Translations under genes and position numbers: made by a program
Notes under the pieces: generated by a model
What the model saw: the letters and a program-made list of their open reading frames with translations, nothing else
Databases searched by the model: none
What the model was told of the DNA's origin: nothing
Shown: positions 1 through 64,000 of the stretch, in pieces
Position numbering within the stretch: position 1 is the first letter of the stretch
How the letters are laid out: each line of letters begins with the position of its first letter
Assembly: GCA_002919195.1 (NCBI GenBank)
Contig: PKEU01000123.1
Location: forward strand, 15,003-79,002
Length of the DNA stretch: 64,000 bases
From: a bacterium
GTDB taxonomy: Bacteria > Bacillota > Limnochordia > DTU080 > RSA5
Direction of reading: 5' to 3'

Positions 1-478
1 GGCCCTGCCCGCGATCTTGCTGGCTCTGGCCGTGGTGGCCACGATCGGGCCAGGGCTCAACAACGTCATGGTCGCGGTGGGCATCGCCTATACGCCCAAC
101 TTTGCCCGGGTCACCAGGGCGGCGGTGCTTCAAGTGAGGGAGTTGGATTACGTGGCGGCCGCTCAGGCTCTGGGCGCCAGCAACCTGCGGATGATGTTTC
201 GCCACATCCTGCCCAACGCGCTCAATCCCGTGATTGTGCAGGTGACGCTGGCCACGGCGGGATCGATCCTTTCGGCGGCCGGTCTCAGCTTTTTGGGATT
301 GGGCGCACAGCCCCCGACGCCGGAGTGGGGCAGCATGCTTTCCTCAGCCCGTTCGTATATCCGGGTGGCCCATCACGCCGTAACCTTCCCGGGCCTTGCC
401 ATCATGTTGACCGTCCTCGCCCTCAACATGGTGGGCGATGGCCTGCGCGACGCCTTGGATCCCAGGATGGAACGGTAA
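1..478 (+). CDS. ABC transporter permease (OppC/DppC family), C-terminal fragment; the 5' end lies upstream of the window
   Basis: Translation ends ...GLSFLGLGAQPPTPEWGSML...MVGDGLRDALDPR, which is the conserved C-terminal permease core of peptide/nickel ABC transporters. The ORF runs off the left edge. Confidence 0.85.
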   Translation, partial: ALPAILLALAVVATIGPGLNNVMVAVGIAYTPNFARVTRAAVLQVRELDYVAAAQALGASNLRMMFRHILPNALNPVIVQVTLATAGSILSAAGLSFLGLGAQPPTPEWGSMLSSARSYIRVAHHAVTFPGLAIMLTVLALNMVGDGLRDALDPRMER

Positions 479-505
479 GACGAGAGAAATACGCAGTAGA
501 GCGCG

Positions 506-2461
<1,956 letters not shown>

Positions 2462-2534
2462 TCACGGTTAGTATCATCGGAAAATCTAGGGGTTATCGGC
2501 TCATATCGCCCCAACATCCCTATTTTACGTCTTC

Positions 2535-2804
2535 TTAGTCGGGAATGTCAAACGAACGTTCGCGAAAACCGCTTTCGATGCGCCTTCTGAGCGTCGCCGG
2601 GGAGATGGACGAGGCGTACACGTATTCGTCGGTGATGACATAAGATTTGGCGGCGCCGCCGCCGGCGTCGCGTAACCTTCCGGCCGCAGCAGCTCTTTGG
2701 AGAAAGCGGTCGCCTTCGCGCGCCTTTTGTTCGGGCGCCGCATCGAGGATAGCGATCACATCAGCCGATCGGATGATGACATCGCCACCCAGGTGCAGGT
2801 ACAC
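2535..2804 (-). CDS. DUF370 family protein (RemB/YaaB-like), sitting between recF and gyrB as in Bacillus
   Basis: 89 aa, MYLHLGGDVIIRSADVIAILD..., typical of DUF370. The position between recF and gyrB is conserved. Confidence 0.7.
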   Translation of the reverse strand: MYLHLGGDVIIRSADVIAILDAAPEQKAREGDRFLQRAAAAGRLRDAGGGAAKSYVITDEYVYASSISPATLRRRIESGFRERSFDIPD

Positions 2805-2825
2805 CCGCTGGCCCCTCCTTCTACC

Positions 2826-3965
2826 TCACGCTCCAACGGGTGTCACCGTACCCGCCCGGATCGTGTACAACGAGGCTTCTTTCAGGATCTCGTCGGGAAA
2901 GCTCCTCACGTTGGTCGTGGTGATAAAGGTGTTGATCCTTCCTGAGACCGTGCCCAAAAAGCGCTCTCGGCGCGTGTCGTCCAGCTCGGACATGACATCG
3001 TCCAAGAGCAAGATAGGATACTCGCCCGCCTCGTCCCGGATAAACTCCAGTTCGGAAAGCTTGGTCGCCAGTACCGCGGTCCGTTGTTGCCCTTGGGAAC
3101 CGAAGTAGCGCAGGTCGACCCCTGCGACGATAAAGGCAATGTCGTCTCGCTGGGGCCCCGCGAGCGTCGTCCCCCGCGCCAGCTCATCCCGGCGCAGGGC
3201 CTCGAGCTCCTTTCGAAAGCGCTCGGCAACGGCTTGGGGATCCTCCCATTCGGCTTGCGGCATCTCAGAAGGTGCGGCGAAAAAGGGCCGGTACACCAGT
3301 TCCAGCTCTTCTCTTCCTCCGCTGATGCGGGCTTGCATCTCCCGGCTCCACCGGGAAAGCCGGCGCACGGTCTCCGCCCTTTTCGCGATGATGCGGGAAC
3401 CATCGGCGATGAGCTGCTCATCCCAATCGGGGAGGGCCTCCCGCCTGGCAAACCCTTGGGAGATCGCCCGGAGCAAGTTGTTTCTCTGGCGCAACACCCT
3501 TTGGTACCGGGTGAAGTGGTGGCGGTAGGCCGGGCTCACTTGGGCGATTTCGATGTCGAGAAAGCGCCGCCTGAGGGCCGGTGAGCCTTTGACCAGCTGC
3601 AGGTCGTCGGGCGAAAACACCACCGCATTGAGATTGCCCAAAAGGTCCGAGTGGCGCCTGAGGTTTTCGCCGCCCACCTTGATTTCCTTTGGGCCCTCCC
3701 GGCGCAAGAGGACCTCGATGCGGGTGCCGCCGGCTTCTCGCTCCGTCTCGCCTCGCACCCTGGCAAAGGCCGCGTCCCAATTGATCAAGTCGCCGTCGCT
3801 TGTCGTGCGGTACGAACGCCCCAGGGCCAAGAGGTAGACGGCCTCCAACAGGTTGGTCTTGCCTTGGGCGTTTTCGCCGACAAAGATGTTGAGCATGCGC
3901 TCAAAGGCCAGCTCCAACGCCTGGTAATTGCGAAACTGGAACAGTTCGATCCGGCGGACCTGCAC
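2826..3965 (-). CDS. recF: DNA replication and repair protein RecF
   Basis: 379 aa. N-terminus MQVRRIELFQFRNYQ. Walker A GENAQGKTNLLEA. SMC-like signature near the C-terminus (LLLDDVMSELD). Confidence 0.95.
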   Translation of the reverse strand: MQVRRIELFQFRNYQALELAFERMLNIFVGENAQGKTNLLEAVYLLALGRSYRTTSDGDLINWDAAFARVRGETEREAGGTRIEVLLRREGPKEIKVGGENLRRHSDLLGNLNAVVFSPDDLQLVKGSPALRRRFLDIEIAQVSPAYRHHFTRYQRVLRQRNNLLRAISQGFARREALPDWDEQLIADGSRIIAKRAETVRRLSRWSREMQARISGGREELELVYRPFFAAPSEMPQAEWEDPQAVAERFRKELEALRRDELARGTTLAGPQRDDIAFIVAGVDLRYFGSQGQQRTAVLATKLSELEFIRDEAGEYPILLLDDVMSELDDTRRERFLGTVSGRINTFITTTNVRSFPDEILKEASLYTIRAGTVTPVGA

Positions 3966-3967
3966 CC

Positions 3968-4222
3968 TTAATGAGACTCCTGATCGGCGCCTTTGACGCG
4001 GTAGATGCCCCTGCCCGCGAGCCGCACCACATCGCCCGAGCGAAGCTTTCGGCTCCGGCGAGTCTCCACCTCGCCGTTGACCCTCACCGCTCCCTGTTGG
4101 ATCAAGGCTTTCCCTTCGCCGCCGCTGCTGACGGCGCGAGAGAGTTTGAGGAACTGGTTGAGTTCGATCTCAGTCCCCTCGATCACGATCTCCTGCGGCG
4201 GTTCATAGGTTACGGAGCTCAC
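3968..4222 (-). CDS. yaaA: S4-domain RNA-binding protein YaaA
   Basis: 84 aa with an S4-like fold (IELNQFLKLSRAVSSGGEGKALIQQGAVRVNGEVETRRSRKLRSGDVV). Conserved slot between dnaN and recF. Confidence 0.8.
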   Translation of the reverse strand: MSSVTYEPPQEIVIEGTEIELNQFLKLSRAVSSGGEGKALIQQGAVRVNGEVETRRSRKLRSGDVVRLAGRGIYRVKGADQESH

Positions 4223-4228
4223 AGCCTG

Positions 4229-5344
4229 CTACCCCACCCTCACTGGCATCACGATGTAGACGTAATTTTCGTCACCTACGGGAGTGATGCTCCCTTGCCT
4301 GAGCCCATCGCCCAAGCCCACTTCGACCTGGTCGGAGTCCATCGCCCTCAACACCTCGGTAAGGAAACGGGCCTGATACGCCGTCTCCAGATCCTCGCCT
4401 TCCTTGACGACGGTCAGCTCCTCATAGGCTTGGCCGACTTCGGCCTCTCTTGAGCTCAGCGATAAGGTCTCCCCTTTCACCGCCAAGCGGACGACCGGGG
4501 TGCTCCTGCGGGCGATGAGCGCGACGCGTTCGACGGCCGCGAGCAACTGGATGCGATCGAGGCGAAACCGCGTCGGTTGATCGGTCGCCAGCACCCGGCG
4601 GTAGTCGGGAAACTGCCCCTCGATCACCCGGGAGATCATCTGCACGCCCGCCGCGCGAAAGACCGCCTGGCTCTCCGTGATCTCAAACTCGACGACCGCG
4701 TCGTCATCATCGTCTAAGATGCGCATCAACTCCGAAAGGGCCCGCACCGGTACGATACCCGACCTGGGCCGGTCTGTCTCCTCGAGGAGTTTGCCCCGGC
4801 GGAAAGCCAAGCGGCTGGAGTCGGTCGCGACCAGGCGGATTTCGTCTTGTTCCACTTCGACAAAGACGCCGGTGAGGAAAGGGCGCGAGTCGTCGGTCGC
4901 CGCGGCAAAGGCCGTATGGCGGATCAAGCGGCGTAGCTCCCCTTGGCTGATGCGCCAAAGCCCTGTGCTTTCCACCTCGGGTAGCGCGGGAAACTCGTCC
5001 GCCACCATGGTGTGGACCGTGAAATGGGACGGACCCGACTCGATCTGGGCCACCCCCGATTCGCTCGTCCGGTAGACTAGCTGATCGCCGACGAGCTTTC
5101 TCACGATGGGAGAGAGCACCTTGCTGCCCAGCACGGCTTCTCCCTGCTGCACCACCGTGGCCGGGACGTCGCACTCGATGCTCAGTTCGAGATCGGTGGC
5201 CGCAAGGTGCAGGTGGTCGCCTTCGGCTCGGATGTAGATTCCCTCGAGGATCTGCATGCTCTCTTTGCTTGTCGCAGCCCGCTCGACGATGCTGATGCCG
5301 CGCAAGAGCTCTTCCCGTTGGCAGACAAACTCCAAAGGGCACAT
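4229..5344 (-). CDS. dnaN: DNA polymerase III beta sliding clamp
   Basis: 371 aa with three-domain beta-clamp organisation, immediately downstream of dnaA. Confidence 0.95.
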   Translation of the reverse strand: MCPLEFVCQREELLRGISIVERAATSKESMQILEGIYIRAEGDHLHLAATDLELSIECDVPATVVQQGEAVLGSKVLSPIVRKLVGDQLVYRTSESGVAQIESGPSHFTVHTMVADEFPALPEVESTGLWRISQGELRRLIRHTAFAAATDDSRPFLTGVFVEVEQDEIRLVATDSSRLAFRRGKLLEETDRPRSGIVPVRALSELMRILDDDDDAVVEFEITESQAVFRAAGVQMISRVIEGQFPDYRRVLATDQPTRFRLDRIQLLAAVERVALIARRSTPVVRLAVKGETLSLSSREAEVGQAYEELTVVKEGEDLETAYQARFLTEVLRAMDSDQVEVGLGDGLRQGSITPVGDENYVYIVMPVRVG

Positions 5345-5615
5345 CCTCTCTCGTCAGTGTGAGGTGGGTGTCGATTTCCTTCGACTACGATTCCATCTCT
5401 CTAAAAGAGAGTGATGTCGCAGTCGTCGTAGTAAGCGGTGTTCAAACTGTGGAAAGGCGCGCCAAAGCCTCAGTCCCTCTGGGTTTTGCTGTGTGCGTCT
5501 GTTGTTGAGGAAGGCGCGCGCCTTCCCACAGTTTTCCCATCGCTGGCGCGCCAGCGCGCCTTTGGCCCATTTTCCCCAAAGCTCGTCCACACCTTTTCCG
5601 GGAGCTCTCCACACG
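5345..5615. promoter_or_regulatory. dnaA–dnaN intergenic spacer (oriC downstream half) with degenerate DnaA boxes and three GGCGCGCC-core palindromes
   Basis: DnaA-box-like 9-mers: TTTCCACAG (rc, 5447-5455), CTTCCCACA (5522-5530), TCGTCCACA, CTCTCCACA. Perfect palindromes GGAAGGCGCGCGCCTTCC (5509-5526) and CTGGCGCGCCAG (5543-5554), plus a GGCGCGCC core at 5456-5463. Confidence 0.6.
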
Positions 5616-6998
5616 TTATCCGTTTTGAATCTTTTGTGTGAGCTCCCGCAAGGTTTGTGAGAGCGCGGGATCCGATTGGGCCTCGGCTTTTACCTTTTCG
5701 TAGGCATGGATCACCGTGGAGTGATCGCGCCCGCCAAACTCCTCGCCAATTTGGGGCAGCGACGCATCGGTCAGCTCCCGCGCCAGATACATCGCCACCT
5801 GCCGGGGAAACACCAAAGAGCGCGTCCTTTTTTTTCCTTTCATATCAATGACGCTGACGCCGAAGTGAGCCGCCACCACGGATTGGATCAGCTCGATGGT
5901 GATCACCCGGTTTTGGGTGGCAGAGACGAGGTCGCGCAGCGCCTCTTCCGCCACTTCGGGCGTGAGCGGCAGGTTTTGGAGTGAGGCGTACGCGATGACG
6001 CGGATGAGAGCCCCTTCGAGTTCTCGGATGTTGGACTGCACCAGATTGGCGATGTAAAGATAGGTGTCGTTGGGTAGAGAAATCCCTTCCTCGGCCGCTT
6101 TCTTGCGCAAAATGGCCACCCGCGTCTCTAAGTCAGGCGGTTGAATGTCGGTGGTGAGCCCCCATTCAAAGCGGGAGCGGAGGCGCTCCTCCAGGGTGGG
6201 GATCTCTTTCGGCGGCCGGTCGCTGGAGATCACAATCTGTTTTTCGGCCTCGTACAGCGCGTTAAACGTATGGAAAAACTCTTCCTGCGTCTGCTCTTTC
6301 CCTGCGACAAACTGGATGTCGTCGATCAAGAGAAGGTCGACGTTGCGGTACTTTTGGCGGAATTCCGCCATGGAACGCCTGCCCAGTGCGTTGATGAGGT
6401 CGTTGGTAAAGGTTTCGGACGAGACGTACACGACGTAGAGCTTCGGGTGATGCTCACGCACGTAGTGGGCGATGGCTTGCATCAAGTGCGTCTTGCCTAA
6501 GCCCACGCCCCCGTACAAAAAAAGAGGGTTATACGCGCCCGCAGGATCCTCTGCCACCGCCAGGGCGGCTGCCTGGGCAAATCGGTTGCTGGGACCGACG
6601 ACAAAGGAATCAAAGGTGTACCGCGGATTAAGGGTCCCCCCCGTCACCCTCGGGCCCCGCGGACGATGAGTGGAAGAGGGACCAGAAGAGCTCTGTGCGC
6701 CGTTGGCGTAGTCGAAACCGCCATGGCCGGCATCGGGCTGGCCGTTGTCGGCAGCCGTGATCATCTCGATGGTGGTGATGCCGGGTGCGATCTCCTGGCA
6801 CATGCTCTTGAGATCGGCGAGATGTCGGGCCTCGACCCAATCCCTCTCCCACCGGCTGAGAAAGTAAATCGTGAGCTTGCCAGACTCGAGACGCACGGGG
6901 CGGGCGTTCTCGAGCAGCATGTTTAAGGTCGCGCTGCCCAGCTCATGCTTGGCCCGTTGGACGACGTGGTTCCAAAGCTCATTGAGATCTAACCGCAT
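5616..6998 (-). CDS. dnaA: Chromosomal replication initiator DnaA. The ORF extends to 7196, but the likely start is the ATG at 6998 ([10 protein letters not shown]...).
   Basis: AAA+ Walker [11 protein letters not shown], sensor motifs, and a C-terminal DnaA-box-binding HTH (...[19 protein letters not shown]...). A GGGAGG sequence lies upstream of 6998. The longer ORF would run into the DnaA-box cluster. Confidence 0.95.
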
Positions 6999-7179
6999 GA
7001 TGACGATTGCCTCCCTGCCGCCCCTGCAGGGAAGCGCCTCCTCTTCGCCGGACTTGTCGCGGGCGAGGAACTTGATTCCACGGTCTGAAAAGCAACTCCT
7101 CCCGCGCCTTGATCCGCGCTGTCGACCGTGGGCGCGGAACGCCATCGTTCCGCCGTGGAGCTCCTCACCCTGTTGTGGG

Positions 7180-7475
7180 GTATTCACATAATCCACACGT
7201 TTTCCACAAGCTCTGACCTGGGCGAGGTGGGTCAGATCGCCCCGACATGGGCGTTTTGACCGATGGGCTTTTCCACAGCGCTATCCACACACAAAGGCCC
7301 AGCTCAACGGGGTGTTCCTTTCATTAGCTCACCCCGTCGGATCCACGCTTTGAATGCGGCGAGCGCCGCTTTCACCCTCGTGCCGGCCGCGTCACCCCCT
7401 TAGGTGACTGTGGAAATCTCCTCGGGTGTCATCCCCGGTTCATCCACAGATTTTCCACGGACCTGTCCACAATTC
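7180..7475. promoter_or_regulatory. oriC upstream DnaA-box cluster between dnaA and rpmH
   Basis: At least 8 close matches to TTATCCACA: TAATCCACA 7189-7197, TTTTCCACA 7200-7208, TTTTCCACA 7269-7277, CTATCCACA 7281-7289, ATTTCCACA (rc) 7409-7417, TCATCCACA 7440-7448, TTTTCCACG 7451-7459, CTGTCCACA 7463-7471. Confidence 0.8.
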
Positions 7476-7630
7476 TCCTGAGAACAAAATTGCCGAAACG
7501 TCGATCACAAGGACGTTTTCGGCGTGTTCATTCTACCAAATCCGCCCGTTGGTCGCAAGGAACGAACGGGCGTTTCCCATCACGCGGCTGCCGCTACGGG
7601 ATCTTGGTCATAGGCGTGAAGGGAATTTAC

Positions 7631-7660
7631 TTGACTGCCACAGAAACGCTAAGCTATAAT
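7631..7660 (+). promoter_or_regulatory. Consensus sigma-A promoter for rpmH (TTGACT, 18 nt spacer, TATAAT)
   Basis: TTGACT at 7631-7636, TATAAT at 7655-7660. GGAGG lies 11 nt upstream of the rpmH ATG. Confidence 0.6.
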
Positions 7661-7693
7661 GAAAACAGTGTCCTTGCGGAGGTGTCCTGGTTT

Positions 7694-7828
7694 ATGAAGC
7701 GCACGTTCCAGCCCAAAAGGCTGCGGAGAAAGCGGACCCATGGCTTCTTGGCGCGCATGAGCACGCCTGGGGGAAGGCGGGTCCTCAAGCGGCGGCGGGC
7801 TAAAGGGCGAAAGCGCCTTTCTGCCTAA
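7694..7828 (+). CDS. rpmH: 50S ribosomal protein L34
   Basis: [44 protein letters not shown] is near-identical to the L34 consensus. Confidence 0.95.
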
Positions 7829-7910
7829 ACTTTAGGGCCTCGGAGTGTCTGCCGGGCCCTGCTGTTTTTTGTGTCGCGGCAAGCGCCGTCCCTGACCCAC
7901 CATCGTTGGA

Positions 7911-8282
7911 GTGCGGGTAATGTCACCGGCACGCAAGGCAATCCTCAAACGGCCCGACGAGTTCCGGCGCTGCTACCAGGAAGGAAAGGTCTATAAAAAT
8001 CGAGTGGCTGTTCTCCACGTCTACGACCGCGGCGACGCCGAGCCGGCGAGGGTGGGATTTTCCGTCAGCAGAAAGCTTGGCAAAGCGGTTGTACGCAACC
8101 GCGTCAAACGGTGGTTACGGGCCATCGTCTTTCCCCTGTTGCCGGAGTTGCCTCATGGATACGACTTGGTCTTTGCCGCGCGCACGCGGGCCAAGGTCGA
8201 AGGGTACTGGCCGCTTGATCGAGGGATCCGGGAGCTCCTCGAAAAGGCTGGCTTGTTGACGAAGGAAGCGGAGTCCAATTGA
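7911..8282 (+). CDS. rnpA: Ribonuclease P protein component
   Basis: 123 aa with the RnpA signature ...[21 protein letters not shown]..., directly after rpmH. Confidence 0.9.
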
Positions 8283-8545
8283 GCGAAAAAGAGGCTGGCC
8301 GTATCTCCAAACATCGGATCTCTCCCCTTTCGTGGCCGCGACATCTGCTCGCCGGTGTAATCTGGCTTTATCAAAAGGTGATTTCACCCTTGTTTCCGGG
8401 GCAATGCCGTTTTACCCCCACGTGTTCGGAGTACACGCGGCAGGCGCTCCTCCGTTACGGGGTGCTCAAAGGGGGATATCTGGGTGTGCGCCGTTTGCTC
8501 AAGTGTCACCCGTGGCACCCCGGAGGCTATGACCCGGTCCGATAG
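8279..8545 (+). CDS. yidD: Membrane protein insertion efficiency factor YidD
   Basis: [51 protein letters not shown] is the YidD (DUF37) signature. Confidence 0.85.
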
Positions 8546-8563
8546 GAAATGGAGGCGGGCTGA

Positions 8564-9217
8564 TTGGACGTTTTTGGATCGTTTTTTGGATGGTTGCCGG
8601 CGGGAATTCAGGCGATTTTGGTGTGGTTGACCCAGATCACGGGCAGCGCCGGCATCGCCATCATCCTTCTTACCATCTTGATCCGACTGGCCCTTTACCC
8701 GCTGACGAAAAAGCAGACCGAGTCCATGATCGCACTGCGGGAGATCCAACCCAAGCTTCAGGAGATCCAAAACAAGTACAAGGACAATCCACAGGAATAC
8801 CAACGGCGAGTGCTCGAACTCTACCGGGAAAAGGGCGTCAATCCTTTCGGCGGTTGCCTCCCTCTCTTGATCCAGTTCCCCTTTCTGATTGCCCTCTTTC
8901 AAGTGCTCAGGACGTACACCTTTGAAGGGGTCGATCCGCGCTTTCTCATCTGGACGTTGACGGAGCCCGATCGGTTTTATGTGCTGCCCATCTTGTCGGG
9001 CCTGACCACCTACTTCATGTCGGCCATGACGTCCGGCGGCGATCCGTCGCAAAGGGCGATGCAACTGATCATGCCGATCTTTATCGCCTGGATCTCCATC
9101 AGCTTCCCGGCAGGCTTGGTCTTGTACTGGGTGGTCAGCAACATCTTTTCCATTGTGCAGCAGTACATGTTGACGAAGAGCATGCCCATGGTTGAAGGGG
9201 GGGCCAAGGCAAAGTGA
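8564..9217 (+). CDS. yidC: Membrane protein insertase YidC/SpoIIIJ (short Gram-positive type)
   Basis: 217 aa multi-TM protein. Conserved YidC core (LLTILIRLALYPLTKKQ...MQLIMPIF...). Follows rnpA and yidD as expected. Confidence 0.85.
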   Translation: MDVFGSFFGWLPAGIQAILVWLTQITGSAGIAIILLTILIRLALYPLTKKQTESMIALREIQPKLQEIQNKYKDNPQEYQRRVLELYREKGVNPFGGCLPLLIQFPFLIALFQVLRTYTFEGVDPRFLIWTLTEPDRFYVLPILSGLTTYFMSAMTSGGDPSQRAMQLIMPIFIAWISISFPAGLVLYWVVSNIFSIVQQYMLTKSMPMVEGGAKAK

Positions 9218-9849
9218 AATCGGTGGAAAAGACGGGTAAGACGGTCGACGAAGCCATCCAAGCGGCGCTGGAGGAGCTTGGCGTCAAACGGGAAGAGGCT
9301 AAGATCGAGGTTTTAGACGAGGGTGCGAAAGGTTTCTTGGGGATCCTCGGCGCAAGGCCCGCACGCGTGCGAGTGACCGTCGACAATTCTCTGGATGCCA
9401 AGGTCAATGCAGCGCGCGAATTTCTCGCAGGCCTTTTGGAGCGGATGAACGTCAGTGCCGAAATTGAGACCGAGATCGGTGAGGACCAGCTGGTCTATAT
9501 GCGTATGAGCGGCCGCCGCATGGGAGTCGTCATCGGACGGAGGGGCCAGACCCTCGACGCGATTCAGTATCTTGTCAACTTGGTGGCCAATAAACTCCCC
9601 GGTCCCCGGGCTCGCATCGTCCTCGACGCCGAAGGATACCGGGATAAACGGGCGGAGACGTTGCGAAACCTCGCCACAAGGCTCGCGGCCAAGGCAAAGA
9701 GCGAGCGGCGGAAGACGGTCTTGGAGCCGATGAACGCACTGGAACGGCGCATCGTTCACTTAGCTTTGGCGGACGATACTGAGGTTGAAACCCGCAGCGA
9801 AGGGGAGGAGCCCTACCGCCGGGTAGTCATCCTGCCCAAGCGGACCTAA
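9214..9849 (+). CDS. jag: RNA-binding protein Jag/KhpB (KH plus R3H domains)
   Basis: 211 aa with a C-terminal R3H motif (LEPMNALERRIVHLALADDTEVETRSEGEEPYRRVVI). Conserved position after yidC. Confidence 0.85.
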   Translation: MKSVEKTGKTVDEAIQAALEELGVKREEAKIEVLDEGAKGFLGILGARPARVRVTVDNSLDAKVNAAREFLAGLLERMNVSAEIETEIGEDQLVYMRMSGRRMGVVIGRRGQTLDAIQYLVNLVANKLPGPRARIVLDAEGYRDKRAETLRNLATRLAAKAKSERRKTVLEPMNALERRIVHLALADDTEVETRSEGEEPYRRVVILPKRT

Positions 9850-10010
9850 AGCAAGATCAACGCTGTTATGTGAAGGGCGACGGAAAAGGCCTCCTTCCCG
9901 TTTCAGGGAGGGAGGCTTCTTTCATCATGATCGGCGGTCGCGGCATGTGCCATCGACGGAGCGCCCCGATGCGCTCTCGCCGGCAAGAGGTGACGCTCGT
10001 GGTGCAAGAG

Positions 10011-11393
10011 ATGCATTTTGAGACGATTGCGGCCATCGCCACGCCTCCCGGAGAGGGGGCCATCGGCATCGTGCGCATCAGCGGTCCTGAGGCGCTCTCC
10101 GTGGCAGAGCGCGTGGTGCGATCCAAGAGGCGGCTTTCCGATGTGCCCAGCCACACGTTGGTCTACGGCAAAGTGGTGGACGAGCACGAGCGAATCCTCG
10201 ACGATGTTTTAGTGGGTGTGATGCGTGCGCCCCGCACCTACACCGGTGAAGATCTCATCGAGATCAACTGCCACGGAGGCCCGGTGATCCTCCAGCGCGT
10301 GTTGGAAAGGGTCCTGCAGGCGGGCGCGCGGCTTGCCCAACCCGGTGAATTCACCAAGCGGGCCTTTCTCAACGGAAAGATGGACCTTGCGCAGGCAGAA
10401 GCCGTGATCGACATGGTCCGGGCCAAGAGCCCCAAGGGGCTTGAGATCGCGGCCCTGCAGCTCGAAGGGAAGCTCTCGGAAGTCGTGCGAACCCAGCGGG
10501 AGGCGATCCTCGACCTCCTCACCCACATCCAGGCGGTCATTGATTACCCGGAAGAGGGTTTAGTCGACATCGCGCCCGAGGAGGTCGGGGCGCGGCTCGC
10601 TGAGATCAGCAAGGAACTCCAGCGCCTGCTGGCCGGGGCCGACGCGGGGCGCATCTACCGAGAAGGCATCCGCGTCGCGATCGTGGGAAAGCCCAACGTG
10701 GGCAAGTCGAGCTTGCTCAACGCGATCCTTCAAGAGGACCGGGCGATTGTCACCCCCATCGCGGGCACAACGCGCGATCTCATCGAAGAGCGGGCTTTGC
10801 TCGGCGGCATTCCCTTTACCCTGACGGATACCGCCGGGATCCGGGTGACAGACGATCCCGTCGAAATGATCGGTGTGGAAAGGACCCGCAAGGCCATCGA
10901 AGGGGCCGACCTGATCTTTTTGGTCGTCAGCGGCGCCGAGCCCTTGGACAGCGACGACGAAGCGGTCATCCAGCAAGTGCGAGAAGCGGGAGCGGCTGCC
11001 CGGGTCCTTGTCGTCGTCAACAAGGCGGATCTCCCGCCGGCCCTCGACCGGGAAGGGCTTGCCAAAGCCGCGGGCGAATGGCCCTGCGTTTGGGTGAGCG
11101 CGGTCACCGGAATGGGGCTGGACCACCTTGAGGAGTTGGCTTCCAAGGAGGTCCTGGGCGAGGCGGGCGCGCAGGACGCGATCTTGCTGACCCGGGCACG
11201 GCACAAGGCGGCGCTGGAAGAGGCGTTGGCTGCGCTCAAGGAAGCGCAGGCAACGATCACAGAGGGGCTTCCCTTGGATTTGGTGAGCGTCGACTTGCAG
11301 GCGGCGCTGGAGGCTTTGGGCCAGGTGACGGGCGAAAGCGTCTCCGAAGAAGTGGTCGCTCGCATCTTTGCCCAGTTTTGTGTGGGAAAATGA
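10011..11393 (+). CDS. mnmE: tRNA modification GTPase MnmE (TrmE). The ORF begins at 9870; the likely start is the ATG at 10011.
   Basis: MHFETIAAIATPPGEGAIGIVRISG N-terminus, G-domain GKPNVGKSSLLN...DTAG, and the C-terminal ...FCVGK motif. Confidence 0.93.
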   Translation: MHFETIAAIATPPGEGAIGIVRISGPEALSVAERVVRSKRRLSDVPSHTLVYGKVVDEHERILDDVLVGVMRAPRTYTGEDLIEINCHGGPVILQRVLERVLQAGARLAQPGEFTKRAFLNGKMDLAQAEAVIDMVRAKSPKGLEIAALQLEGKLSEVVRTQREAILDLLTHIQAVIDYPEEGLVDIAPEEVGARLAEISKELQRLLAGADAGRIYREGIRVAIVGKPNVGKSSLLNAILQEDRAIVTPIAGTTRDLIEERALLGGIPFTLTDTAGIRVTDDPVEMIGVERTRKAIEGADLIFLVVSGAEPLDSDDEAVIQQVREAGAAARVLVVVNKADLPPALDREGLAKAAGEWPCVWVSAVTGMGLDHLEELASKEVLGEAGAQDAILLTRARHKAALEEALAALKEAQATITEGLPLDLVSVDLQAALEALGQVTGESVSEEVVARIFAQFCVGK

Positions 11394-11506
11394 GATTGTC
11401 AACGGCACGGGCGTTGTTGTACATTATCGAAGTAAAGTTGCAACCCGTGAAAACCGGGTAGAAGAAGCGGTTTTCCAGGAAGCATGGTTTCTAGGAGGTG
11501 ACGAGG

Positions 11507-13408
11507 ATGGCCGAGCGTTTTGACGTGATCGTCGTCGGCACGGGGCACGCGGGGTCGGAGGCGGCTCTTGCGGCGGCCAGAATGGGGATGAAGACCCTGG
11601 CGTTAACGTTGAGCCGCTACAATTTCGCGACGATGTCGTGCAACCCTTCCATCGGCGGTCCGGCCAAGGGCACGCTGGTCCGCGAGGTCGACGCCCTGGG
11701 CGGCGAGATGGGTCTCAACATCGACCAGACGGCGATCCAGGTGCGCATGCTCAACACCAGCAAGGGGCCGGCGGTGCAGGCCTTGCGCGCCCAGGCGGAT
11801 CGTTTCGCCTACAGCCGGCGGATGCGGTGGGTATTGGAGCACCAACCCAATTTGGAAGTGCGGCAAGCGGTGGTCTCGGACATCCTCGTCAGCGAGGGAC
11901 GGGTGCAGGGTGTCGTCACCGCGGCGGGCGAACGTTATCTCGCTCCGGCCGTCATCTTGACGACGGGCACCTACATGGGCTCCCGGGTCCATATCGGCGA
12001 GGTCAAATTCGAGTCGGGCCCGAGGGGCCAAAAGACCAGCGATCGCCTCTCTCGCTCGCTCCTCGACCATGGATTTTCGATCGTCCGCTTTAAGACGGGA
12101 ACGCCGCCGCGGGTGAAAAGATCCAGCATCGATTACTCCCGCCTCGAACCCCTCGCGGGCGATCCCAACCCTCCCGGCTTTTCCTTTATGACGGGCCGGA
12201 TCCAACGAGAGCAGGCGCTTTGCTGGATCACGTACACCAACCAGCGCACCCACGAGATTATCCATGCCAATCTCCACCGGGCGGCGATGTACAGCGGCGC
12301 GATCACGGGTCCGGGACCCCGTTACTGCCCGTCCATCGAGGCCAAGCTTAAGATGTTTCCCGACAAGGACCGGCACCAGGTGTTTATCGAGCCCGAAGGC
12401 TGGAACTCCCGGGAGATGTATCTGAGCGGCATTTCCACCAGCCTCCCTAAAGAGGTGCAGGAGGAGTTTTTGCGCACGATCCCGGGATTGGAAAACGCCG
12501 AGATCACGCGGTACGGGTACGCAATCGAGTACGACGCGCTTGTCCCCACGCAAATCCAGGCCTCGCTCATGACCAAAGAGGTCGAAGGTCTCTTTACCGC
12601 AGGCCAGATCAATGGGACCACCGGGTACGAGGAAGCGGCAGCGCAAGGGATCATCGCAGGCATCAACGCCGTCCGCTATGTCCGTGGCGAGGAGCCTTTG
12701 ATCCTCGACCGCTCGCAGGCGTATATCGGTGTGCTCATCGACGATTTGGTGACCAAGGGTACCCAAGAGCCCTACCGGATGATGACCAGCCGGGCGGAGT
12801 ACCGGTTGCTGCTCCGCCACGACAACGCGGACAAGCGGCTGACGCCGATCGGGCGTGCCGTGGGTTTGGTGGACGATAAGAGGTACCGGCTGTTTGAGGA
12901 GCGCTGGGCCAAGATCGAGGAAGTGCAAGAGCGTTTGCATGCGGTCCGCGTCGGAGCGACCCCCGAAGTGCAGGAAACGCTGGTGCGGCTCGGCACAGCT
13001 CCCCTTCGCCGTGGGCAGGGGCCTACCTTGGCAGAGCTCCTCAAGCGGCCCGAGATGACCTTTGAAAAGCTGGTGGAGCTCGACAGCCAGCTAGACGCCG
13101 TGCCTCCCGAGGTGCGGGAGCAAGTCGAGATCGAGGTGAAGTACGCGGGGTACATCGCCAAGCAAGAAGAGCAGGTCGAGCGTTTCCGCCGGCTCGAAGC
13201 GAAGCGGATTCCCGAAGGCACCGATTACTGGGCGATTCCCGGCCTGTCCAAGGAGGCGCAGGAGAAGTTGTCGACCATCCGGCCTCGTTCGATCGGGCAA
13301 GCGGCGCGGATCTCGGGTGTCTCCCCGGCCGATGTCTCGGTGCTCTTGGTCTACCTGCACGCTCGTGGAGGGAGGCCGCAGTCCAAGGCGGTCGGCGCCC
13401 ATGTCTGA
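11507..13408 (+). CDS. mnmG: tRNA uridine 5-carboxymethylaminomethyl modification enzyme MnmG (GidA)
   Basis: FAD-binding FDVIVVGTGHAGSEAA. About 630 aa, GidA family. AGGAGG lies 8 nt upstream of the ATG at 11507. Confidence 0.95.
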   Translation: MAERFDVIVVGTGHAGSEAALAAARMGMKTLALTLSRYNFATMSCNPSIGGPAKGTLVREVDALGGEMGLNIDQTAIQVRMLNTSKGPAVQALRAQADRFAYSRRMRWVLEHQPNLEVRQAVVSDILVSEGRVQGVVTAAGERYLAPAVILTTGTYMGSRVHIGEVKFESGPRGQKTSDRLSRSLLDHGFSIVRFKTGTPPRVKRSSIDYSRLEPLAGDPNPPGFSFMTGRIQREQALCWITYTNQRTHEIIHANLHRAAMYSGAITGPGPRYCPSIEAKLKMFPDKDRHQVFIEPEGWNSREMYLSGISTSLPKEVQEEFLRTIPGLENAEITRYGYAIEYDALVPTQIQASLMTKEVEGLFTAGQINGTTGYEEAAAQGIIAGINAVRYVRGEEPLILDRSQAYIGVLIDDLVTKGTQEPYRMMTSRAEYRLLLRHDNADKRLTPIGRAVGLVDDKRYRLFEERWAKIEEVQERLHAVRVGATPEVQETLVRLGTAPLRRGQGPTLAELLKRPEMTFEKLVELDSQLDAVPPEVREQVEIEVKYAGYIAKQEEQVERFRRLEAKRIPEGTDYWAIPGLSKEAQEKLSTIRPRSIGQAARISGVSPADVSVLLVYLHARGGRPQSKAVGAHV

Positions 13409-14168
13409 CGTTCCGGTGAGCGGCGCGGCCTTCCGGGAGACTTTTCTGCAGGCGTTGGATCAGGTGCTCGCGGCTCCCCTCTTTGCCCCGCTGCTCCCTT
13501 TCCTCACCCGAGAGAAAAGGGAGATGATTCTTAGCTTTATTGAACGCTTGGTCGAGGCAAATCGCTCGCTCAACCTCACGGCCATCACGGATCCCGCTGC
13601 GATCGCGGCCAAACACGTGGGCGACTCCCTCACCTGCTTGCTTGTGGGCGATTGGCCAGAAGGGGCGAGCGTCTGCGACATCGGCACCGGTGGCGGGTTT
13701 CCGGGTATGCTGCTTGCCATCGTGCGACCTGACCTGGATGTGTGCCTGGTGGATTCGGCCGGAAAGAAGGTCGAGTTTCTCGCAAGCGTGGCCCGGGAGC
13801 TTGCGACACCGGTGCGGACCGTGCATGGCCGGGCGGAAGAACTGGGCCGGCGGGGCGAGTTTCGCGAGCGTTACGATGTCGTTGTCGCGAGGGCCGTGGC
13901 GCGCCTTCCGGTGTTAGCTGAGCTCTGCTTGCCGCTTTTGAAACGTTCGGGGTGGTTCATCGCCATGAAGGGCCCCGCCGGAAGAGAAGAGCTGGCCGAG
14001 TCCGGACGCGCCCTGCGTGTGCTGGGGGGAGAAGCTCACGAGGTACGGGAAGTCGCGCTGCCTTTAGACGCCGGCCAGCGCACGTTGATCGCGATTCGAA
14101 AGGAAGGCAGCACTCCTCCCTCTTATCCACGCCGGCCGGGCATCCCCGCTAAGAAGCCCCTGCTCTAA
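13401..14168 (+). CDS. rsmG: 16S rRNA m7G527 methyltransferase RsmG (GidB)
   Basis: SAM-binding ...VCDIGTGGGFPGMLLAI.... The ATG at 13401 overlaps the mnmG stop (ATGTCTGA). Confidence 0.9.
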   Translation: MSDVPVSGAAFRETFLQALDQVLAAPLFAPLLPFLTREKREMILSFIERLVEANRSLNLTAITDPAAIAAKHVGDSLTCLLVGDWPEGASVCDIGTGGGFPGMLLAIVRPDLDVCLVDSAGKKVEFLASVARELATPVRTVHGRAEELGRRGEFRERYDVVVARAVARLPVLAELCLPLLKRSGWFIAMKGPAGREELAESGRALRVLGGEAHEVREVALPLDAGQRTLIAIRKEGSTPPSYPRRPGIPAKKPLL

Positions 14169-14312
14169 GCTTCCCTTCTTTACTGGTCCTGCCAGAGTTT
14201 TGACCAGCCTGTGATCCCGCGAGCGCTGTGGTACTGGCGATTTTGGAGGAATGGCAAGGCGCACTCTCGAAACCTGGCATCGTCTTGCGCGCATGAAAAG
14301 GGGTGTGAAGGG

Positions 14313-15188
14313 GTGCGCCTAGGGGACATCCTCCGAGCGAAAGCCAAGGGCGACAGCCCTCGCCTTCCCCCGACGGATGATCTGGGGTGGAAAGAGGAAG
14401 TCGTATCGCTTCCCGTCGGAGCGATTGAGCCCAATCCCTACCAGCCGCGACGAGAGTTCGGCGAAGAGCAGCTGCAGGAGTTGGCTGCGTCAATTCAACA
14501 ACATGGGATCCTCCATCCCGTGGTCGTGCGGCCGAAAGAATCGGGTTTTGAATTGGTGGTCGGCGAGCGGAGGCTTCGCGCGTGCCGTCTACTGGGATGG
14601 GAGCGCATCCCTGCCGTGATCCGGGAGCTCTCCGATACAGAAGTGGCTGAGATCGCTCTGATCGAAAACTTGCAGCGTGAAGGTCTCAGCTTTTTTGAGG
14701 AAGCCGAAGGATACAGGCGGCTGCTGGAGGAGTTTGGGCTGACGCAAGAAGAGCTGGCACGCCGACTGGGCAAGAGCCAGTCGGCGGTGGCCAATAAGTT
14801 GCGCTTGCTGCGGTTTGAGCAGCCCGTGCGCGAGGTTATTTCCCGGGAAATGCTGTCAGAGCGGCACGCCCGCGCGCTGCTGAGGTTGGAAAGAGCGGAA
14901 GATCAGCTCCGGGCGCTGGAAGTCATTGTGAAGAGGCAGCTCAATGTGCGAGAGACTGAAAAGCTCGTCGAAAGGATGTTGGCGGAAGGTCCGGAAGCTA
15001 AGGATCAACGGAAGCGTCCATCGATCCGGGGCGTCTATAAGGACTATCGGCTGCTCCGTAATAGTGTCAAGAAGCTGGTGGATCAAATGAATGCCGACGG
15101 TGTGATGGTCGAGTTCGAAGAAGTCGAAGAAGGAACTTTCGTTGAATTACGAATTCGTATTCACCACCAGGATAAAGGAGGCCGCTAG
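14313..15188 (+). CDS. noc: Nucleoid occlusion protein Noc (ParB family). The ORF begins at 14211; GTG at 14313 is a plausible start.
   Basis: Sequence resembles B. subtilis Noc (YyaA) as recalled, e.g. SERHARALLRLERAEDQLRALEVIVKRQLNVRETEKLVERML, in the ParB N-domain, HTH and C-terminus. Sits between rsmG and soj as in Bacillus. A perfect Noc-binding site lies inside the gene. Confidence 0.85.
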   Translation: MRLGDILRAKAKGDSPRLPPTDDLGWKEEVVSLPVGAIEPNPYQPRREFGEEQLQELAASIQQHGILHPVVVRPKESGFELVVGERRLRACRLLGWERIPAVIRELSDTEVAEIALIENLQREGLSFFEEAEGYRRLLEEFGLTQEELARRLGKSQSAVANKLRLLRFEQPVREVISREMLSERHARALLRLERAEDQLRALEVIVKRQLNVRETEKLVERMLAEGPEAKDQRKRPSIRGVYKDYRLLRNSVKKLVDQMNADGVMVEFEEVEEGTFVELRIRIHHQDKGGR

Positions 15189-15191
15189 GAC

Positions 15192-15956
15192 TTGGGACGC
15201 GTCATCGCGATCGTGAATCAAAAGGGTGGCGTGGGTAAGAGCACGACGGCGGTCAACCTGGGGGCCTATCTCGCGTGCGCCGGGAAGCGGGTGCTGGTGG
15301 TCGACATTGACCCGCAAGGCAATGCCACCAGCGGGCTGGGCGTGGAGAAGTCGGAAGTGGAGCATTGCATCTACTCGGTTTTGATCGGCGAACGCGAGAT
15401 CAAAGACGTGGTCCGGTCGACTGCGATCGAGGGTTTGGAGGTTGTGCCGGCGACGATCGCTCTTGCGGGCGCCGAGATCGAGCTGGTGCCGCAAATGTCC
15501 CGGGAGTTTCGCCTCAAGCGGTCTCTCGAACCGGTGGTCGACGACTACGACTTTATCTTGATTGACTCTCCCCCGTCCCTCGGCCTGTTGACGGTCAACG
15601 GGCTCACCGCGGCGCACGGGGTGCTGGTCCCGATCCAGAGCGAGTACTACGCCCTCGAAGGATTGAGCCAGCTGATGAACACCATTGAGATGGTGCGGAC
15701 CCACCTCAATCCCCGGCTGGAAGTCGATGGGGTGGTCATCACGATGTATGACGCCCGCACCAACCTGTCTCAAGCGGTGTTGGAGGATGTGAAATCCTTT
15801 TTCGAAGGCCGTATCCGGGTGTTTGAGACGGTGATTCCACGAAACATCCGGCTGAGTGAAGCGCCGAGTTTTGGCCTGCCCATCGTGCTCTACGATGACC
15901 GTTCCAAAGGAGCGCAAGCGTACCGGGCGCTGGCGGAGGAGGTGCTCGCAGGGTGA
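15192..15956 (+). CDS. soj: Chromosome partitioning ATPase ParA/Soj
   Basis: MGRVIAIVNQKGGVGKSTTAVNLGAYLA deviant Walker A. 254 aa. TTG start 10 nt downstream of AGGAGG. Confidence 0.93.
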   Translation: MGRVIAIVNQKGGVGKSTTAVNLGAYLACAGKRVLVVDIDPQGNATSGLGVEKSEVEHCIYSVLIGEREIKDVVRSTAIEGLEVVPATIALAGAEIELVPQMSREFRLKRSLEPVVDDYDFILIDSPPSLGLLTVNGLTAAHGVLVPIQSEYYALEGLSQLMNTIEMVRTHLNPRLEVDGVVITMYDARTNLSQAVLEDVKSFFEGRIRVFETVIPRNIRLSEAPSFGLPIVLYDDRSKGAQAYRALAEEVLAG

Positions 15957-16810
15957 GCCGGAAAGCTTTGGGCAGGGGTTTGCGCGCGTTGATCCCGGAG
16001 AGCGACGCGTTTGAGGGAGCCGCGGTCCGGGTGATTCCCATCGACCAGATCGACCGCAATCCAGAGCAGCCGCGCAAGCACTTCGATGAGGCACAGCTCG
16101 AGGAGCTGAAAGAGTCGATCTTGGCCCACGGCGTGCTGGAACCGATCATTGTGCGGCCGGTGGAGGGCCGCTATGAAATCGTGGTGGGTGAGCGTCGCTG
16201 GCGGGCGGCGAAGCTAGCGGGCTTGGACGCCATCCCGGCGGCGGTCCGCGAGATGTCGGATCGCGAGGCCATGGAGTTGGCGTTGGTGGAAAACCTCCAG
16301 CGCGAAGACCTCAACCCGATCGAAGAGGCCGAAGCCTACAAGCGGTTGATGGACGAGTTTGGGTTGACGCAAGAAGAAGTCGCGGATCGGGTGGGCAAAA
16401 AGCGTTCGACGGTAGCCAATCGGTTGAGGCTGCTCGAAATGGAGCCGGAGCTGAGGGCTGAGGTATCAGCCGGTCGGCTTTCGGCGGGCCATGCCAAGGC
16501 GCTGCTGGCGATCAGCTCCTCCCGCGAGCGGATGGAAGTCGCGCGCCGCGTGATTGAAGATGGTTGGTCAGTGCGAGCCGTCGAGGAGTATGCGCGCCGG
16601 GCGGGCCGAAAGCCCTCTGCTCCAAATCGCGCGGCAGCGCGGCGAGCGAAGGATCCGTTTCTGCAAGAAATTGAAGAGAGACTGCAGCAATGTTTGGGAA
16701 CAAAGGTGCGCATCGTGGGCCAAGGCCGACGGGGACGCATCGAGATCGACTACTACAGCGAAGAAGACATCGAACGGATCTTAGAAATCATCGTGGGAGA
16801 GCACACCTGA
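15953..16810 (+). CDS. spo0J: Chromosome partitioning protein ParB/Spo0J
   Basis: MSRKALGRGLRALIPE N-terminus, GERRWRAAKLAG box, HTH. 4-nt overlap with soj. Confidence 0.93.
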   Translation: MSRKALGRGLRALIPESDAFEGAAVRVIPIDQIDRNPEQPRKHFDEAQLEELKESILAHGVLEPIIVRPVEGRYEIVVGERRWRAAKLAGLDAIPAAVREMSDREAMELALVENLQREDLNPIEEAEAYKRLMDEFGLTQEEVADRVGKKRSTVANRLRLLEMEPELRAEVSAGRLSAGHAKALLAISSSRERMEVARRVIEDGWSVRAVEEYARRAGRKPSAPNRAAARRAKDPFLQEIEERLQQCLGTKVRIVGQGRRGRIEIDYYSEEDIERILEIIVGEHT

Positions 16811-16834
16811 CCGCCGCCGCATCGCCGAGCCCGG

Positions 16835-18073
16835 TTGTCGGTGGATGTGAGGGCGATGGGTTCGGGAGCGGACATCCGTGTGGAGCTTGGTAGTGGCGCT
16901 GCATGGCTGACGGAGGCGGCGAGACGCATGGAGAGGACTTTCGAGGATGTTTTAAGTATGCTCGGTCCCGGGCAGCGTGTGCGGCTCGAGACGGGCTCGA
17001 CGATTTATAGGGGCCCCTACGAGAGTCACATTCTCGAAGTAGACAGCGGCGGTGTGCGCATCGCCGCTCCGATGGACAATGGAAAACTGGTGCTGATCCC
17101 GGTCGGTACCACCGTGACGGTCACTGCAGATACACCGGTCGGGAGCGTCACCTTTGAAACGGCGATCGTGGACCGTACCGCGGGTCGAAATCGCTCTTTG
17201 CTCCTGGCTTCGCCCCCTGCCCCGGGCGCCGAGGAAGTCGCACCACCCCGGGATGTGCCGATCATCGCGGTGGGAAGCGGCAAGGGCGGCGTCGGCAAGA
17301 CGACTCTGGTGGTCAATTTGGGCATCGCGCTGTGCCGGCTGGGAAAGAGAGTGTGTGTGATCGACGGCGACCTTGGCACGGCCAACGTGGACGTCATCAT
17401 CAACGTGGGAAGCCGCTATAACCTCTCACACGTCGTGAGCGGCGAACGGCATATGTTGGAGGTGGTCGTCGAAGGTCCCGAGGGTCTGATCGTGCTTCCG
17501 GGCGGCTCAGGGTTGCAAGAACTGACCATGCTGGACGAGCGGAAGTTCTCCATGATCCTGAGCCAGTTCCGGGAGCTCGAAGAATACGCCGACATCATTT
17601 TGGTGGACACCGGCAGTGGACTCTCCCCCAGTGTGACAAACTTCCTCATGGCTGCGTCGCAGTCCATTCTCATCACCACCCCGGAGCCTCACGCAATTAC
17701 CGACTGCTACGCTCTGATCAAGGTGCTCGCGACCAAGGGATATACCGAACCGCTGCGATTGGTGGTTAACCGCGTCGAATCGGACGTTGAGGCGGCCGAC
17801 ATCAGTCGCAAGATGACCTTCGCGAGCCGGCGATTTCTCAATACCCAGCTGGACGTGCTGGGATCGATCGCCGAAGATCCCGCGGTCGCCCGGTCGATTC
17901 GACGTCAGGAACCGCTGATGCTGAGTGAACCCCGCTCCCGGGCGGCTGCGCAGGTGCAGACGATCGCCCAGCGGTTGGTCGGAGGCGAGGAAGCGCCTCA
18001 TAAGGCCGGCGGCACCTTGGGCTTTTTCCAACGCGTGCGCCGGTTAATCCCCGGCTGGGAAGGGCGAGCATAA
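16835..18073 (+). CDS. MinD/ParA-family deviant-Walker-A ATPase with an about 140-aa N-terminal PilZ-reminiscent domain and a C-terminal amphipathic tail. Start is uncertain (TTG 16835, GTG 16841/16847, ATG 16856).
   Basis: Central AVGSGKGGVGKTTLVVNLGIAL...DGDLGTANVD is MinD/FlhG-type. N-terminus carries RRMER (RxxxR) and EVDSGGVRI motifs. C-terminal ...GTLGFFQRVRRLIPGW resembles the MinD membrane-targeting helix. Begins 25 nt after spo0J, probably in the same operon. Confidence 0.6.
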   Translation: MSVDVRAMGSGADIRVELGSGAAWLTEAARRMERTFEDVLSMLGPGQRVRLETGSTIYRGPYESHILEVDSGGVRIAAPMDNGKLVLIPVGTTVTVTADTPVGSVTFETAIVDRTAGRNRSLLLASPPAPGAEEVAPPRDVPIIAVGSGKGGVGKTTLVVNLGIALCRLGKRVCVIDGDLGTANVDVIINVGSRYNLSHVVSGERHMLEVVVEGPEGLIVLPGGSGLQELTMLDERKFSMILSQFRELEEYADIILVDTGSGLSPSVTNFLMAASQSILITTPEPHAITDCYALIKVLATKGYTEPLRLVVNRVESDVEAADISRKMTFASRRFLNTQLDVLGSIAEDPAVARSIRRQEPLMLSEPRSRAAAQVQTIAQRLVGGEEAPHKAGGTLGFFQRVRRLIPGWEGRA

Positions 18074-18143
18074 CAGCTCCGAAGGCGTCTGACGACCACG
18101 AGGGCGCGCAGGTTTAGAGATATTCGGTGCAGCGCATGCGATG

Positions 18144-18159
18144 TGTTCCACGTGGAACA
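18144..18159. other. parS site 1: TGTTCCACGTGGAACA, a perfect 16-bp palindrome
   Basis: One mismatch from the B. subtilis parS TGTTCCACGTGAAACA (position 12, A to G), which makes this the fully symmetrised version. Identical 16-mer recurs at 18670 and 19841. Confidence 0.8.
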
Positions 18160-18669
18160 AGGAATCGGCGATCACGGTGTGACCATGAATCTCCCCACCG
18201 CTGTCCCCTTCTCGCGTTGTATCCGCAATCCCCCTTCCCCAGCGTGCTGCAGTGAGGGCGAAGATGGCTCATTACGAGTTCCCAACAAGCCGCGAGCGAC
18301 AAGGGAGCGATCAGCGGATTCAGGGGGCGGGGTTCAAAAGCGGTGCAGGCTTGAAGTGGTCAGGATGACGATGAGATGACGCCGTGGGCGCGCCGGCCTG
18401 AGTGTGTTCGGTACCGGTGAGACGCTGTGCGGGAAAGCGCCCGCTGGGGACGGCATGCGCGCTGTGCGCTCCCCCGATAGCACGGCGGCGGAATTTGGCC
18501 GGAAAGGATCGAGTCGCGAGCTACGGGGTTTTGGACAGTGGCTTCGCGCAGGACCTTACGAAGCCAATGCCCGTCTTACGAGCGGGAGCCGAAGGGATTG
18601 GCACGTGAGTGAGCGAGAACCCGACGGTCAACGGCCGGGGACCCTACGGCATGTGAGACTCCGCCCCAC

Positions 18670-18685
18670 TGTTCCACGTGGAACA
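18670..18685. other. parS site 2: TGTTCCACGTGGAACA
   Basis: Identical 16-mer, 526 bp after site 1, in the gene-free stretch. Confidence 0.8.
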
Positions 18686-19840
18686 ACGGCCGAGACGATA
18701 GACCGTCTCCTCCAGAGGATCCTGCCGGTGGAGAGACGATGTGGCCTTCCCCAACGGACGGGCCGCGCACGCAACAAGGATTGCAAACCGCCGAGGGCGA
18801 CGTGCCGCCCGCGACCGAGCGCCTGTGCCACGGTGCTGATGGGTACACCTTTTCACTCCTCGACGGATGACGAGGCTTCGACATACCGGGTGGTCTTTCG
18901 CCTTCTATTCCATGAGGGGTGACAGCGTCGAGGCGCTGGACGGCTCAACCCCCCTGTCCCGCTCGCATCCTGGAGGAAGTTCCTACAGCCCACTGGCCGA
19001 AAATTCCGGGCAACGCGCCGGGCGGCAGGCCTGCGCGGTTGTGAGCCGATATGTGGGGGCGCGACCGAACGTGTCGCACACGAGCGCACCTCGGTCGGCT
19101 CCACACTCTTGGAAGCTCCACCTCGAACTGAGAGAGACACCTTTACAATGTCGCCTCCTTATACCCTCCTGTTCCACTCAAGTGCCGAGGACCTTGGGAT
19201 GGTGTACTTGATGGTCTCGGTCGCCCTCGCAGGGTGATCGGCGATCTCGACGTGCGTCGGACACATCCGACACGCCGGGCGTCCCCGCTGGCTCCGCAGC
19301 GGCCGGTTGCGGGTCCACGCTGGCTCCTCACGTGCACGGCGGGTACTTCGTCACCGGCTTCCGATCGCGATGCTAGCGGGTACGTTTGCGAGCGCGTTTG
19401 CAATGCCGCGTGCGTGCCCACATGCGAAATCACTTACGATTGTGACTGTCCTTCCCCGTACGATGGGGAATGCGTTTAGGCTTCTGATCATGCCATCGTA
19501 GTCGCAAGTGTATCAAATTCCCTCTTCGCCATTCCTTGGAACAGCGCATGAGAAAGGGCCTTCGAGCGCTCCTTGCGACGCAATGAGACCTAGAGGCCAC
19601 CTCACTGGCAAGGTTTCGGACTGCCTGCACGCCCGATGCATCTAGTCTCCAAATGTTCCGAGCGAAAAGCGGTTGCAGACGGGTGTCGAGATGCGCCGGC
19701 GTCCTGACTAGCCGCCTTCCATTGCCTCGATACAAGGGAAGACGCTGCCGTGCACCATACAGCACTGCTCGTCCCTCGATCATCGTCCTACGTGCGCCTC
19801 AGGCCAACAACTCGGCCCGGCTGCAAGGGGATCCTTCCAG

Positions 19841-19856
19841 TGTTCCACGTGGAACA
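19841..19856. other. parS site 3: TGTTCCACGTGGAACA
   Basis: Identical 16-mer, 1171 bp after site 2. Confidence 0.8.
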
Positions 19857-20523
19857 TGAAGCATCGTCCCAAGCGCGAAGAAAGCGTTGTCTGGCACAAC
19901 CGGAAAAAGCACAAAGACGCCAAGCTCCGGACGGCTAAGCCCGAGGCGAAATATCGAAGCACAGTGGCTCCCACTATAGCGCAGGTTGATCGAGCGCGGG
20001 AGGTCCATGAGACGAAATAGCCTCTTAGTGTGACAGACGTGGGCTGTGGCGCAACAATCGGAGGGGGACGCGCGACCCATAGCTCGCACACGCACGAACC
20101 CAAGAGAGCTCCAATAGTTCGTGGTTCAAGAGAGCTCGGAGTTCAAACGCAGCTCGCGGTCTGATGCCCCCTTTTAGAAAGTGCGACGAATTGGATGGCT
20201 CCGTGGGGGGAAATTTATCACCTCAGGCTTCAATCAGCCCAGCCAGGCAACGAGACCACGGGCACACGTGCTATCTCGCCTCCTCACGGGAAGAAGCCCA
20301 GCGCGCGAGCGAGACGGTAAGCACCGTCAACTCGACCGACACGAAAGGACGAACACCCGTTCCCTCCGAGAGGGACGCAGTTTGGCCCCGTCCCATCAGT
20401 CCCGTCACTAAGAGGATCGCGCGAAAAATGACGAAGTTATTCAGGCGAGTCAAGAGGAGCCGGGGACTTTTGTGAAGGACCTTCGGCAAATCCATTTAAA
20501 GGACCACGAGTATTTCCCGGCAA

Positions 20524-21672
20524 ATGCTCCGTCGTCGCGCCATGGGGGTCGGGGGAGATGAGGCGTCTCTGCCTTCGTTGGGTGAGAGGCGTCATCTGCT
20601 GAGGAGGAGGCCCCCATTGCCATCGACGTTCGAGAAGATACGGACCATTTTAGCCGCACTCCGCAACGGCCAGTTCACCCTGATGTTTGTGCCCGATATG
20701 CTGCATCGACCCCGGACATGGCGGATGCCTCTGCGGCGGCTTTACATCGCGAGCGGTGCCGCCCTGGCAGTGCTATCGTTAGCGATGGCAGCCTTCGTCT
20801 GGGCTGGCGCCGCAACCTTGACCATCGCCAACACCCGGCAGGCGCTGGAATTACTCTCCGAAGAGAATCGCCGGCTGGAGTCAATCACCCATCAGCAACA
20901 GGCCAAACTCCTGGAAATGGCTCGCGAGGCGGCGATGCTCGCGGAGCGCGTGACGGAGTTGGAACTACTCGCCAACGAGATCCGAGACCTTGTGCTTCTT
21001 GTGGCTCAAGACGACTCCGTCGCGTCCGGCCAACTCTCAAGCGCCACAGCGCATTCACATTTGGAAACCGCCATGGAGAGATCGATAGACACATCGCGCA
21101 TCGGGAGTTTCCAGACGGCTGATCGGCTTCCCGCAAGCGGCGTCGGTGGAGGGGAGCTCTACCCCTACGACTTGAGTGCGCAGCTCCGCGGAAGCCTGAC
21201 CGCCCTTCGTTGGGCGGTGGAGAGCCAAAGTGATCGCTTGGCCGCCCTCAAAACCTCCGCAGAGGCCTATCAACACAAGATGAGGCACACGCCCAACGCC
21301 TGGCCGGTCACCGGCAGAGTAACCTCCGAATACGGCCGGCGCCGCCATCCCACGAGGGGTGTGTACCAACATCATGCCGGCATCGATATCGCCGTGCCGC
21401 TGGGCACACCCGTGCTCGCCACCGCCGCCGGAAAGGTGGTCCACGCGGGACCCAACGGCGGGTACGGGCTCACCGTGGTGATCGACCATGGCTACGGCCT
21501 TCGGACCCTGTACGCCCACAATGCGCGGGTGCTCGTCCAGCCAGGGGATCGAGTCGAACGGGGCGATGTCATCGCCCTTGCGGGCAGCACTGGTGTGAGT
21601 ACCGGGCCGCACGTTCACTACGAGGTCCATGTCGACGGCCGTCCTGTCAATCCCAGGGAGTTTCTACCCTGA
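20524..21672 (+). CDS. Membrane-anchored M23 (LytM-type) peptidoglycan endopeptidase with a coiled-coil region (LmdC/EnvC-like architecture). Start is uncertain.
   Basis: Cytoplasmic N-tail, TM (LYIASGAALAVLSLAMAAFVW), coiled coil (LELLSEENRRLESITHQQQAKLLEMAREAAMLAERVTELELLANEIRDL), and a C-terminal M23 domain with HAGIDIA...HVHYEV metal ligands. Confidence 0.85.
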   Translation: MLRRRAMGVGGDEASLPSLGERRHLLRRRPPLPSTFEKIRTILAALRNGQFTLMFVPDMLHRPRTWRMPLRRLYIASGAALAVLSLAMAAFVWAGAATLTIANTRQALELLSEENRRLESITHQQQAKLLEMAREAAMLAERVTELELLANEIRDLVLLVAQDDSVASGQLSSATAHSHLETAMERSIDTSRIGSFQTADRLPASGVGGGELYPYDLSAQLRGSLTALRWAVESQSDRLAALKTSAEAYQHKMRHTPNAWPVTGRVTSEYGRRRHPTRGVYQHHAGIDIAVPLGTPVLATAAGKVVHAGPNGGYGLTVVIDHGYGLRTLYAHNARVLVQPGDRVERGDVIALAGSTGVSTGPHVHYEVHVDGRPVNPREFLP

Positions 21673-21677
21673 CGCCG

Positions 21678-22265
21678 ATGCCGTGTCGACCCGGGGGGCT
21701 CCTCAAGCAACCCGAAGGAGTGGCTTTCTTGCTCTGGATACGGAAGATTTGGCCGTGGAAGACGCGCCGGATCGCGCGGCGCGACGCAGAAGAGATTGTC
21801 ATCCGTATGGATGAAGTCTATGAAGGCGCCCTCCGCGCGACCGGCGTGCTGCGCATCGAGGGAAAGGTGCGCGGGACTATCGACGCAAAAGGCGACGTCA
21901 TCATCGGTGAGAACGCGCTCGTCTGGGCCGACGTCTCCGCGGTCAACCTGATCGTCGCCGGTGAACTCCACGGAAAAGTGGACATCCCTGGCCGCCTGCA
22001 CATCCTTCCAGGGGGGAAATTTTCCGGTGACGCCCGCGTGGGCGTCTTTGTAGCCGAAGACGGCGCGGCCTTTTGCGGTGATTGCACAGTGGAGGTGCGA
22101 CGACCGGGCCAACGCTCCGAGCACATCACCCGCAGGATCGAGACGACCGCTCCCGCCGCGACGACCGGACAACGGGCGGGCGAGCCTGTTGGGACGCCGG
22201 ACTCTTACCAGGCAATTCGGCCGTCTCCAGGAGGAAGCCAAGATCTCCCATGTAATTTGATATAA
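21678..22265 (+). CDS. Bactofilin (DUF583 beta-helical polymer-forming protein). N-terminal extent is uncertain.
   Basis: Core LRIEGKVRGTIDAKGDVIIGENALVWADVSAVNLIVAGELHGKVDIPGRLHILPGGKFSGDARVG is a classical bactofilin repeat, followed by a Pro/Gly-rich tail. Confidence 0.8.
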   Translation: MPCRPGGLLKQPEGVAFLLWIRKIWPWKTRRIARRDAEEIVIRMDEVYEGALRATGVLRIEGKVRGTIDAKGDVIIGENALVWADVSAVNLIVAGELHGKVDIPGRLHILPGGKFSGDARVGVFVAEDGAAFCGDCTVEVRRPGQRSEHITRRIETTAPAATTGQRAGEPVGTPDSYQAIRPSPGGSQDLPCNLI

Positions 22266-22294
22266 GAGAAAGATTTCGCAAAGGAGCCCGGTCA

Positions 22295-23251
22295 ATGAGT
22301 CTCAAGGTCGGATTTATCGGCACAGGCGGAATTGCACGCAATCACATGGAAAACCTCAAGACACTGCAAGCCGAGTTTGTCGCCATGTGCGACGTCGACG
22401 AGGAGCGGGCGGCCAAAGCGGCTGACCAATACGGCGGCAAGGCCTATGCCGACCCCCGGCGCATGTTGGACGAGGTGGAGATGGATGCCTGCTTCGTCTG
22501 CCTGCCACCCTTTGCCCACGGTGATGCGGAACGAGCGGTGATCGAGCGCGGGGTAGCGTTGTTTGTGGAAAAGCCCATCGCCCTGACGATGGAACTCGCT
22601 CTCGAGCTGGAAGAGCTCATCAACAAGAACGGCATCATCGCCAGCGTTGGCTACCAATGGCGTTACGCCGACAGTGTGGCCGCTGCCAAGGCGGCGCTGG
22701 CAGACCGTCCCATCGGCATGATGCTGGGTTATTGGATCGGGGGTATGCCCGGCGTCTGGTGGTGGCGGCGCAGGGAGACCTCGGGCGGCCAAGCTGTCGA
22801 GCAAACGACGCACATCTTTGACCTCGCTCGCTACTTCGGCGGTGAAGTGACGGAAGTGTACGCGGCCCACGCCCAAAGATTTTTGCATCGAGAAGTCGAG
22901 CATTTCGACGTCGACGATGTGGGCACAGTGACGCTCAAGTTTGAGTCGGGGGCGATCGCGAACATCTCGTCGAGCTGCATCGCTCCATATCGGGTCGGGC
23001 TCGATCTCATCACCAAAGACGAAGTGATCTCCATCAGTGGACACGGGCTCACGACGATCAAACGCGGCGAACGCTCCAACCAGAGCTTTTCGGACAATCC
23101 CTACCTCAAGCAAGACCAGGCCTTTCTCGAGGCGGTCAAGAGCAAGGACCCAAGCAAGATCCTTTCGAGTTACAGCGACGCGGTCAAGACGCTCCGCGTG
23201 ACGCTGGCGGCCAATGAGTCGGCCGCGAAAGGCGAACCGGTGAAGCTGTGA
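22295..23251 (+). CDS. Gfo/Idh/MocA family NAD(P)-dependent oxidoreductase
   Basis: MSLKVGFIGTGGIARNHMENL Rossmann N-terminus. 318 aa. AAAGGAG upstream. Confidence 0.85.
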   Translation: MSLKVGFIGTGGIARNHMENLKTLQAEFVAMCDVDEERAAKAADQYGGKAYADPRRMLDEVEMDACFVCLPPFAHGDAERAVIERGVALFVEKPIALTMELALELEELINKNGIIASVGYQWRYADSVAAAKAALADRPIGMMLGYWIGGMPGVWWWRRRETSGGQAVEQTTHIFDLARYFGGEVTEVYAAHAQRFLHREVEHFDVDDVGTVTLKFESGAIANISSSCIAPYRVGLDLITKDEVISISGHGLTTIKRGERSNQSFSDNPYLKQDQAFLEAVKSKDPSKILSSYSDAVKTLRVTLAANESAAKGEPVKL

Positions 23252-23278
23252 GCGTCGAGGGCGAGCTGAAAGGATGGA

Positions 23279-24049
23279 TTGGCGATGAATTTTTCCGTCT
23301 GCATTGACATGATTTACAGTGGGCTGCCTCTTGCCGAGCGCGTCGCCCAGGTCAAAGCCGCTGGCTACGACGCGGTCGAGTTTTGGCGGTGGCGGGATAA
23401 AGACTTAGATGCCCTTGAGCAGGCGCTGCAGCAGCACGGCGTGCAGCTCGCAGGTTTTTGTGTCGATCCCATGGGCCGGCTCGTCGACCCGGCGACGCAC
23501 GACGAGTTTGTCGAAGGCGTCAAGGCCAGCGTCCAACAGGCCCAACGGTTTGGCACCAACGCGCTCATCGTCACGGTGGGGCAAGAGCGAGAGGGAGTCT
23601 CCCGGGACGAGCAGCGGGAGGCCATCATCGCAGGCCTCCGGCGCGCGGCGCCGGTGGCCGAAGAGGGGGGCGTCGTCTTGTGTGTCGAGCCCCTCAACGT
23701 GCTGGTGGACCACAAAGGTTACTTCCTTTCCACCACTGACGAAGCCCTCCAGATCATCGACGCAGTCAACAGCCCAGCGGTGAAGTTGCTTTACGACGTC
23801 TATCACCAGCAGATCACGGAAGGGAATTTGATCGCCCGCATCACCCAACATATCGACAAGATCGGGCACATCCACATCGCCGACGTGCCGGGCCGCCACG
23901 AGCCAGGCACCGGCGAAATCAATTACGCCAACGTCTTTAAAGCGATCGCGGACGCCGGCTATGAGGGATACGTCGGTCTTGAGTTTCGGCCCAAGGCCGA
24001 CGCCAGGGTTGCGCTTGAAAACGTGAGGAAGTTGGAGGAGGCGAGCTAA
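23279..24049 (+). CDS. Sugar phosphate isomerase/epimerase (xylose-isomerase-like TIM barrel; hydroxypyruvate-isomerase-like)
   Basis: MAMNFSVCIDMIYSGLPLAERVAQVKAAGYDAVEFW... and ...GHIHIADVPGRHEPGTGEINY..., typical of the Hyi/AP-endonuclease-2 family. Confidence 0.8.
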   Translation: MAMNFSVCIDMIYSGLPLAERVAQVKAAGYDAVEFWRWRDKDLDALEQALQQHGVQLAGFCVDPMGRLVDPATHDEFVEGVKASVQQAQRFGTNALIVTVGQEREGVSRDEQREAIIAGLRRAAPVAEEGGVVLCVEPLNVLVDHKGYFLSTTDEALQIIDAVNSPAVKLLYDVYHQQITEGNLIARITQHIDKIGHIHIADVPGRHEPGTGEINYANVFKAIADAGYEGYVGLEFRPKADARVALENVRKLEEAS

Positions 24050-26055
24050 TGGCGCCTCCTTCTCTTCCTTTTCGCCAGATTCACCTGGACTTCCACACTA
24101 GCGAGCATATCCCCGGCGTCGGCGACGACTTCGACCCCGAAGAGTTTGTCCAGACCCTTAAGCGCGCGCACGTCAATTCCATTACGTGCTTCGCCCGGTG
24201 CCACCATGGCTGGATCTACTTCGACACCAAGCTGCATCCGGAACGGCGGCACCCGCGCCTTTCGCGCAATCTCCTGAAAGAGCAGATCGAAGTATGCCAC
24301 GCCCACGGGATCCGTGTGCCGGTATACACCTCCATCCAGTGGGACCACTATACCGCCAATGCGCATCCCGAGTGGCTGGTGCTGGACGAAAAGGGCGCTC
24401 CCCGCGGGACGCCCCTGTTTGAACCGGGCTTTTACCGTTACCTCTGCGTCAACTCTCCGTACCGGGACTTTCTCAAGGCCCATGTGCGTGAGATTGCAGA
24501 GACCTTGCCCATCGACGGGTTTTTCTTTGACATCGTGCAGCCCCAGGACTGCTCGTGCCGCTACTGCCGCCGACTGATGGAAGAGGCGGGTCTCGACCCG
24601 GCCAACGCGGCGCACCGGCGGCAGTTTGGCCTGCGCACGATCAATGAGTTTAAGCGCGAAATGTCGCAGTTTGTGCGGGAGCTGCTCCCCGACGCCAGCA
24701 TCTTTTACAACGCCGGGCACATCGGACCCCGTCACCGGGCGGTGGCCGACGCCTACACGCACTTCGAGATCGAATCCCTGCCCAGCGGCGGTTGGGGATA
24801 CCTCCATTTTCCCATTGCGATGCGGTACGCCCGCACGCTGGGGATTGAGTGCCTCAGTCACACGGGGAAGTTTCACACATCGTGGGGCGATTTCCACTCG
24901 TTTAAAAACCAAGCGGCGCTGGAGTACGAGTGCTTCCGCATGCTGGCGATGGGGGCCAAGTGCCTCGTCGGGGACCAGCTCCATCCTCGCGGCAAGATCG
25001 ATCCATACGTGTATGACCTGATCGGCGCCGTCTACGCCCAGGTGGAGGAGAAAGAGCCGTGGTGCCAAGGGGCTCGCCCGCTCGTCGACATCGCCGTGAT
25101 GACGCCCGAGGCCTTCGTATCGCCCGATCAGACGGCCGAACGGCTTTCGCCGCCCATCTGCGGCGTCACCCGCATGCTCGAGGAGGGGGCCCACCAATTT
25201 GACATCGTCGATCACGAGGCTGATCTCTCCCGTTATCGTGTGCTGGTGCTGCCCGACGTGATTCCCGTCACGGAAGACCTGGCGAGGAAAATCGACCAGT
25301 TCGTCGAAAACGGCGGGGCGCTCATCGCCTCGTACCGGTCGGGCCTTTGCCCTGAGGGCACGGGCTTTACCCTCCAGAGCCTCGGGGTCGAGTGGGTGGG
25401 AGAAGCTCCCTTCAGTCCCGACTTCGTCCTGCCCAAGGACGAGATCGGTCGGGGTCTTGCGCCCACGGAGCACGTGATGTACCTGAGGGGCGCAGAGGTG
25501 CGGCCCCAGCCCGGCGCCGAGGTGCTCGCCGAGGTGATCATTCCTTACTTCAACCGGACGTACAAGCACTTTTGCTCGCACCGGCACACGCCGTCCTCGG
25601 GCGAGCCGGCTTACCCTGGGATCGTGCGTAAAGGGCGGGCAATCTACTTTGCCCATCCCATCTTTACGCAGTACGATCAAAACGCGCCCCGCTGGTGCAA
25701 GCGGCTCTTTCTCAACGCGCTCGAAATGCTCTTGCCCGACCCACTGGTCCGTCATCAAGGGCCGAGCACTCTGGAAGTGCACGTGGCCGCGCAGCCCGAA
25801 AAGGGGCGTTGGATCGTGCACGCCCTCCACTACATCCCGGAGCGGCGGAGCCGGAGCCTCGACGTGATCGAAGACATCATCCCCCTGCACGACGTGCGCT
25901 TCTCGCTGCGAGCCTCCGGGCGCGTCCGTGGCGTCCGGTGTGTGCCGCAGGGCACCCAACTCTCGTTTGAGGAGCGGGACGGAAGGATCGAATGGGTCCT
26001 TCCCCGTTTGGAAGGGCACCAGATGGTGGAAGTGGCCTTTGAGCCGGCAGGATAA
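24049..26055 (+). CDS. Putative glycoside-hydrolase-like TIM-barrel protein (GHL-type, possibly with a beta-galactosidase-trimerisation-like C-domain). Family is uncertain.
   Basis: 668 aa. N-terminus ...IHLDFHTSEHIPGVG...VNSITCFARCHHGWIYFDT.... The call is from memory of hypothetical GH families and is not a firm motif match. Strong GGAGGAGG SD. Co-located with the sugar oxidoreductase and isomerase genes. Confidence 0.4.
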   Translation: MAPPSLPFRQIHLDFHTSEHIPGVGDDFDPEEFVQTLKRAHVNSITCFARCHHGWIYFDTKLHPERRHPRLSRNLLKEQIEVCHAHGIRVPVYTSIQWDHYTANAHPEWLVLDEKGAPRGTPLFEPGFYRYLCVNSPYRDFLKAHVREIAETLPIDGFFFDIVQPQDCSCRYCRRLMEEAGLDPANAAHRRQFGLRTINEFKREMSQFVRELLPDASIFYNAGHIGPRHRAVADAYTHFEIESLPSGGWGYLHFPIAMRYARTLGIECLSHTGKFHTSWGDFHSFKNQAALEYECFRMLAMGAKCLVGDQLHPRGKIDPYVYDLIGAVYAQVEEKEPWCQGARPLVDIAVMTPEAFVSPDQTAERLSPPICGVTRMLEEGAHQFDIVDHEADLSRYRVLVLPDVIPVTEDLARKIDQFVENGGALIASYRSGLCPEGTGFTLQSLGVEWVGEAPFSPDFVLPKDEIGRGLAPTEHVMYLRGAEVRPQPGAEVLAEVIIPYFNRTYKHFCSHRHTPSSGEPAYPGIVRKGRAIYFAHPIFTQYDQNAPRWCKRLFLNALEMLLPDPLVRHQGPSTLEVHVAAQPEKGRWIVHALHYIPERRSRSLDVIEDIIPLHDVRFSLRASGRVRGVRCVPQGTQLSFEERDGRIEWVLPRLEGHQMVEVAFEPAG

Positions 26056-26098
26056 GACGAGCAAGGGGTGGCACGGAGCGCCTGAGGACGGAGCGTCG

Positions 26099-27187
26099 AT
26101 GGATCTAGGAAATACCCAGGAAAAAAGAGCGGGGCAGGCCGTGCCTGCCCTCTTTCGATCCAAGAGCGCTGCGCAGCGGCTCCGAGCGGTGCAGGAGCTG
26201 GCCCGGGCCGTTTCGGACGAGAGCCGCGAGCTCTTGCGCCGCGCCCTTTTTGACCGTTCCAACTTGGTCGTCGCCGAGGCGGCGAAAGCCCTGGCCGCTC
26301 ATGGCGACAGGGAAGCGGCGCCGCTCATGATCGAGCGCTACTACTGGTTTGCCGCCGACGGCTTGCGCCGCGATCCAGGTTGTGCGGCCCGTTGGCAGCT
26401 GGTAACGGCTTTGGCCTCCCTTGGCGATCACCGCGCCGCCGATGTCTTTTTCGACGCCATTGAGACCGTGCAAGTGGAGCCCTCGGGAGCGGGGCTGGAA
26501 GATATGGCAGTCCCCCTTAGGGCGCAAGCGGCCATGGGCCTGGCGGAGCTAGCGCCGCCAGGCGCTCTCGTGGCGATCGCTCTCCTCCTCTTTGACGATC
26601 AACCCAAGGCTCCCACGGCGCCTCAACACGAGCCTTTCGTGACCCTCGCGACCAGGCGGGTGGCCGCAAGGGCTTTAGCCTCCCTGGGCGATCCCGGCGG
26701 CGCTGCGGTGCTCGCTCTTAAGCTGCGCTACCCTGGCAATGAAGTTCCCGAAGTGCTGGTGGAATGCATGGACGCGCTTGTGGCCTTGGACGAGCAAGCC
26801 GCGCTCAAGCTCATCCCGCAGTACCTCGAGCATCGCCACCCTTATCTTGCGACCGGCGCGGCGACGGCTTTGGCCACGCTGCGGGGGAGTGCTCAAGGAA
26901 AGGTGTTGGAGATGCTGCTCGAGGCGTGTCACCGCCAGTCCCAAGAGGCGCGCGAAGGCATCGCGTTGGCGATCGCCTCGATGCGGGGGGACGAGGCCAT
27001 CCACGCCTTGGAGCGCCTCGCCAAGGCCGACGATCCCAGTGTGCGCTTGGCTTCCGTTTCGGCTCTGGCCCATAAGGGTGGCCCGGCGAGCGAGGTCATC
27101 CTTTCCCGCTTGGCGAAGGATCCCGATGCCGCCGTCGCGCGCCGGGCGGCCGGGGCTCTTCAAGCCTTGCACGAATCGAGCAAGTGA
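26099..27187 (+). CDS. HEAT-repeat (PBS-lyase-like) protein
   Basis: Repeated ...AVQELARAV.../...AEAAKALAAHGDREAAPLM.../...AARALASLGDPGGAAVL.../...AIASMRGDEAIHALERLAKADDPSVRLASVSALA units. Confidence 0.65.
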   Translation: MDLGNTQEKRAGQAVPALFRSKSAAQRLRAVQELARAVSDESRELLRRALFDRSNLVVAEAAKALAAHGDREAAPLMIERYYWFAADGLRRDPGCAARWQLVTALASLGDHRAADVFFDAIETVQVEPSGAGLEDMAVPLRAQAAMGLAELAPPGALVAIALLLFDDQPKAPTAPQHEPFVTLATRRVAARALASLGDPGGAAVLALKLRYPGNEVPEVLVECMDALVALDEQAALKLIPQYLEHRHPYLATGAATALATLRGSAQGKVLEMLLEACHRQSQEAREGIALAIASMRGDEAIHALERLAKADDPSVRLASVSALAHKGGPASEVILSRLAKDPDAAVARRAAGALQALHESSK

Positions 27188-27221
27188 AAGCACTCCGCGT
27201 AAGGAGAGGAGGCGCACCAGG

Positions 27222-27413
27222 ATGGCCCATGCCAACATCGACCAACGAGGCATCGAGAGGCGCCGGAGGATGGGCTCGGCAAGCCTGATCCTCGGCGCCT
27301 TGTGGGGTGTTTGGATCATCGCTCAAGACGTCTCGGGCTGGGCGTTTCTCGGACTGTTCCTCTTGTTTCTTGCCGCTGGGCTCGGCATCAACCAGGCCCG
27401 CAGGCGCACTTGA
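27222..27413 (+). CDS. Small predicted membrane protein (63 aa)
   Basis: AAGGAGAGGAGG lies before the ATG. The hydrophobic core is LILGALWGVWIIAQDVSGWAFLGLFLLFLAAGLGI. No family was recognised. Confidence 0.3.
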   Translation: MAHANIDQRGIERRRRMGSASLILGALWGVWIIAQDVSGWAFLGLFLLFLAAGLGINQARRRT

Positions 27414-27690
27414 GTGGCTCTTGCCGCACGCGGCGCGTGCGACTTGGGAGCCGGTATTCAACAGATCGAAGACGACAACATGCGTCAAGCGCTAAAGAAG
27501 CAAGCTCGCCAAGTGTGGTGGGAGGCCCTCGGCATGGCCCTGGCTCTGACGCTCTTGACTTTCCTGTTGAGCCTGGTCGTCTAGACGGCAAGCCTTAACG
27601 TTGAGGGACCCCATGAGGGCCTGTGGAAAAAACCAAGCGATGGCCCCGGATGGGCCGCGTGGATGTTGTGTTAAGCCTTGCCGCCGGCGA

Positions 27691-28470
27691 TCAGATGGTG
27701 TCGCAGGTGGTGTACCCGCCGTCGACATAGAGGACGTGACCCGTGACGTAGTCGGACGCGGGGCTCGCAAGAAAGATGGCGGCGCCGGCCAGATCTCCGG
27801 GCACGCCGGGCCGGCCTGCTACGATGCGAGAGACCAGGTTTTCCCGCCAATGGGGATCGCGGAAAAGTTCGTCGTTGATCTCCGTATGGAAGAAGCCCGG
27901 AGCGATGGCGTTGACGCAGATGCCGTGGGGCGCCCACTCCGCGGCCAGGGCTCGGGTGAGCTGGACCACGCCTCCTTTGCTGGCCGCGTAGGAGATGCGC
28001 CGGGCAAGGCCGATCCTCGAGGTCGCAGAGGCGATGTTGATGATCTTTCCGCTCCTTTGCGGGAGCATCTTGCGCGCAACGGCCTGGCTCATCCAAAAGA
28101 CGCCCGACAAATTGGTCTCAATCACAGGTGTCCAATCCTCTTCGCTGATCTCGACGGCCGGCTGGCGGCTGATCGTGCCTGCTCCGTTGACCAAGATGTC
28201 GATGCGGCCCAGCGCGCCGATCACGTGCTCGACCGCAGCGGTGACCGACGCCCGGTCGGTGACATCGCACGAGATGGCGAGCGATCTTTGGCCGAGCGCT
28301 TCGATTTCGGCGGCCACGGCTTGCACTTTCTCTTGAGAGCGGGCGAGCACCGCCACGTCGGCTCCGGCTCCCGCGAGCGCGAGCGCGACGGCCCGGCCGA
28401 GGCCTTGCCCGCCGCCCGTGACGATGGCCACTTTGCCCGAAAGGCCAAAAAGCTCTTGAAGGAGCGACAC
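27691..28470 (-). CDS. Short-chain dehydrogenase/reductase (SDR, FabG-like). Likely GTG start at 28470; the ORF extends to 28518.
   Basis: LSGKVAIVTGGGQGLGRAVALALA, NGAG, and the catalytic Y...K region (YAASKGGVVQLTR). Confidence 0.85.
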   Translation of the reverse strand: MSLLQELFGLSGKVAIVTGGGQGLGRAVALALAGAGADVAVLARSQEKVQAVAAEIEALGQRSLAISCDVTDRASVTAAVEHVIGALGRIDILVNGAGTISRQPAVEISEEDWTPVIETNLSGVFWMSQAVARKMLPQRSGKIINIASATSRIGLARRISYAASKGGVVQLTRALAAEWAPHGICVNAIAPGFFHTEINDELFRDPHWRENLVSRIVAGRPGVPGDLAGAAIFLASPASDYVTGHVLYVDGGYTTCDTI

Positions 28471-28628
28471 GCAGCATCCCCCTTTGAGCGATCGAAAGAT
28501 CGAAACTCTCTGCGACAATTCGCCCGCTCTCGGGCACGCCCTGCCTAAAGGAGTCGTCCGGGAAAAAGAGAACGTCCTCGGCGTCCTGGTTGCGGTTTTA
28601 AAATCATCGTTTTAGAAAGGGGTCTAAA

Positions 28629-29090
28629 ATGCCTTCCCCAGAAGAACGCCTGAAAGAGCTCGGCATTGAGCTGCCGAAACCGCCCAAGCCGCTCGCGGCT
28701 TACGTCCCCGCGGTGAGGGCGGGCGACCTGGTTTTCATCTCGGGACAAGCGCCGATGCGGGATGGAAAGCCTGTTTACACGGGAAGGGTCGGCGCCGACT
28801 TGACGCTGGAGGAAGGGTACGAGGCGGCCCGGCTGGTGATGATCAACGCGCTGGCGGTGCTGAAAGAAGAGATTGGCAGCCTCGACAACGTGGAGCGCAT
28901 CGTCAAGGTGTTGGGGTGGGTCAACAGCGCCCCCGACTTTACGCAGCAGCCCCAGGTGATCAACGGCGCGTCGGAGCTGCTCGAGCAGGTTTTCGGGGAA
29001 AGGGGCAGGCACGCCCGGTCGGCGGTCTCCGCCCACACCTTGCCCTTTAACATCGCAGTCGAAATCGAGATGATCGTCCAGGTAAAATAA
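28629..29090 (+). CDS. RidA/YjgF/L-PSP family protein
   Basis: 153 aa. ...LVFISGQAP...GRVGADLTLEEGYEAARLVMINALAVL... matches the Rid family. Confidence 0.8.
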   Translation: MPSPEERLKELGIELPKPPKPLAAYVPAVRAGDLVFISGQAPMRDGKPVYTGRVGADLTLEEGYEAARLVMINALAVLKEEIGSLDNVERIVKVLGWVNSAPDFTQQPQVINGASELLEQVFGERGRHARSAVSAHTLPFNIAVEIEMIVQVK

Positions 29091-29099
29091 CTGATTGCC

Positions 29100-29783
29100 T
29101 TACGATTCCCAGGTCGCGGCGATTTGCAAGGCCGGGGAGCGCCAGTGTTTGGCCAAGGAGTCGATGAGGGCTTGGGCGATGAGGTCGGCGAGGCGCATCA
29201 CCAGGTTGAGGCGGGTGTTTTGCAAGACGAAGTACTCCATAAAGCCGCCGACGTTGACCACGCCGACGATGTGAAAGCTGCCGACGGGAGGCAGGCTCTT
29301 GTGGACGCCGGTGCCGGGCCTTAAAGGTCCCGGCTTGACGCAAACCGTGCCGACGTTTTCCGACCGCCCAAGGCAGGCGTCAACGGCGACGACGAGCTTA
29401 TCTTGGCCTGCTTCCCGGAGGGCCTCGAGGCGCTCGGAAAGGTTAGCCGCGTGGACGGGGCTTTCCAGCGTGCCGTGGACGATCAACCGCGGGTGCCGGA
29501 TCCTGCTGAGTTGCGTCCCCACGAGGGGGCCGAGAGCGTCTCCCGTCGAGCGGTCGCTGCCGACGCAGACGATGGTGACGGGCGCCGGCCGGGGGGAAAA
29601 AGACGCGAGATGGGAAGCGATCGCCGCGCTCAACGTGTCGCGCCCCGCAGGATCGTCCACATGCACCCGGGTTTCGCCGGGGCGGGCTGCGATGCCCTCA
29701 GCGCGGCCCAGCGTCGCCGCTGGAGGTTGGCCCGCCTGCCCGGCGGGAGAAGTCCGGGGCCCGGTTTTCCACATCCGCCTCAC
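29100..29783 (-). CDS. yyaC: Spore-protease-like protein YyaC (DUF1256)
   Basis: ...VTIVCVGSDRSTGDALGPLVGTQL... is the YyaC/GPR-like signature. The origin-proximal position matches B. subtilis yyaC. Confidence 0.7.
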   Translation of the reverse strand: MRRMWKTGPRTSPAGQAGQPPAATLGRAEGIAARPGETRVHVDDPAGRDTLSAAIASHLASFSPRPAPVTIVCVGSDRSTGDALGPLVGTQLSRIRHPRLIVHGTLESPVHAANLSERLEALREAGQDKLVVAVDACLGRSENVGTVCVKPGPLRPGTGVHKSLPPVGSFHIVGVVNVGGFMEYFVLQNTRLNLVMRLADLIAQALIDSLAKHWRSPALQIAATWES

Positions 29784-29890
29784 CTCGGGGCATCGTCGAC
29801 CGTCTGTCAGGTACTGACAGTATATGCCCGCCGAGCGGCGGCCTATTCAGTGCCCGGTGCGGGGCGCTCCGGCAGGAGGCGCCCCGTGCT

Positions 29891-31345
29891 TTGTGGAAAG
29901 TGCTTTCTTGTGTGCGTGCGAAAAACCCCAGCACCATGGGCCTGACAAGGATCGGCGACCGGTGGACAGGGAGGTTCATCGCGTTGGCGGTGGCGGGTGC
30001 GCCGGGCTTATCTCCGGTTTGGATCGCCGCGATGGTGGTTGTCGCGATGGTGATTGGCGCCGGGGCAGGCTACTATGTGAGTGTTCCGGCGGACGGAATC
30101 GTTCCAGGGGTGCACGTCGCGGGCATCCCCGTGGGAGGCCTCACGCCTCGCGAAGCAGAGGCCGTCTTGGCGCACCGCCTGGAAGCGTTGATGGAAAGAC
30201 CGCTCTACCTTCATTATGGGAGCGAGGTGTGGCAGGAAGCGCCCCGGGCCATCGGAATCGAGATTGACCTTTCTGGGACCATTGCGAAAGCGTACGCTGT
30301 CGGCCGGGAAGGCGGCTGGGTACGGCGGCTGAATGAGCAACTGGCCGCCGCATGGCGAGGCATTGAGTCGCAGGTTGAAATCAAGGTGGATCAAGCCCGC
30401 TTTGATGCCTGGTTGCAAGACTTCGCCCGCCGCGTCGAGCGGCCGCCCAAAGACGCTGGTTTCGCCGTTCGCGCGGGCGGCGACGTCGTGGTGATTCCTT
30501 CCGAGATGGGCTACCGGCTGGCGAGCGACGGCCTTGCGCAGCGGATCGCCCGAGCCGCGGTTGACCCCTATGCGAGGGCGGTCCGCGTGACGGTCAATCC
30601 CGTTGAGCCGGCATGGACCACGGTCGACGCTGAAGCGTTGGGCATCCGCAAGCAGATCGCCTCCTTTACCACCCGGTTTCATCCGGCCGACGTCAACCGG
30701 ACCGCTAACATTTACGTCGCGGCCCAAGCGCTCGACGGCACAATTCTCCGGCCCGGAGAGCTTTTCTCTTTTAACCAGCGCGTCGGGCCTCGCGTCGAGG
30801 CCGCCGGTTATAAGGAAGCGCCGGTGATCATCAACGGCGAGCTGGTGCCCGACATCGGCGGCGGGGTGTGCCAGGTGTCGACCACGCTCTACGGCGCGGT
30901 CCTCCTGGCGGGCCTCAAGGTCGACGCCCGCACGCCTCACTCCATCCCCGTCTCCTACGTGCCCATGGGGTTGGATGCGGCGGTGGTTTACGACGCCGTC
31001 GACTTTCGTTTTCAAAACAATACGTCAGGGCACTTGCTGGTGCGAGCGTGGGTCGAGCAAGACCGACTGACCGTGGCGCTCTACGGCGAGGGTCCCGCCG
31101 ATCGGCCGGTTGGCCTTGAAACCGAGATCGTCGAAGTGATCGCTGCCCCAATGGTGAGGGTCGTCCGGCCGGAGTTGGCCGGCGGCGAGCAGCGCATCGT
31201 ACGAGCGGGGCGGGAGGGCTATCGGGTTCGCGTGTGGCGGGTGATCGAAACTCCCGAAGGGATCAAAAAGCGGGAGCTTGTCTCCCGGTCGTACTACCCC
31301 GCCCGGGAACGGGTGATCTGGGTCGGAGCCGAGAGCGCGGTTTGA
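29891..31345 (+). CDS. VanW family protein (N-terminal TM, peptidoglycan-binding-like domain, VanW domain)
   Basis: TM AAMVVVAMVIGAGAGYYV. C-terminal ...ANIYVAAQALDGTILRPGELFSFNQRVGPR...GGGVCQVSTTLYGAVLLAGL... is the VanW signature. Confidence 0.8.
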   Translation: MWKVLSCVRAKNPSTMGLTRIGDRWTGRFIALAVAGAPGLSPVWIAAMVVVAMVIGAGAGYYVSVPADGIVPGVHVAGIPVGGLTPREAEAVLAHRLEALMERPLYLHYGSEVWQEAPRAIGIEIDLSGTIAKAYAVGREGGWVRRLNEQLAAAWRGIESQVEIKVDQARFDAWLQDFARRVERPPKDAGFAVRAGGDVVVIPSEMGYRLASDGLAQRIARAAVDPYARAVRVTVNPVEPAWTTVDAEALGIRKQIASFTTRFHPADVNRTANIYVAAQALDGTILRPGELFSFNQRVGPRVEAAGYKEAPVIINGELVPDIGGGVCQVSTTLYGAVLLAGLKVDARTPHSIPVSYVPMGLDAAVVYDAVDFRFQNNTSGHLLVRAWVEQDRLTVALYGEGPADRPVGLETEIVEVIAAPMVRVVRPELAGGEQRIVRAGREGYRVRVWRVIETPEGIKKRELVSRSYYPARERVIWVGAESAV

Positions 31346-31450
31346 CGACGCCCCTGTGGAATCAACGGCCGGTCCGGACTGAATGCAGCGAGAAGGTTCG
31401 GCAGGCCTTGGCACGAACTGATCAAGGATCATCGTTGGGGGAGGATCCAG

Positions 31451-32377
31451 ATGGCCAGGTACGCGTTTTTCGAGGGGAAGTTTGTCCCTCTCGAAGAGGC
31501 CAAGATCAGCGTACAGACGCACGCTTTTCTCTACGGAACCGGGGTCTTTGAAGGCATCCGGGCGTACTGGGTCGAGGAGGAAGAGGACCTCCTGATCTTT
31601 CGCATGCGTGAGCACTACGAAAGGCTCCTCAACTCCTGTAAGATCTTGCAGATCAAACCCAAGTACGGCTTGGATGAACTCTGCCAGATCACCATCGAAC
31701 TCCTGGCCAGAAACGGCGACAGGGAAGACGTCTACATCCGTCCGGTCTACTACAAGAGCCAGTTGGGGATCGGTGTGCAGCTGGCAGGGATCGCCGACGA
31801 GTTCGTCGTCTTTTCGGTGCCCATGGGCCCTTACTTGGATCTTGAAAAGGGCCTGCGGGTGAAAGTGACGTCGTGGCGGCATATCAACGATAACGCGATC
31901 CCGATGCGGGCCAAAGTCAACGGTGCGTACGTCAACGCGGCACTGGCCAAGTCGGATGCGCTCCTCGACGGGTACGACGAGAGCATCTTTTTGACCGACG
32001 ACGGCCACGTCTCGGAGGGGAGCGCCGAAAACCTCTTTATCGTCCGCAACGGCCAGTTGATCACTCCCCCTGTCACGGATGACATCCTTGAAGGAATTAC
32101 CCGTTCCACGGTGATCGAGTTGGCCCGGGAGGAGCTGGGCCTGAAAGTGATCGAGCGGCCCATCGACCGTTCGGAGCTCTACATCGCTGATGAGGCCTTT
32201 TTCGTCGGCACCGGCGCCCAGGTGGCTCCGATCGCCGAAATCGATCGCCGCACCATCGGCGACGGCCGCATCGGCCCTATCAGCCGCAAGGTGCAACAGC
32301 TCTATTTTGACGTGGTCAAGGGAAGAGTACCCAAATACAGACACTGGTGCCAACCGGTCCGCGGGGCAAACCGCTGA
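31451..32377 (+). CDS. ilvE: Branched-chain amino acid aminotransferase
   Basis: MARYAFFEGKFVPLEEAKISVQTHAFLYGTGVFEGIRAY. Class IV PLP aminotransferase, 308 aa. Confidence 0.9.
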   Translation: MARYAFFEGKFVPLEEAKISVQTHAFLYGTGVFEGIRAYWVEEEEDLLIFRMREHYERLLNSCKILQIKPKYGLDELCQITIELLARNGDREDVYIRPVYYKSQLGIGVQLAGIADEFVVFSVPMGPYLDLEKGLRVKVTSWRHINDNAIPMRAKVNGAYVNAALAKSDALLDGYDESIFLTDDGHVSEGSAENLFIVRNGQLITPPVTDDILEGITRSTVIELAREELGLKVIERPIDRSELYIADEAFFVGTGAQVAPIAEIDRRTIGDGRIGPISRKVQQLYFDVVKGRVPKYRHWCQPVRGANR

Positions 32378-32440
32378 TCGGAAAAGGCGCGAAGGACGCG
32401 GCGATCTGCCCGCGCCTTGAACGAAGTGGAGGTCAGGCGG

Positions 32441-33571
32441 GTGAAGTTTCTCGAGTACCAGGCTAAAGAGGTGTTTGCTGCAGCCGGCATCCCGACGCCC
32501 CAAGGGAAAGTGGCGGCGACAGCCGGAGAGGCCCGGGCCATTGCTGAAGAGCTGGGTGGCGCTGTCGTCGTCAAGGCTCAGGTGCCTATTGGCGGCCGGG
32601 GCAAAGCCGGGGGCGTCGCGGTGGTGAAGAGCGCTGCCGAGGCCGAAAAAGAGGCCCAGCGCATCTTGTCGATGGAGATCCGTGGCTACCCCGTCGACGA
32701 GGTCCTAATTGAAAAGGCTGCGGATATTAAAGCCGAGTTTTACCTGGGCGTGACGGTCGATCGTGCCCGGCAGGCGCCGGTCTTGATCGTCTCGTCCGCC
32801 GGAGGCATGGATATCGAAGAAGTGGCCGCGACGCATCCCGACAAAGTGGCCAAAGTCTGGATCGATCCTTTGATCGGGCTGAGGCCGTTTCAGGTCAAGG
32901 AGGCTTGCTACCGGGCCCAAGTGCCTCCCGAGCTGATCCAGGAGATGTCGGGCTTCATCGAAAAGGTGTACCGGGTCTTTAAAGAGCAGGATGCTATCTT
33001 GGTCGAGATCAACCCGCTCGCTCTTTTAGGCAGCGGCGAACTCATTGCCCTCGACGGCAAGATGGAGACCGACGACAACGCGCGCTTTCGCCATCCCGAC
33101 GCCAAGGGCGTCGACGAGCAGGCGGAGCATCCTTTGGAGCAGCGAGCCAAGGAGCTTGGCCTCTCCTACGTCAAGCTGGACGGCGAGGTGGGGATCGTCG
33201 GCAACGGGGCGGGCCTCGTGATGACCACCCTCGATATGATCCAGCGGCACGGCGGCAAAGCTGCCAACTTCCTCGACATCGGCGGCGGCGCCAAGGCCGA
33301 GGTGGTCAAAAACGGGCTCAGCCTCATCCTCTCCGACCCCGATGTCAAGTCGATCCTCATCAATGTCTTTGGCGGCATCACCCGCTGTGACGAGGTGGCC
33401 AAGGGCCTTTTGTCGGTGATCCAAGAGATGGAGGTCCACGTGCCCATCGTCGTCCGCCTGGCGGGCACCCGGGCCGAGGAAGGCAGGGCGCTCCTCGCCG
33501 AGAGCCACTTGGCCACGGCCGAGAGCTTCCAAGAGGCGGCCAAGAAAGCGGTGGAGCTGGCCCGGGCTTGA
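32441..33571 (+). CDS. sucC: Succinate--CoA ligase [ADP-forming] subunit beta. GTG at 32441; the ORF begins at 32417.
   Basis: MKFLEYQAKEVFAAAGIPTP..., ATP-grasp, and CoA-ligase domains. GGAGG lies 8 nt upstream of the GTG. Confidence 0.93.
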   Translation: MKFLEYQAKEVFAAAGIPTPQGKVAATAGEARAIAEELGGAVVVKAQVPIGGRGKAGGVAVVKSAAEAEKEAQRILSMEIRGYPVDEVLIEKAADIKAEFYLGVTVDRARQAPVLIVSSAGGMDIEEVAATHPDKVAKVWIDPLIGLRPFQVKEACYRAQVPPELIQEMSGFIEKVYRVFKEQDAILVEINPLALLGSGELIALDGKMETDDNARFRHPDAKGVDEQAEHPLEQRAKELGLSYVKLDGEVGIVGNGAGLVMTTLDMIQRHGGKAANFLDIGGGAKAEVVKNGLSLILSDPDVKSILINVFGGITRCDEVAKGLLSVIQEMEVHVPIVVRLAGTRAEEGRALLAESHLATAESFQEAAKKAVELARA

Positions 33572-33614
33572 CGTCCCAGGGTAGCTAGAGAGGTCGAAGG
33601 AGGTTTGGCTCGCT

Positions 33615-34481
33615 TTGAGCATCTTGGTTAACAACAAGACGCGCTTATTGGTCCAGGGAATCACAGGGCGGGAAGGCGCCTTTCACACCAAGCAGATGCT
33701 GGCCTACGGCACCCAGGTGGTGGCCGGCGTCACCCCGGGGAAAGCAGGCGAGAGCGTCGAGGGAGTGCCCGTCTACAACACCGTGCGGGAGGCCGTCGAC
33801 AAGCACGGCGTCAACACCAGCATCATTTTCGTGCCGCCCCGCTTTGCAGCCGACGCCGCGCTGGAGGCGATCGACGCCGGCATCGAGCTGGTCGTCTGCA
33901 TCACCGAGTGGATCCCGGTTCACGAGATGATGGAGGTGACGGCCTACGCCCGGGCCAAGGGGACGCGCCTTGTAGGTCCCAACTGCCCGGGGGTGATTTC
34001 GCCCGGCGAGGCGCTGGTAGGGATTTTGCCTGGCGGCATCTTCAAGCCGGGTCCGGTGGGTCTCGTCTCCCGCAGCGGCACGCTCACCTACGAGGTGGTC
34101 AACGAGCTCACCACCCGGGGAATCGGCCAGTCGACGTGCGTCGGCATCGGGGGCGACCCGATCATCGGCACGCGGTTTATCGACGTGCTCAGGTTGTTTG
34201 AGGAAGATCCCCAGACCGAAGTGATCGTGATGATCGGCGAGATCGGCGGCTCCGATGAGGAAGAGGCGGCCGAGTACATCAAGACGATGAAAAAGCCGGT
34301 GGTCGGCTTCATCTCGGGCCGCACGGCGCCGCCGGGCAAGCGGATGGGCCATGCGGGCGCCATCATCTCAGGCAATACGGGCACGGCCGAGAGCAAGATC
34401 CGGGCGCTCACCGCTGCCAACGTCCCGGTGGCCGATACGATCAATGAGATCGTTGATCTCGTGGAGCAGCGGCTGAAATAG
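33615..34481 (+). CDS. sucD: Succinate--CoA ligase subunit alpha
   Basis: [45 protein letters not shown], ...SRSGTLTYE..., and the catalytic His region GHAGAII. Confidence 0.95.
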
Positions 34482-34516
34482 CCGGTTGCAACACACCTCG
34501 GACCGAAAAGAACTCT

Positions 34517-34550
34517 GGGAAGAGCCCATGCTCTTCCCTTTTTTCTTTTG
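34517..34550 (+). terminator. Rho-independent terminator after sucD
   Basis: GGGAAGAGC-ccat-GCTCTTCCC stem-loop followed by TTTTTTCTTTTG. Confidence 0.7.
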
Positions 34551-34912
34551 GCTAGCTTCCGCGGTCACTACTTCTTTGGCTTTTCGCGGCGAGGGGTTTG
34601 AGACGAGCTCCCTTGATCAAAAGCTTTTCGCGCCCTTGCCGCCCTGCTCCATCTAGCCCCGCTTTCTCACGATGAGGAGGGTCTTGCCCCGCCGTTTCAA
34701 GATGGGATTGAGCACGAGCCCAAGCAAGCGGATCAGCATCGCATAAGCCTCCCTTTTGGGCCATACTTGAATGGAGCGGCGCTGTATTATACAACGGCCG
34801 GGCTTTGCCTGTTACAGCCGAAGGACGCCGCGGGGGCGGCGCGACCAGAGGGGAATATCCCATCGAAGCGAAAGGAAGAAATCATGAGGAGCTCCAACAG
34901 GGGGCGACGCGC

Positions 34913-36022
34913 GTGACAAACGATGCGTTTCCGGCCAAACCCACGCCCCTCGTCCAGCGCCACCAGGCTCTTGGCGCGCGGATGATCGACTTTGCGGGCT
35001 TTTGGCTGCCGGTGCAGTACACCAGCGTCTTGAGCGAATGCCGGGCGGTCCGCGAGGCCGTAGGGATTTTTGATCTTTCGCACATGGGAGAGTTCTCTTT
35101 TTCCGGCCCCGACGCTCTGGCGAATCTGCAGCGCCTCTTGACCAACGACGCGGCGCGCCTTGGGCCGGGCCGAGCCCAGTACACCCTCCTCTGCAACGAG
35201 AAAGGGGGAGTCGTCGACGACGTCATCTTGTACCGTCTGTCCGACGAGGAGTACTGGATGGTGGTCAACGCCGCCAACATCGAAAAGGATCGGGCGTGGA
35301 TCCAAGAGCGGCTGTCGGGGCGCGTGGCGTTTCATGATCGAAGTGACGAGACCGCGCTGATCGCGGTGCAGGGGCCCAGGGCCGAAGCGTGCGTGAAGCT
35401 GCTGGCGGGCGAGGAGCCGGCCAGGCTCCAGCCCTTTCAAGCCTGCACTGCCCGCGTGGATGGGGTCGAGATCCTCTTTTCCCGCACGGGGTACACGGGG
35501 GAAGACGGTTTCGAGCTCTACCTCGATCCCGCCGCAGCGCCCGCGATCTGGGACCGCCTGCTCGGGCTGGGCCAGCCGCTAGGAATGCTGCCCGCGGGCC
35601 TCGGCGCCCGGGATACCTTGCGGCTCGAAGCGGGTTTTCCCCTCTACGGCAACGAGTTGACCGAAGAGATCTCACCCTTGGCGGCGGGCTTGTCCTTTGC
35701 GGTCAAGCTGGAGAAGGGCGACTTTACCGGCCGGGATGCCCTGCTCCGGGAGCGGGAGCGGGGGAGCCGCCTCAAGCTGGTCCGCTTTGAGATGACCGAG
35801 CGCGGCGTGCCCCGCAGCGGGTATCCCATCTGGCACGACGGGGCCCAGGTGGGCTGGGTGACGAGCGGCGCGTTTTCCCCGACCTTGGGGAAAGATATTG
35901 GGATGGGGTACGTACCACTGGCGCTAGCCGAAACCGCCACCGGCCTGGAAGTCGAGATCCGGGGGAAGTTGAAAAAAGCGCGCATCGTAAAAGGCCGCTT
36001 TCTCCGCCGCGAAAGAGCGTGA
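34913..36022 (+). CDS. gcvT: Glycine cleavage system aminomethyltransferase T. GTG at 34913; the ORF begins at 34805.
   Basis: ...PTPLVQRHQALGARMIDFAGFWLPVQYTSVLSECRAVREAVGIFDLSHMGEF... is the GcvT signature. About 369 aa. Confidence 0.93.
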   Translation: MTNDAFPAKPTPLVQRHQALGARMIDFAGFWLPVQYTSVLSECRAVREAVGIFDLSHMGEFSFSGPDALANLQRLLTNDAARLGPGRAQYTLLCNEKGGVVDDVILYRLSDEEYWMVVNAANIEKDRAWIQERLSGRVAFHDRSDETALIAVQGPRAEACVKLLAGEEPARLQPFQACTARVDGVEILFSRTGYTGEDGFELYLDPAAAPAIWDRLLGLGQPLGMLPAGLGARDTLRLEAGFPLYGNELTEEISPLAAGLSFAVKLEKGDFTGRDALLRERERGSRLKLVRFEMTERGVPRSGYPIWHDGAQVGWVTSGAFSPTLGKDIGMGYVPLALAETATGLEVEIRGKLKKARIVKGRFLRRERA

Positions 36023-36068
36023 GGAGGCGCCTTTTCGTTTTTCGGGTCCGGCTAAGGAGCCGGACGAG

Positions 36069-36509
36069 ATGGCGCTACGCCGATTGGGCGAAAGGCGCAG
36101 CGATCTTATGCTAGGAGGGCATACCTTGGTTCCCGAAGAGCTGCGATACACCAAAGAGCACGAATGGTTGCGCCTCGAGGGGAGCAACCTGGCTCGTGTC
36201 GGCATCACCCACTACGCGCAAAGCGAGCTGGGCGATGTCGTCTACGTCGACTTGCCGGAGCCCGGCGATCGGGTCAAGGCGGGCGGGAGCTTTGCCGTGG
36301 TGGAGTCGGTCAAAGCGGTCTCCGACATCTATTCGCCGGTCGACGGCCGTATCGTGGAAGTCAACAAAGACCTGGAGAACCGGCCTGAGCTCATCAATGA
36401 GGACCCGTACGGTCAAGGATGGATCGCGCTGATCGAGATGGACGACCCCAGGGCTTTTGAAGAGCAGCTCACTGCTGCCGAGTACCGAGAGCACATCGGG
36501 GAGGCGTGA
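36069..36509 (+). CDS. gcvH: Glycine cleavage system H protein. An alternative start is the ATG at 36108.
   Basis: ...YTKEHEWLRLEGSNLARVGITHYAQSELGDVVYVDLPEPGDRVKAGGSFAVVESVKAVSDIYSPV... with the lipoyl-lysine motif ESVKA. TAAGGAG lies 9 nt before 36069. Confidence 0.9.
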   Translation: MALRRLGERRSDLMLGGHTLVPEELRYTKEHEWLRLEGSNLARVGITHYAQSELGDVVYVDLPEPGDRVKAGGSFAVVESVKAVSDIYSPVDGRIVEVNKDLENRPELINEDPYGQGWIALIEMDDPRAFEEQLTAAEYREHIGEA

Positions 36510-36519
36510 GGGAAGAAAA

Positions 36520-37866
36520 GTGGACTACATACCGACGACCCCCGAGCAACGGGATCACATGCTGCGGACGATCGGCGTCGATTCGGTAGAGGAGCTTTTC
36601 GCCGACATCCCCGAGACGCTCAGGCTCAAGAGAAGGCTCGACCTGCCCCAGGGGATGACCGAAGCCGAGCTCTTGCGGCACATGCGCGAGCTTGCGGGGA
36701 AAAATCGGCACCTCGATGAGCTCGTCTGCTTTGCGGGAGGCGGGGCGTACGATCACATCGTCCCCGCGGCCGTCCGCACGGTGATCAGCCGCTCCGAGTT
36801 TTACACGTCCTACACGCCCTATCAGGCCGAGATCACCCAGGGCGTCCTCCAGACCATCTTTGAATACCAGACCCTCATCTGCCAGCTGACCGGGATGGAC
36901 GTGGCCAACGCCTCCCTTTACGACGGGGCTTCGGCCGCGGCCGAGGGGATGATCATCACCTGTGCCCATACGGGCAGGAGCCGGGTGCTGGTGGCGGAGA
37001 CGTGCCATCCCGAGTACCGCCAGGTGGTCGAGACCTACCTGCGGCACCAGGGGATCGCCGTCGATACTGTGCCGGCTCGGGAGGGCGTCATCGACCTCGA
37101 GGCGCTTGACGAAAGGCTGGAGAACGATGTCGCAGGCCTCTTGGTGCAGCACCCCAACTTTTTCGGCCACTTGGAGCCGGTCCGCGAGGCTGGGGAAACT
37201 GTGCACGCCGCCGGCGGGCTGTTTGTCGTCTCGGTCGACCCCATTTCGCTTGGGCTTCTTGCGCCTCCAGGCTCCTACGGCGCGGACGTCGCGGTGGGCG
37301 AGGGGCAGTCGCTCGGCAACCACCTCTCCTTTGGCGGCCCGTATCTGGGGTTTCTCGCGGTCCGAGAGGAGCTCGTCCGTCGCATCCCTGGGCGCATCGT
37401 GGGCGAGACCGTCGACGCCCAGGGAAGGCGGGGCTATGTCTTGACGCTGCAGACTCGTGAGCAGCATATCCGCCGGGAACGGGCGACGTCCAACATCTGC
37501 ACCAACCAAGCGCTCAACGCCCTGGCCGCCAGCGCGTACCTCGCGCTGATTGGGAAAGAGGGCTTGCAAGAGGTGGCCCGGCTCTCTTTTCAAAAGGCGC
37601 ATTACCTTGCCAGTCGCCTTGAAGAGAGTTCCAAGGTGCGACGGCCCTGGCAGCAGCCCTATTTCAAGGAGTTTGTCATCGAAACCGATCTGCCCGCGAC
37701 CGAGCTGCAATCACGCCTTGTCCAAGAGGGTTTCGTCGCCGGGCCGGCTTTCTCGCAAGTTGGCCTCGCGCCCGAAACCGCCCTCATCGTTTGCGCGACT
37801 GAGGCCCGGACGAAGCGCGAGATCGACCGTTTCGTCGAGGCAGTGACCCATGCTACAGGCCGTTGA
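36520..37866 (+). CDS. gcvPA: Glycine dehydrogenase (decarboxylating) subunit 1. GTG at 36520.
   Basis: VDYIPTTPEQRDHMLRTIGVDSVEELFADIP N-terminus. Follows the gcvH stop by 10 nt. Confidence 0.93.
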   Translation: MDYIPTTPEQRDHMLRTIGVDSVEELFADIPETLRLKRRLDLPQGMTEAELLRHMRELAGKNRHLDELVCFAGGGAYDHIVPAAVRTVISRSEFYTSYTPYQAEITQGVLQTIFEYQTLICQLTGMDVANASLYDGASAAAEGMIITCAHTGRSRVLVAETCHPEYRQVVETYLRHQGIAVDTVPAREGVIDLEALDERLENDVAGLLVQHPNFFGHLEPVREAGETVHAAGGLFVVSVDPISLGLLAPPGSYGADVAVGEGQSLGNHLSFGGPYLGFLAVREELVRRIPGRIVGETVDAQGRRGYVLTLQTREQHIRRERATSNICTNQALNALAASAYLALIGKEGLQEVARLSFQKAHYLASRLEESSKVRRPWQQPYFKEFVIETDLPATELQSRLVQEGFVAGPAFSQVGLAPETALIVCATEARTKREIDRFVEAVTHATGR

Positions 37867-37915
37867 CGGGCGATGGTCCAAGCTATGAGCGCGGGCACTT
37901 TGGAGGGACGTAGCA

Positions 37916-39406
<1,491 letters not shown>

Positions 39407-39410
39407 TGCC

Positions 39411-40313
39411 ATGAAGACGTGGAGACTGGTCCATTCCGGCCACCTTTCCGGCGCGGCCAACATGGCCATCGACGAGGCGATCCTGCACGGGGTGGCCCAG
39501 GGAGGCCGGCCCACGCTGCGCTTTTACGGTTGGGAACCCCCCGCCATCTCGGTAGGCGTGTTTCAAGACGTGGAAAACGAGATCGACCTTGTGATGTGCA
39601 AGAGCCTGGGCATCGACGTGGTGCGCCGGCCCACGGGAGGCAGGGCCGTCTTGCACGATGTCGAAGTCACCTATTCGTTGATCCTGCCCGAAGAGAGCGG
39701 GATCATTCCCAAGGGGATCACCGAGTCGTACCGCGCCGTCAGCGAGGGGATCGTGCGAGGTCTTGTGTCTTTGGGCCTCGACGCCAAGATGGTCTCGCTG
39801 CGCCGCAAAGGGGAAGAGGCGGCGCCTGCAATGCATGCGCCCCGTTCCGGGCGGTCCGTGATCACCGTGGAGGCGCCCGATCAGGGGAGCGCCTCAGCAG
39901 CTTGTTTCGATTCCCCGTCGTGGTATGAGGTGACGGTGGGCGGCAAAAAGATCGTGGGCAGCGCGCAGATGCGCCGGATGGGCGTCTTGTTGCAGCACGG
40001 ATCGATCCCGCTGGAGCTGGACGCGGAGAAGTTTTTCGCATGCCTGCATTTCCCCTCCCGGGAGAGCCGGAAACGCGCGAAGGCGGCCTTTTTGGCCAAA
40101 GCCACTTCCGTCCGGGAAGAGTTGGGCCGGGATGTCTCGTTTATCGAGGTCAGCGAAGCCGTCGCCCAGGGGCTCAAAGAGGCCTTGGGCATCACCTTTG
40201 TCGAGGAGGAGCTGACGCCTTACGAGCTGGAGACAGCCGAGAAGCTGCTTCTCGCCAAGTACGCGCACCTCGACTGGCCCCAGCGGCAGCGAAAGGGGAG
40301 TCAAACGGCCTAG
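39411..40313 (+). CDS. Lipoate-protein ligase family protein (LplA/LipM-like octanoyl or lipoyl transferase), probably acting on GcvH
   Basis: MKTWRLVHSGHLSGAANMAIDEAILHG...RRPTGGRAVLHDVEVTYSLI has the BPL/LPL catalytic-domain signature. Immediately after gcvPB. Confidence 0.8.
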   Translation: MKTWRLVHSGHLSGAANMAIDEAILHGVAQGGRPTLRFYGWEPPAISVGVFQDVENEIDLVMCKSLGIDVVRRPTGGRAVLHDVEVTYSLILPEESGIIPKGITESYRAVSEGIVRGLVSLGLDAKMVSLRRKGEEAAPAMHAPRSGRSVITVEAPDQGSASAACFDSPSWYEVTVGGKKIVGSAQMRRMGVLLQHGSIPLELDAEKFFACLHFPSRESRKRAKAAFLAKATSVREELGRDVSFIEVSEAVAQGLKEALGITFVEEELTPYELETAEKLLLAKYAHLDWPQRQRKGSQTA

Positions 40314-40333
40314 CGCGCCTTGGCGGTTGGAGG

Positions 40334-41245
40334 ATGCGAGTCTTGGAGCGTGTCGGTTATTTAGGTCCCAGGGGCACCTTTACGGAGGAGGCTGCGGCCC
40401 GCTTTTTTCGCGTCCGTGCAGCGATCGACGCCAATCCCGGCGGAAAAGATGAGGCGGTCGAGCTGGTGCCCTACCGGACGATCCCTGAGCTCTTGGCCGA
40501 CGTCCAGGCGGGGCGGCTGGATAAGGGCGTGGTCCCGATCGAAAACTCCATCGAAGGCTCCGTCGCCGTGACGCTGGACGTCTTGGTGCACGAGGTCGAC
40601 CTCCAGATCAACGGGGAGGTCGTCCTTCCCATCCGCCATCACTTAATCGCGAAGCCTGGCGTCGCTTTAAACGAGATCCAGGAAGTCCTTTCCCATCCCC
40701 AGGCGCTCGCCCAGTGCCGCCGCAACTTGGAGAGGCTCCTGCCAGGAGTGCTCCAGTCGGCCGCCACCAGCACCGCAGAGGCGGCAAAGCTTGTGAAAGC
40801 CTCCGACCGGCCCATTGCCGCCCTTGGCACCCGGCTTGCGGCGCGTCTCAACGGCCTGGACGTGCTCTGCGAAGATATGCAGGATTTAGAGGATAACGCC
40901 ACCCGCTTTGTCGTGGTGGGCCGGGAGCTTTCCCCGCCTACGGGCCGGGATAAGACCTCCATCGTCTTTGCCTTTGCCGTGGACAGGCCAGGCAACTTGT
41001 ATCGCGCCCTCAAGGCTTTCGCCGATCGCAACATCAACCTGACCAAGCTCGAGTCGCGTCCGGCCAAGCGGAGTTTGGGCGACTACATCTTTTTCGTCGA
41101 TATGGAAGGGCATCTCGACGATGGGCCCATCCAGCAAGCCCTCCAACAAGTCCAACAAGAGTGCGCCTTTTTCAAGGTGCTGGGCGCATACCCGCGGGTA
41201 GATTATCACCGGGCGAAAAACGGGGCAAACGGCATCAGCATCTGA
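40334..41245 (+). CDS. pheA: Prephenate dehydratase with a C-terminal ACT domain. The start could be the TTG at 40343.
   Basis: MRVLERVGYLGPRGTFTEEAA...VPIENSIEGSV... (PDT domain) plus ACT (TSIVFAFAVDRPGNLYRALKAFADRNINLTKLESRP). Confidence 0.88.
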   Translation: MRVLERVGYLGPRGTFTEEAAARFFRVRAAIDANPGGKDEAVELVPYRTIPELLADVQAGRLDKGVVPIENSIEGSVAVTLDVLVHEVDLQINGEVVLPIRHHLIAKPGVALNEIQEVLSHPQALAQCRRNLERLLPGVLQSAATSTAEAAKLVKASDRPIAALGTRLAARLNGLDVLCEDMQDLEDNATRFVVVGRELSPPTGRDKTSIVFAFAVDRPGNLYRALKAFADRNINLTKLESRPAKRSLGDYIFFVDMEGHLDDGPIQQALQQVQQECAFFKVLGAYPRVDYHRAKNGANGISI

Positions 41246-41346
41246 GCGCGAAGATCGCGCGGGCTATTTCGCGCTTGACAGCCAAGGATCTCGCGATTAT
41301 CATTATCTTGGATTCAAGATATCGGAAGTCGAGAGGATTGAGGCGT

Positions 41347-41820
41347 GTGGCGGACGGCGAGAAGCACCGGTACGGTCCCGACATCGATCGGGCTCTATCC
41401 GTGTGGGTGGTCATCAACCGGGCCTTTTCGGCCCTGCAAAAGATCGCCGCTCTCGACGTGCGCCGTCGAGGGTTTAACCTCACCGAGTGGGGCGTGCTCG
41501 AGTACCTGTACCACAAGGGCGCCCAGCCCCTGGCCAAGGTGGGGCGGGAGATCCTCATCACCAGCGGCAGCGTCACGTACGTGATCGATAAGCTCGAGAC
41601 CAAGGGCTTGATCGAGCGGATCCCGTGCGAAAGCGACCGCAGGGTGATCTACGCCTCGCTGACCAGCAAGGGCAAGGAGCTGATGGCTCAAGAGTTTCCT
41701 GGACATGCTGCAGTGATAAGAGATTTCCTTTCGCCGCTGTCGAGCGAAGAGCAAGAGCAGCTGAAAAGCTTCATGAAGCGCCTCGGACTCTCGGCTGCAA
41801 AGCAGGTTGAATCCAAGTAG
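41347..41820 (+). CDS. MarR family transcriptional regulator. GTG at 41347; the ORF begins at 41161.
   Basis: Winged-HTH: ...NLTEWGVLEYLYHKGAQPLAKVGREILITSGSVTYVIDKLETKGLIERIPCESDRRVIYASLTSKG.... Confidence 0.8.
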   Translation: MADGEKHRYGPDIDRALSVWVVINRAFSALQKIAALDVRRRGFNLTEWGVLEYLYHKGAQPLAKVGREILITSGSVTYVIDKLETKGLIERIPCESDRRVIYASLTSKGKELMAQEFPGHAAVIRDFLSPLSSEEQEQLKSFMKRLGLSAAKQVESK

Positions 41821-41847
41821 CCACATATCAAGATGGAGGGGTTTTTG

Positions 41848-42378
41848 ATGTCCCAAAAGTGGGTCGTGGATCCTACCCATACCAACGTCGAGTTTGTCGT
41901 GCGGCACATGATGATTTCGTCGGTGCGGGGCCGGTTTAGCCAGGTCGAAGGAGTGATTGAGGGCGACCCCAGCGATCTTACCACTGGCCGCTTTGAGGCG
42001 ACGATCGACGCCGCCAGCATCGACACCCGGCAGGAAGATCGCGACCAGCACCTTCGTTCGGCCGACTTTTTCGACGTGGAGAACCACCCCAAGATCACCT
42101 TTAAGAGCACCAGCGTGGAAAAGACGGGAGAGAACCAGTACAAGGTCACCGGCGATCTGACGATCCGCGGCACGACGCGCCCGGTGACGCTCGATGTGAC
42201 GTATGAGGGCCGGGGCAAAGACCCCTGGGGCAACGAGCGAATCGGCCTCTCCGCTCAAGGCAAGATCAACCGGAAAGATTTTGGGCTCACGTGGAACGCG
42301 GCTTTGGAGACGGGCGGTGTGCTCGTCAGCGACGAGGTGCGGCTCGAGATCCACACGGAGGCCGTGCTCCAAGCTTAA
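41848..42378 (+). CDS. YceI family protein
   Basis: MSQKWVVDPTHTNVEFVVRHMMISSVRGRFSQVEG...HPKITFKST is the YceI-like signature. GGAGGGG lies 6 nt upstream. Confidence 0.85.
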   Translation: MSQKWVVDPTHTNVEFVVRHMMISSVRGRFSQVEGVIEGDPSDLTTGRFEATIDAASIDTRQEDRDQHLRSADFFDVENHPKITFKSTSVEKTGENQYKVTGDLTIRGTTRPVTLDVTYEGRGKDPWGNERIGLSAQGKINRKDFGLTWNAALETGGVLVSDEVRLEIHTEAVLQA

Positions 42379-42387
42379 GCGGACGGA

Positions 42388-43305
42388 TCATCGTCTACTG
42401 TCAGCCTGTTCACCTGCGTTCTGTGCTCTAAACTGGTCGAGCATCGCCGGCGATTGATCCCGCTCGGTGAGGAGCATCACCTGGTCGCCCGGCAAGAGGA
42501 CCGTCGTCCCTTTGGGCATGACGATCTCTTCTCCGTCTCGCTTGATGGAGAGGATCGTCGTGCCCCATTTTTCTTTTAAGCCGCTTTCGGCTAAGGACCG
42601 GTACGCGAGAGGGGCCCCTTCTTCCACCGTAGCCGAGGCGACCAGGCTCCTTTCGCCCACGTGCACCACTTCGTTAAAGGGCCTCATCTCGAGGGGCAGC
42701 TCATAAGCGGCGCTCTTGAGCGAACGGTAAGGCCGCGACAAGAAAAGGCGTGTGAGCCCACCCGTCAACAGCCCCACGGACCAGCCCATCACCAAGGCGG
42801 TAAACGTGCCGCCGGTCGAAAGGGCAATGGCGGCCGCCGACTCCTTGACGATCGCCAGGGTTTCCACCGCTTCAAGATGGCTCAAACGCTCGTAGAGGGA
42901 AAGGCCGGCGATGACAGAGACAAACGTCGAGATCGCATGCCGGGTGTTTAGCGCCCAAACGTAAGCTAGGCCCGATGTGAGGACCGCGCCGATCCAGTAG
43001 GGCAAGCCCAAGATCGCGCAAATCCCGATGACTGCGCCTACCAAGACGCCTTTTCCCAGTGTGATGGCGGTGGAGAGGATACGCGGCCTGAGGGCCTCGA
43101 AAAACTGCTCCCAGTCGGAGGGGCGCAGGGGAGGCCGGGCCATGGCGACGAAAAGATCGAAAGATAGCAAAGACGTGAAGATGGCGACGAAGGAGCTGGT
43201 GCTCCCCGGAATGAACTGGGTGGAAACGTAAGCGATCCCGACCGTGATGGCCCGGGAGAGAATGAGCCAGGTTCTTTCGTACCTTGAGCGATCCCAGCGA
43301 ATCAT
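42388..43305 (-). CDS. Membrane protein with a C-terminal TrkA-C (RCK_C) domain; putative transporter
   Basis: Several TM segments, then ...LAYRSLAESGLKEKWGTTILSIKRDGEEIVMPKGTTVLLPGDQVMLL..., which is TrkA-C-like. Confidence 0.6.
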   Translation of the reverse strand: MIRWDRSRYERTWLILSRAITVGIAYVSTQFIPGSTSSFVAIFTSLLSFDLFVAMARPPLRPSDWEQFFEALRPRILSTAITLGKGVLVGAVIGICAILGLPYWIGAVLTSGLAYVWALNTRHAISTFVSVIAGLSLYERLSHLEAVETLAIVKESAAAIALSTGGTFTALVMGWSVGLLTGGLTRLFLSRPYRSLKSAAYELPLEMRPFNEVVHVGERSLVASATVEEGAPLAYRSLAESGLKEKWGTTILSIKRDGEEIVMPKGTTVLLPGDQVMLLTERDQSPAMLDQFRAQNAGEQADSRR

Positions 43306-43391
43306 GTGATGAATTATAACATCCTGCTCGTCCGGCGGTCTACCGCTGGCGAAGGAGCGACGGGGACGACGCCATAAGGAGGCTGACGCGC

Positions 43392-44225
43392 GTGCGCATC
43401 GATTCTCACCAGCATTTTTGGATCTACGAACCCAAAGAGTACCCGTGGATCACCGACGAGCTTGCGGCGATCCGCAAGGACTACCTTCCAGAGGACCTCC
43501 GGCCGTTGTTGGAGTCTCTCAGTTTTGACGGGTGTGTCGCCGTGCAAGCGCGGCCGTCGACTCGCGAGACCCAGTGGCTTTTGGAGCTGGCTGATGAGCA
43601 TCCTTTCATCAAAGGCGTGGTGGGCTGGGTAGACCTGACGGCGCCGGACGTGCGCGAGGAGCTCGAGGAGTTTGCCCGCCACCCCAAGCTCAAGGGAATT
43701 CGCCACCTCCTGCAAGACGAGCCCGACGACGCCTACATGCTCCGGCCCGATTTTAAGCGGGGCATTGGCGTGCTGGGGGAGATGGGCCTTGTGTACGATC
43801 TGTTGCTCTTTCCCCGGCACCTCCCGTACGCGGTCGAGCTGGTGAGCCAATTTCCGGAGCAACAGTTCGTCTTGGACCACCTGGCTAAACCGCCGATTAA
43901 AGAGGGAAGGCTCTCCCCGTGGCGGGAGGAGATCCGCCGGCTGGCAGCGCTGCCCAACGTCGTTTGCAAACTTTCAGGAATGGTGACGGAAGCCGATTGG
44001 CACGGGTGGCGCAAGGAGGATTTCACGCCCTACCTCGACGTCGTCCTAGAGGCCTTTGGGCCCCAGCGGCTGATGATCGGTTCCGACTGGCCCGTCTGCA
44101 CGCTGGCCGGGGAGTACCGCCCGGTGATGGAGATCGTCATCGATTACATCAGCCAGCTCTCCGAGGACGAGCAAGCCGGCATCCTCGGCCGCAACGCGGT
44201 CCGGATCTACCAGCTGGGGCCTTAG
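43392..44225 (+). CDS. Amidohydrolase-2 family metal-dependent hydrolase; putative sugar lactonase
   Basis: MRIDSHQHFWIYEPKEYPWITDE... HxH start, ...DHLAKPP..., TIM-barrel amidohydrolase. Adjacent to the DgoD-like dehydratase. Confidence 0.75.
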   Translation: MRIDSHQHFWIYEPKEYPWITDELAAIRKDYLPEDLRPLLESLSFDGCVAVQARPSTRETQWLLELADEHPFIKGVVGWVDLTAPDVREELEEFARHPKLKGIRHLLQDEPDDAYMLRPDFKRGIGVLGEMGLVYDLLLFPRHLPYAVELVSQFPEQQFVLDHLAKPPIKEGRLSPWREEIRRLAALPNVVCKLSGMVTEADWHGWRKEDFTPYLDVVLEAFGPQRLMIGSDWPVCTLAGEYRPVMEIVIDYISQLSEDEQAGILGRNAVRIYQLGP

Positions 44226-44251
44226 GCTTGAGGCTTGGGCCTGGCGCCTGG

Positions 44252-45400
44252 TCACCATTCGGCCACTGAACCGTCTTCGTGGCGCCAGACCGGGTTGTGC
44301 CAGTTGTGGCCCTTGGCAGCCGCCTCCCGCACCTTTTCCTCGTCGACCTCGATGCCAAGGCCGGGCCCATCGGGCAGCGCGACAAACCCGTCTTTGTAGG
44401 CAAACACTTTCGGATCTTTTAGGTAGTCGAGGAGATCGGCACCCTCGTTGTAGTGAATGCCCAGGCTCTGCTCCTGGATCAGCGCGTTGGGGGTGCAAGC
44501 GTCCACCTGCAAGCATGCAGCCAGCGCGATCGGCCCCAGCGGGCAGTGGGGAGCGAGCGAGACGTCGTAGGCCTCGGCCATCGCGGCGATCTTGCGCACT
44601 TCCAAGATGCCGCCCGCGTGGGAAAGATCGGGTTGGATCACGTCGACATACCCGTCGGCGAGGATCCGTTTGAAATCCCACCGGGAGTACATCCGCTCGC
44701 CCGTGGCGATGGGGGTGCACCCGGCCCGCGCGATCTCCCGCAAAGCGTCGTTGTGCTCGGGGAGCACCGGTTCTTCGATAAACATGAGCTGGTAAGGATC
44801 GAGCTCTTTCATGAGGCGCTTGGCCATGCTCTTGGAGACGCGCCCGTGAAAGTCGACGGCGATTCCGATGGAGCTTCCCACCGCTTCTCGCACCGCCGCA
44901 ACCCGTTCGACCGCCGCGAGTACCTTGTCCGGCGTATCGATGCGGGCGAGCTCCTCGGTCGCGTTCATTTTCATCGCAGTGTAGCCGCTCGCGACCGCCT
45001 CTTTGGCCGCCCGGGCCACGTCGCTGGGCCGGTCGCCGCCGATCCAGCAGTACACCCGGATGCGGTCTCTGGCGGCCCCGCCCAAGAGCTGGTAGACCGG
45101 GGCGCCGTAGTATTTTCCTTTGATGTCCCAGAGCGCTTGTTCAATGCCCGAGATGGCGCTCATCAACACCGGGCCGCCGCGATAAAAGCCTCCCCGGTAG
45201 AGCACCTGCCAGTGGTCCTCGATCCGCATGGGATCTTTGCCCATGAGGTATTCCATCATCTCAGTGACCGCCGCCTTGACCGTATCGGCCCGTCCCTCGA
45301 CGATGGGCTCCCCCCATCCAGTGATCCCTTCGTCAGTCGTCACTTTGAGAAACAGCCAGCGAGGCGGCACCTTAAACAGCTCGTAACCTGTGATCTTCAT
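44252..45400 (-). CDS. dgoD: D-galactonate dehydratase family protein (enolase superfamily)
   Basis: [45 protein letters not shown]...[44 protein letters not shown] closely matches the E. coli DgoD N-terminus as recalled. Confidence 0.88.
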
Positions 45401-45632
45401 CGCCCTTCCTCCTCCAAGGGGATAAAGTTCCAGAGCCCGCTGTCATTCCCTGTCGCTCTCGGGGGGACCCTCGCGCGGTCAGCAGGCGTCATCGTTGCCA
45501 GTGACCTTACGAGGAGCTCTCCAAGAGGGACTTCAAGGACCTTCACCCGGAAGTGTCCCGCTAGCGCCGCATGCCGCGTACTCTGCAGGGTGGATCGACG
45601 CGAAAAATCGACGAAACGTGGAGGGATCCAAG

Positions 45633-46664
45633 GTGCGGGCGGCGCTCATCGGCTTTGGCTCGATCGGCAAACGCCATGCGCGGTGCTTGGCCCAAAAGTT
45701 TGAGGAGCTGGCCATCATTGACGTTGATCCCCCTGCCAGGGAGGCGGCAAAGTCCCAGTTTCCCAAGGCGCACGTCCTCTCGTCGCTCACCGAGCTTTGG
45801 CGTTTAAACTGGCCTTGGCAAGAGGTCTTGGTCGTGATCGCCACGTGGGGACCGAGCCATTACGAGCTTTTCCGCGAGTGCGCCGAGCAGGGCGTCCGGC
45901 GGATCCTGTGTGAGAAACCCCTGGCCGGCTCGCTCTACGAAGGATGGCGCATGGTGGTCGAGGCCGGGGAGCTTGGGATCACGCTGGGAGTCAACCACAC
46001 CTTGCGCTTTCTCGGCGTGGATCGGGGCGTCAAAAAGCTGGCTCAGCAACACTCCCTGGGGCCCCCGCACTCCGTGGTCGTGCACGGCGGGGCTTCGGGG
46101 CTCGTGACTAACGGCATTCACTTCATCGATCTCGCGATGTCGGTGATCGGCGCCTCGCCGGTCAGTGTGGTGAGCACCGCCGCGGGAGAGGCCATCAACC
46201 CGCGCTCGCCGGGGCTCTTGTTTTTCGGCGGCAGCGCGGTTTGGACGTTTCCAGCGGGCGAGGAGGCCGTCGTCTCATTGCACAACCGGTCGAGCATTTA
46301 CCCGACGGCGACGCTGTACTATCGTGACGGAGCGATCTATCTGCATGACCGCACGATGGCGGTCGTGTTAGGTAGGAGCGGGGGGCCGCTGCCGCCGGAC
46401 CTCCCGGTGACCCGGACCGCTCCCGTGGGGGAAAGGCTCTACGAAGGGCCGGTGCCGGGCGTCCTCGACTCGATGGAAGAAGCGTTTCTCCGCCACTACG
46501 ACGAGGTGGCGGCAGGCCGTCTCGAAAGTTTCTCCCCGGGCGATGCGTACCGGGCGCTGGAGGCGTGTTTGGGGGCGCTCATCGCTGCGGAGTGCGGGCA
46601 GAGGATTCGTCTGCCCATCGACCCTCAGAGTGAGTGGGGACGGCGGCGCTGGCCGGTTTCGTAG
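45633..46664 (+). CDS. Gfo/Idh/MocA family oxidoreductase. GTG at 45633; the ORF begins at 45495.
   Basis: VRAALIGFGSIGKRHARCL Rossmann motif. GGAGGG lies 7 nt upstream. Confidence 0.8.
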   Translation: MRAALIGFGSIGKRHARCLAQKFEELAIIDVDPPAREAAKSQFPKAHVLSSLTELWRLNWPWQEVLVVIATWGPSHYELFRECAEQGVRRILCEKPLAGSLYEGWRMVVEAGELGITLGVNHTLRFLGVDRGVKKLAQQHSLGPPHSVVVHGGASGLVTNGIHFIDLAMSVIGASPVSVVSTAAGEAINPRSPGLLFFGGSAVWTFPAGEEAVVSLHNRSSIYPTATLYYRDGAIYLHDRTMAVVLGRSGGPLPPDLPVTRTAPVGERLYEGPVPGVLDSMEEAFLRHYDEVAAGRLESFSPGDAYRALEACLGALIAAECGQRIRLPIDPQSEWGRRRWPVS

Positions 46665-46683
46665 CGACGGGAGGGTGGACCCC

Positions 46684-47691
46684 TTGAGAGCGGCATTGAT
46701 CGGATGCGGAGCGATGGCGGAGTATCACGCGCCCGCGTTGAAAGCCGCTGGCTTTACGATTACCGCGGTCGCTTCGCGCCCTGGCTCGAGGACCGTCGCG
46801 GCCTTTAGCCTTCGTCACGGCATCCCCAACGTGTTTGCCAGCCCCCAAGAGCTGCTCGCCGCCCGCAGTCTGTGGGATGCCCTGCTGATCGCCGTCCCGC
46901 CGCAGGCGACGCTTCCGATCCTGAAGGAAGCGGTCGCGCTGGGCGTGCCCACCCTGGTGGAGAAGCCTGTCGCGTGTGCTGCCGCCGAGCTCAAGCCGCT
47001 GCTCGGGCGCGAGGCCCCCGTGATCGTAGGGTACAACCGCCGGTTTTACGCGCCTGTGCAGGCACTCCGAAGCCTGGTGGCCGAAAGGGGCGGCCCGTTT
47101 GTCGGCGAGCTCGTGATTTCGGAGCCCTTGCCCCAAGGAGCCGGGGGCGACCCGGCTTGCGCCTTTGCCGAGCGCTTGGTCTTTAACAGCGTCCACGCTT
47201 TGGATCTCCTTCGCTTTCTCCTGGGCGAACTGCGGATCGAATCGGCGCGGGCGGTCGCTGGGGAAGGCTCCTTTGGGGTCGTTGCGATCCTGAGGGCGGA
47301 GGAGTCCGGGAGCCTCGTCAACTTGGCCGCAGTCGCGGGCGCGCCCGTCAATGTTTCGCTGAGCCTTTTTCAGCCGGATCTTGCGCTCCACCTCCAGCCC
47401 TTTGAAACACTGCGGATCTACCGGTCGATGCAGCGCATCGAGCCGGATGAAACGACTCCGTGGCGTCGATATGTGCCTGAGCTTGCAGGGCGAGTCGAAC
47501 TCGACCAACCGGACGCGGCCTACAAACCCGGCTTTTACCGGCAGGCGCTGGCGCTCAGGCGGCTGGTTTGCGGGGAAAAGCCGCAAGGAGCCGCGACGTT
47601 GAGCGACGCGTACCGCGCTTTGCGCCTTGCCGAAGGGTTGGTCGCCGCCTTGGAGGGCGCCTCCCTCAATCGATCAGGCGAAACTCAATGA
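46684..47691 (+). CDS. Gfo/Idh/MocA family oxidoreductase. TTG at 46684; the ORF begins at 46543.
   Basis: LRAALIGCGAMAEYHAPALKAAGF..., second paralog in tandem. Confidence 0.75.
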   Translation: MRAALIGCGAMAEYHAPALKAAGFTITAVASRPGSRTVAAFSLRHGIPNVFASPQELLAARSLWDALLIAVPPQATLPILKEAVALGVPTLVEKPVACAAAELKPLLGREAPVIVGYNRRFYAPVQALRSLVAERGGPFVGELVISEPLPQGAGGDPACAFAERLVFNSVHALDLLRFLLGELRIESARAVAGEGSFGVVAILRAEESGSLVNLAAVAGAPVNVSLSLFQPDLALHLQPFETLRIYRSMQRIEPDETTPWRRYVPELAGRVELDQPDAAYKPGFYRQALALRRLVCGEKPQGAATLSDAYRALRLAEGLVAALEGASLNRSGETQ

Positions 47692-49570
47692 CGACCTTCA
47701 CCTCAGAGGGGACGGGTTGACCTCCCCGGCGAGCCGGCTCAAACCGCCACTGGAGCGCAGCCTCTCGCGCTGCCGTGTCCAGGTCGGCCCGGCCGGAAGA
47801 CTGGGTCACGCGGGCTTCCTGGGGAACGCCTTCGGCATCCAGCACGAGCTGGAGTGTGACGCTTCCTTCGATTGCAAGGCGCCGGGCGAGAGCGGGATAG
47901 ACGGGGGCGACCCGCTCGAGGACGCGGGGAGGAGTGTCGTCAGGCTGGGCCTCATCCTCCGGCTCCGGTTGCGTGATCGGCGCTGGCGGTGTCCAGGTAA
48001 GGGCCCGCCTTAGGCCCAACGACGTCTCCAGCGGGAGGGGGGCGATCGCCTGCTGGGCCGGGTGCGGCTCGATCATTTCCGCCGCACTGGAGGACGGCGC
48101 CATCACCGCTGGCTCGGTTTCAACCACAACCTCTTCCTGCAGCGTGGAGCCAAGGGCCTCTGAACCGTGGAAAGCCGCGGGCGTAGCCGCGTCGGGTTGA
48201 AACGGCAACGCGGCACCGGCTGCAGCGGGAGTTTCCGGCGGGATGGATTCCCCCGGCGACGCACGACCGGTTGCCGGCTCCTGGTCTTCGCCGAGAGCGC
48301 TCTTCGCTCGCACCGCCTGATCGCTGGAGAGCGTCGCCTTTAGCGTTTCGGGTTCTTTGCTTTCTCGAGATTCCCCGGGTTCCTTGGGCTCTGCGGGCTC
48401 GCCGGGCTTTTTGGGTTCGCTTGCCTCTTTGGGCCCTCCGGACTCTTTGGCCTCCCAGGCCTCTTTGGACTCAACGGGCTTTGCTGGCTCGTCAGGTTTT
48501 CCCGGTGCCCTGGACTCTGTTGACGCACCAGGCCTTCCGGGCTCTACGGTCTCTGTGGGCTTTCCAGATGCTGCGGTCTCGAGGGGCACCCGGGGGCCAG
48601 GGGGCCCGGCGGCGCCGTCTTGCTGAGCGCTGCTTGCTTGAAAAGCAGCCTCGCGTGAAGAAGCAACCTCATGGGAAGGTTCCTCAACCGCAGCGGCTTC
48701 GACCCCAGGCGCCGCCTCGCCGGCAGTATGCGGCTCTGGCTCCAGTAGAGCGCCGGACTCTGCGGCTTGGGCAGGTCGCTGCTGCGCAGGTAGAGGCAGC
48801 GCGGGCTGAGGCGGGGCGAGAGCAACCTGGGACGGCGAGGGATCCGGCTCTCCCGCGGCGTCCCGTTGAAGTCCGGGTGGCGGCTCTGGAGCAGGTCCCT
48901 CGACCTTTGACCGCTCGGCCGCCCGCTCTTCGAAACGACGGGTTTCCTTGGCCCTGTTCTCATCCTCTGCGTTGGCTGGGGGCTGCTCCGGTCCCCGCGT
49001 CGACGCACTTGCCTGGGGCCTGGGACGTGCGACGGGGACGGCCGGGGAGGGGTGAACCTGCGGCATCGAAAGCTGGAAGGGCGCTTGCTGGTCCGGTGCG
49101 GTGGCCTGCTCCACGGTTTGCTGCGCCCCATCGGCCGGGGAAGGGGGACGGTGGACCGCGGGCTCAGGCCGCGCCGGAACGGGACGGGGTCTGCTTGGCC
49201 TCCAGGGCGCGGCGGGCTCCCTGGGCACCACTGGAGGAGAGGGAAGGGGAAAGGCTTCAGAAGGCAAAGGCCCCGGTGGGCTTTCGAGCTCTGGAGCCGG
49301 CGCGCTCTCGGCGGGCGCGAGCAGCCAGACGTAGGCGCCATTTTCCTCGACCCTGGAAAAGGGAAATCCCAAGAAGCCGCCCAGCCAAACCCCGGGCGGC
49401 TCGGGGAACATCCAAGCGAACAGGCCAAAAAGGAGCGCGTGGATAAGGAGCGAGAGGGTAAACGCCGTAAGCCAAACCCGGGCCTGCTCTCCGAGCTTGG
49501 CGCGCGGCCTGTGGGTCCCGTCGCGCTCATCGCGCCGCTCCACGGGTGCCACCGCCTTTAGAAAGCCCAC
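47666..49570 (-). CDS. tonB: TonB family energy transducer with a very long (about 450 aa) Pro/Ala/Glu-rich linker
   Basis: N-terminal TM LTAFTLSLLIHALLFGLFAWMF. C-terminal TonB domain ...APVYPALARRLAIEGSVTLQLVLDAEGVPQEARVTQSSGRADLDTAAREAALQWRFEPA.... The linker contains EPKKPGEPAEPKEPGESRESKEPE-type repeats. Confidence 0.75.
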   Translation of the reverse strand: MGFLKAVAPVERRDERDGTHRPRAKLGEQARVWLTAFTLSLLIHALLFGLFAWMFPEPPGVWLGGFLGFPFSRVEENGAYVWLLAPAESAPAPELESPPGPLPSEAFPLPSPPVVPREPAAPWRPSRPRPVPARPEPAVHRPPSPADGAQQTVEQATAPDQQAPFQLSMPQVHPSPAVPVARPRPQASASTRGPEQPPANAEDENRAKETRRFEERAAERSKVEGPAPEPPPGLQRDAAGEPDPSPSQVALAPPQPALPLPAQQRPAQAAESGALLEPEPHTAGEAAPGVEAAAVEEPSHEVASSREAAFQASSAQQDGAAGPPGPRVPLETAASGKPTETVEPGRPGASTESRAPGKPDEPAKPVESKEAWEAKESGGPKEASEPKKPGEPAEPKEPGESRESKEPETLKATLSSDQAVRAKSALGEDQEPATGRASPGESIPPETPAAAGAALPFQPDAATPAAFHGSEALGSTLQEEVVVETEPAVMAPSSSAAEMIEPHPAQQAIAPLPLETSLGLRRALTWTPPAPITQPEPEDEAQPDDTPPRVLERVAPVYPALARRLAIEGSVTLQLVLDAEGVPQEARVTQSSGRADLDTAAREAALQWRFEPARRGGQPVPSEVKVVIEFRLID

Positions 49571-51417
49571 GAGGCGCCGATCATCAGCTTGCGGCCGGAA
49601 GAAGCGCCGTGTTGCTCGCCGTCCTCTTGCACGTCAAAGAGGTTGTGCCCTTCGGCAAAGAGATCGAGATTGCGCCCGGCGGCGTGGACGATCCGGCCGC
49701 TGGCCAAAGCCGTCGCGGGCAGCGTGGCACCCGTCCCGTTGGACCTGGGACCGAGGAACCTCAGCTCAAAGTTGCCCCGGGTGGCTTGACCCTGGTAGCG
49801 GATGCCCCAGCGGAGCTCATGCTCCGGCACCAAGGGGAGGCTCTCGCCCGTCACTGCGTCTTTGTCGCTCGTCCAGCGCCAGCCGACAAAGGAGGTCAAA
49901 GCGCTGCTCAAGGGCGCCGATGCTGTGACGTCGACGCCTTGGGTGACGGTTTCGTCCAGGTTTTGCGGCCGGCGGACTCCGTTTCCATCGGGCAGCCAGT
50001 AGATGCGATCACTCGCGTGCTCGCGAAAGACGTCGACGTCGATGAGGCCCCAAGAGAGCTGGTGCGAAAGGCCCAGCTCATACCGCCACGCCGACTGTGG
50101 CCGGAGCGGATCAGCCTTTCCGTCGTGGGCTTGCAGCTCCTCCAGCGCGACGGGCCGCACCGCGTGAGCGATCGATGCCCGTGCCGTCGTTTGGGGAAAA
50201 GGAAGCACCGAGATCTGCACGCTGGGTGAAAAGGCGGGGCCGAGGTGGGGAAGGAGGTTAAACTGCCCGCCAACGCTCGCCTGGGCGAAATCGCCGAAAG
50301 GCCGCGACAGCTTGGCGAAAAGGCTTGCCGCGAAGGTGGAGCGGACGTCATCGCTCTCTCTCCGGGCGGCCGCGCCGACGACGGCTTCTCCTGCCCCTGT
50401 CTCCAGGGTGGCCCGGATTTCGCCGCCAAGGGTTACATCGTCCTGCGGGGGCGAATCCACGAGCGGTTCATTGAGCTCCCTGATCCTCTGCGCGTAGCCT
50501 CGGGCTTCGACGATGCCCGCCGAAAGCTCCCGCATCCAAGTGACGTCGCCAGCCGCAAGGTCCCGGTATCCTTCGGCCAAAGGCGCGGGGGATTCGTCCA
50601 TCAAAGGGGCGCCCCACTCGGTGAGCGTCCACGTGAAGCCCGCGGCAAGCTGTGACGATGATGTTGGCAGCTCTCGCTGCAACCGGAAGCTCACGTAACG
50701 CTGCCGGTCGTTTTGGCCCGGGAGCGCGGGTTCGGCGGTGTGGGCGACGGAGGCGAAATAGCGCGCCTCACCGATGGCGCCGCTGTCGGTCGCGACGATG
50801 TCGCGGTGGGGAAAGCGGCTGGAGGAGCCGGCGTAGCTCGCCTCCAGGCGGCTTGCTCCCTTGGTCACAAGGTGGATGGCCCCGCCGTTTCCAAGGGCTG
50901 CTGGATCGTCCTTGACGATTTCAATGCGCTCGATGCCGGCTAAGGGAACGTCCAAGAGGGTCGCCGCGCCCTTGGCGGGCACCGGCGCTCCGTCGAGGAA
51001 GATCGCCGCTTGAGCGGCGCCCATCCCCTTGATGCCGATGCTTTCGATTGCACCGCCCCGGCCGTAGCGTAAGATGAGCACCTCGGGTGAAAGACGCAGG
51101 GCGTCTCCCACCGTCGTGGCCCCGGCGGCTTCCAGCGACTTGAGGTCGAGGGCCGTAACGCTTCCGGCTGCCCCGATCAAACGGCGTGCCAGCACGATGA
51201 GGGAAAAGGGAGGAACGTCCTCCAGCTCAGCGCTCACCGGCTCCGCCGCATGGACTTCGGTTGAAAGCGACCAAGCGCTCATGATCAGTGTCGCGACGAG
51301 AAAAGTTGCCCACCAAGAAAACCTTTGGCCTTTGGTGCGCACGGTTCTAGACCTCCCAATCCATGGGATCGCGCCGTAAAACCACTCTTCGACAAAATAA
51401 ACGAACCCCCCTCGCAT
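49558..51417 (-). CDS. TonB-dependent outer-membrane receptor. The true start is probably about 51342 (VRTKGQRF..., with a signal peptide).
   Basis: Signal peptide FLVATLIMSAWSLSTEVHA. Plug domain (...ESIGIKGMGAAQAAIFLDGAPV...IERIEIVKD...). Long beta-barrel ending ...RKLMIGASWAF with a terminal aromatic residue. Confidence 0.75.
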   Translation of the reverse strand: MRGGFVYFVEEWFYGAIPWIGRSRTVRTKGQRFSWWATFLVATLIMSAWSLSTEVHAAEPVSAELEDVPPFSLIVLARRLIGAAGSVTALDLKSLEAAGATTVGDALRLSPEVLILRYGRGGAIESIGIKGMGAAQAAIFLDGAPVPAKGAATLLDVPLAGIERIEIVKDDPAALGNGGAIHLVTKGASRLEASYAGSSSRFPHRDIVATDSGAIGEARYFASVAHTAEPALPGQNDRQRYVSFRLQRELPTSSSQLAAGFTWTLTEWGAPLMDESPAPLAEGYRDLAAGDVTWMRELSAGIVEARGYAQRIRELNEPLVDSPPQDDVTLGGEIRATLETGAGEAVVGAAARRESDDVRSTFAASLFAKLSRPFGDFAQASVGGQFNLLPHLGPAFSPSVQISVLPFPQTTARASIAHAVRPVALEELQAHDGKADPLRPQSAWRYELGLSHQLSWGLIDVDVFREHASDRIYWLPDGNGVRRPQNLDETVTQGVDVTASAPLSSALTSFVGWRWTSDKDAVTGESLPLVPEHELRWGIRYQGQATRGNFELRFLGPRSNGTGATLPATALASGRIVHAAGRNLDLFAEGHNLFDVQEDGEQHGASSGRKLMIGASWAF

Positions 51418-51438
51418 CGTGCGAGAAGGGTTCGCCCA

Positions 51439-51870
51439 TTATTCGAAACTCCCCAATGCCTCGAGCAACTTGATCGCGCTGCAACCGCCAGCCAGGCTGC
51501 AGCCCGAGCAACCTCCATTGCCCGAACCGCAGCCGCCTCCGCTACCGCAGCCGCACCCACCCCGGATGGCGCCTTTGGATCGGCCGAGTTTTGCCGTGAG
51601 GCGCTGAGTGCGCTCACGCATCAGGCGGCGCCGGGCGGTGTAGGCCTCAAAGTGGTAGCAGGAATCCAACTCGCAGTCGAGGCACGTGCCCACCTTTTTG
51701 AGATGGGCGCAGTCCCGGACCACGCAATCGCCCAGCTCGAGGCGGGGGCAACCGTTGCACAGCCCTTGCTGAAAGGCGGGGCAGGTGTCGCAGTACAACC
51801 CGCACTTGGAGACGATGCGAAACTCATCGTCCACTTCCGCCGCCGGCAGGGCCGTGTCCACCTGTTTCAT
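51439..51870 (-). CDS. Cys-rich DUF3795-like protein with a C-terminal Gly/Cys/Ser low-complexity tail (metallothionein-like)
   Basis: N-terminal CGLYCDTC...CNGC...CVVRDC...CLDCELDSC cysteine clusters. C-terminus GGCGCGSGGGCGSGNGGCSGCSLAGGCS. First gene of the TBDT-tonB operon. Confidence 0.5.
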   Translation of the reverse strand: MKQVDTALPAAEVDDEFRIVSKCGLYCDTCPAFQQGLCNGCPRLELGDCVVRDCAHLKKVGTCLDCELDSCYHFEAYTARRRLMRERTQRLTAKLGRSKGAIRGGCGCGSGGGCGSGNGGCSGCSLAGGCSAIKLLEALGSFE

Positions 51871-51951
51871 CGTGGATCACTCCCGCCCTGCGCCGAGGCG
51901 CCGGGGCTATTTCCTATTAAACTTACGCACCGGCCGCCTGTTCCCTTGTTT

Positions 51952-52890
51952 TCATTGCTGGGTCGTGTCAAAGGTGGCGTACCGGGGCCATTCCACCTCG
52001 ACTTTAGCAGCGGAGCGGAGCTCGTTCAAGACGACGCCAATCGGCTTGGCTTTTTGCTCCGTCAGGTACTCGAGGATCCGCTCCCGCGAGTTTTCCAGGG
52101 TGGCTTCGACAGCTTCCGCTCGCTCTTCGACGCGGATGATGTGCCAGCCAAACTGCGACTTCACCGGTTGGCTCACCTCGCCGACGTCGAGGGCGAAGGC
52201 GGCTTCCTTAAACTCCTCGACGATGGGCGAGTGCTGATCGATAAAGCCGACTTCGCCGCCTTGCACGCCGCTGGCAGTATCGATCGACTTGGCCCGGGCC
52301 AGCTCCGCGAAGTCGGTCCCGCGCTCAAGCTCGGCCAGGATCTCCTTGGCTTCCTCTTCGGTCTCGACCAGGATGTGGCTCACCCGGATCCGCTCAGGCG
52401 TGTCGAGGAGCTCTTTGTTCTCTTCAAAGAACTGCGCGATCTCCTCGTCCGAGACGACCACATCTTTCCGGCTCAACTTGGTAAGGATGAGGTTGAGACG
52501 GATCTCATAGATCAGCCGTTCTTCGGTGAGATTGTACCTTTCCAACTCGGCCTGATACGCCTCTTCAGAGCCAAAGCTCTCTTTAATGGCGTTTAGCTCC
52601 GCTTGGATCTCCTCATCGCTGATGGGCTCAGCAAGAGAGCTTTCGGCCTGGGCGATGACCATTTCAGAAATGATCTGCTCCAGCACCTGATCGCCCGCGA
52701 ACTCTTCGAGGCGGGTCAAAAACTCGTCGCGCGTGATGGGCTCTCCATTGACCCGCGCGACGACGTCGCTGTCGGAGGCCGACGTCCAAGTGAGGCCGGC
52801 AAGGGCGATCGTGCCGCCCAAGATAAAGGCTAAAGCGAGAAACAAAAGGTTTCGCCGCTCTTTAAGCCACGTCGCTTGATGCACATCCAT
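51952..52890 (-). CDS. prsA: Parvulin-type peptidyl-prolyl isomerase (PrsA/SurA-like foldase)
   Basis: N-terminal anchor, then a parvulin domain: ...SHILVETEEEAKEILAELERGTDFAELARAKSIDTASGVQGGEVGFI...SQFGWHIIRVEE. Confidence 0.8.
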   Translation of the reverse strand: MDVHQATWLKERRNLLFLALAFILGGTIALAGLTWTSASDSDVVARVNGEPITRDEFLTRLEEFAGDQVLEQIISEMVIAQAESSLAEPISDEEIQAELNAIKESFGSEEAYQAELERYNLTEERLIYEIRLNLILTKLSRKDVVVSDEEIAQFFEENKELLDTPERIRVSHILVETEEEAKEILAELERGTDFAELARAKSIDTASGVQGGEVGFIDQHSPIVEEFKEAAFALDVGEVSQPVKSQFGWHIIRVEERAEAVEATLENSRERILEYLTEQKAKPIGVVLNELRSAAKVEVEWPRYATFDTTQQ

Positions 52891-53141
52891 CCCTCATTTT
52901 CTCGGAGAGTGTGAAGCTTCCTCAATGTTCGGGCCTAGAGGGCAATCCCCTCTTGGGAAGTGTCGTTTCTCGGAGGCAAATGAGGTAGCGCGGGCAAATG
53001 TTAGCGGCTTTCAAGCTTCTTGAGAACCACGGCTTGGCCTTCGAGGTTAGAGGCTGCGCCTGGAGCAGGAGCCGGTGCAGACGAGAGCGAAGCGGAAGGG
53101 ATGGTGTGGGATGGCACGTCAAGCGAAGGGAGGTCACCGGC

Positions 53142-53348
53142 GTGCCCGCCAAATTTTTCCTGGGCGACATCGTACGCATGAAAAAGCCGCACCCTTGCGG
53201 CGACGACCGGTGGGAAGTGCTGCGGACCGGCATGGATTTCCGCATGAAGTGCCTGGGGTGCGGCCGGGTCGTGATGCTCCCCCGCCGCAAATTTGAGCGG
53301 GGCGTCAAAGAAGTGATCAAGCGGGTGATCGACGAGGCCGGCGAGTAG
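53142..53348 (+). CDS. DUF951 family protein (B. subtilis YyzM-like). GTG at 53142; the ORF begins at 52998.
   Basis: ...FLGDIVRMKKPHPCGDDRWEVLRTGMDFRMKCLGCGRVVMLPRRKFERGVKEVIKRV matches the DUF951 consensus. GAAGGGAGG lies 8 nt upstream. Adjacent to ychF, as for yyzM in Bacillus. Confidence 0.7.
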   Translation: MPAKFFLGDIVRMKKPHPCGDDRWEVLRTGMDFRMKCLGCGRVVMLPRRKFERGVKEVIKRVIDEAGE

Positions 53349-53363
53349 GCGCGAAGACCTGGA

Positions 53364-53558
53364 TCAGAGGGGATCGGGTGAAAAGCGAATGTCGTCGTCG
53401 TGTGGGGTGGCGAGCTGCTCGATCCGCTCCTGGATCAGGTCCACCGGCATGCTGATCTCCCGGGCGATCTCTTGGAGCGTCCGCTCCTGCCGGACCATCT
53501 CGATGAGCCTTCGTTCCTTTTCTGCCGTCCAGCGTTTGTGGCCTCGATGCATCGGCAA
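53364..53558 (-). CDS. Small (64 aa) putative HTH protein
   Basis: ...WTAEKERRLIEMVRQERTLQEIAREISMPVDLIQERIEQL looks like a sigma-70 region 4 or LuxR-type HTH. No family was assigned. Confidence 0.3.
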   Translation of the reverse strand: MPMHRGHKRWTAEKERRLIEMVRQERTLQEIAREISMPVDLIQERIEQLATPHDDDIRFSPDPL

Positions 53559-53655
53559 ACCCCCGTCACGTTTGCAGAAGCTATAGCCAAAGCAGCCCGG
53601 CCTCTTTCACAGTGTAACCGGGCTGCCCGCGGCTCATGCGAAAGGAAGAGCGTCC

Positions 53656-54747
53656 GTGTATCGCACCGGCCTGATCGGCCTGCCCAACGTGGGAAAGTCG
53701 ACCCTCTTTAACGCTTTGACGCGGGGGAAGGCCCAAGTGGCCAATTACCCCTTTTGCACCATCGACCCCAACGTGGGTGTGGTGCCCGTGCCCGACCGCC
53801 GCTTGGAGGCGATCGCTCAAATCACCAAACCGGAACGCCTCACCCCGGCGATGCTGGAGTTTATCGACGTCGCGGGGCTCGTGAAAGGGGCGCATCGCGG
53901 CGAGGGGCTCGGCAACCAGTTTCTCAGCCACATCCGCGAGGTCGACGTGGTCGTCCACGTGGTCCGTTGCTTCGACGATCCCGACATCACGCACGTGGAT
54001 GGCGACGTCAACCCGGTCCGCGACATTGAGGTCGTCGAGACGGAGCTCGTCCTCAAGGACTTGGAGACCGTGGAAAAGCGGATGGAAAAGACCGGGCGGA
54101 TGATCAAGACCGGAGAGAAGCGGTACGTTGTGGAGATGGAGCGTCTCGAGCGGTTGAAGGCTTGGCTTGAACGGGGCGAGAGCATCCGGGCGGGCCAGTG
54201 GGATGACGAGGAGCAGTCGCTCATCGCCGAGCTCTTCCTCCTTTCGGCCAAGCCCGTCATCTACGCGGCCAACGTCTCGGAGGACGACCTATTGGGAGCA
54301 TCAGCCTACGTCCAAGACGTCAAGCGGGTGGCTGAAAGATCCGGCGCCAGCACCCTGGTGATTTGCGCCGCTTTGGAGGCCGAGATCGCAGAGCTCTCAC
54401 CGGACGAAGCGCGGGAGTTTTTGAGCGAACTTGGGCTTTCCGAGCCCGGGCTGCACCGCCTGATCCGGCTGGCCTACGACCAGCTGGATCTCGTGACGTT
54501 TTACACGGTCAAGGGTGTGGAAACCCGGGCGTGGGCCGTGCCCCGGGGGACTCTTGCTCCCCAGGCGGCAGGCAAGATTCACCAGGATATGGAGCGGGGC
54601 TTCATCCGGGCAGAGGTGGTCGATTGGGAAAGCTTCGTCCGCTGCGGGTCGCTGGCCACTGCCCGGGAGCAGGGGATCTTGCGTTCCGAAGGCAAGGACT
54701 ATGCCATTCAAGATGGCGACGTGGTTTTGTTCCGGTTTAATGTGTAA
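53656..54747 (+). CDS. ychF: Ribosome-binding ATPase YchF (Obg family)
   Basis: MYRTGLIGLPNVGKSTLFNALT G1 motif, then the TGS domain. 363 aa. Confidence 0.95.
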   Translation: MYRTGLIGLPNVGKSTLFNALTRGKAQVANYPFCTIDPNVGVVPVPDRRLEAIAQITKPERLTPAMLEFIDVAGLVKGAHRGEGLGNQFLSHIREVDVVVHVVRCFDDPDITHVDGDVNPVRDIEVVETELVLKDLETVEKRMEKTGRMIKTGEKRYVVEMERLERLKAWLERGESIRAGQWDDEEQSLIAELFLLSAKPVIYAANVSEDDLLGASAYVQDVKRVAERSGASTLVICAALEAEIAELSPDEAREFLSELGLSEPGLHRLIRLAYDQLDLVTFYTVKGVETRAWAVPRGTLAPQAAGKIHQDMERGFIRAEVVDWESFVRCGSLATAREQGILRSEGKDYAIQDGDVVLFRFNV

Positions 54748-54762
54748 CTTTCAACTGGAAAG

Positions 54763-54771
54763 TGGTATAAT
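54763..54771 (+). promoter_or_regulatory. Extended -10 promoter element (TGGTATAAT) for the rpsF-ssb-rpsR operon
   Basis: TGnTATAAT at 54763-54771. The -35 is weak (TGTAAC at 54743-54748). Confidence 0.45.
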
Positions 54772-54845
54772 GTCCACGTGTGTCTTTCCCTGCCCCAGGG
54801 TGGCGCCTGGGGCCGTCATGTCCATGGGGAGGAGGTGAGCCGACG

Positions 54846-55304
54846 GTGAATCCCTACGAAGTGATGTACATCATCGACTCCGGGGCGGATGAAGAGACCG
54901 TCGATCAGCTCGTCGAACGGTTTCGCAACTTGGTCGCGGCAACCGGCGGCCAAGTCATCGGAGTCGACAAGTGGGGGAAGCGGCGCTTCGCCTACGAGAT
55001 CAAAGGGCGCACTGAAGGCTACTACGTGGTGATGACGTTTAAGGCGTCAGCCGAAAGCGTGGCCGAGTTGAGCCGCGTGTTGCGCATTACCGACAACGTC
55101 GTCCGGCACCTCGTCGTCCGTCTCAGAGAGGAGCCGAAACCCGCCACGGAGCAGCCTGCCGCAGCGCCTGAGGCTGAAAGCGCCGGCGCAGAGCCAGCGG
55201 CGCAAACCGATGCTCAAGCGAGCGACGGGGCAGCGAGCGACCAAGAAGCGGAGCCTGCTGCCAGCGACGTCGAGGCGACGGAATCAGTTGAGACGGCGAC
55301 GTGA
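54846..55304 (+). CDS. rpsF: 30S ribosomal protein S6 with an extended acidic C-terminal tail. GTG at 54846.
   Basis: VNPYEVMYIIDSGADEETVDQLVERFRNLV...GVDKWGKRRFAYEIKGRTEGYYVVMTFKA. GGAGGAGG lies 9 nt upstream. Confidence 0.93.
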   Translation: MNPYEVMYIIDSGADEETVDQLVERFRNLVAATGGQVIGVDKWGKRRFAYEIKGRTEGYYVVMTFKASAESVAELSRVLRITDNVVRHLVVRLREEPKPATEQPAAAPEAESAGAEPAAQTDAQASDGAASDQEAEPAASDVEATESVETAT

Positions 55305-55342
55305 GGGCCCCGGCATCCTCAACGTCATGGGGGGTAGGGCAG

Positions 55343-55795
55343 ATGCTCAACAGGATCATCCTCATTGGCCGTTTGGTCGCCGATCCCCAACTGCGCTACA
55401 CGCAATCGGGAACGGCCGTCGCCAATTTCCGGATCGCGGTGGACAGGCCCTACACCAACCAGCAGGGCCAGCGCGAGACGGATTTCATCGACATCGTCAC
55501 GTGGAGGCGCCTGGCCGAGGTGTGTGCCAACAACCTGACAAAAGGGCGTCTCGTCGGCGTCGAGGGGCGGCTCCAAGTGCGCGAATACGAGCACGAGGGC
55601 CAAAAGCGGCGCACGGCGGAGGTCGTGGCCGACAACGTGCAGTTCCTCGACTGGCCGAAAGATGGGCCGGCTTCGTCGCCGGGCCCTGCAGTGGGTCCTT
55701 CCTTTGGCTCTCCGCCGGGAGGCGGTTTTGGGAGCCCAGGTTATGGCGGACCTGTGTTGGATGACGACTTCAACCCGGACGATGTCCCGTTTTAG
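55343..55795 (+). CDS. ssb: Single-stranded DNA-binding protein
   Basis: MLNRIILIGRLVADPQLRYTQSGTAVANFRIAVDRPY... OB fold, Gly-rich linker, C-terminal DDDFNPDDVPF tip. Confidence 0.93.
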   Translation: MLNRIILIGRLVADPQLRYTQSGTAVANFRIAVDRPYTNQQGQRETDFIDIVTWRRLAEVCANNLTKGRLVGVEGRLQVREYEHEGQKRRTAEVVADNVQFLDWPKDGPASSPGPAVGPSFGSPPGGGFGSPGYGGPVLDDDFNPDDVPF

Positions 55796-55839
55796 TAGCT
55801 GCTTGAGACGGTTTTGGCTCACAAAGGAGGGATCGCAAC

Positions 55840-56064
55840 TTGGCGAGAGATCGCCGCAAACGCCGCAAGGTGTGCTCCTTTTGCGTGGATAAGGTGGAGT
55901 ACGTCGATTACAAAGACGTGAGCCGCCTGCGCCGCTACCTGACCGAGCGGGGCAAGATCATTCCCCGCCGCATTTCGGGCAACTGCGCCCGGCACCAGCG
56001 GCAGCTCACCCGTTCGATCAAGCGGGCCAGGCAAATGGCTCTTCTTCCCTACACGGTCGACTAA
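55840..56064 (+). CDS. rpsR: 30S ribosomal protein S18
   Basis: [71 protein letters not shown]. Confidence 0.95.
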
Positions 56065-56130
56065 TTCGCAGATAAGGCAAGCGAGCGCGGCGGCCGGCGC
56101 ATTAGACCGGCCCCGCTTCGTCGATGTGGA

Positions 56131-56163
56131 AAAGCGCATCCCCTGATGGGGATGCGCTTTTTT
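56131..56163 (+). terminator. Rho-independent terminator after rpsR
   Basis: AAAGCGCATCCCC-tgat-GGGGATGCGCTTTTTT perfect hairpin followed by a U-run. Confidence 0.75.
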
Positions 56164-56287
56164 CGCGCCTTCGGCCACGCGATCTTTGGCAGCCCCGGAA
56201 AAGGGATACCAGGTCGCCGGGAGAAGTATGTGCGCGGGGAGACAATCGCCCGTCATCACCCGTGACATCGAAAGAGGGGGCAGCATC

Positions 56288-57679
56288 GTGTCAGAGGAGA
56301 CCCAAGGCCACTATGCACACACAAAGGAAGCCGACCTCCTGGGCGGCGGGCAAACGGGACGTCGCATCAAAGTGGTGATGCTCGGCGCAGGCAGCGGGTT
56401 TACCGAGCCTTTGATGACCGACATCCTCAACATCCCGGGACTTGACGGCGGCGAGCTGGCTCTCGTCGACATCGACCTCGAGCGGTTGGAGTTGGCTCAC
56501 CAGCTGGTGGAAAAGATCGTCGAACTCATGGGGAAAAAGGGCAGCTGGCAAGTGACGGCGACCGCCGATCGGAGAAAAGCCCTCGCCGGGGCTGACTACA
56601 TCGTCAACTGCATTGAGGTATCGGGGCTTAAGGCGGTCCGCTTGGACTACGAAATTCCCTTGAAATACGGGGTTGACCAGTGCATCGGCGACACGGTGGG
56701 CCCCGGAGGCTTGATGAAAGCTTTGCGGACGATCCCCACGTGGGTCGAGGTGCTCAAGGATGCCGAGGAGCTTTGCCCCAAGGCGTTGGTCCTCAACTAC
56801 ACCAACCCGATGGGCATGATGATCCTGGCGGCCTCGCACGTCAGCAACATGCAGGTGGTGGGCCTTTGCCACAGCGTCCAGGGGACGAGCCACCTCCTTG
56901 CGCGTCATGCCGAGGTGCCCTACGCCGAGATGCAGTGGAAGTGCGCCGGCATCAACCACCTGGCGTGGTTTACTGAGCTGACACACGAAGGCCGCGACCT
57001 GTATCCCATTCTCTTTGAAAAGGCAAGAGATCCCAACAGCGAGTTTTATCAGGGCGATCCGATCCGCTGCGACATCATGCTGCATTTCGGCGCTTTTGTC
57101 ACTGAGTCCAGCGGCCACTTCTCGGAGTACCTCCCCTACTACCGCAAGCGCAAAGATCTCTTGGAGAAATACACCCGCAGCGGTTACCGCGGCGAAAGCG
57201 GCTTTTACGCCAACAATTGGCCCAAGTGGCGCGAGGCGCGTGACGAGGAGCGCCGCCAGGCGATCCGGGGCGAGCGCCAGATCCGGACCAGCCGGAGCTG
57301 GGAGTACGCCAGCTGGATCATCGAGGCGCACCAGACCAACAAGCCCTTTGTCATCCACGGCAACGTGATCAATCACGGCCTGATCGACAACCTCCCGCAG
57401 GGGCAGTGCGTCGAAGTGCCGGTGATGATCGATCGCAACGGCTTTAACCCCTGCTATTTCGGCCCCCTGCCGCCGCACATGGCCGCGATCTGCCGGAGCA
57501 ACATGGCGATGATCGAGGTCGCCGTCATCGCGGCGCTGGAGCGAAGCCGCGAAGCGGCGTTTCACTCCCTGCTGCTCGATCCGCTCACCGCGGCGGTCTG
57601 TTCGCCTGCAGAGATCAAGCAGATGACCGAGGAGCTCATCGACTCGCAGATCGAGCTCTTGCCGGGATTTGAAAAATAA
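56288..57679 (+). CDS. Glycoside hydrolase family 4 (NAD+/Mn2+-dependent alpha-glucosidase or alpha-galactosidase). GTG at 56288; the ORF begins at 56186.
   Basis: RIKVVMLGAGSGFTEPLMTDIL... Rossmann start, ...CHSVQGTS..., GH4 family signature. AGAGGGGG lies 6 nt upstream. Confidence 0.85.
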   Translation: MSEETQGHYAHTKEADLLGGGQTGRRIKVVMLGAGSGFTEPLMTDILNIPGLDGGELALVDIDLERLELAHQLVEKIVELMGKKGSWQVTATADRRKALAGADYIVNCIEVSGLKAVRLDYEIPLKYGVDQCIGDTVGPGGLMKALRTIPTWVEVLKDAEELCPKALVLNYTNPMGMMILAASHVSNMQVVGLCHSVQGTSHLLARHAEVPYAEMQWKCAGINHLAWFTELTHEGRDLYPILFEKARDPNSEFYQGDPIRCDIMLHFGAFVTESSGHFSEYLPYYRKRKDLLEKYTRSGYRGESGFYANNWPKWREARDEERRQAIRGERQIRTSRSWEYASWIIEAHQTNKPFVIHGNVINHGLIDNLPQGQCVEVPVMIDRNGFNPCYFGPLPPHMAAICRSNMAMIEVAVIAALERSREAAFHSLLLDPLTAAVCSPAEIKQMTEELIDSQIELLPGFEK

Positions 57680-57875
57680 GCGCGGCCAAAGGCGGGTCGA
57701 CCCTTTTCTTTCCGAGGGAAGGAGAAGGTTTTGACGCCGACGAATCTACAGCCGTGCTTTAGGTCGCGTCGTTGATCAAGAGCGCGAAATCCGGACGTCC
57801 TTTCGGCGTGCTGCCTTGGGCGCGGGTGGGCGCACCGCCGAAAGGACGCCTTCATCTCAGAATGGGAGGATGCGT

Positions 57876-58190
57876 ATGAAAACCCGCGCCGACGTTGACA
57901 TCGCCCGCGATCTTAAGAGCGTCGAATGGCTCAAGACCGAGCTTTTGGGAGGGGTCGCAAACCTTTACCGCGCCATGCGGGAGTCGCAGGATGACGCCCT
58001 CTCCGAACAGCTGGCCCAGATCATCGTCACAGCGTACATCCTGGGCCGTCGTCTCGGCATAGATTGTGCCAGGCTCGAGATGAAAGTGGCGCAGATCGTC
58101 CGGAGCAACGCGGAGAAGCCCCACGACTTTGAGGAGTGGTACGGTGACTTTTCCGCCCTTGCCAAGCACCTAAAGTACCGCGAGGGGTGA
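57876..58190 (+). CDS. MazG-like nucleotide pyrophosphohydrolase family protein (small, all-alpha)
   Basis: ...LSEQLAQIIVTAYILGRRLGIDCARLEMKVAQIVRSN resembles the MazG EExxE/LGID helix pair. GGGAGG lies 6 nt upstream. Confidence 0.45.
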   Translation: MKTRADVDIARDLKSVEWLKTELLGGVANLYRAMRESQDDALSEQLAQIIVTAYILGRRLGIDCARLEMKVAQIVRSNAEKPHDFEEWYGDFSALAKHLKYREG

Positions 58191-58199
58191 TGGACCAAA

Positions 58200-59147
58200 A
58201 TGGCCGCAATGCCCGCTGAGCCGGGTGAGCGTTTGCCCGGCGAACGGGTGATCTTGGGGGGCGCGACCGTTGTGCTGTCGATGTTGCCCATCGGCTTGCT
58301 GGTCGCTCCGGCGCCCCTCGCTGTGCTCGTCCTCCGTCACGGCTTGGCCAGCGGGATCGTGGCGGCGGTCCTGTCGGGCCTGTTTGCCTCCATCCTCACG
58401 CAAAGCCCGTTGATCTTGGCTCAGGTCCTCTTGGCGCTGGCTCTCGGCATCGCCTTGGGAGAAGCGTTGAGAGAGGGGTTTTCCCTCCGGCAGGCGCTCG
58501 CCGTGGGCTCAGTGGTCGTCTTTATCACGACGCTGCTCCTCATGTTTTTGATCCAGCGGGTCGTGGGGATGAGCCCCATCGACATCGTGGCTACATTTTG
58601 GCAAGAGGCTCTGAGAAGCGCTGCGGGAAGCGATACAGCAGCGCAGGCCTTTGTCGACGCTCAGATCGCCGCGATGCGGGCGGTGCTCCCTGCCAGCCTC
58701 ATCTTGGGCTCCGTCGGATTGACGGTGGTGGACTATGGGCTCACCCGGTGGCTCGCCCGCAAGCTTCCCGGCGAGAAAGACGCGGTGGCGCCCCTGCCGG
58801 AATTTTCCCGCTGGAGGTTTCCCCGGTGGACGGCGGCGCTGTATGTTGCCGGGCGGGTCGCTGAGGTCTTGTTGTTAGCGAGGCTGACCGGATTTGTCCA
58901 GATGGCCCTGATCAACGTGGTGTTGATCCTCGGCTTTCTCATGACGATCCAGGGCCTCGCCGTCGGCTGGTTTTACCTCCAGAGGGCGAAGGTAAGCAAA
59001 GCGTTGCGCTGGCTGATCGTGTTGGGTGTGCTCTTTTTCCTGCAGCCGGTGGCGTCTTTGCTCTTCCTCGTCGCGGGGGTGATCGACGCTTTGCTCGACC
59101 TGCGTCGAGCGCGGCGATCCGATGCCGAAGTGCAAGGGGGGAGTTGA
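58200..59147 (+). CDS. Multi-pass membrane protein, YybS-like (DUF2232)
   Basis: 315 aa with about 8 TM segments, directly upstream of rplI, as for yybS in Bacillus. Confidence 0.55.
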
Positions 59148-59148
59148 C

Positions 59149-59610
59149 GTGAAAGTCATCCTGATGTCCGACGTCAAGGCGCTAGGTAAGAAGGGAGACC
59201 TGGTCGAGGTCGCGGAAGGGTACGCCCGCAACTTCTTGATCCCCCGCGGCCTGGCTAAGGAGGCGAATGCCGCCAACCTCAAAGCGCTGGAGACAGAGAA
59301 GACCCATGCCAAGGCCAAAGCCCAGCGGGAGCTGGCAGAGGCGCAAAAGACCGCGGGGGTTTTGGAAAAGGCGAGCATCGTGATCCCGGCAAAGACGGGG
59401 GATTCGGGCCGCCTCTTTGGCTCGGTCACCGCCCTTGACATCGTGCAGGCGGTGAAAAAGGCGACCGGGGTCGAGCTCGACAAGCGCAAGATCGATCTGG
59501 ACGAGCCCATCAAGATGCTCGGCGAATACCGGGTTCAGGTGAAAGTGCACCCCGAGGTCAGCGCTCAGCTCACCGTGCGGGTCGTCGAGGCACAGGGGGA
59601 AGGCGCGTGA
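59149..59610 (+). CDS. rplI: 50S ribosomal protein L9. GTG at 59149.
   Basis: [39 protein letters not shown].... AAGGGGGGA lies 7 nt upstream. Confidence 0.93.
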
Positions 59611-61697
59611 GCTTTTGGCAGAGGCTTGGACGCTCGTCCTCGAGCGCGCGGCGAAGTGACGCCCTGGCCCGGAGGGTGAAAGCCATCTTTCACCTGCTGG
59701 GGGAAGTGTACGGACGGGACAAGCTGGTGCTCAAGGCAGGCAAGCTGGACGCGCTGGACTTGATGCAGTCTAAGAGCCTCAACGACCAGGTGCTGGCTTT
59801 GGAACGCATCGTCTTTGAAGACCCCACGCTCGAAGAGAGGCCCTCCGACGAGGAGCTGGAGGGGGTTTTGGACGAGATCGAAGACGCCCTGGCCGACATT
59901 TTGGCCCGGCGCGACGTCGAAGACCGCCTGGAGCAGCGGGTCGCCGAAAAGATGCAAGAGCGCCACGAGGAGTATATCAAAGAGCTCAAGTTGCAGGTGC
60001 TGAAAGAAGACGGCGGTCCCGACAACGCGCAGACGCTCAAAAAGTTTGCCGAACTCCAAAAGCTGGAGCAGCGAAAGCTCGCCAACTCGATCTTAAAGTG
60101 CATGCGGCCCAAGTCGGTCGACGAGATCGTCGGGCAAGAAACCGCCCGCAAAGCCCTCTTTTCCAAGATCGCATCGCCCTATCCACAGCACGTGCTGCTC
60201 TACGGGCCGCCCGGGGTCGGCAAGACGACCGTCGCCCGCCTGGCGCTGGAGTACGCGAAAAAGCTGCCCTTTACGCCCTTTGAACCGGACGCCCGCTTTG
60301 TCGAGGTCGACGGGACCACCTTGCGCTGGGACCCGCGGGAAGTGACCAACCCCCTCTTGGGTTCGGTGCACGATCCCATCTACCAGGGGGCCCGCCGCGA
60401 CTTTGCAGAGTCGAGTATCCCTGAGCCCAAGCCCGGGCTCGTGACCGAAGCCCACGGTGGCGTCCTTTTCATCGATGAGATCGGCGAGATGGATCCGATC
60501 CTGCAAAACAAGCTCCTCAAAGTGCTCGAAGACAAGCGGGTCTACTTTGAGTCGTCCTACTACGATCCCAACGATCCCCAAGTGCCGAAGTACATAAAAA
60601 AGCTGTTTGAAGAGGGGGCGCCGGCGGATTTCGTGCTGATCGGCGCCACGACCCGGGATCCTTCAGAGATCAACCCGGCGCTCCGGTCGCGCTGCGCCGA
60701 GGTGTTTTTCGATCCTCTGGGGCGAGAGGAGATCGAGCAGATCGTGGTGCAGGCGGCCCAACGGCTGGGCGCTACCCTGGACCCCGAGGTGCCCTCTTTG
60801 ATCAGCGAATACACCTCCGAGGGCCGCAAGGCCACAAGCCTTCTCGCCGACGCTTACGGCCTCGCCTTGTACGAGCTGGACCCGGCCGTGCTGGAACAGT
60901 GGGTCAAGGAAAACAAGGCGAGGGACGAAGAAGCGGAGGAGGAAAACGAGGAAGGTTCCAACTCCGTCAAAGTGCCTCCCGTCCATATCACCCGGGAGCA
61001 TGCTCTCGAAGTGATCCGCATGGGCCGGCTCACGCCCTCAGTGGTCGCCAAAGGCTCTCCCTCGAAAGAGGTGGGGCACATCTTTGGCCTGGGGGTGTCG
61101 GGATTTAGGGGCTCCGTGATCGAGATCGAGGCCGTCGCGTTTAAGGCGCGGGAGCCTGGCAAAGGGGAGCTTCGTTTTAATCAAACGGCCGGGACCATGG
61201 CCAAGGACTCCGTGTTTAACGCGGCGTCGGTGGTCCGCAAAGTGACCGGCGAGTCCCTGGCCGACTGGGACGTACACGTCAACGTCGTCGGCGGCGGGCG
61301 CATCGATGGGCCTTCGGCAGGCGCCGCCGTCGTCTTGGCCATCATCAGCGCGCTTTGGGAGCGGCCCCTGCGGCAGGATATCGCGATCACTGGTGAGATC
61401 TCCATCCAAGGGCGGATCAAGCCCGTGGGCGGCGTTTACGAAAAGCTGCACGGCGCCCGGCAGGCGGGCATCCGCCTGGTCTTGGTGCCCGAGAGCAACG
61501 CCTTGGAGCTGCCAAAGCAAATCCCGGGCATCACCTCGGTGCCGGTGCGCACGATCGAAGAGGCGATGGCGATCGCTTTTGCCGACGATCTTTCCCCGTG
61601 GCTGCAAGAAAAAGAGCCTTCTGCGCCAACGCTCAAAAGGCTAGCTGAGCAGCCGCCGCCTTTGCGGATGCCTCCCGTGGCAGGCAGCAGCAGGTAG
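59607..61697 (+). CDS. Lon-family ATP-dependent protease (AAA+ plus S16 peptidase; LonC-like) with a coiled-coil N-terminal region
   Basis: Walker [14 protein letters not shown]16 catalytic Ser-Lys: ...[14 protein letters not shown]... and ...GRIKPVGG.... The N-terminal 150 aa is charged and coiled-coil. Confidence 0.85.
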
Positions 61698-61706
61698 GCG
61701 AGGCGC

Positions 61707-62597
61707 ATGAACCCGGTGAAACTCACAGGCAAGACCAAAGTCGCAGGCGTCTTTGGCGACCCCGTCGAGCACTCTCTCTCCCCGTTGATGCACAATGCAG
61801 CCTATGCCTCGCTGGGGATGGACTGGGTTTACGTCCCCTTTCATGTGAAAGCGGAGGCTCTAGCCGCCGCGGTCCAGGGCGTGCGCGCCCTGGGGATCGC
61901 CGGGGTCAACGTCACAGTGCCTCACAAGGTGGCGGTGATGGAGCACCTGGACGAGATCGACGAGGAGGCCCGGCTCATCGGCGCCGTCAACACCGTCGTC
62001 CACCGGGAGGGCAGGCTCCTGGGGTACAACACCGACGGGCGCGGCTTTTTGCGCAGCCTCGAGCGGGAGACGGGCAGGACGCCCCGGGGCGCCAGCGTGA
62101 TGATCGTCGGCGCGGGAGGCGCGGCGCTGGCCATCGCGGCGAGCCTCGCGCTCGCGGGCGCACGGCGCCTTTGGGTCGTCAACCGGACCCTGGAAAAGGC
62201 CCAGGCGGTGGCAAAGCGCGTCGCGGCGCGCGTCTTGGCGCGGGCCTTGCCTCTGGACGAAAGCGATCCTGCGTTCCGGCGGGCGCTCCGCGAAGCCGAG
62301 ATCATCATCCACACCACTTCGGTGGGGATGTATCCTCATCACGACGTGCCTCCGGTCGTTCCGGTGGAAGCCATCGATCCAGCGGCCCTGGTTTGCGACA
62401 TTGTCTACCGGCCCCGACAGACCGCGCTCATCCGGGCCGCGCGGGAGCGGGGGTGCGCTGTCCTCACCGGTGAAGGGATGCTGGCCTTTCAAGGGGCAAT
62501 CGCCTTTGAGCTCATCACCGGACACCGGGCGCCCGAGGCGTTGATGCTGGACACCTTGCGGCGGCATTTGGCGGAGACTGAATGCGAGTCGAGGTGA
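61707..62597 (+). CDS. aroE: Shikimate dehydrogenase
   Basis: ...VAGVFGDPVEHSLSPLMHNAAYASLGMDWVYVPF...GVNVTVPHK.... Confidence 0.9.
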   Translation: MNPVKLTGKTKVAGVFGDPVEHSLSPLMHNAAYASLGMDWVYVPFHVKAEALAAAVQGVRALGIAGVNVTVPHKVAVMEHLDEIDEEARLIGAVNTVVHREGRLLGYNTDGRGFLRSLERETGRTPRGASVMIVGAGGAALAIAASLALAGARRLWVVNRTLEKAQAVAKRVAARVLARALPLDESDPAFRRALREAEIIIHTTSVGMYPHHDVPPVVPVEAIDPAALVCDIVYRPRQTALIRAARERGCAVLTGEGMLAFQGAIAFELITGHRAPEALMLDTLRRHLAETECESR

Positions 62598-62603
62598 GCA
62601 CCG

Positions 62604-63824
62604 ATGCACCGGCCCATTTGTATCACGGGCGGCAAGCTCGTGTTGGAAGAGAGCGTGTTGGAAGACGGCGCAGTGGTCTTGATGGAGGGCCGCATCGCTT
62701 ACGCCGGTCCGGCCGACCTGGTTCCCCCCGCCATCGCGCCTCCGGGCGGTGAGGCGGTCCCGTTTTCGGAGTGGGAGCGGTACGATGCGCAAGGGGCGTG
62801 GGTTTTTCCAGGCTTTGTCGACGTGCACATCCACGGGGGCGGCGGAGCCGACACGATGGACGGCACCGTCGAAGCGCTGCGCCGCATCGCCTCATTGCAC
62901 GCCGCCCACGGCACGACGTGCCTCTTGGCGACGACCACGACCGAATCACAGGAGCGGATCGTTGCCGCGGCCCGGGCTGTGCGCGAGGCCATGGCCCTTT
63001 CTAAGGAGGACGGCTGGCATGGCGCCTCTATCGCCGGCATGCACCTTGAGGGCCCGTACATCAACCCCAAGCGAGCGGGAGCGCAAAATCCAGCCTATAT
63101 CCGGCCTGCCAGCGTCGCGGAGCTGGAAGAAGTGATGGCCATCCTCGAAGAAGGGTTCCGCCTCGTCACGCTGGCTCCCGAAATGGAAGGGGCGAAAGAG
63201 GCCATTGAGTTCCTCCGCCGCGCCGGGGTCGCCGTCTCCATGGGTCACACCGACGCGACCTTTGAACAGGCAATGGCAGGCTTTGATGCGGGCATCACCC
63301 ACGTGACGCATACATACAATGCGATGCGGCCGCTGCACCACCGGGACCCGGGGGTCGTCGGCGCCGCTTTCTTGTCGGGACCGGAGGTCCGTTGCGAGGT
63401 GATCGCGGACGGCGTTCACGTTCATGCGAAAGCGATCGAGGCGCTCTGGCGCGCCAAGGGGACGGACGGCATCTGCCTGGTGACGGACGCGATCGCAGCC
63501 GCCGGCATGCCCGAGGGTGAGTATGAACTCGGACGGCTGCAGGTGACGGTGAAAGGCCGGGAGTGCCGGCTAGCCGACGGGACCCTGGCAGGCAGCGTGC
63601 TGACGATGGACCAGGCTGTCGGTTTCATGGTGCGGGAAGTGGGCGTGCCCGTGCACGAAGCTGCCCAGATGGCAGCGCTCAACCCAGCCCGCGAGGCTGG
63701 CCTTGACGCCCGCAAAGGGAGCCTGCGCGTTGGCAAAGATGCCGACGTCGCCGTATTGGACGCCGATTTCCGCACGGTGGCCACGTGGGTGGGAGGGCGC
63801 CGCGTCTTTGGCGACCCAGCCTAA
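62604..63824 (+). CDS. nagA: N-acetylglucosamine-6-phosphate deacetylase
   Basis: ...FPGFVDVHIHGGGGAD..., amidohydrolase, and the NagA-type C-terminus. Confidence 0.9.
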   Translation: MHRPICITGGKLVLEESVLEDGAVVLMEGRIAYAGPADLVPPAIAPPGGEAVPFSEWERYDAQGAWVFPGFVDVHIHGGGGADTMDGTVEALRRIASLHAAHGTTCLLATTTTESQERIVAAARAVREAMALSKEDGWHGASIAGMHLEGPYINPKRAGAQNPAYIRPASVAELEEVMAILEEGFRLVTLAPEMEGAKEAIEFLRRAGVAVSMGHTDATFEQAMAGFDAGITHVTHTYNAMRPLHHRDPGVVGAAFLSGPEVRCEVIADGVHVHAKAIEALWRAKGTDGICLVTDAIAAAGMPEGEYELGRLQVTVKGRECRLADGTLAGSVLTMDQAVGFMVREVGVPVHEAAQMAALNPAREAGLDARKGSLRVGKDADVAVLDADFRTVATWVGGRRVFGDPA

Positions 63825-63837
63825 GCCTCCTTGCCCG

Positions 63838-64000
63838 GAGGCGCAACTCGTAAAGCTCTACAGCGAGCTGCGGGCCCGGTACTTCACCACGCCGCAAGGG
63901 GTGGCGGTGCTGCCGGCCGCGGAGCACGTGCGGATCGAGTGGTCGAGCCGGATGACCGCCTCCGCGGGGTTGTGCTACCCCGCGCGGCGGTTGATCCGGC
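63838..64000 (+). CDS. SprT-like family protein, N-terminal fragment running off the window edge. Start not resolved.
   Basis: Frame reads ...LVKLYSELRARYFTTPQGVAVLPAAEHVRIEWSSRMTASAGLCYPARRLIR, the SprT N-terminal motif. No clear start codon. Confidence 0.4.

Follow-up and report, generated by a model that had tools for sequence, protein, structure and literature searches.

Bacterial genomes normally carry from 1 to about 23 parS sites, located near parAB or the replication origin, and it is still an open question why these sites cluster and what sets their number (reviewed in PMC7333895). In P. aeruginosa, the perfect palindromes of the species are parS2 and parS3 (PMC4368675), and both have the 16-bp sequence that is the subject of this study. 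Gel shifts (EMSA) have shown ParB binding to the M. xanthus consensus TGTTCCACGTGGAACG (PMC3899335, PMC3778016), and biophysical work on ParB has employed the B. subtilis parS, TGTTCCACGTGAAACA. Concerning the paralogous proteins, four residues decide between parS-binding ParB and Noc, which binds the Noc-binding site (NBS): R173 and G201 are invariant in ParB, and Noc has Q173, K179, K184, and R201 at the four positions (Jalal et al. 2020, PMC7383237).

Here, we describe a bacterial locus in which the 16-mer TGTTCCACGTGGAACA occurs three times in a long gene-free stretch. The whole stretch of DNA that was analysed, 64 kb in length, is called the window, and all positions refer to it unless a related locus is named. 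We give a probability of roughly 0.9 to the reading that the three 16-mers are chromosomal parS sites, that is, predicted loading sites for the Spo0J/ParB protein encoded 1.3–3 kb upstream. As the 16-mer is already known as a ParB site in other phyla, the non-routine point is its conserved gene-free setting.

Results

Gene order in the origin region

The window is a replication-origin region with a layout of the Bacillota type. Assignment with Pfam and NCBIfam gave the gene order dnaA, DnaA boxes, yidC, jag, mnmE, mnmG, rsmG, noc, soj, spo0J, and a gene for a PilZN-MinD-like ATPase, and the series rnpA-yidC-jag-mnmEG-rsmG is present. Upstream of dnaA (Pfam; 5616–7196, minus strand) lies a cluster of five DnaA-box-like 9-mers (7189–7448), which is the probable oriC, and the cumulative GC skew has its minimum near 5–6 kb. 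The three sites are 10.7–12.6 kb from the DnaA-box cluster, and with dnaA and the DnaA boxes at 5.6–7.4 kb they occupy the origin-proximal position that is characteristic of chromosomal parS.

The preliminary description had placed the sites directly downstream of the parAB operon. They do lie downstream of the cluster, but a fourth gene intervenes after parB, which encodes the PilZN-MinD/ParA-like ATPase (412 aa; 16835–18073, plus strand; Pfam PilZNR and CbiA/AAA_31/ParA) and is the last gene before the sites. The true start of this ATPase is probably the Met codon at 16928, since its relatives are 371–391 aa long. It is encoded downstream of spo0J in all Limnochordia-like loci, and a literature search for PilZN-MinD fusions found nothing relevant. 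Beyond the gene-free stretch, the order continues with an M23 peptidase gene (20524–21672), a bactofilin gene (21678–22265), and then sugar-metabolism genes.

Three exact copies of the 16-mer

A motif scan of the 64 kb window found exact TGTTCCACGTGGAACA at 18144–18159 (site 1, 71 bp past the stop codon of the ATPase gene), 18670–18685 (site 2), and 19841–19856 (site 3), the three positions named in the preliminary description, and no further copy with three or fewer mismatches. That three exact copies are not due to chance, as had been claimed, agrees with the dinucleotide-preserving shuffles, which gave a mean of 0.18 matches at three or fewer mismatches and reached three matches in 0 of 100 cases. 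The description of the 16-mer as a symmetrised B. subtilis parS was also accurate, since its half-asymmetric form is TGTTCCACGTGAAACA, the very B. subtilis parS of the biophysical work. The term "dedicated multi-site array" is right in that the three sites are clustered, but as a name for three sites it is generous.

The three sites fit the 16-bp inverted-repeat patterns tGTTNCACGTGNAACa and TGTTNCACGTGNAACA, the latter exactly, and the 16-mer agrees with the M. xanthus consensus TGTTCCACGTGGAACG in 15 of 16 positions, differing at base 16 only. Between sites 2 and 3, an isolated half-site, TGTTCCAC, is found at 19170–19177 on the plus strand; it is not conserved in the closest related locus (L006, described below), and it may be either a decayed site or a chance occurrence.

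The flanks of the three 16-mers are unrelated beyond 1–4 bases; the copies are therefore independent of each other and do not belong to a longer repeat. A dispersed repeat or the terminal repeat of a mobile element was rejected on the same grounds, together with the lack of another copy in the 64 kb and of any plasmid match. Likewise, the reading of the 16-mers as intrinsic terminators or hairpins was rejected, since no terminator-like site was found in 17800–20800 and no T run follows any of the three. An assembly artefact is ruled out by an independent metagenome contig (L005), which is 99.8% identical over 16278–18338 and includes site 1.

The predicted reader of the sites

Two ParB-family proteins are encoded upstream of the sites. 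The one predicted to read them, ParB/Spo0J (ParB2; 15953–16810, plus strand), has the Pfam domains ParB_N, HTH_ParB, and ParB_C, and its features include an N-terminal LGRGL motif, a GERRWRA CTP box, a helix-turn-helix, and a C-terminal dimerisation domain. In Caulobacter numbering it reads GKKR(173)...N-R...E...SAG(201)-HAK and thus has R and G where specificity for parS is set. Among solved structures, the closest to it are M. xanthus ParB (the most similar), Thermus Spo0J, and Caulobacter ParB, and its score of 243 is under the NCBIfam Noc cut-off of 315. As is usual for chromosomal parS systems, a ParA/Soj partner is encoded together with this ParB (15192–15956, plus strand; Pfam AAA_31/CbiA/ParA; deviant Walker A KGGVGKST), and its gene overlaps the start of parB.

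The other protein (ParB1; 14211–15188, plus strand, start codon uncertain) is a Noc paralogue of ParB. It scores 322.6 against the cut-off of 315 for NCBIfam TIGR04285, reads GKSQ...N-K...R...SE-R-HAR, that is, the Noc-type combination Q/K/R/R, and has Noc structures as its best solved relatives. The GERRxRA CTP box is found in both proteins.

It could be argued that the palindromes are operators of a protein other than ParB/Spo0J, either the Noc paralogue or a transcription factor recognising a CACGTG core, given that the operon encodes two ParB-family proteins and that CACGTG-centred palindromes generally serve other regulators as well. We consider this reading extremely improbable. The Noc paralogue has the Q/K/R/R residues of NBS binding and appears to have sites of its own: the exact NBS consensus ATTTCCCGGGAAAT at 14838–14851, inside noc, belonging to a separate system, and the NBS-like ATTTCCCGGCAAAT with one mismatch at 20512–20525, which overlaps the start codon of the M23 peptidase gene and is exact in the related loci L006, L001, and L009. 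The three 16-mers do not match the NBS palindrome tATTTCCCGGGAAATa, which has A at base 2 and C at base 7, and instead carry the parS-specific bases G2 and A7. Moreover, the match to known ParB sites extends over all 16 positions and not just over the CACGTG core, and the related locus L020, which is without noc and NBS, still keeps two 16-mers. The Noc paralogue is therefore probably not the reader of parS. To judge from the residues and bases, each paralogue would match one type of site cleanly, and such a pairing assigns the 16-mer to Spo0J.

Site number and gap length in related loci

Genomes, metagenomes, and assemblies served as sources of related loci, each of about 21 kb (10 kb flanks) and encoding a homologue of the PilZN-MinD-like ATPase, and motif copies were counted with one mismatch or none unless noted. 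The closest public genomes are MAGs labelled Limnochordia or "Clostridia". In 9 related loci (ATPase 48–99% identical; G+C 55–67%), between 1 and 6 motif copies were found at the equivalent place. L006 (ATPase 99% identical in amino acids, 88% in nucleotides) has 3 copies in a gap of 2,432 bp, L007/L016 (81%) have 3 in 2,210 bp, L017/L018 (78%) have 5–6 in 2,190 bp, one of those in L017 with two mismatches, and L001/L009 (73%) have 2 in 1,170 bp. More distantly, L002 (62%) has one exact copy and one with a single mismatch in 3,182 bp, and L019 (58%) has 4 copies in 2,066 bp and a further one-mismatch site 7.5 kb away (18929). L020 (55%) carries 2 copies 57 bp apart, and L021 (48%) carries 1 copy just upstream of the ATPase gene; neither has a gap. 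Over the 64 kb of the window and about 21 kb per relative, all motif copies except that at 18929 in L019 fall in the array, that is, in the gap or, in L020/L021, beside the ATPase gene.

Thus, all relatives with an identity of 58% or more have a gene-free gap of 1,170–3,182 bp, which is missing from the outgroups L020 and L021; these also carry fewer sites. The gaps of the relatives show no codon-phase signal. A 245-aa "hypothetical" gene called in the L016 gap was counted as non-coding, because codon-phase signal is absent from it and a parS site falls within it. The genes past the gap vary by lineage and include M23/bactofilin, a Cys/Met PLP enzyme, an FAA hydrolase, and, in L002, IS66 fragments.

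Conservation confined to the sites

The comparison with L006 separates the sites from their surroundings. The flanking genes are 81–88% identical in nucleotides. In the central gap (18251–20340), identity falls to 56% over aligned columns and to 44% when gap columns are counted, but all 48 bases of the three sites are unchanged. Each site is thus retained 16/16 in L006, site 2 amid DNA that is about 56% identical, and site 1 is also present in L005. At the background identity, the chance of retaining 48/48 bases would be about 1e-12 if bases are independent, a rough figure because the alignment is optimised. The sites are therefore conserved and the neighbouring non-coding DNA is not, as is characteristic of chromosomal parS.

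Comparison among the gaps gave the same picture. Between gaps, blastn matched nothing except parS and the NBS palindrome that precedes the M23 gene, and the 9- to 12-mers common to at least four of the seven gaps were pieces of parS only, apart from one trivial G-rich 9-mer. On these alignments, the phylogenetic footprint singles out the 16-mers alone, and the pattern of retention is taken to show purifying selection on the three sites. Motif, cognate proteins, origin position, and conservation in relatives all support the earlier interpretation of the sites as parS.

Content of the gene-free stretch

No non-coding interval of the 64 kb window is longer than the spacer holding the three sites (18074–20523; 2,450 bp). 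The second longest, of about 0.7 kb, is the DnaA-box region, and the other large "gaps" of the crude gene map are either missed genes or this same region. The earlier statement that the sites lie in a gene-free stretch was confirmed by several tests for coding, which are given below.

Gene-free DNA of 2.45 kb is highly unusual in bacteria, and this could mean that the gap hides an unrecognised gene, a pseudogene, or a non-coding RNA, with the palindromes forming part of it as hairpins or as ends of a repeat element. Some conservation with L006 outside the sites, namely, a 16-nt run at 18231–18246 and blocks within 20350–20450, might be cited in favour. Nevertheless, we regard this explanation as very unlikely. 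The codon-phase G+C spread is 0.03–0.10 in the gap versus 0.15–0.48 in the flanking genes, and no ORF in 18074–20523 has a noteworthy positive codon-usage score. No Pfam domain was found in the gap in six frames with stops masked, nor in its three longest ORFs; no Rfam family was found at the gathering score in the whole window or at E≤1 in the gap; and no tRNA or tmRNA was found in the gap. Pseudogene remnants were also rejected, as tblastn with 16 proteins encoded beside the gap in relatives matched parS-encoded peptides only. A mobile-element origin of the gap was rejected, as blastn in distant mode gave no match between the gap and plasmids. In addition, only parS is common to the seven gaps, and the three sites do not resemble one another in their flanks. 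The blocks within 20350–20450 have the appearance of a regulatory region of the M23 gene, which they closely precede; the last ~180 bp of the gap are the conserved upstream region of this gene.

Apart from parS, the central gap (about 18251–20340) would seem to be under no detectable constraint, and the DNA that separates the sites seems for the most part to be unconstrained spacer.

Discussion

This study provides several lines of evidence that the three 16-mers of the window are probably chromosomal parS sites read by the neighbouring Spo0J. Based on established ParB biology (review PMC7333895), the following course of events can be proposed for these sites. As in other members of the ParB family, ParB dimers would recognise each palindrome via the helix-turn-helix, and the ParB on parS would use its GERRxRA box to bind CTP and, as a closed clamp, slide onto the flanking DNA. 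With the sites 0.5 and 1.2 kb apart, the clamps could form one continuous ParB-coated zone over the gap and its flanks, on which Soj/ParA would act and at which SMC would be loaded, about 11–12 kb from oriC. For the present locus, we infer binding, spreading, ParA interaction, and SMC loading by analogy with the systems in which they were established.

As parS sites, the three 16-mers add little to present knowledge, since 1 to ~23 origin-proximal sites are normal and the 16-mer is a textbook ParB site. Their setting is unusual: it is gene-free, it has lost homology outside parS and the two ends, and it is many times longer than ordinary bacterial intergenic DNA. The description of this setting as an unconstrained spacer is the weakest part of the explanation that we prefer. 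Bacterial genomes show the usual deletion bias, and under such a bias a truly neutral spacer is not predicted to be kept as a gap of 1.2–3.2 kb in every relative with at least 58% identity.

An alternative that accepts the sites as parS is that the gene-free stretch is itself selected, as a transcription-free "regional centromere" platform and not as neutral filler, so that its length and the site spacing would influence how ParB clamps accumulate, how SMC is loaded, or how the adjacent PilZN-MinD-like ATPase interacts with it. A long non-coding gap of 1,170–3,182 bp comes after the ATPase gene in each of the seven loci with at least 58% identity, its sequence turns over almost completely, and the site spacing is alike in the window (526/1171) and L006 (523/1107). 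The gap contains no terminator-like site and only two promoter-like matches, both weak, and the outgroups without a gap, L020 and L021, have just 2 and 1 sites. Nonetheless, we consider such selection rather unlikely. The gap length varies nearly three-fold, and site number and spacing differ between lineages. Furthermore, parS sites elsewhere work inside genes, as in B. subtilis spo0J. The differing genes beyond the gap, with IS66 fragments in L002, would also fit a different origin, in which the gap may be a rearrangement-prone spot that gathers decaying DNA.

A more specific proposal along the lines of a selected platform is that the centromere of a Limnochordia-like sub-clade is a transcription-free island of 2–3 kb, kept for its length and a few perfect parS sites while its sequence drifts, and that it perhaps works with the PilZN-MinD/ParA-like ATPase, whose gene is fixed directly upstream in this clade alone. 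This proposal is doubtful, and we rate it slightly below the general idea of a selected stretch; if true, the gene desert would be a platform that selection has retained for ParB/SMC loading, and not junk DNA.

Returning to the preferred reading of chromosomal parS sites in a spacer, the locus offers a tidy natural example for the question of parS clustering, as the array ranges from 1 to 6 sites among close relatives, always within a long gene-free spacer in which any base outside parS appears able to change. In addition, the presence of a Noc/NBS pair beside a Spo0J/parS pair in an uncultured high-G+C member of the Bacillota could help to date the split between ParB and Noc.

Comparison with known systems

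The closest likeness in the sites themselves is to P. aeruginosa, which has the identical 16-bp perfect palindrome and several near-identical sites (parS1–4) near oriC and parAB. The host phylum differs, however, and the sites of the present locus lie in one long gene-free stretch. P. aeruginosa also has six degenerate sites elsewhere besides its four origin-proximal ones, whereas the 64 kb window holds no additional copy even at three mismatches.

In M. xanthus, as in the present locus, a multi-site array is found only a few kb from parAB, and the par locus has a bactofilin gene nearby. The M. xanthus array comprises 22–24 sites in about 3 kb near parAB, in contrast to 3 sites at a far lower density here, and it is situated 4 kb upstream of the operon, whereas the present array is downstream. 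The bactofilin genes are also differently arranged: parAB is co-transcribed with the bactofilin gene bacM in M. xanthus, whereas here bactofilin is paired with the M23 peptidase, and in the relatives L017 and L019 the bactofilin gene is not adjacent to the gap, unlike the M. xanthus-like proximity seen in the window.

In gene order, the locus resembles B. subtilis, where rsmG-noc-soj-spo0J likewise stand beside the origin and both site types, parS and ATTTCCCGGGAAAT, occur. The operon-proximal parS of B. subtilis is inside the spo0J coding sequence and its other sites are dispersed over the origin-proximal region. By contrast, spo0J carries no site in the present locus, where all sites are intergenic and perfectly symmetric, and spo0J is followed by the extra gene for the PilZN-MinD-like ATPase, beyond which the three predicted parS sites are found.

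Noc System and Probable Replication Origin

The sequence data indicate that the Limnochordia-like lineage represented by the window possesses a Noc/NBS system. The loci considered were the window itself (14211-15188, 14838-14851, and 20512-20525) and those of the relatives L001, L002, L007, L009, L016, L017, L019, and L021, which carry homologues of the PilZN-MinD-like ATPase. ParB paralogue 1 (14211-15188) scored above the NCBIfam cut-off for Noc, and its specificity residues are Q/K/R/R. At 14838-14851, within the reading frame of noc, lies an exact Noc-binding site (NBS), ATTTCCCGGGAAAT, whose bases specify the residues I-S-R-E-M of the protein's DNA-recognition region. This intragenic NBS was exact in all noc-bearing relatives examined, over a G+C range of 55-67%, and the outgroup locus L020 was found to be devoid of both noc and the NBS.

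The probable oriC of the window is the 260-bp segment at 7189-7448, directly upstream of dnaA, in which five DnaA-box-like 9-mers, each with one mismatch to TTATCCACA, were identified. Among the non-coding intervals of the window, the one that holds this cluster is the second longest.

PilZN-ATPase Gene and parS-Containing Gap

The product of the gene at 16835-18073 (probable start at 16928) joins a PilZN domain, similar to the YcgR N-terminus, to a MinD/ParA-type ATPase; some sources label this protein FlhG. The position of the gene between spo0J, directly upstream, and the parS array is fixed in all Limnochordia-like loci. The homologues in more remote Clostridia/Bacillota (L022-L024) are standalone genes, adjoining neither par nor flagellar genes.

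The largest parS array among the relatives was observed in L017/L018 (11452-12940), with five to six sites within 1.5 kb. Since most of these sites depart from the palindrome at the outermost bases only (positions 1 or 16), the comparison suggests that the constraint on parS falls on the inner 14 bp. We also observed, about 70 bp past parS site 1 of the window, a 16-nt run, CCCCTTCCCCAGCGTG (18231-18246), identical in the relative L006; apart from parS, no other exact run of that length is shared with L006 over the initial 2.2 kb of the gene-free gap.

The gap of L016 contains an annotated 245-aa "hypothetical protein" (12331-13068, minus strand) that includes a parS site. Pfam gave no match for this gene, and its G+C content showed no codon-phase signal; the public annotation probably made a spurious call here. 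At the distal edge of the 3.2 kb gap of L002, broken ORFs of an IS66-family transposase were found (14341-15560), hinting that insertions and rearrangements readily occur in the region past the parS array.

M23 Peptidase-Bactofilin Pair

Immediately past the parS gap of the window lies an M23 peptidase and bactofilin gene pair (20524-22265), which also adjoins the gap in L006, L001, and L016/L007, and does not in L017, L019, and L002. A block 5' of the peptidase gene (20398-20450) is near-identical in L006; as its core, AAGGAT-N-GC...GACGAA-TTA, is retained in L001 and L016, the block is probably a promoter or regulatory region of the pair. Further, an NBS-like palindrome at 20512-20525 (stretch 20508-20527), exact in L006, L001, and L009, overlaps the start codon of the peptidase gene and suggests Noc binding there. 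Concerning known systems, the bactofilin gene bacM of M. xanthus is co-transcribed with parAB.

Follow-up and report, generated by a model that had tools for sequence, protein, structure and literature searches.

Organization of the M23-bactofilin locus

Two neighboring genes on the forward strand of the window (i.e., the whole stretch of 64,000 nucleotides that was analyzed) encode an M23 endopeptidase and a bactofilin. In the ORF listing of the window, they are found in ORFs of 382 amino acids (20524-21672, +) and 195 amino acids (21678-22265, +), respectively. A Pfam search locates Peptidase_M23 (PF01551; E = 2.2e-35) at residues 283-377 of the 382-aa ORF and Bactofilin (PF04519; E = 1.6e-20) at residues 41-136 of the 195-aa ORF, with 96 of the 98 profile positions covered. 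The second gene is thus a canonical bactofilin, as the first-pass annotation had proposed from the sequence alone.

Both genes probably start at TTG codons inside the listed ORFs. The M23 gene almost certainly begins at TTG 20617 and encodes 351 amino acids: the ribosome binding site GAGGAGGAGG lies 7 nt upstream of this codon, and a 351-aa homologue (P0001) is 99% identical to the window protein. ATG 20524 was rejected as a start, as it is not conserved (the relative L001 carries ATA at the matching position), the stretch that follows aligns as a non-coding leader with L001 and L004, and P0001 also comprises 351 amino acids. Because of the start at TTG 20617, the cytoplasmic tail of the enzyme counts 41 amino acids and not 72. 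The bactofilin probably starts at TTG 21729, with the ribosome binding site GAAGGAG 8 nt upstream and a homologue (P0122) that begins with MLWVRK; ATG 21678 was rejected on the same two grounds. The features of the locus are as follows.

18144-19856: three perfect parS sites (18144, 18670 and 19841) in the 2.5-kb spacer that separates the M23 gene from the ATPase gene
20409-20616, + strand: conserved putative leader or promoter region of the M23-bactofilin pair (alignment upstream of the L001 and L004 genes; blastn; inverted-repeat search)
20409-20439, + strand: conserved blocks TAAGAGGATCG and GACGAAGTTA in the leader (alignment with L001 and L004)
about 20512-20525, + strand: palindrome-like ATTTCCCGGCAAAT in the leader (alignment with L001 and L004)
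20556-20597: inverted repeat in the leader (inverted-repeat search)
20617-21672, + strand: gene of an LmdC-like bitopic M23 (LytM) endopeptidase, 351 aa (Pfam PF01551, ribosome binding site, P0001, leader alignment)
20617-20739, + strand: cytoplasmic tail, residues 1-41, with a predicted helix (4-16) and a predicted beta-hairpin (19-38; QFTLMFVPDMLHRPRTWRMP) (AlphaFold2, motif conservation)
20740-20820, + strand: single predicted transmembrane helix, residues 42-68, N-in (Kyte-Doolittle, charge, predicted helix 39-136)
20821-21288, + strand: predicted extracytoplasmic coiled-coil region, with a helix to residue 136, a low-confidence linker (137-182) and a helix (183-224) (heptad-like sequence, AlphaFold2)
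21292-21669, + strand: M23/LytM catalytic domain, residues 226-351 (H253, D257, H301, H332 and H334)
21729-22265, + strand: bactofilin gene, 178 aa (Pfam PF04519, ribosome binding site, start of P0122)
21729-21770, + strand: N-terminal membrane-targeting-like peptide of the bactofilin, MLWIRKIWPWKTRR
about 21798-22085, + strand: bactofilin domain (Pfam; alignment with relatives)
22086-22262, + strand: C-terminal tail of the bactofilin, 59 aa, Pro/Gly/Thr-rich

The M23 protein contains only one hydrophobic stretch (residues 73-99 of the 382-aa ORF; Kyte-Doolittle values up to 2.04 in 19-aa windows), and the charge of +3 on its N-side flank suggests an N-in topology. This stretch is followed by heptad-like helical sequence, and Pfam coiled-coil families match many of the 50 M23 homologues weakly. 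The AlphaFold2 model (mean pLDDT 81.6) comprises long helices at residues 39-136 and 183-224, which precede the M23 domain, and two hairpin strands at residues 19-24 and 33-38, just N-terminal to the transmembrane helix (pLDDT 62-72). The tail carries a motif, [FY]T[LIV]M..P..(5-6)..R.[FW].[IV]P, that is kept across phyla in M23 homologues; in tblastn, the full-length alignments to Myxococcota and delta-type homologues begin at residues 15-21. In the catalytic domain, HAGID (HxGxD) lies at 21373-21387 and HVH (HxH) at 21610-21618, the third catalytic histidine is also in place, and all five zinc-binding or catalytic residues (H253, D257, H301, H332 and H334) are invariant among the 50 homologues. 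Hydropathy, the structural model and the 50-homologue alignment therefore bear out the initially proposed architecture of a tail, a transmembrane helix, a coiled coil and an intact active site, and closer modelling still predicts the tail (41 residues) and the single membrane pass.

The bactofilin shows the beta-helix domain with short unstructured ends (Pfam; alignment to relatives). As the homologue search with this protein gave two matches, an HMM built from the locus ORFs was used instead. The N-terminal peptide of the bactofilin in the window, MLWIRKIWPWKTRR, is hydrophobic and then basic, but Trp-rich, and depends on the chosen start codon. The N-termini of related bactofilins read MFGKKK(SK) or MFGKRP(AE), and MFSKKKK has been published as the consensus for membrane targeting (PMC12448750).

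The two genes are 56 nt apart without a predicted terminator in between. A promoter and terminator scan returned nothing beyond shuffle expectation, and an Rfam scan of the whole window gave no match. Upstream of the M23 start, the last parS site lies at 0.76 kb, the end of the ATPase gene at 2.5 kb and the end of spo0J at 3.8 kb. The first-pass annotation had placed the pair next to parABS and within 3 kb of soj-spo0J; the former is true here and in many Bacillota lineages, while the latter is slightly generous given the 3.8 kb. Three perfect parS sites occur versus 0.15 expected, and the Limnochordia relatives L001, L003, L004 and L005 carry two to three sites each, which follow the ATPase gene in L001 and L004. 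The spacer (18074-20616) holds no lost gene detectable by tblastn with a Cys/Met PLP enzyme, DUF4446 or hypothetical ORFs, which are the genes found at this position in relatives. The matches obtained were solely to ORFs of L005, which are uninformative since L005 is 95% identical at the DNA level. A comparison of the spacer with L001 and L004 (tblastx, blastn) recovered only parS and a short leader element, and no conserved coding sequence.

Conservation of the pair and its place beside parABS

The adjacency of M23 and bactofilin genes is far beyond chance. Among the matches listed, 18 of the 80 sampled M23 loci from many phyla have a bactofilin immediately downstream on the same strand; the contig scan behind this figure sampled across phyla without being exhaustive. 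A synteny check, which the initial annotation had suggested, was positive as well: in 10 of 11 look-ups, the full-length homologue had a bactofilin as the next downstream gene and soj-spo0J no more than 10 kb upstream. The pairing as such is already known and not new, since 226 species, some of them Firmicutes, have been reported to carry M23 and bactofilin genes side by side (PMC10945521). Our literature search found no publication on the spo0J-DUF4446-M23-bactofilin-yyaC block, on the combination of bactofilin, M23 and spo0J, or on DUF4446.

The usual gene block is spo0J-(inserts)-DUF4446-M23-bactofilin-yyaC, and Limnochordia, Anoxybacter, Dethiobacteria and several unclassified Bacillota metagenome assemblies have soj-spo0J at most 10 kb upstream of the pair. 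Within this block, (DUF4446-)M23-bactofilin is the part that is tightly conserved. Depending on the genome, the stretch up to spo0J contains unrelated genes, a gene on the opposite strand or 2.5 kb of non-coding DNA, and the link of the pair to spo0J is loose because such inserts and opposite-strand genes are tolerated. Among the matches listed, Clostridiales, Paenibacillus and Selenomonadales loci have the pair but no parAB close by, and the same holds for every non-Bacillota phylum sampled. The yyaC/DUF1256, UPF0180 and VanW/G5 genes of the par region are also kept in place among relatives. As these other genes stay in place too, the position is a property of the whole origin-proximal block, and with this entire region being syntenic, position alone says little on function. 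The location beside noc-soj-spo0J-parS is best explained by an ancestral gene order that Bacillota have retained in the region near the origin, and is not taken as a sign of a role in chromosome partition. The conserved place beside parAB could mean more than inheritance.

One way in which it could be more is that the bactofilin, with or without the M23 enzyme, takes part in the partition machinery and anchors ParB-parS, Soj or the PilZN-MinD-like ATPase at the membrane. Such an arrangement would resemble BacNOP-PadC of Myxococcus and would link the placement of the origin to local remodelling of the wall. It is consistent with the proximity of soj-spo0J (at most 10 kb upstream) in several Bacillota lineages, with parS sites 0.76-2.5 kb upstream (two to three sites in Limnochordia relatives) and with the precedent of Myxococcus bactofilins that organize ParABS (PMC5703909); moreover, the 59-aa C-terminal tail of the bactofilin could bind a client protein. 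The conserved unit, however, is (DUF4446-)M23-bactofilin, with intervening genes or non-coding DNA tolerated up to spo0J, the pair is found away from parAB in other Bacillota and in every sampled non-Bacillota phylum (among the matches listed), and the neighbors yyaC/DUF1256, UPF0180 and VanW/G5 are equally fixed in place. A PadC-like adaptor was absent from the eight ORFs scanned between 14 and 30 kb of the window, and an extra ParB paralogue carries a ParB HTH domain of the type common to Noc and ParB (Pfam). The first-pass annotation took proximity as a pointer to Myxococcus-like ParABS scaffolding, which is not supported: that scaffold consists of BacNOP and PadC, whose genes are not beside parAB (PMC5703909), whereas the par-adjacent BacM, co-transcribed with parAB, is a cell-shape factor whose deletion leaves ParA and ParB localization unchanged and which is dispensable for segregation (PMC3899335, PMC5703909). 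In addition, 2.5-3.8 kb without conserved coding sequence separate the pair from the par genes, and an opposite-strand gene intervenes in relatives. We therefore regard a role in partition as improbable, and functional coupling of the pair to ParABS is speculation. Equally hard to credit is a broader version in which the LmdC-like enzyme and the bactofilin ancestrally function as part of the origin-proximal partition neighborhood of Bacillota, with the membrane-bound bactofilin as a fixed landmark for ParB-parS or a ParA/MinD-like ATPase that ties origin placement to wall remodelling. The connecting piece would then be DUF4446 in most lineages and the PilZN-MinD-like ATPase in Limnochordia.

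The gene neighborhood also brings sporulation into view. Sporulation-associated neighbors in relatives are yyaC/DUF1256 throughout, SpoVAE in L004, and GerA and a spore permease next to the pair of Paenibacillus. Moreover, the conserved leader blocks AAGGAT...GACGAAnTT resemble a sigma-H type promoter and are a candidate for one. The pair might accordingly serve mainly in sporulation (for example, in remodelling the wall at the asymmetric septum or in engulfment) under a stationary-phase or sporulation promoter. We give this little credence, as the pair is widespread among non-sporulating phyla.

A probable LmdC-BacA type morphogenetic module

The best PDB match to the M23 protein by sequence is Csd1 of Helicobacter pylori (5j1l_A; E = 4e-29), and the second-best NCBIfam model is Campylobacter Pgp3, which scores under its cut-off; the NCBIfam scores of the M23 protein are far under the family cut-offs (101 versus 300 bits). 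The LmdC clade is defined by an N-terminal transmembrane segment, one or two coiled coils and an active LytM domain, and includes Csd1 (PMC8416486). The window protein combines a predicted N-in transmembrane helix, predicted coiled-coil segments, a LytM domain with an intact active site, a predicted hairpin and an adjacent bactofilin, so that the originally proposed LmdC/Csd1-type architecture stands, with the beta-hairpin of the tail as an extra feature. In LmdC, the equivalent hairpin is conserved and its mutation abolishes BacA-dependent localization; for a tail peptide (residues 1-38), the KD of binding to BacA is about 15 uM, and in Rhodospirillum the hairpin binds bactofilin (PMC10945521). 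DUF5930, which precedes the coiled coil, is confined to most Alphaproteobacteria and also lacking in Rhizobiales (PMC8416486); it gave no match at E <= 1 in the 50 M23 homologues.

A full-length structural comparison brings up another reading. The best Foldseek match is the EnvC chain of V. cholerae FtsEX-EnvC (8tzl_E), E. coli EnvC-FtsX (6tpi_A) is also listed, and weak DivIC-like coiled-coil matches are seen in 11 of the 50 M23 homologues. EnvC, too, combines a coiled coil with a LytM domain. The enzyme may be an EnvC-like division factor whose coiled coil is held by FtsEX or another component of the divisome and which cuts, or activates the cutting of, the septal wall, while the bactofilin has an unrelated job. 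Yet the TM-scores of the EnvC match are just 0.33, with an rmsd of 46.6 Å over 363 aligned columns. EnvC has a degenerate active site and lacks a cytoplasmic domain, whereas the M23 protein shows no variation at its five catalytic residues and has a conserved tail in the cytoplasm. Also, the conserved same-strand pairing with a bactofilin speaks for a shared function, and an EnvC-like role is, in our estimation, rather unlikely.

The reading we prefer, at a probability of roughly 0.65, is that the two genes of this Limnochordia-like Bacillota bacterium form a morphogenetic module of the LmdC-BacA (Csd1-CcmA) kind. By analogy with characterized relatives, the bactofilin would form polymers at the inner side of the cytoplasmic membrane without needing a nucleotide, and its short hydrophobic and basic N-terminal peptide may hold it there. 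The M23 enzyme is predicted to cross the membrane once, and the beta-hairpin of its 41-residue tail would dock on the bactofilin polymer. Outside the membrane, a rigid coiled-coil stalk would carry at its end an active zinc endopeptidase, which presumably cuts peptidoglycan cross-links as a DD-endopeptidase. The polymer would then confine wall cleavage, and hence growth or curvature, to a defined cell zone and so affect cell shape.

Some observations weigh against this model: the confidence of the hairpin is moderate (pLDDT 62-72) and the tail sequence is not alignable to alphaproteobacterial LmdC tails. Furthermore, the tail motif also occurs in M23 homologues without an adjacent bactofilin, so the tail may serve another partner; the bactofilin genes could also lie elsewhere in those genomes. 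For the LmdC orthologue of A. tumefaciens, no phenotype could be detected (PMC8416486).

The bactofilin-M23 module is an established means to restrict wall cleavage to one place and, to our knowledge, has so far been studied only in Proteobacteria and Helicobacter. The present locus is a clear Bacillota example, with a predicted binding hairpin that is apparently intact, and in many Bacillota the pair belongs to a fixed gene block that follows spo0J, where it mostly comes after the uncharacterized DUF4446 gene. A partition link, if true, would connect chromosome placement with wall growth; if there is none, the block can serve as a marker for the ancestral order of genes around the origin.

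Comparison with known systems

Four characterized systems invite comparison. BacNOP-PadC of Myxococcus xanthus shares the use of bactofilin polymers as a membrane-proximal platform (a polymer being expected here by analogy) but requires the adaptor PadC and works without an M23 partner; a PadC-like gene is absent among the neighbors examined here. In the parA-parB-bacM operon of Myxococcus xanthus, as here, a bactofilin gene lies right downstream of the chromosomal partition genes. There, bacM and parAB are transcribed together, and the gene after bacM is annotated as a lipoprotein and not listed as M23, whereas the pair in the window is a separate unit 3.8 kb from spo0J. Csd1 with CcmA (Helicobacter pylori) and Pgp3 (Campylobacter jejuni) are M23 enzymes that work with a bactofilin in cell shaping, and Csd1 has the nearest solved M23 domain by sequence. 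Csd1, however, works as a heterodimer with Csd2, its inactive paralogue, and a membrane complex connects it to CcmA; no second M23 gene adjoins the pair here. LmdC-BacA (Hyphomonas neptunium, Rhodospirillum rubrum; PMC10945521) is alphaproteobacterial, whereas the present pair has a Bacillota host and an origin-proximal par neighborhood; its tail (FTLMFVP...RTWRMPL) is not alignable to the alphaproteobacterial ones, and DUF5930 was not detected. What both have in common are adjacent genes (here M23 followed by bactofilin) and a bitopic enzyme with a short tail bearing a beta-hairpin (predicted here), a transmembrane segment, a coiled coil and an active M23 domain (intact catalytic residues here); the membrane-targeting-like N-terminus of the bactofilin in the window is a candidate counterpart of the short membrane-binding peptide of BacA.

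The M23-bactofilin gene pair and its surroundings

The first-pass annotation had placed an M23 peptidase gene and a bactofilin gene at 20524-22265, next to parABS. Both genes are present on the forward strand, with Pfam matches that leave their identity clear, while the assumed ATG starts had to be replaced by TTG codons; the interpretation given at first pass is supported in part. The window has a G+C content of ~62%, and the closest named homologue comes from a Limnochordia metagenome-assembled genome.

Gene order in the window (ORF and Pfam reading)
13317-14168, + strand, rsmG
14211-15188, + strand, Noc-like ParB paralogue
15192-15956, + strand, soj
15953-16810, + strand, spo0J
16835-18073, + strand, 412-aa protein with PilZN and MinD/ParA-like ATPase domains
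18074-20616, spacer of ~2.5 kb without a convincing ORF, three perfect parS sites
20524-21672, + strand, M23 ORF (Peptidase_M23, E 2.2e-35)
21678-22265, + strand, bactofilin ORF (Bactofilin, E 1.6e-20)
22295-23251, + strand, GFO/IDH/MocA oxidoreductase gene
29100-29783, opposite strand, yyaC/DUF1256

An M23 start at ATG 20524 was rejected: the related locus L001 reads ATA there, and in the alignment the region looks like a conserved leader without coding function. TTG 20617 lies at the right spacing 3' of GAGGAGGAGG, and the 99% identical database protein P0001 (351 aa) begins at the matching position. The probable bactofilin start, TTG 21729, is placed 3' of GAAGGAG, and the 73% identical homologue P0122 begins MLWVRK. 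Counted with these starts, 56 nt separate the two genes. No terminator was predicted between them, and we infer a single transcription unit.

Perfect parS sites (TGTTCCACGTGGAACA) occur in the spacer at 18144, 18670 and 19841. The spacer DNA is 95% identical to that of a near-identical relative (L005, ERZ25039577 contig_94201), while in comparison with the more distant loci L001 and L004, which carry two to three parS sites 3' of the ATPase gene, conservation is limited to the parS sites and a short leader element. The genes of L005 are split into many short ORFs, most likely by assembly indel errors, so the 79% identity of database protein P0003 to the window protein understates their true closeness. 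Further upstream blocks, TAAAGGAT.G and GACGAA.TTA, are conserved at 20409-20439, ~180-205 nt before the M23 start, and resemble a sigma-H type -35/-10 pair. A conserved palindrome, ATTTCCCGG(G/C)AAAT, at ~20512-20525 (~95 nt before the M23 start) may be bound by a regulator. In L001 these elements correspond to ~9790-9920. An inverted repeat immediately precedes the M23 ribosome-binding site (20556-20597; two 14-nt arms, 86% complementary, with 14 nt between them); L001 and L004 have inverted repeats of their own in the corresponding regions, at other positions. A Selenomonadales locus (L086) has a perfect parS at 8993, ~1 kb upstream of its M23-bactofilin pair, with no parA or parB within 10 kb upstream.

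Conservation of the pair and its position beside parABS

The pairing is conserved in relatives. In 10 of 11 full-length homologue loci (34-79% identity) the next gene downstream, on the same strand, encodes a bactofilin; the exception is P0115 (36% identity), which has neither bactofilin nor par genes nearby. Among 80 M23 loci sampled from all phyla, with each species represented by a single genome, and scored with an HMM built in this analysis, 18 have a bactofilin gene directly downstream, including loci from Saganbacteria, Endomicrobia, Elusimicrobium, Nitrospirota, Acidobacteriota, Caldiserica and delta-type proteobacteria. The pairing is already known, since this survey agrees with the 226 species published as having the two genes side by side, among them Symbiobacterium, Syntrophomonas, Halanaerobium, Thermoanaerobacter, Desulfitobacterium and Paenibacillus (PMC10945521). 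Variants also occur: two bactofilin genes flank one M23 gene in L014 (8923-10860), or both follow it in L017 (10502-12336). In Megasphaera micronuciformis (L016, 7512-10759) the order is soj-spo0J-DUF4446-M23 with no bactofilin detected in the locus; either it was lost while M23 kept its place, or it was never there. In Paenibacillus aestuarii (L071, 4193-11511) the pair, far from par genes, adjoins a divergent actin-like (ALP_N/MreB-like) gene and GerA and spore-permease germination genes.

All five Limnochordia-type loci share the order gidA-gidB-noc-soj-spo0J-PilZN/ATPase-spacer-M23-bactofilin. In Anoxybacter fermentans, one Dethiobacteria and several unclassified Bacillota, the order is noc-soj-spo0J-(0 to 5 unrelated genes)-DUF4446-M23-bactofilin-(UPF0180)-yyaC, with yyaC on the opposite strand, and three more Bacillota of the genome sample (L014, L017, L026) have the same arrangement. 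DUF4446, a ~170-aa protein that has a hydrophobic stretch near its N-terminus, is invariably encoded directly upstream of M23 in the par-linked Bacillota loci (L006, L007, L014, L016, L017, L026, L089-L093); in L090 its gene lies 66 nt after spo0J and overlaps the M23 start. It was not found in the window, and we found no mention of it in the papers searched. In the Limnochordia loci L001-L004 the gene after spo0J is the PilZN (YcgR-type, N-terminal)-ATPase gene; it is absent from other Bacillota, where DUF4446 stands before M23 instead; the window's ATPase has a possible C-terminal amphipathic helix (TLGFFQRVRRLI).

The position beside parABS is thus conserved within Bacillota. The first-pass annotation had pointed to Myxococcus, where bactofilins scaffold ParABS. 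Functional coupling of the pair to ParABS seems very unlikely, because the gap to spo0J is variable, pairs without par genes exist, the whole region is syntenic and the Myxococcus analogy is opposed by BacM. What stays tightly together is (DUF4446-)M23-bactofilin; the interval to spo0J tolerates genes for fumarase, HydF, an aminotransferase, TrkA and alanine racemase, and in relatives also an opposite-strand PLP-enzyme gene. In the window, this 2.5-kb gap conserves the parS sites and a short leader element alone. No parAB lies within 10 kb upstream of the pair in one Clostridiales, one Paenibacillus and one Selenomonadales locus or in any other phylum sampled, and yyaC, UPF0180 and a VanW/G5 gene likewise keep their places. 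In Myxococcus, the ParABS scaffold is BacNOP with PadC, encoded elsewhere than parAB. The analogy speaks against a partition role: bacM, co-transcribed with parAB, encodes a shape factor, and its deletion leaves ParA and ParB localisation unchanged (PMC3899335, PMC5703909). Among the papers searched, we found no publication combining bactofilin, M23 and spo0J. The one fresh aspect, worth a note, is that Bacillota conserve this block downstream of spo0J; it is not evidence of a new mechanism.

Predicted architecture and comparison with LmdC and Csd1

The M23 protein was modelled with AlphaFold2 from a 50-sequence alignment (mean pLDDT 81.6).

Regions of the M23 protein (numbering of the 351-aa form)
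1-41, cytoplasmic tail with helix 4-16 and beta-hairpin 19-24/33-38 (AlphaFold2, pLDDT 62-72)
39-136, single unbroken predicted helix, TM segment plus stalk (AlphaFold2)
42-68, sole hydrophobic stretch, N-side flank charge +3
137-181, linker, low confidence (AlphaFold2)
183-224, second long helix (AlphaFold2)
226-351, M23 domain (alignment and AlphaFold2)

H253 and D257 (HAGID), H301, and H332 and H334 (HVH), which correspond to the LytM zinc ligands and catalytic histidines, are invariant across 50/50 homologues. Because these five LytM-equivalent residues are intact, the enzyme should be active. Immediately N-terminal to the TM helix, a motif of [FY]-T-[LIV]-M-x-x-P, 5-6 residues and R-x-[FW]-x-[IV]-P is kept in homologues from Bacillota, Nitrospirota, Acidobacteriota, Gemmatimonadota, Myxococcota, Chloroflexota and Bdellovibrionota-like bacteria; the tail is no random leader.

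Counted from TTG 21729, the bactofilin has the N-terminal peptide MLWIRKIWPWKTRR, followed by the bactofilin domain (residues 24-119) and a 59-residue Pro/Gly/Thr-rich tail. M23-paired bactofilins of other Bacillota begin MFGKKKSK or MFGKRPAE, close to the membrane-targeting consensus MFSKKKK, which is also the prevalent motif in Bacillota (PMC12448750); the window peptide is likewise hydrophobic then basic, but Trp-rich.

In the mechanism we favour, a membrane-bound bactofilin polymer would recruit the bitopic M23 enzyme by way of the latter's cytoplasmic hairpin, and this recruitment would localise the cleavage of peptidoglycan cross-links and so influence shape. The pairing, the architecture, the catalytic residues and the conserved motif come from the present data; polymerisation, binding, enzyme specificity and the influence on shape are carried over from LmdC-BacA and Csd1-CcmA. 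The described Limnochordia species is pleomorphic, its cells being curved or filamentous, and this would be in keeping with a shape module.

The closest solved protein by sequence is H. pylori Csd1 (5j1l_A, E 4.4e-29). The top NCBIfam models, MepM and Pgp3 (a shape factor of Campylobacter), score far under their cut-offs, so the protein is not an orthologue of any named enzyme. The best full-length Foldseek match, EnvC (TM-scores 0.33), reflects solely the coiled-coil-plus-LytM layout. The LmdC clade, which includes Csd1 and Csd2, is defined by an N-terminal TM segment, a single coiled coil or two of them, and a LytM domain that is active (Figueroa-Cuilan et al., PMC8416486). DUF5930, a feature of alphaproteobacterial LmdC described as belonging to a subgroup (PMC8416486), was not detected by domain search in the window protein or its homologues. 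Pohl et al. (PMC10945521) show LmdC itself to be a DD-endopeptidase of bitopic topology; for the binding of its tail (residues 1-38) to BacA the KD is ~15 uM. The beta-hairpin in this tail is 'conserved among LmdC homologs', and in R. rubrum mutating the hairpin does away with BacA-dependent localisation (PMC10945521). The LmdC-type assignment made at first pass was borne out by model, motif and alignment: cytoplasmic tail with its beta-hairpin, TM segment, coiled coil and intact LytM domain are all recognisable in the window protein from its sequence or predicted structure.
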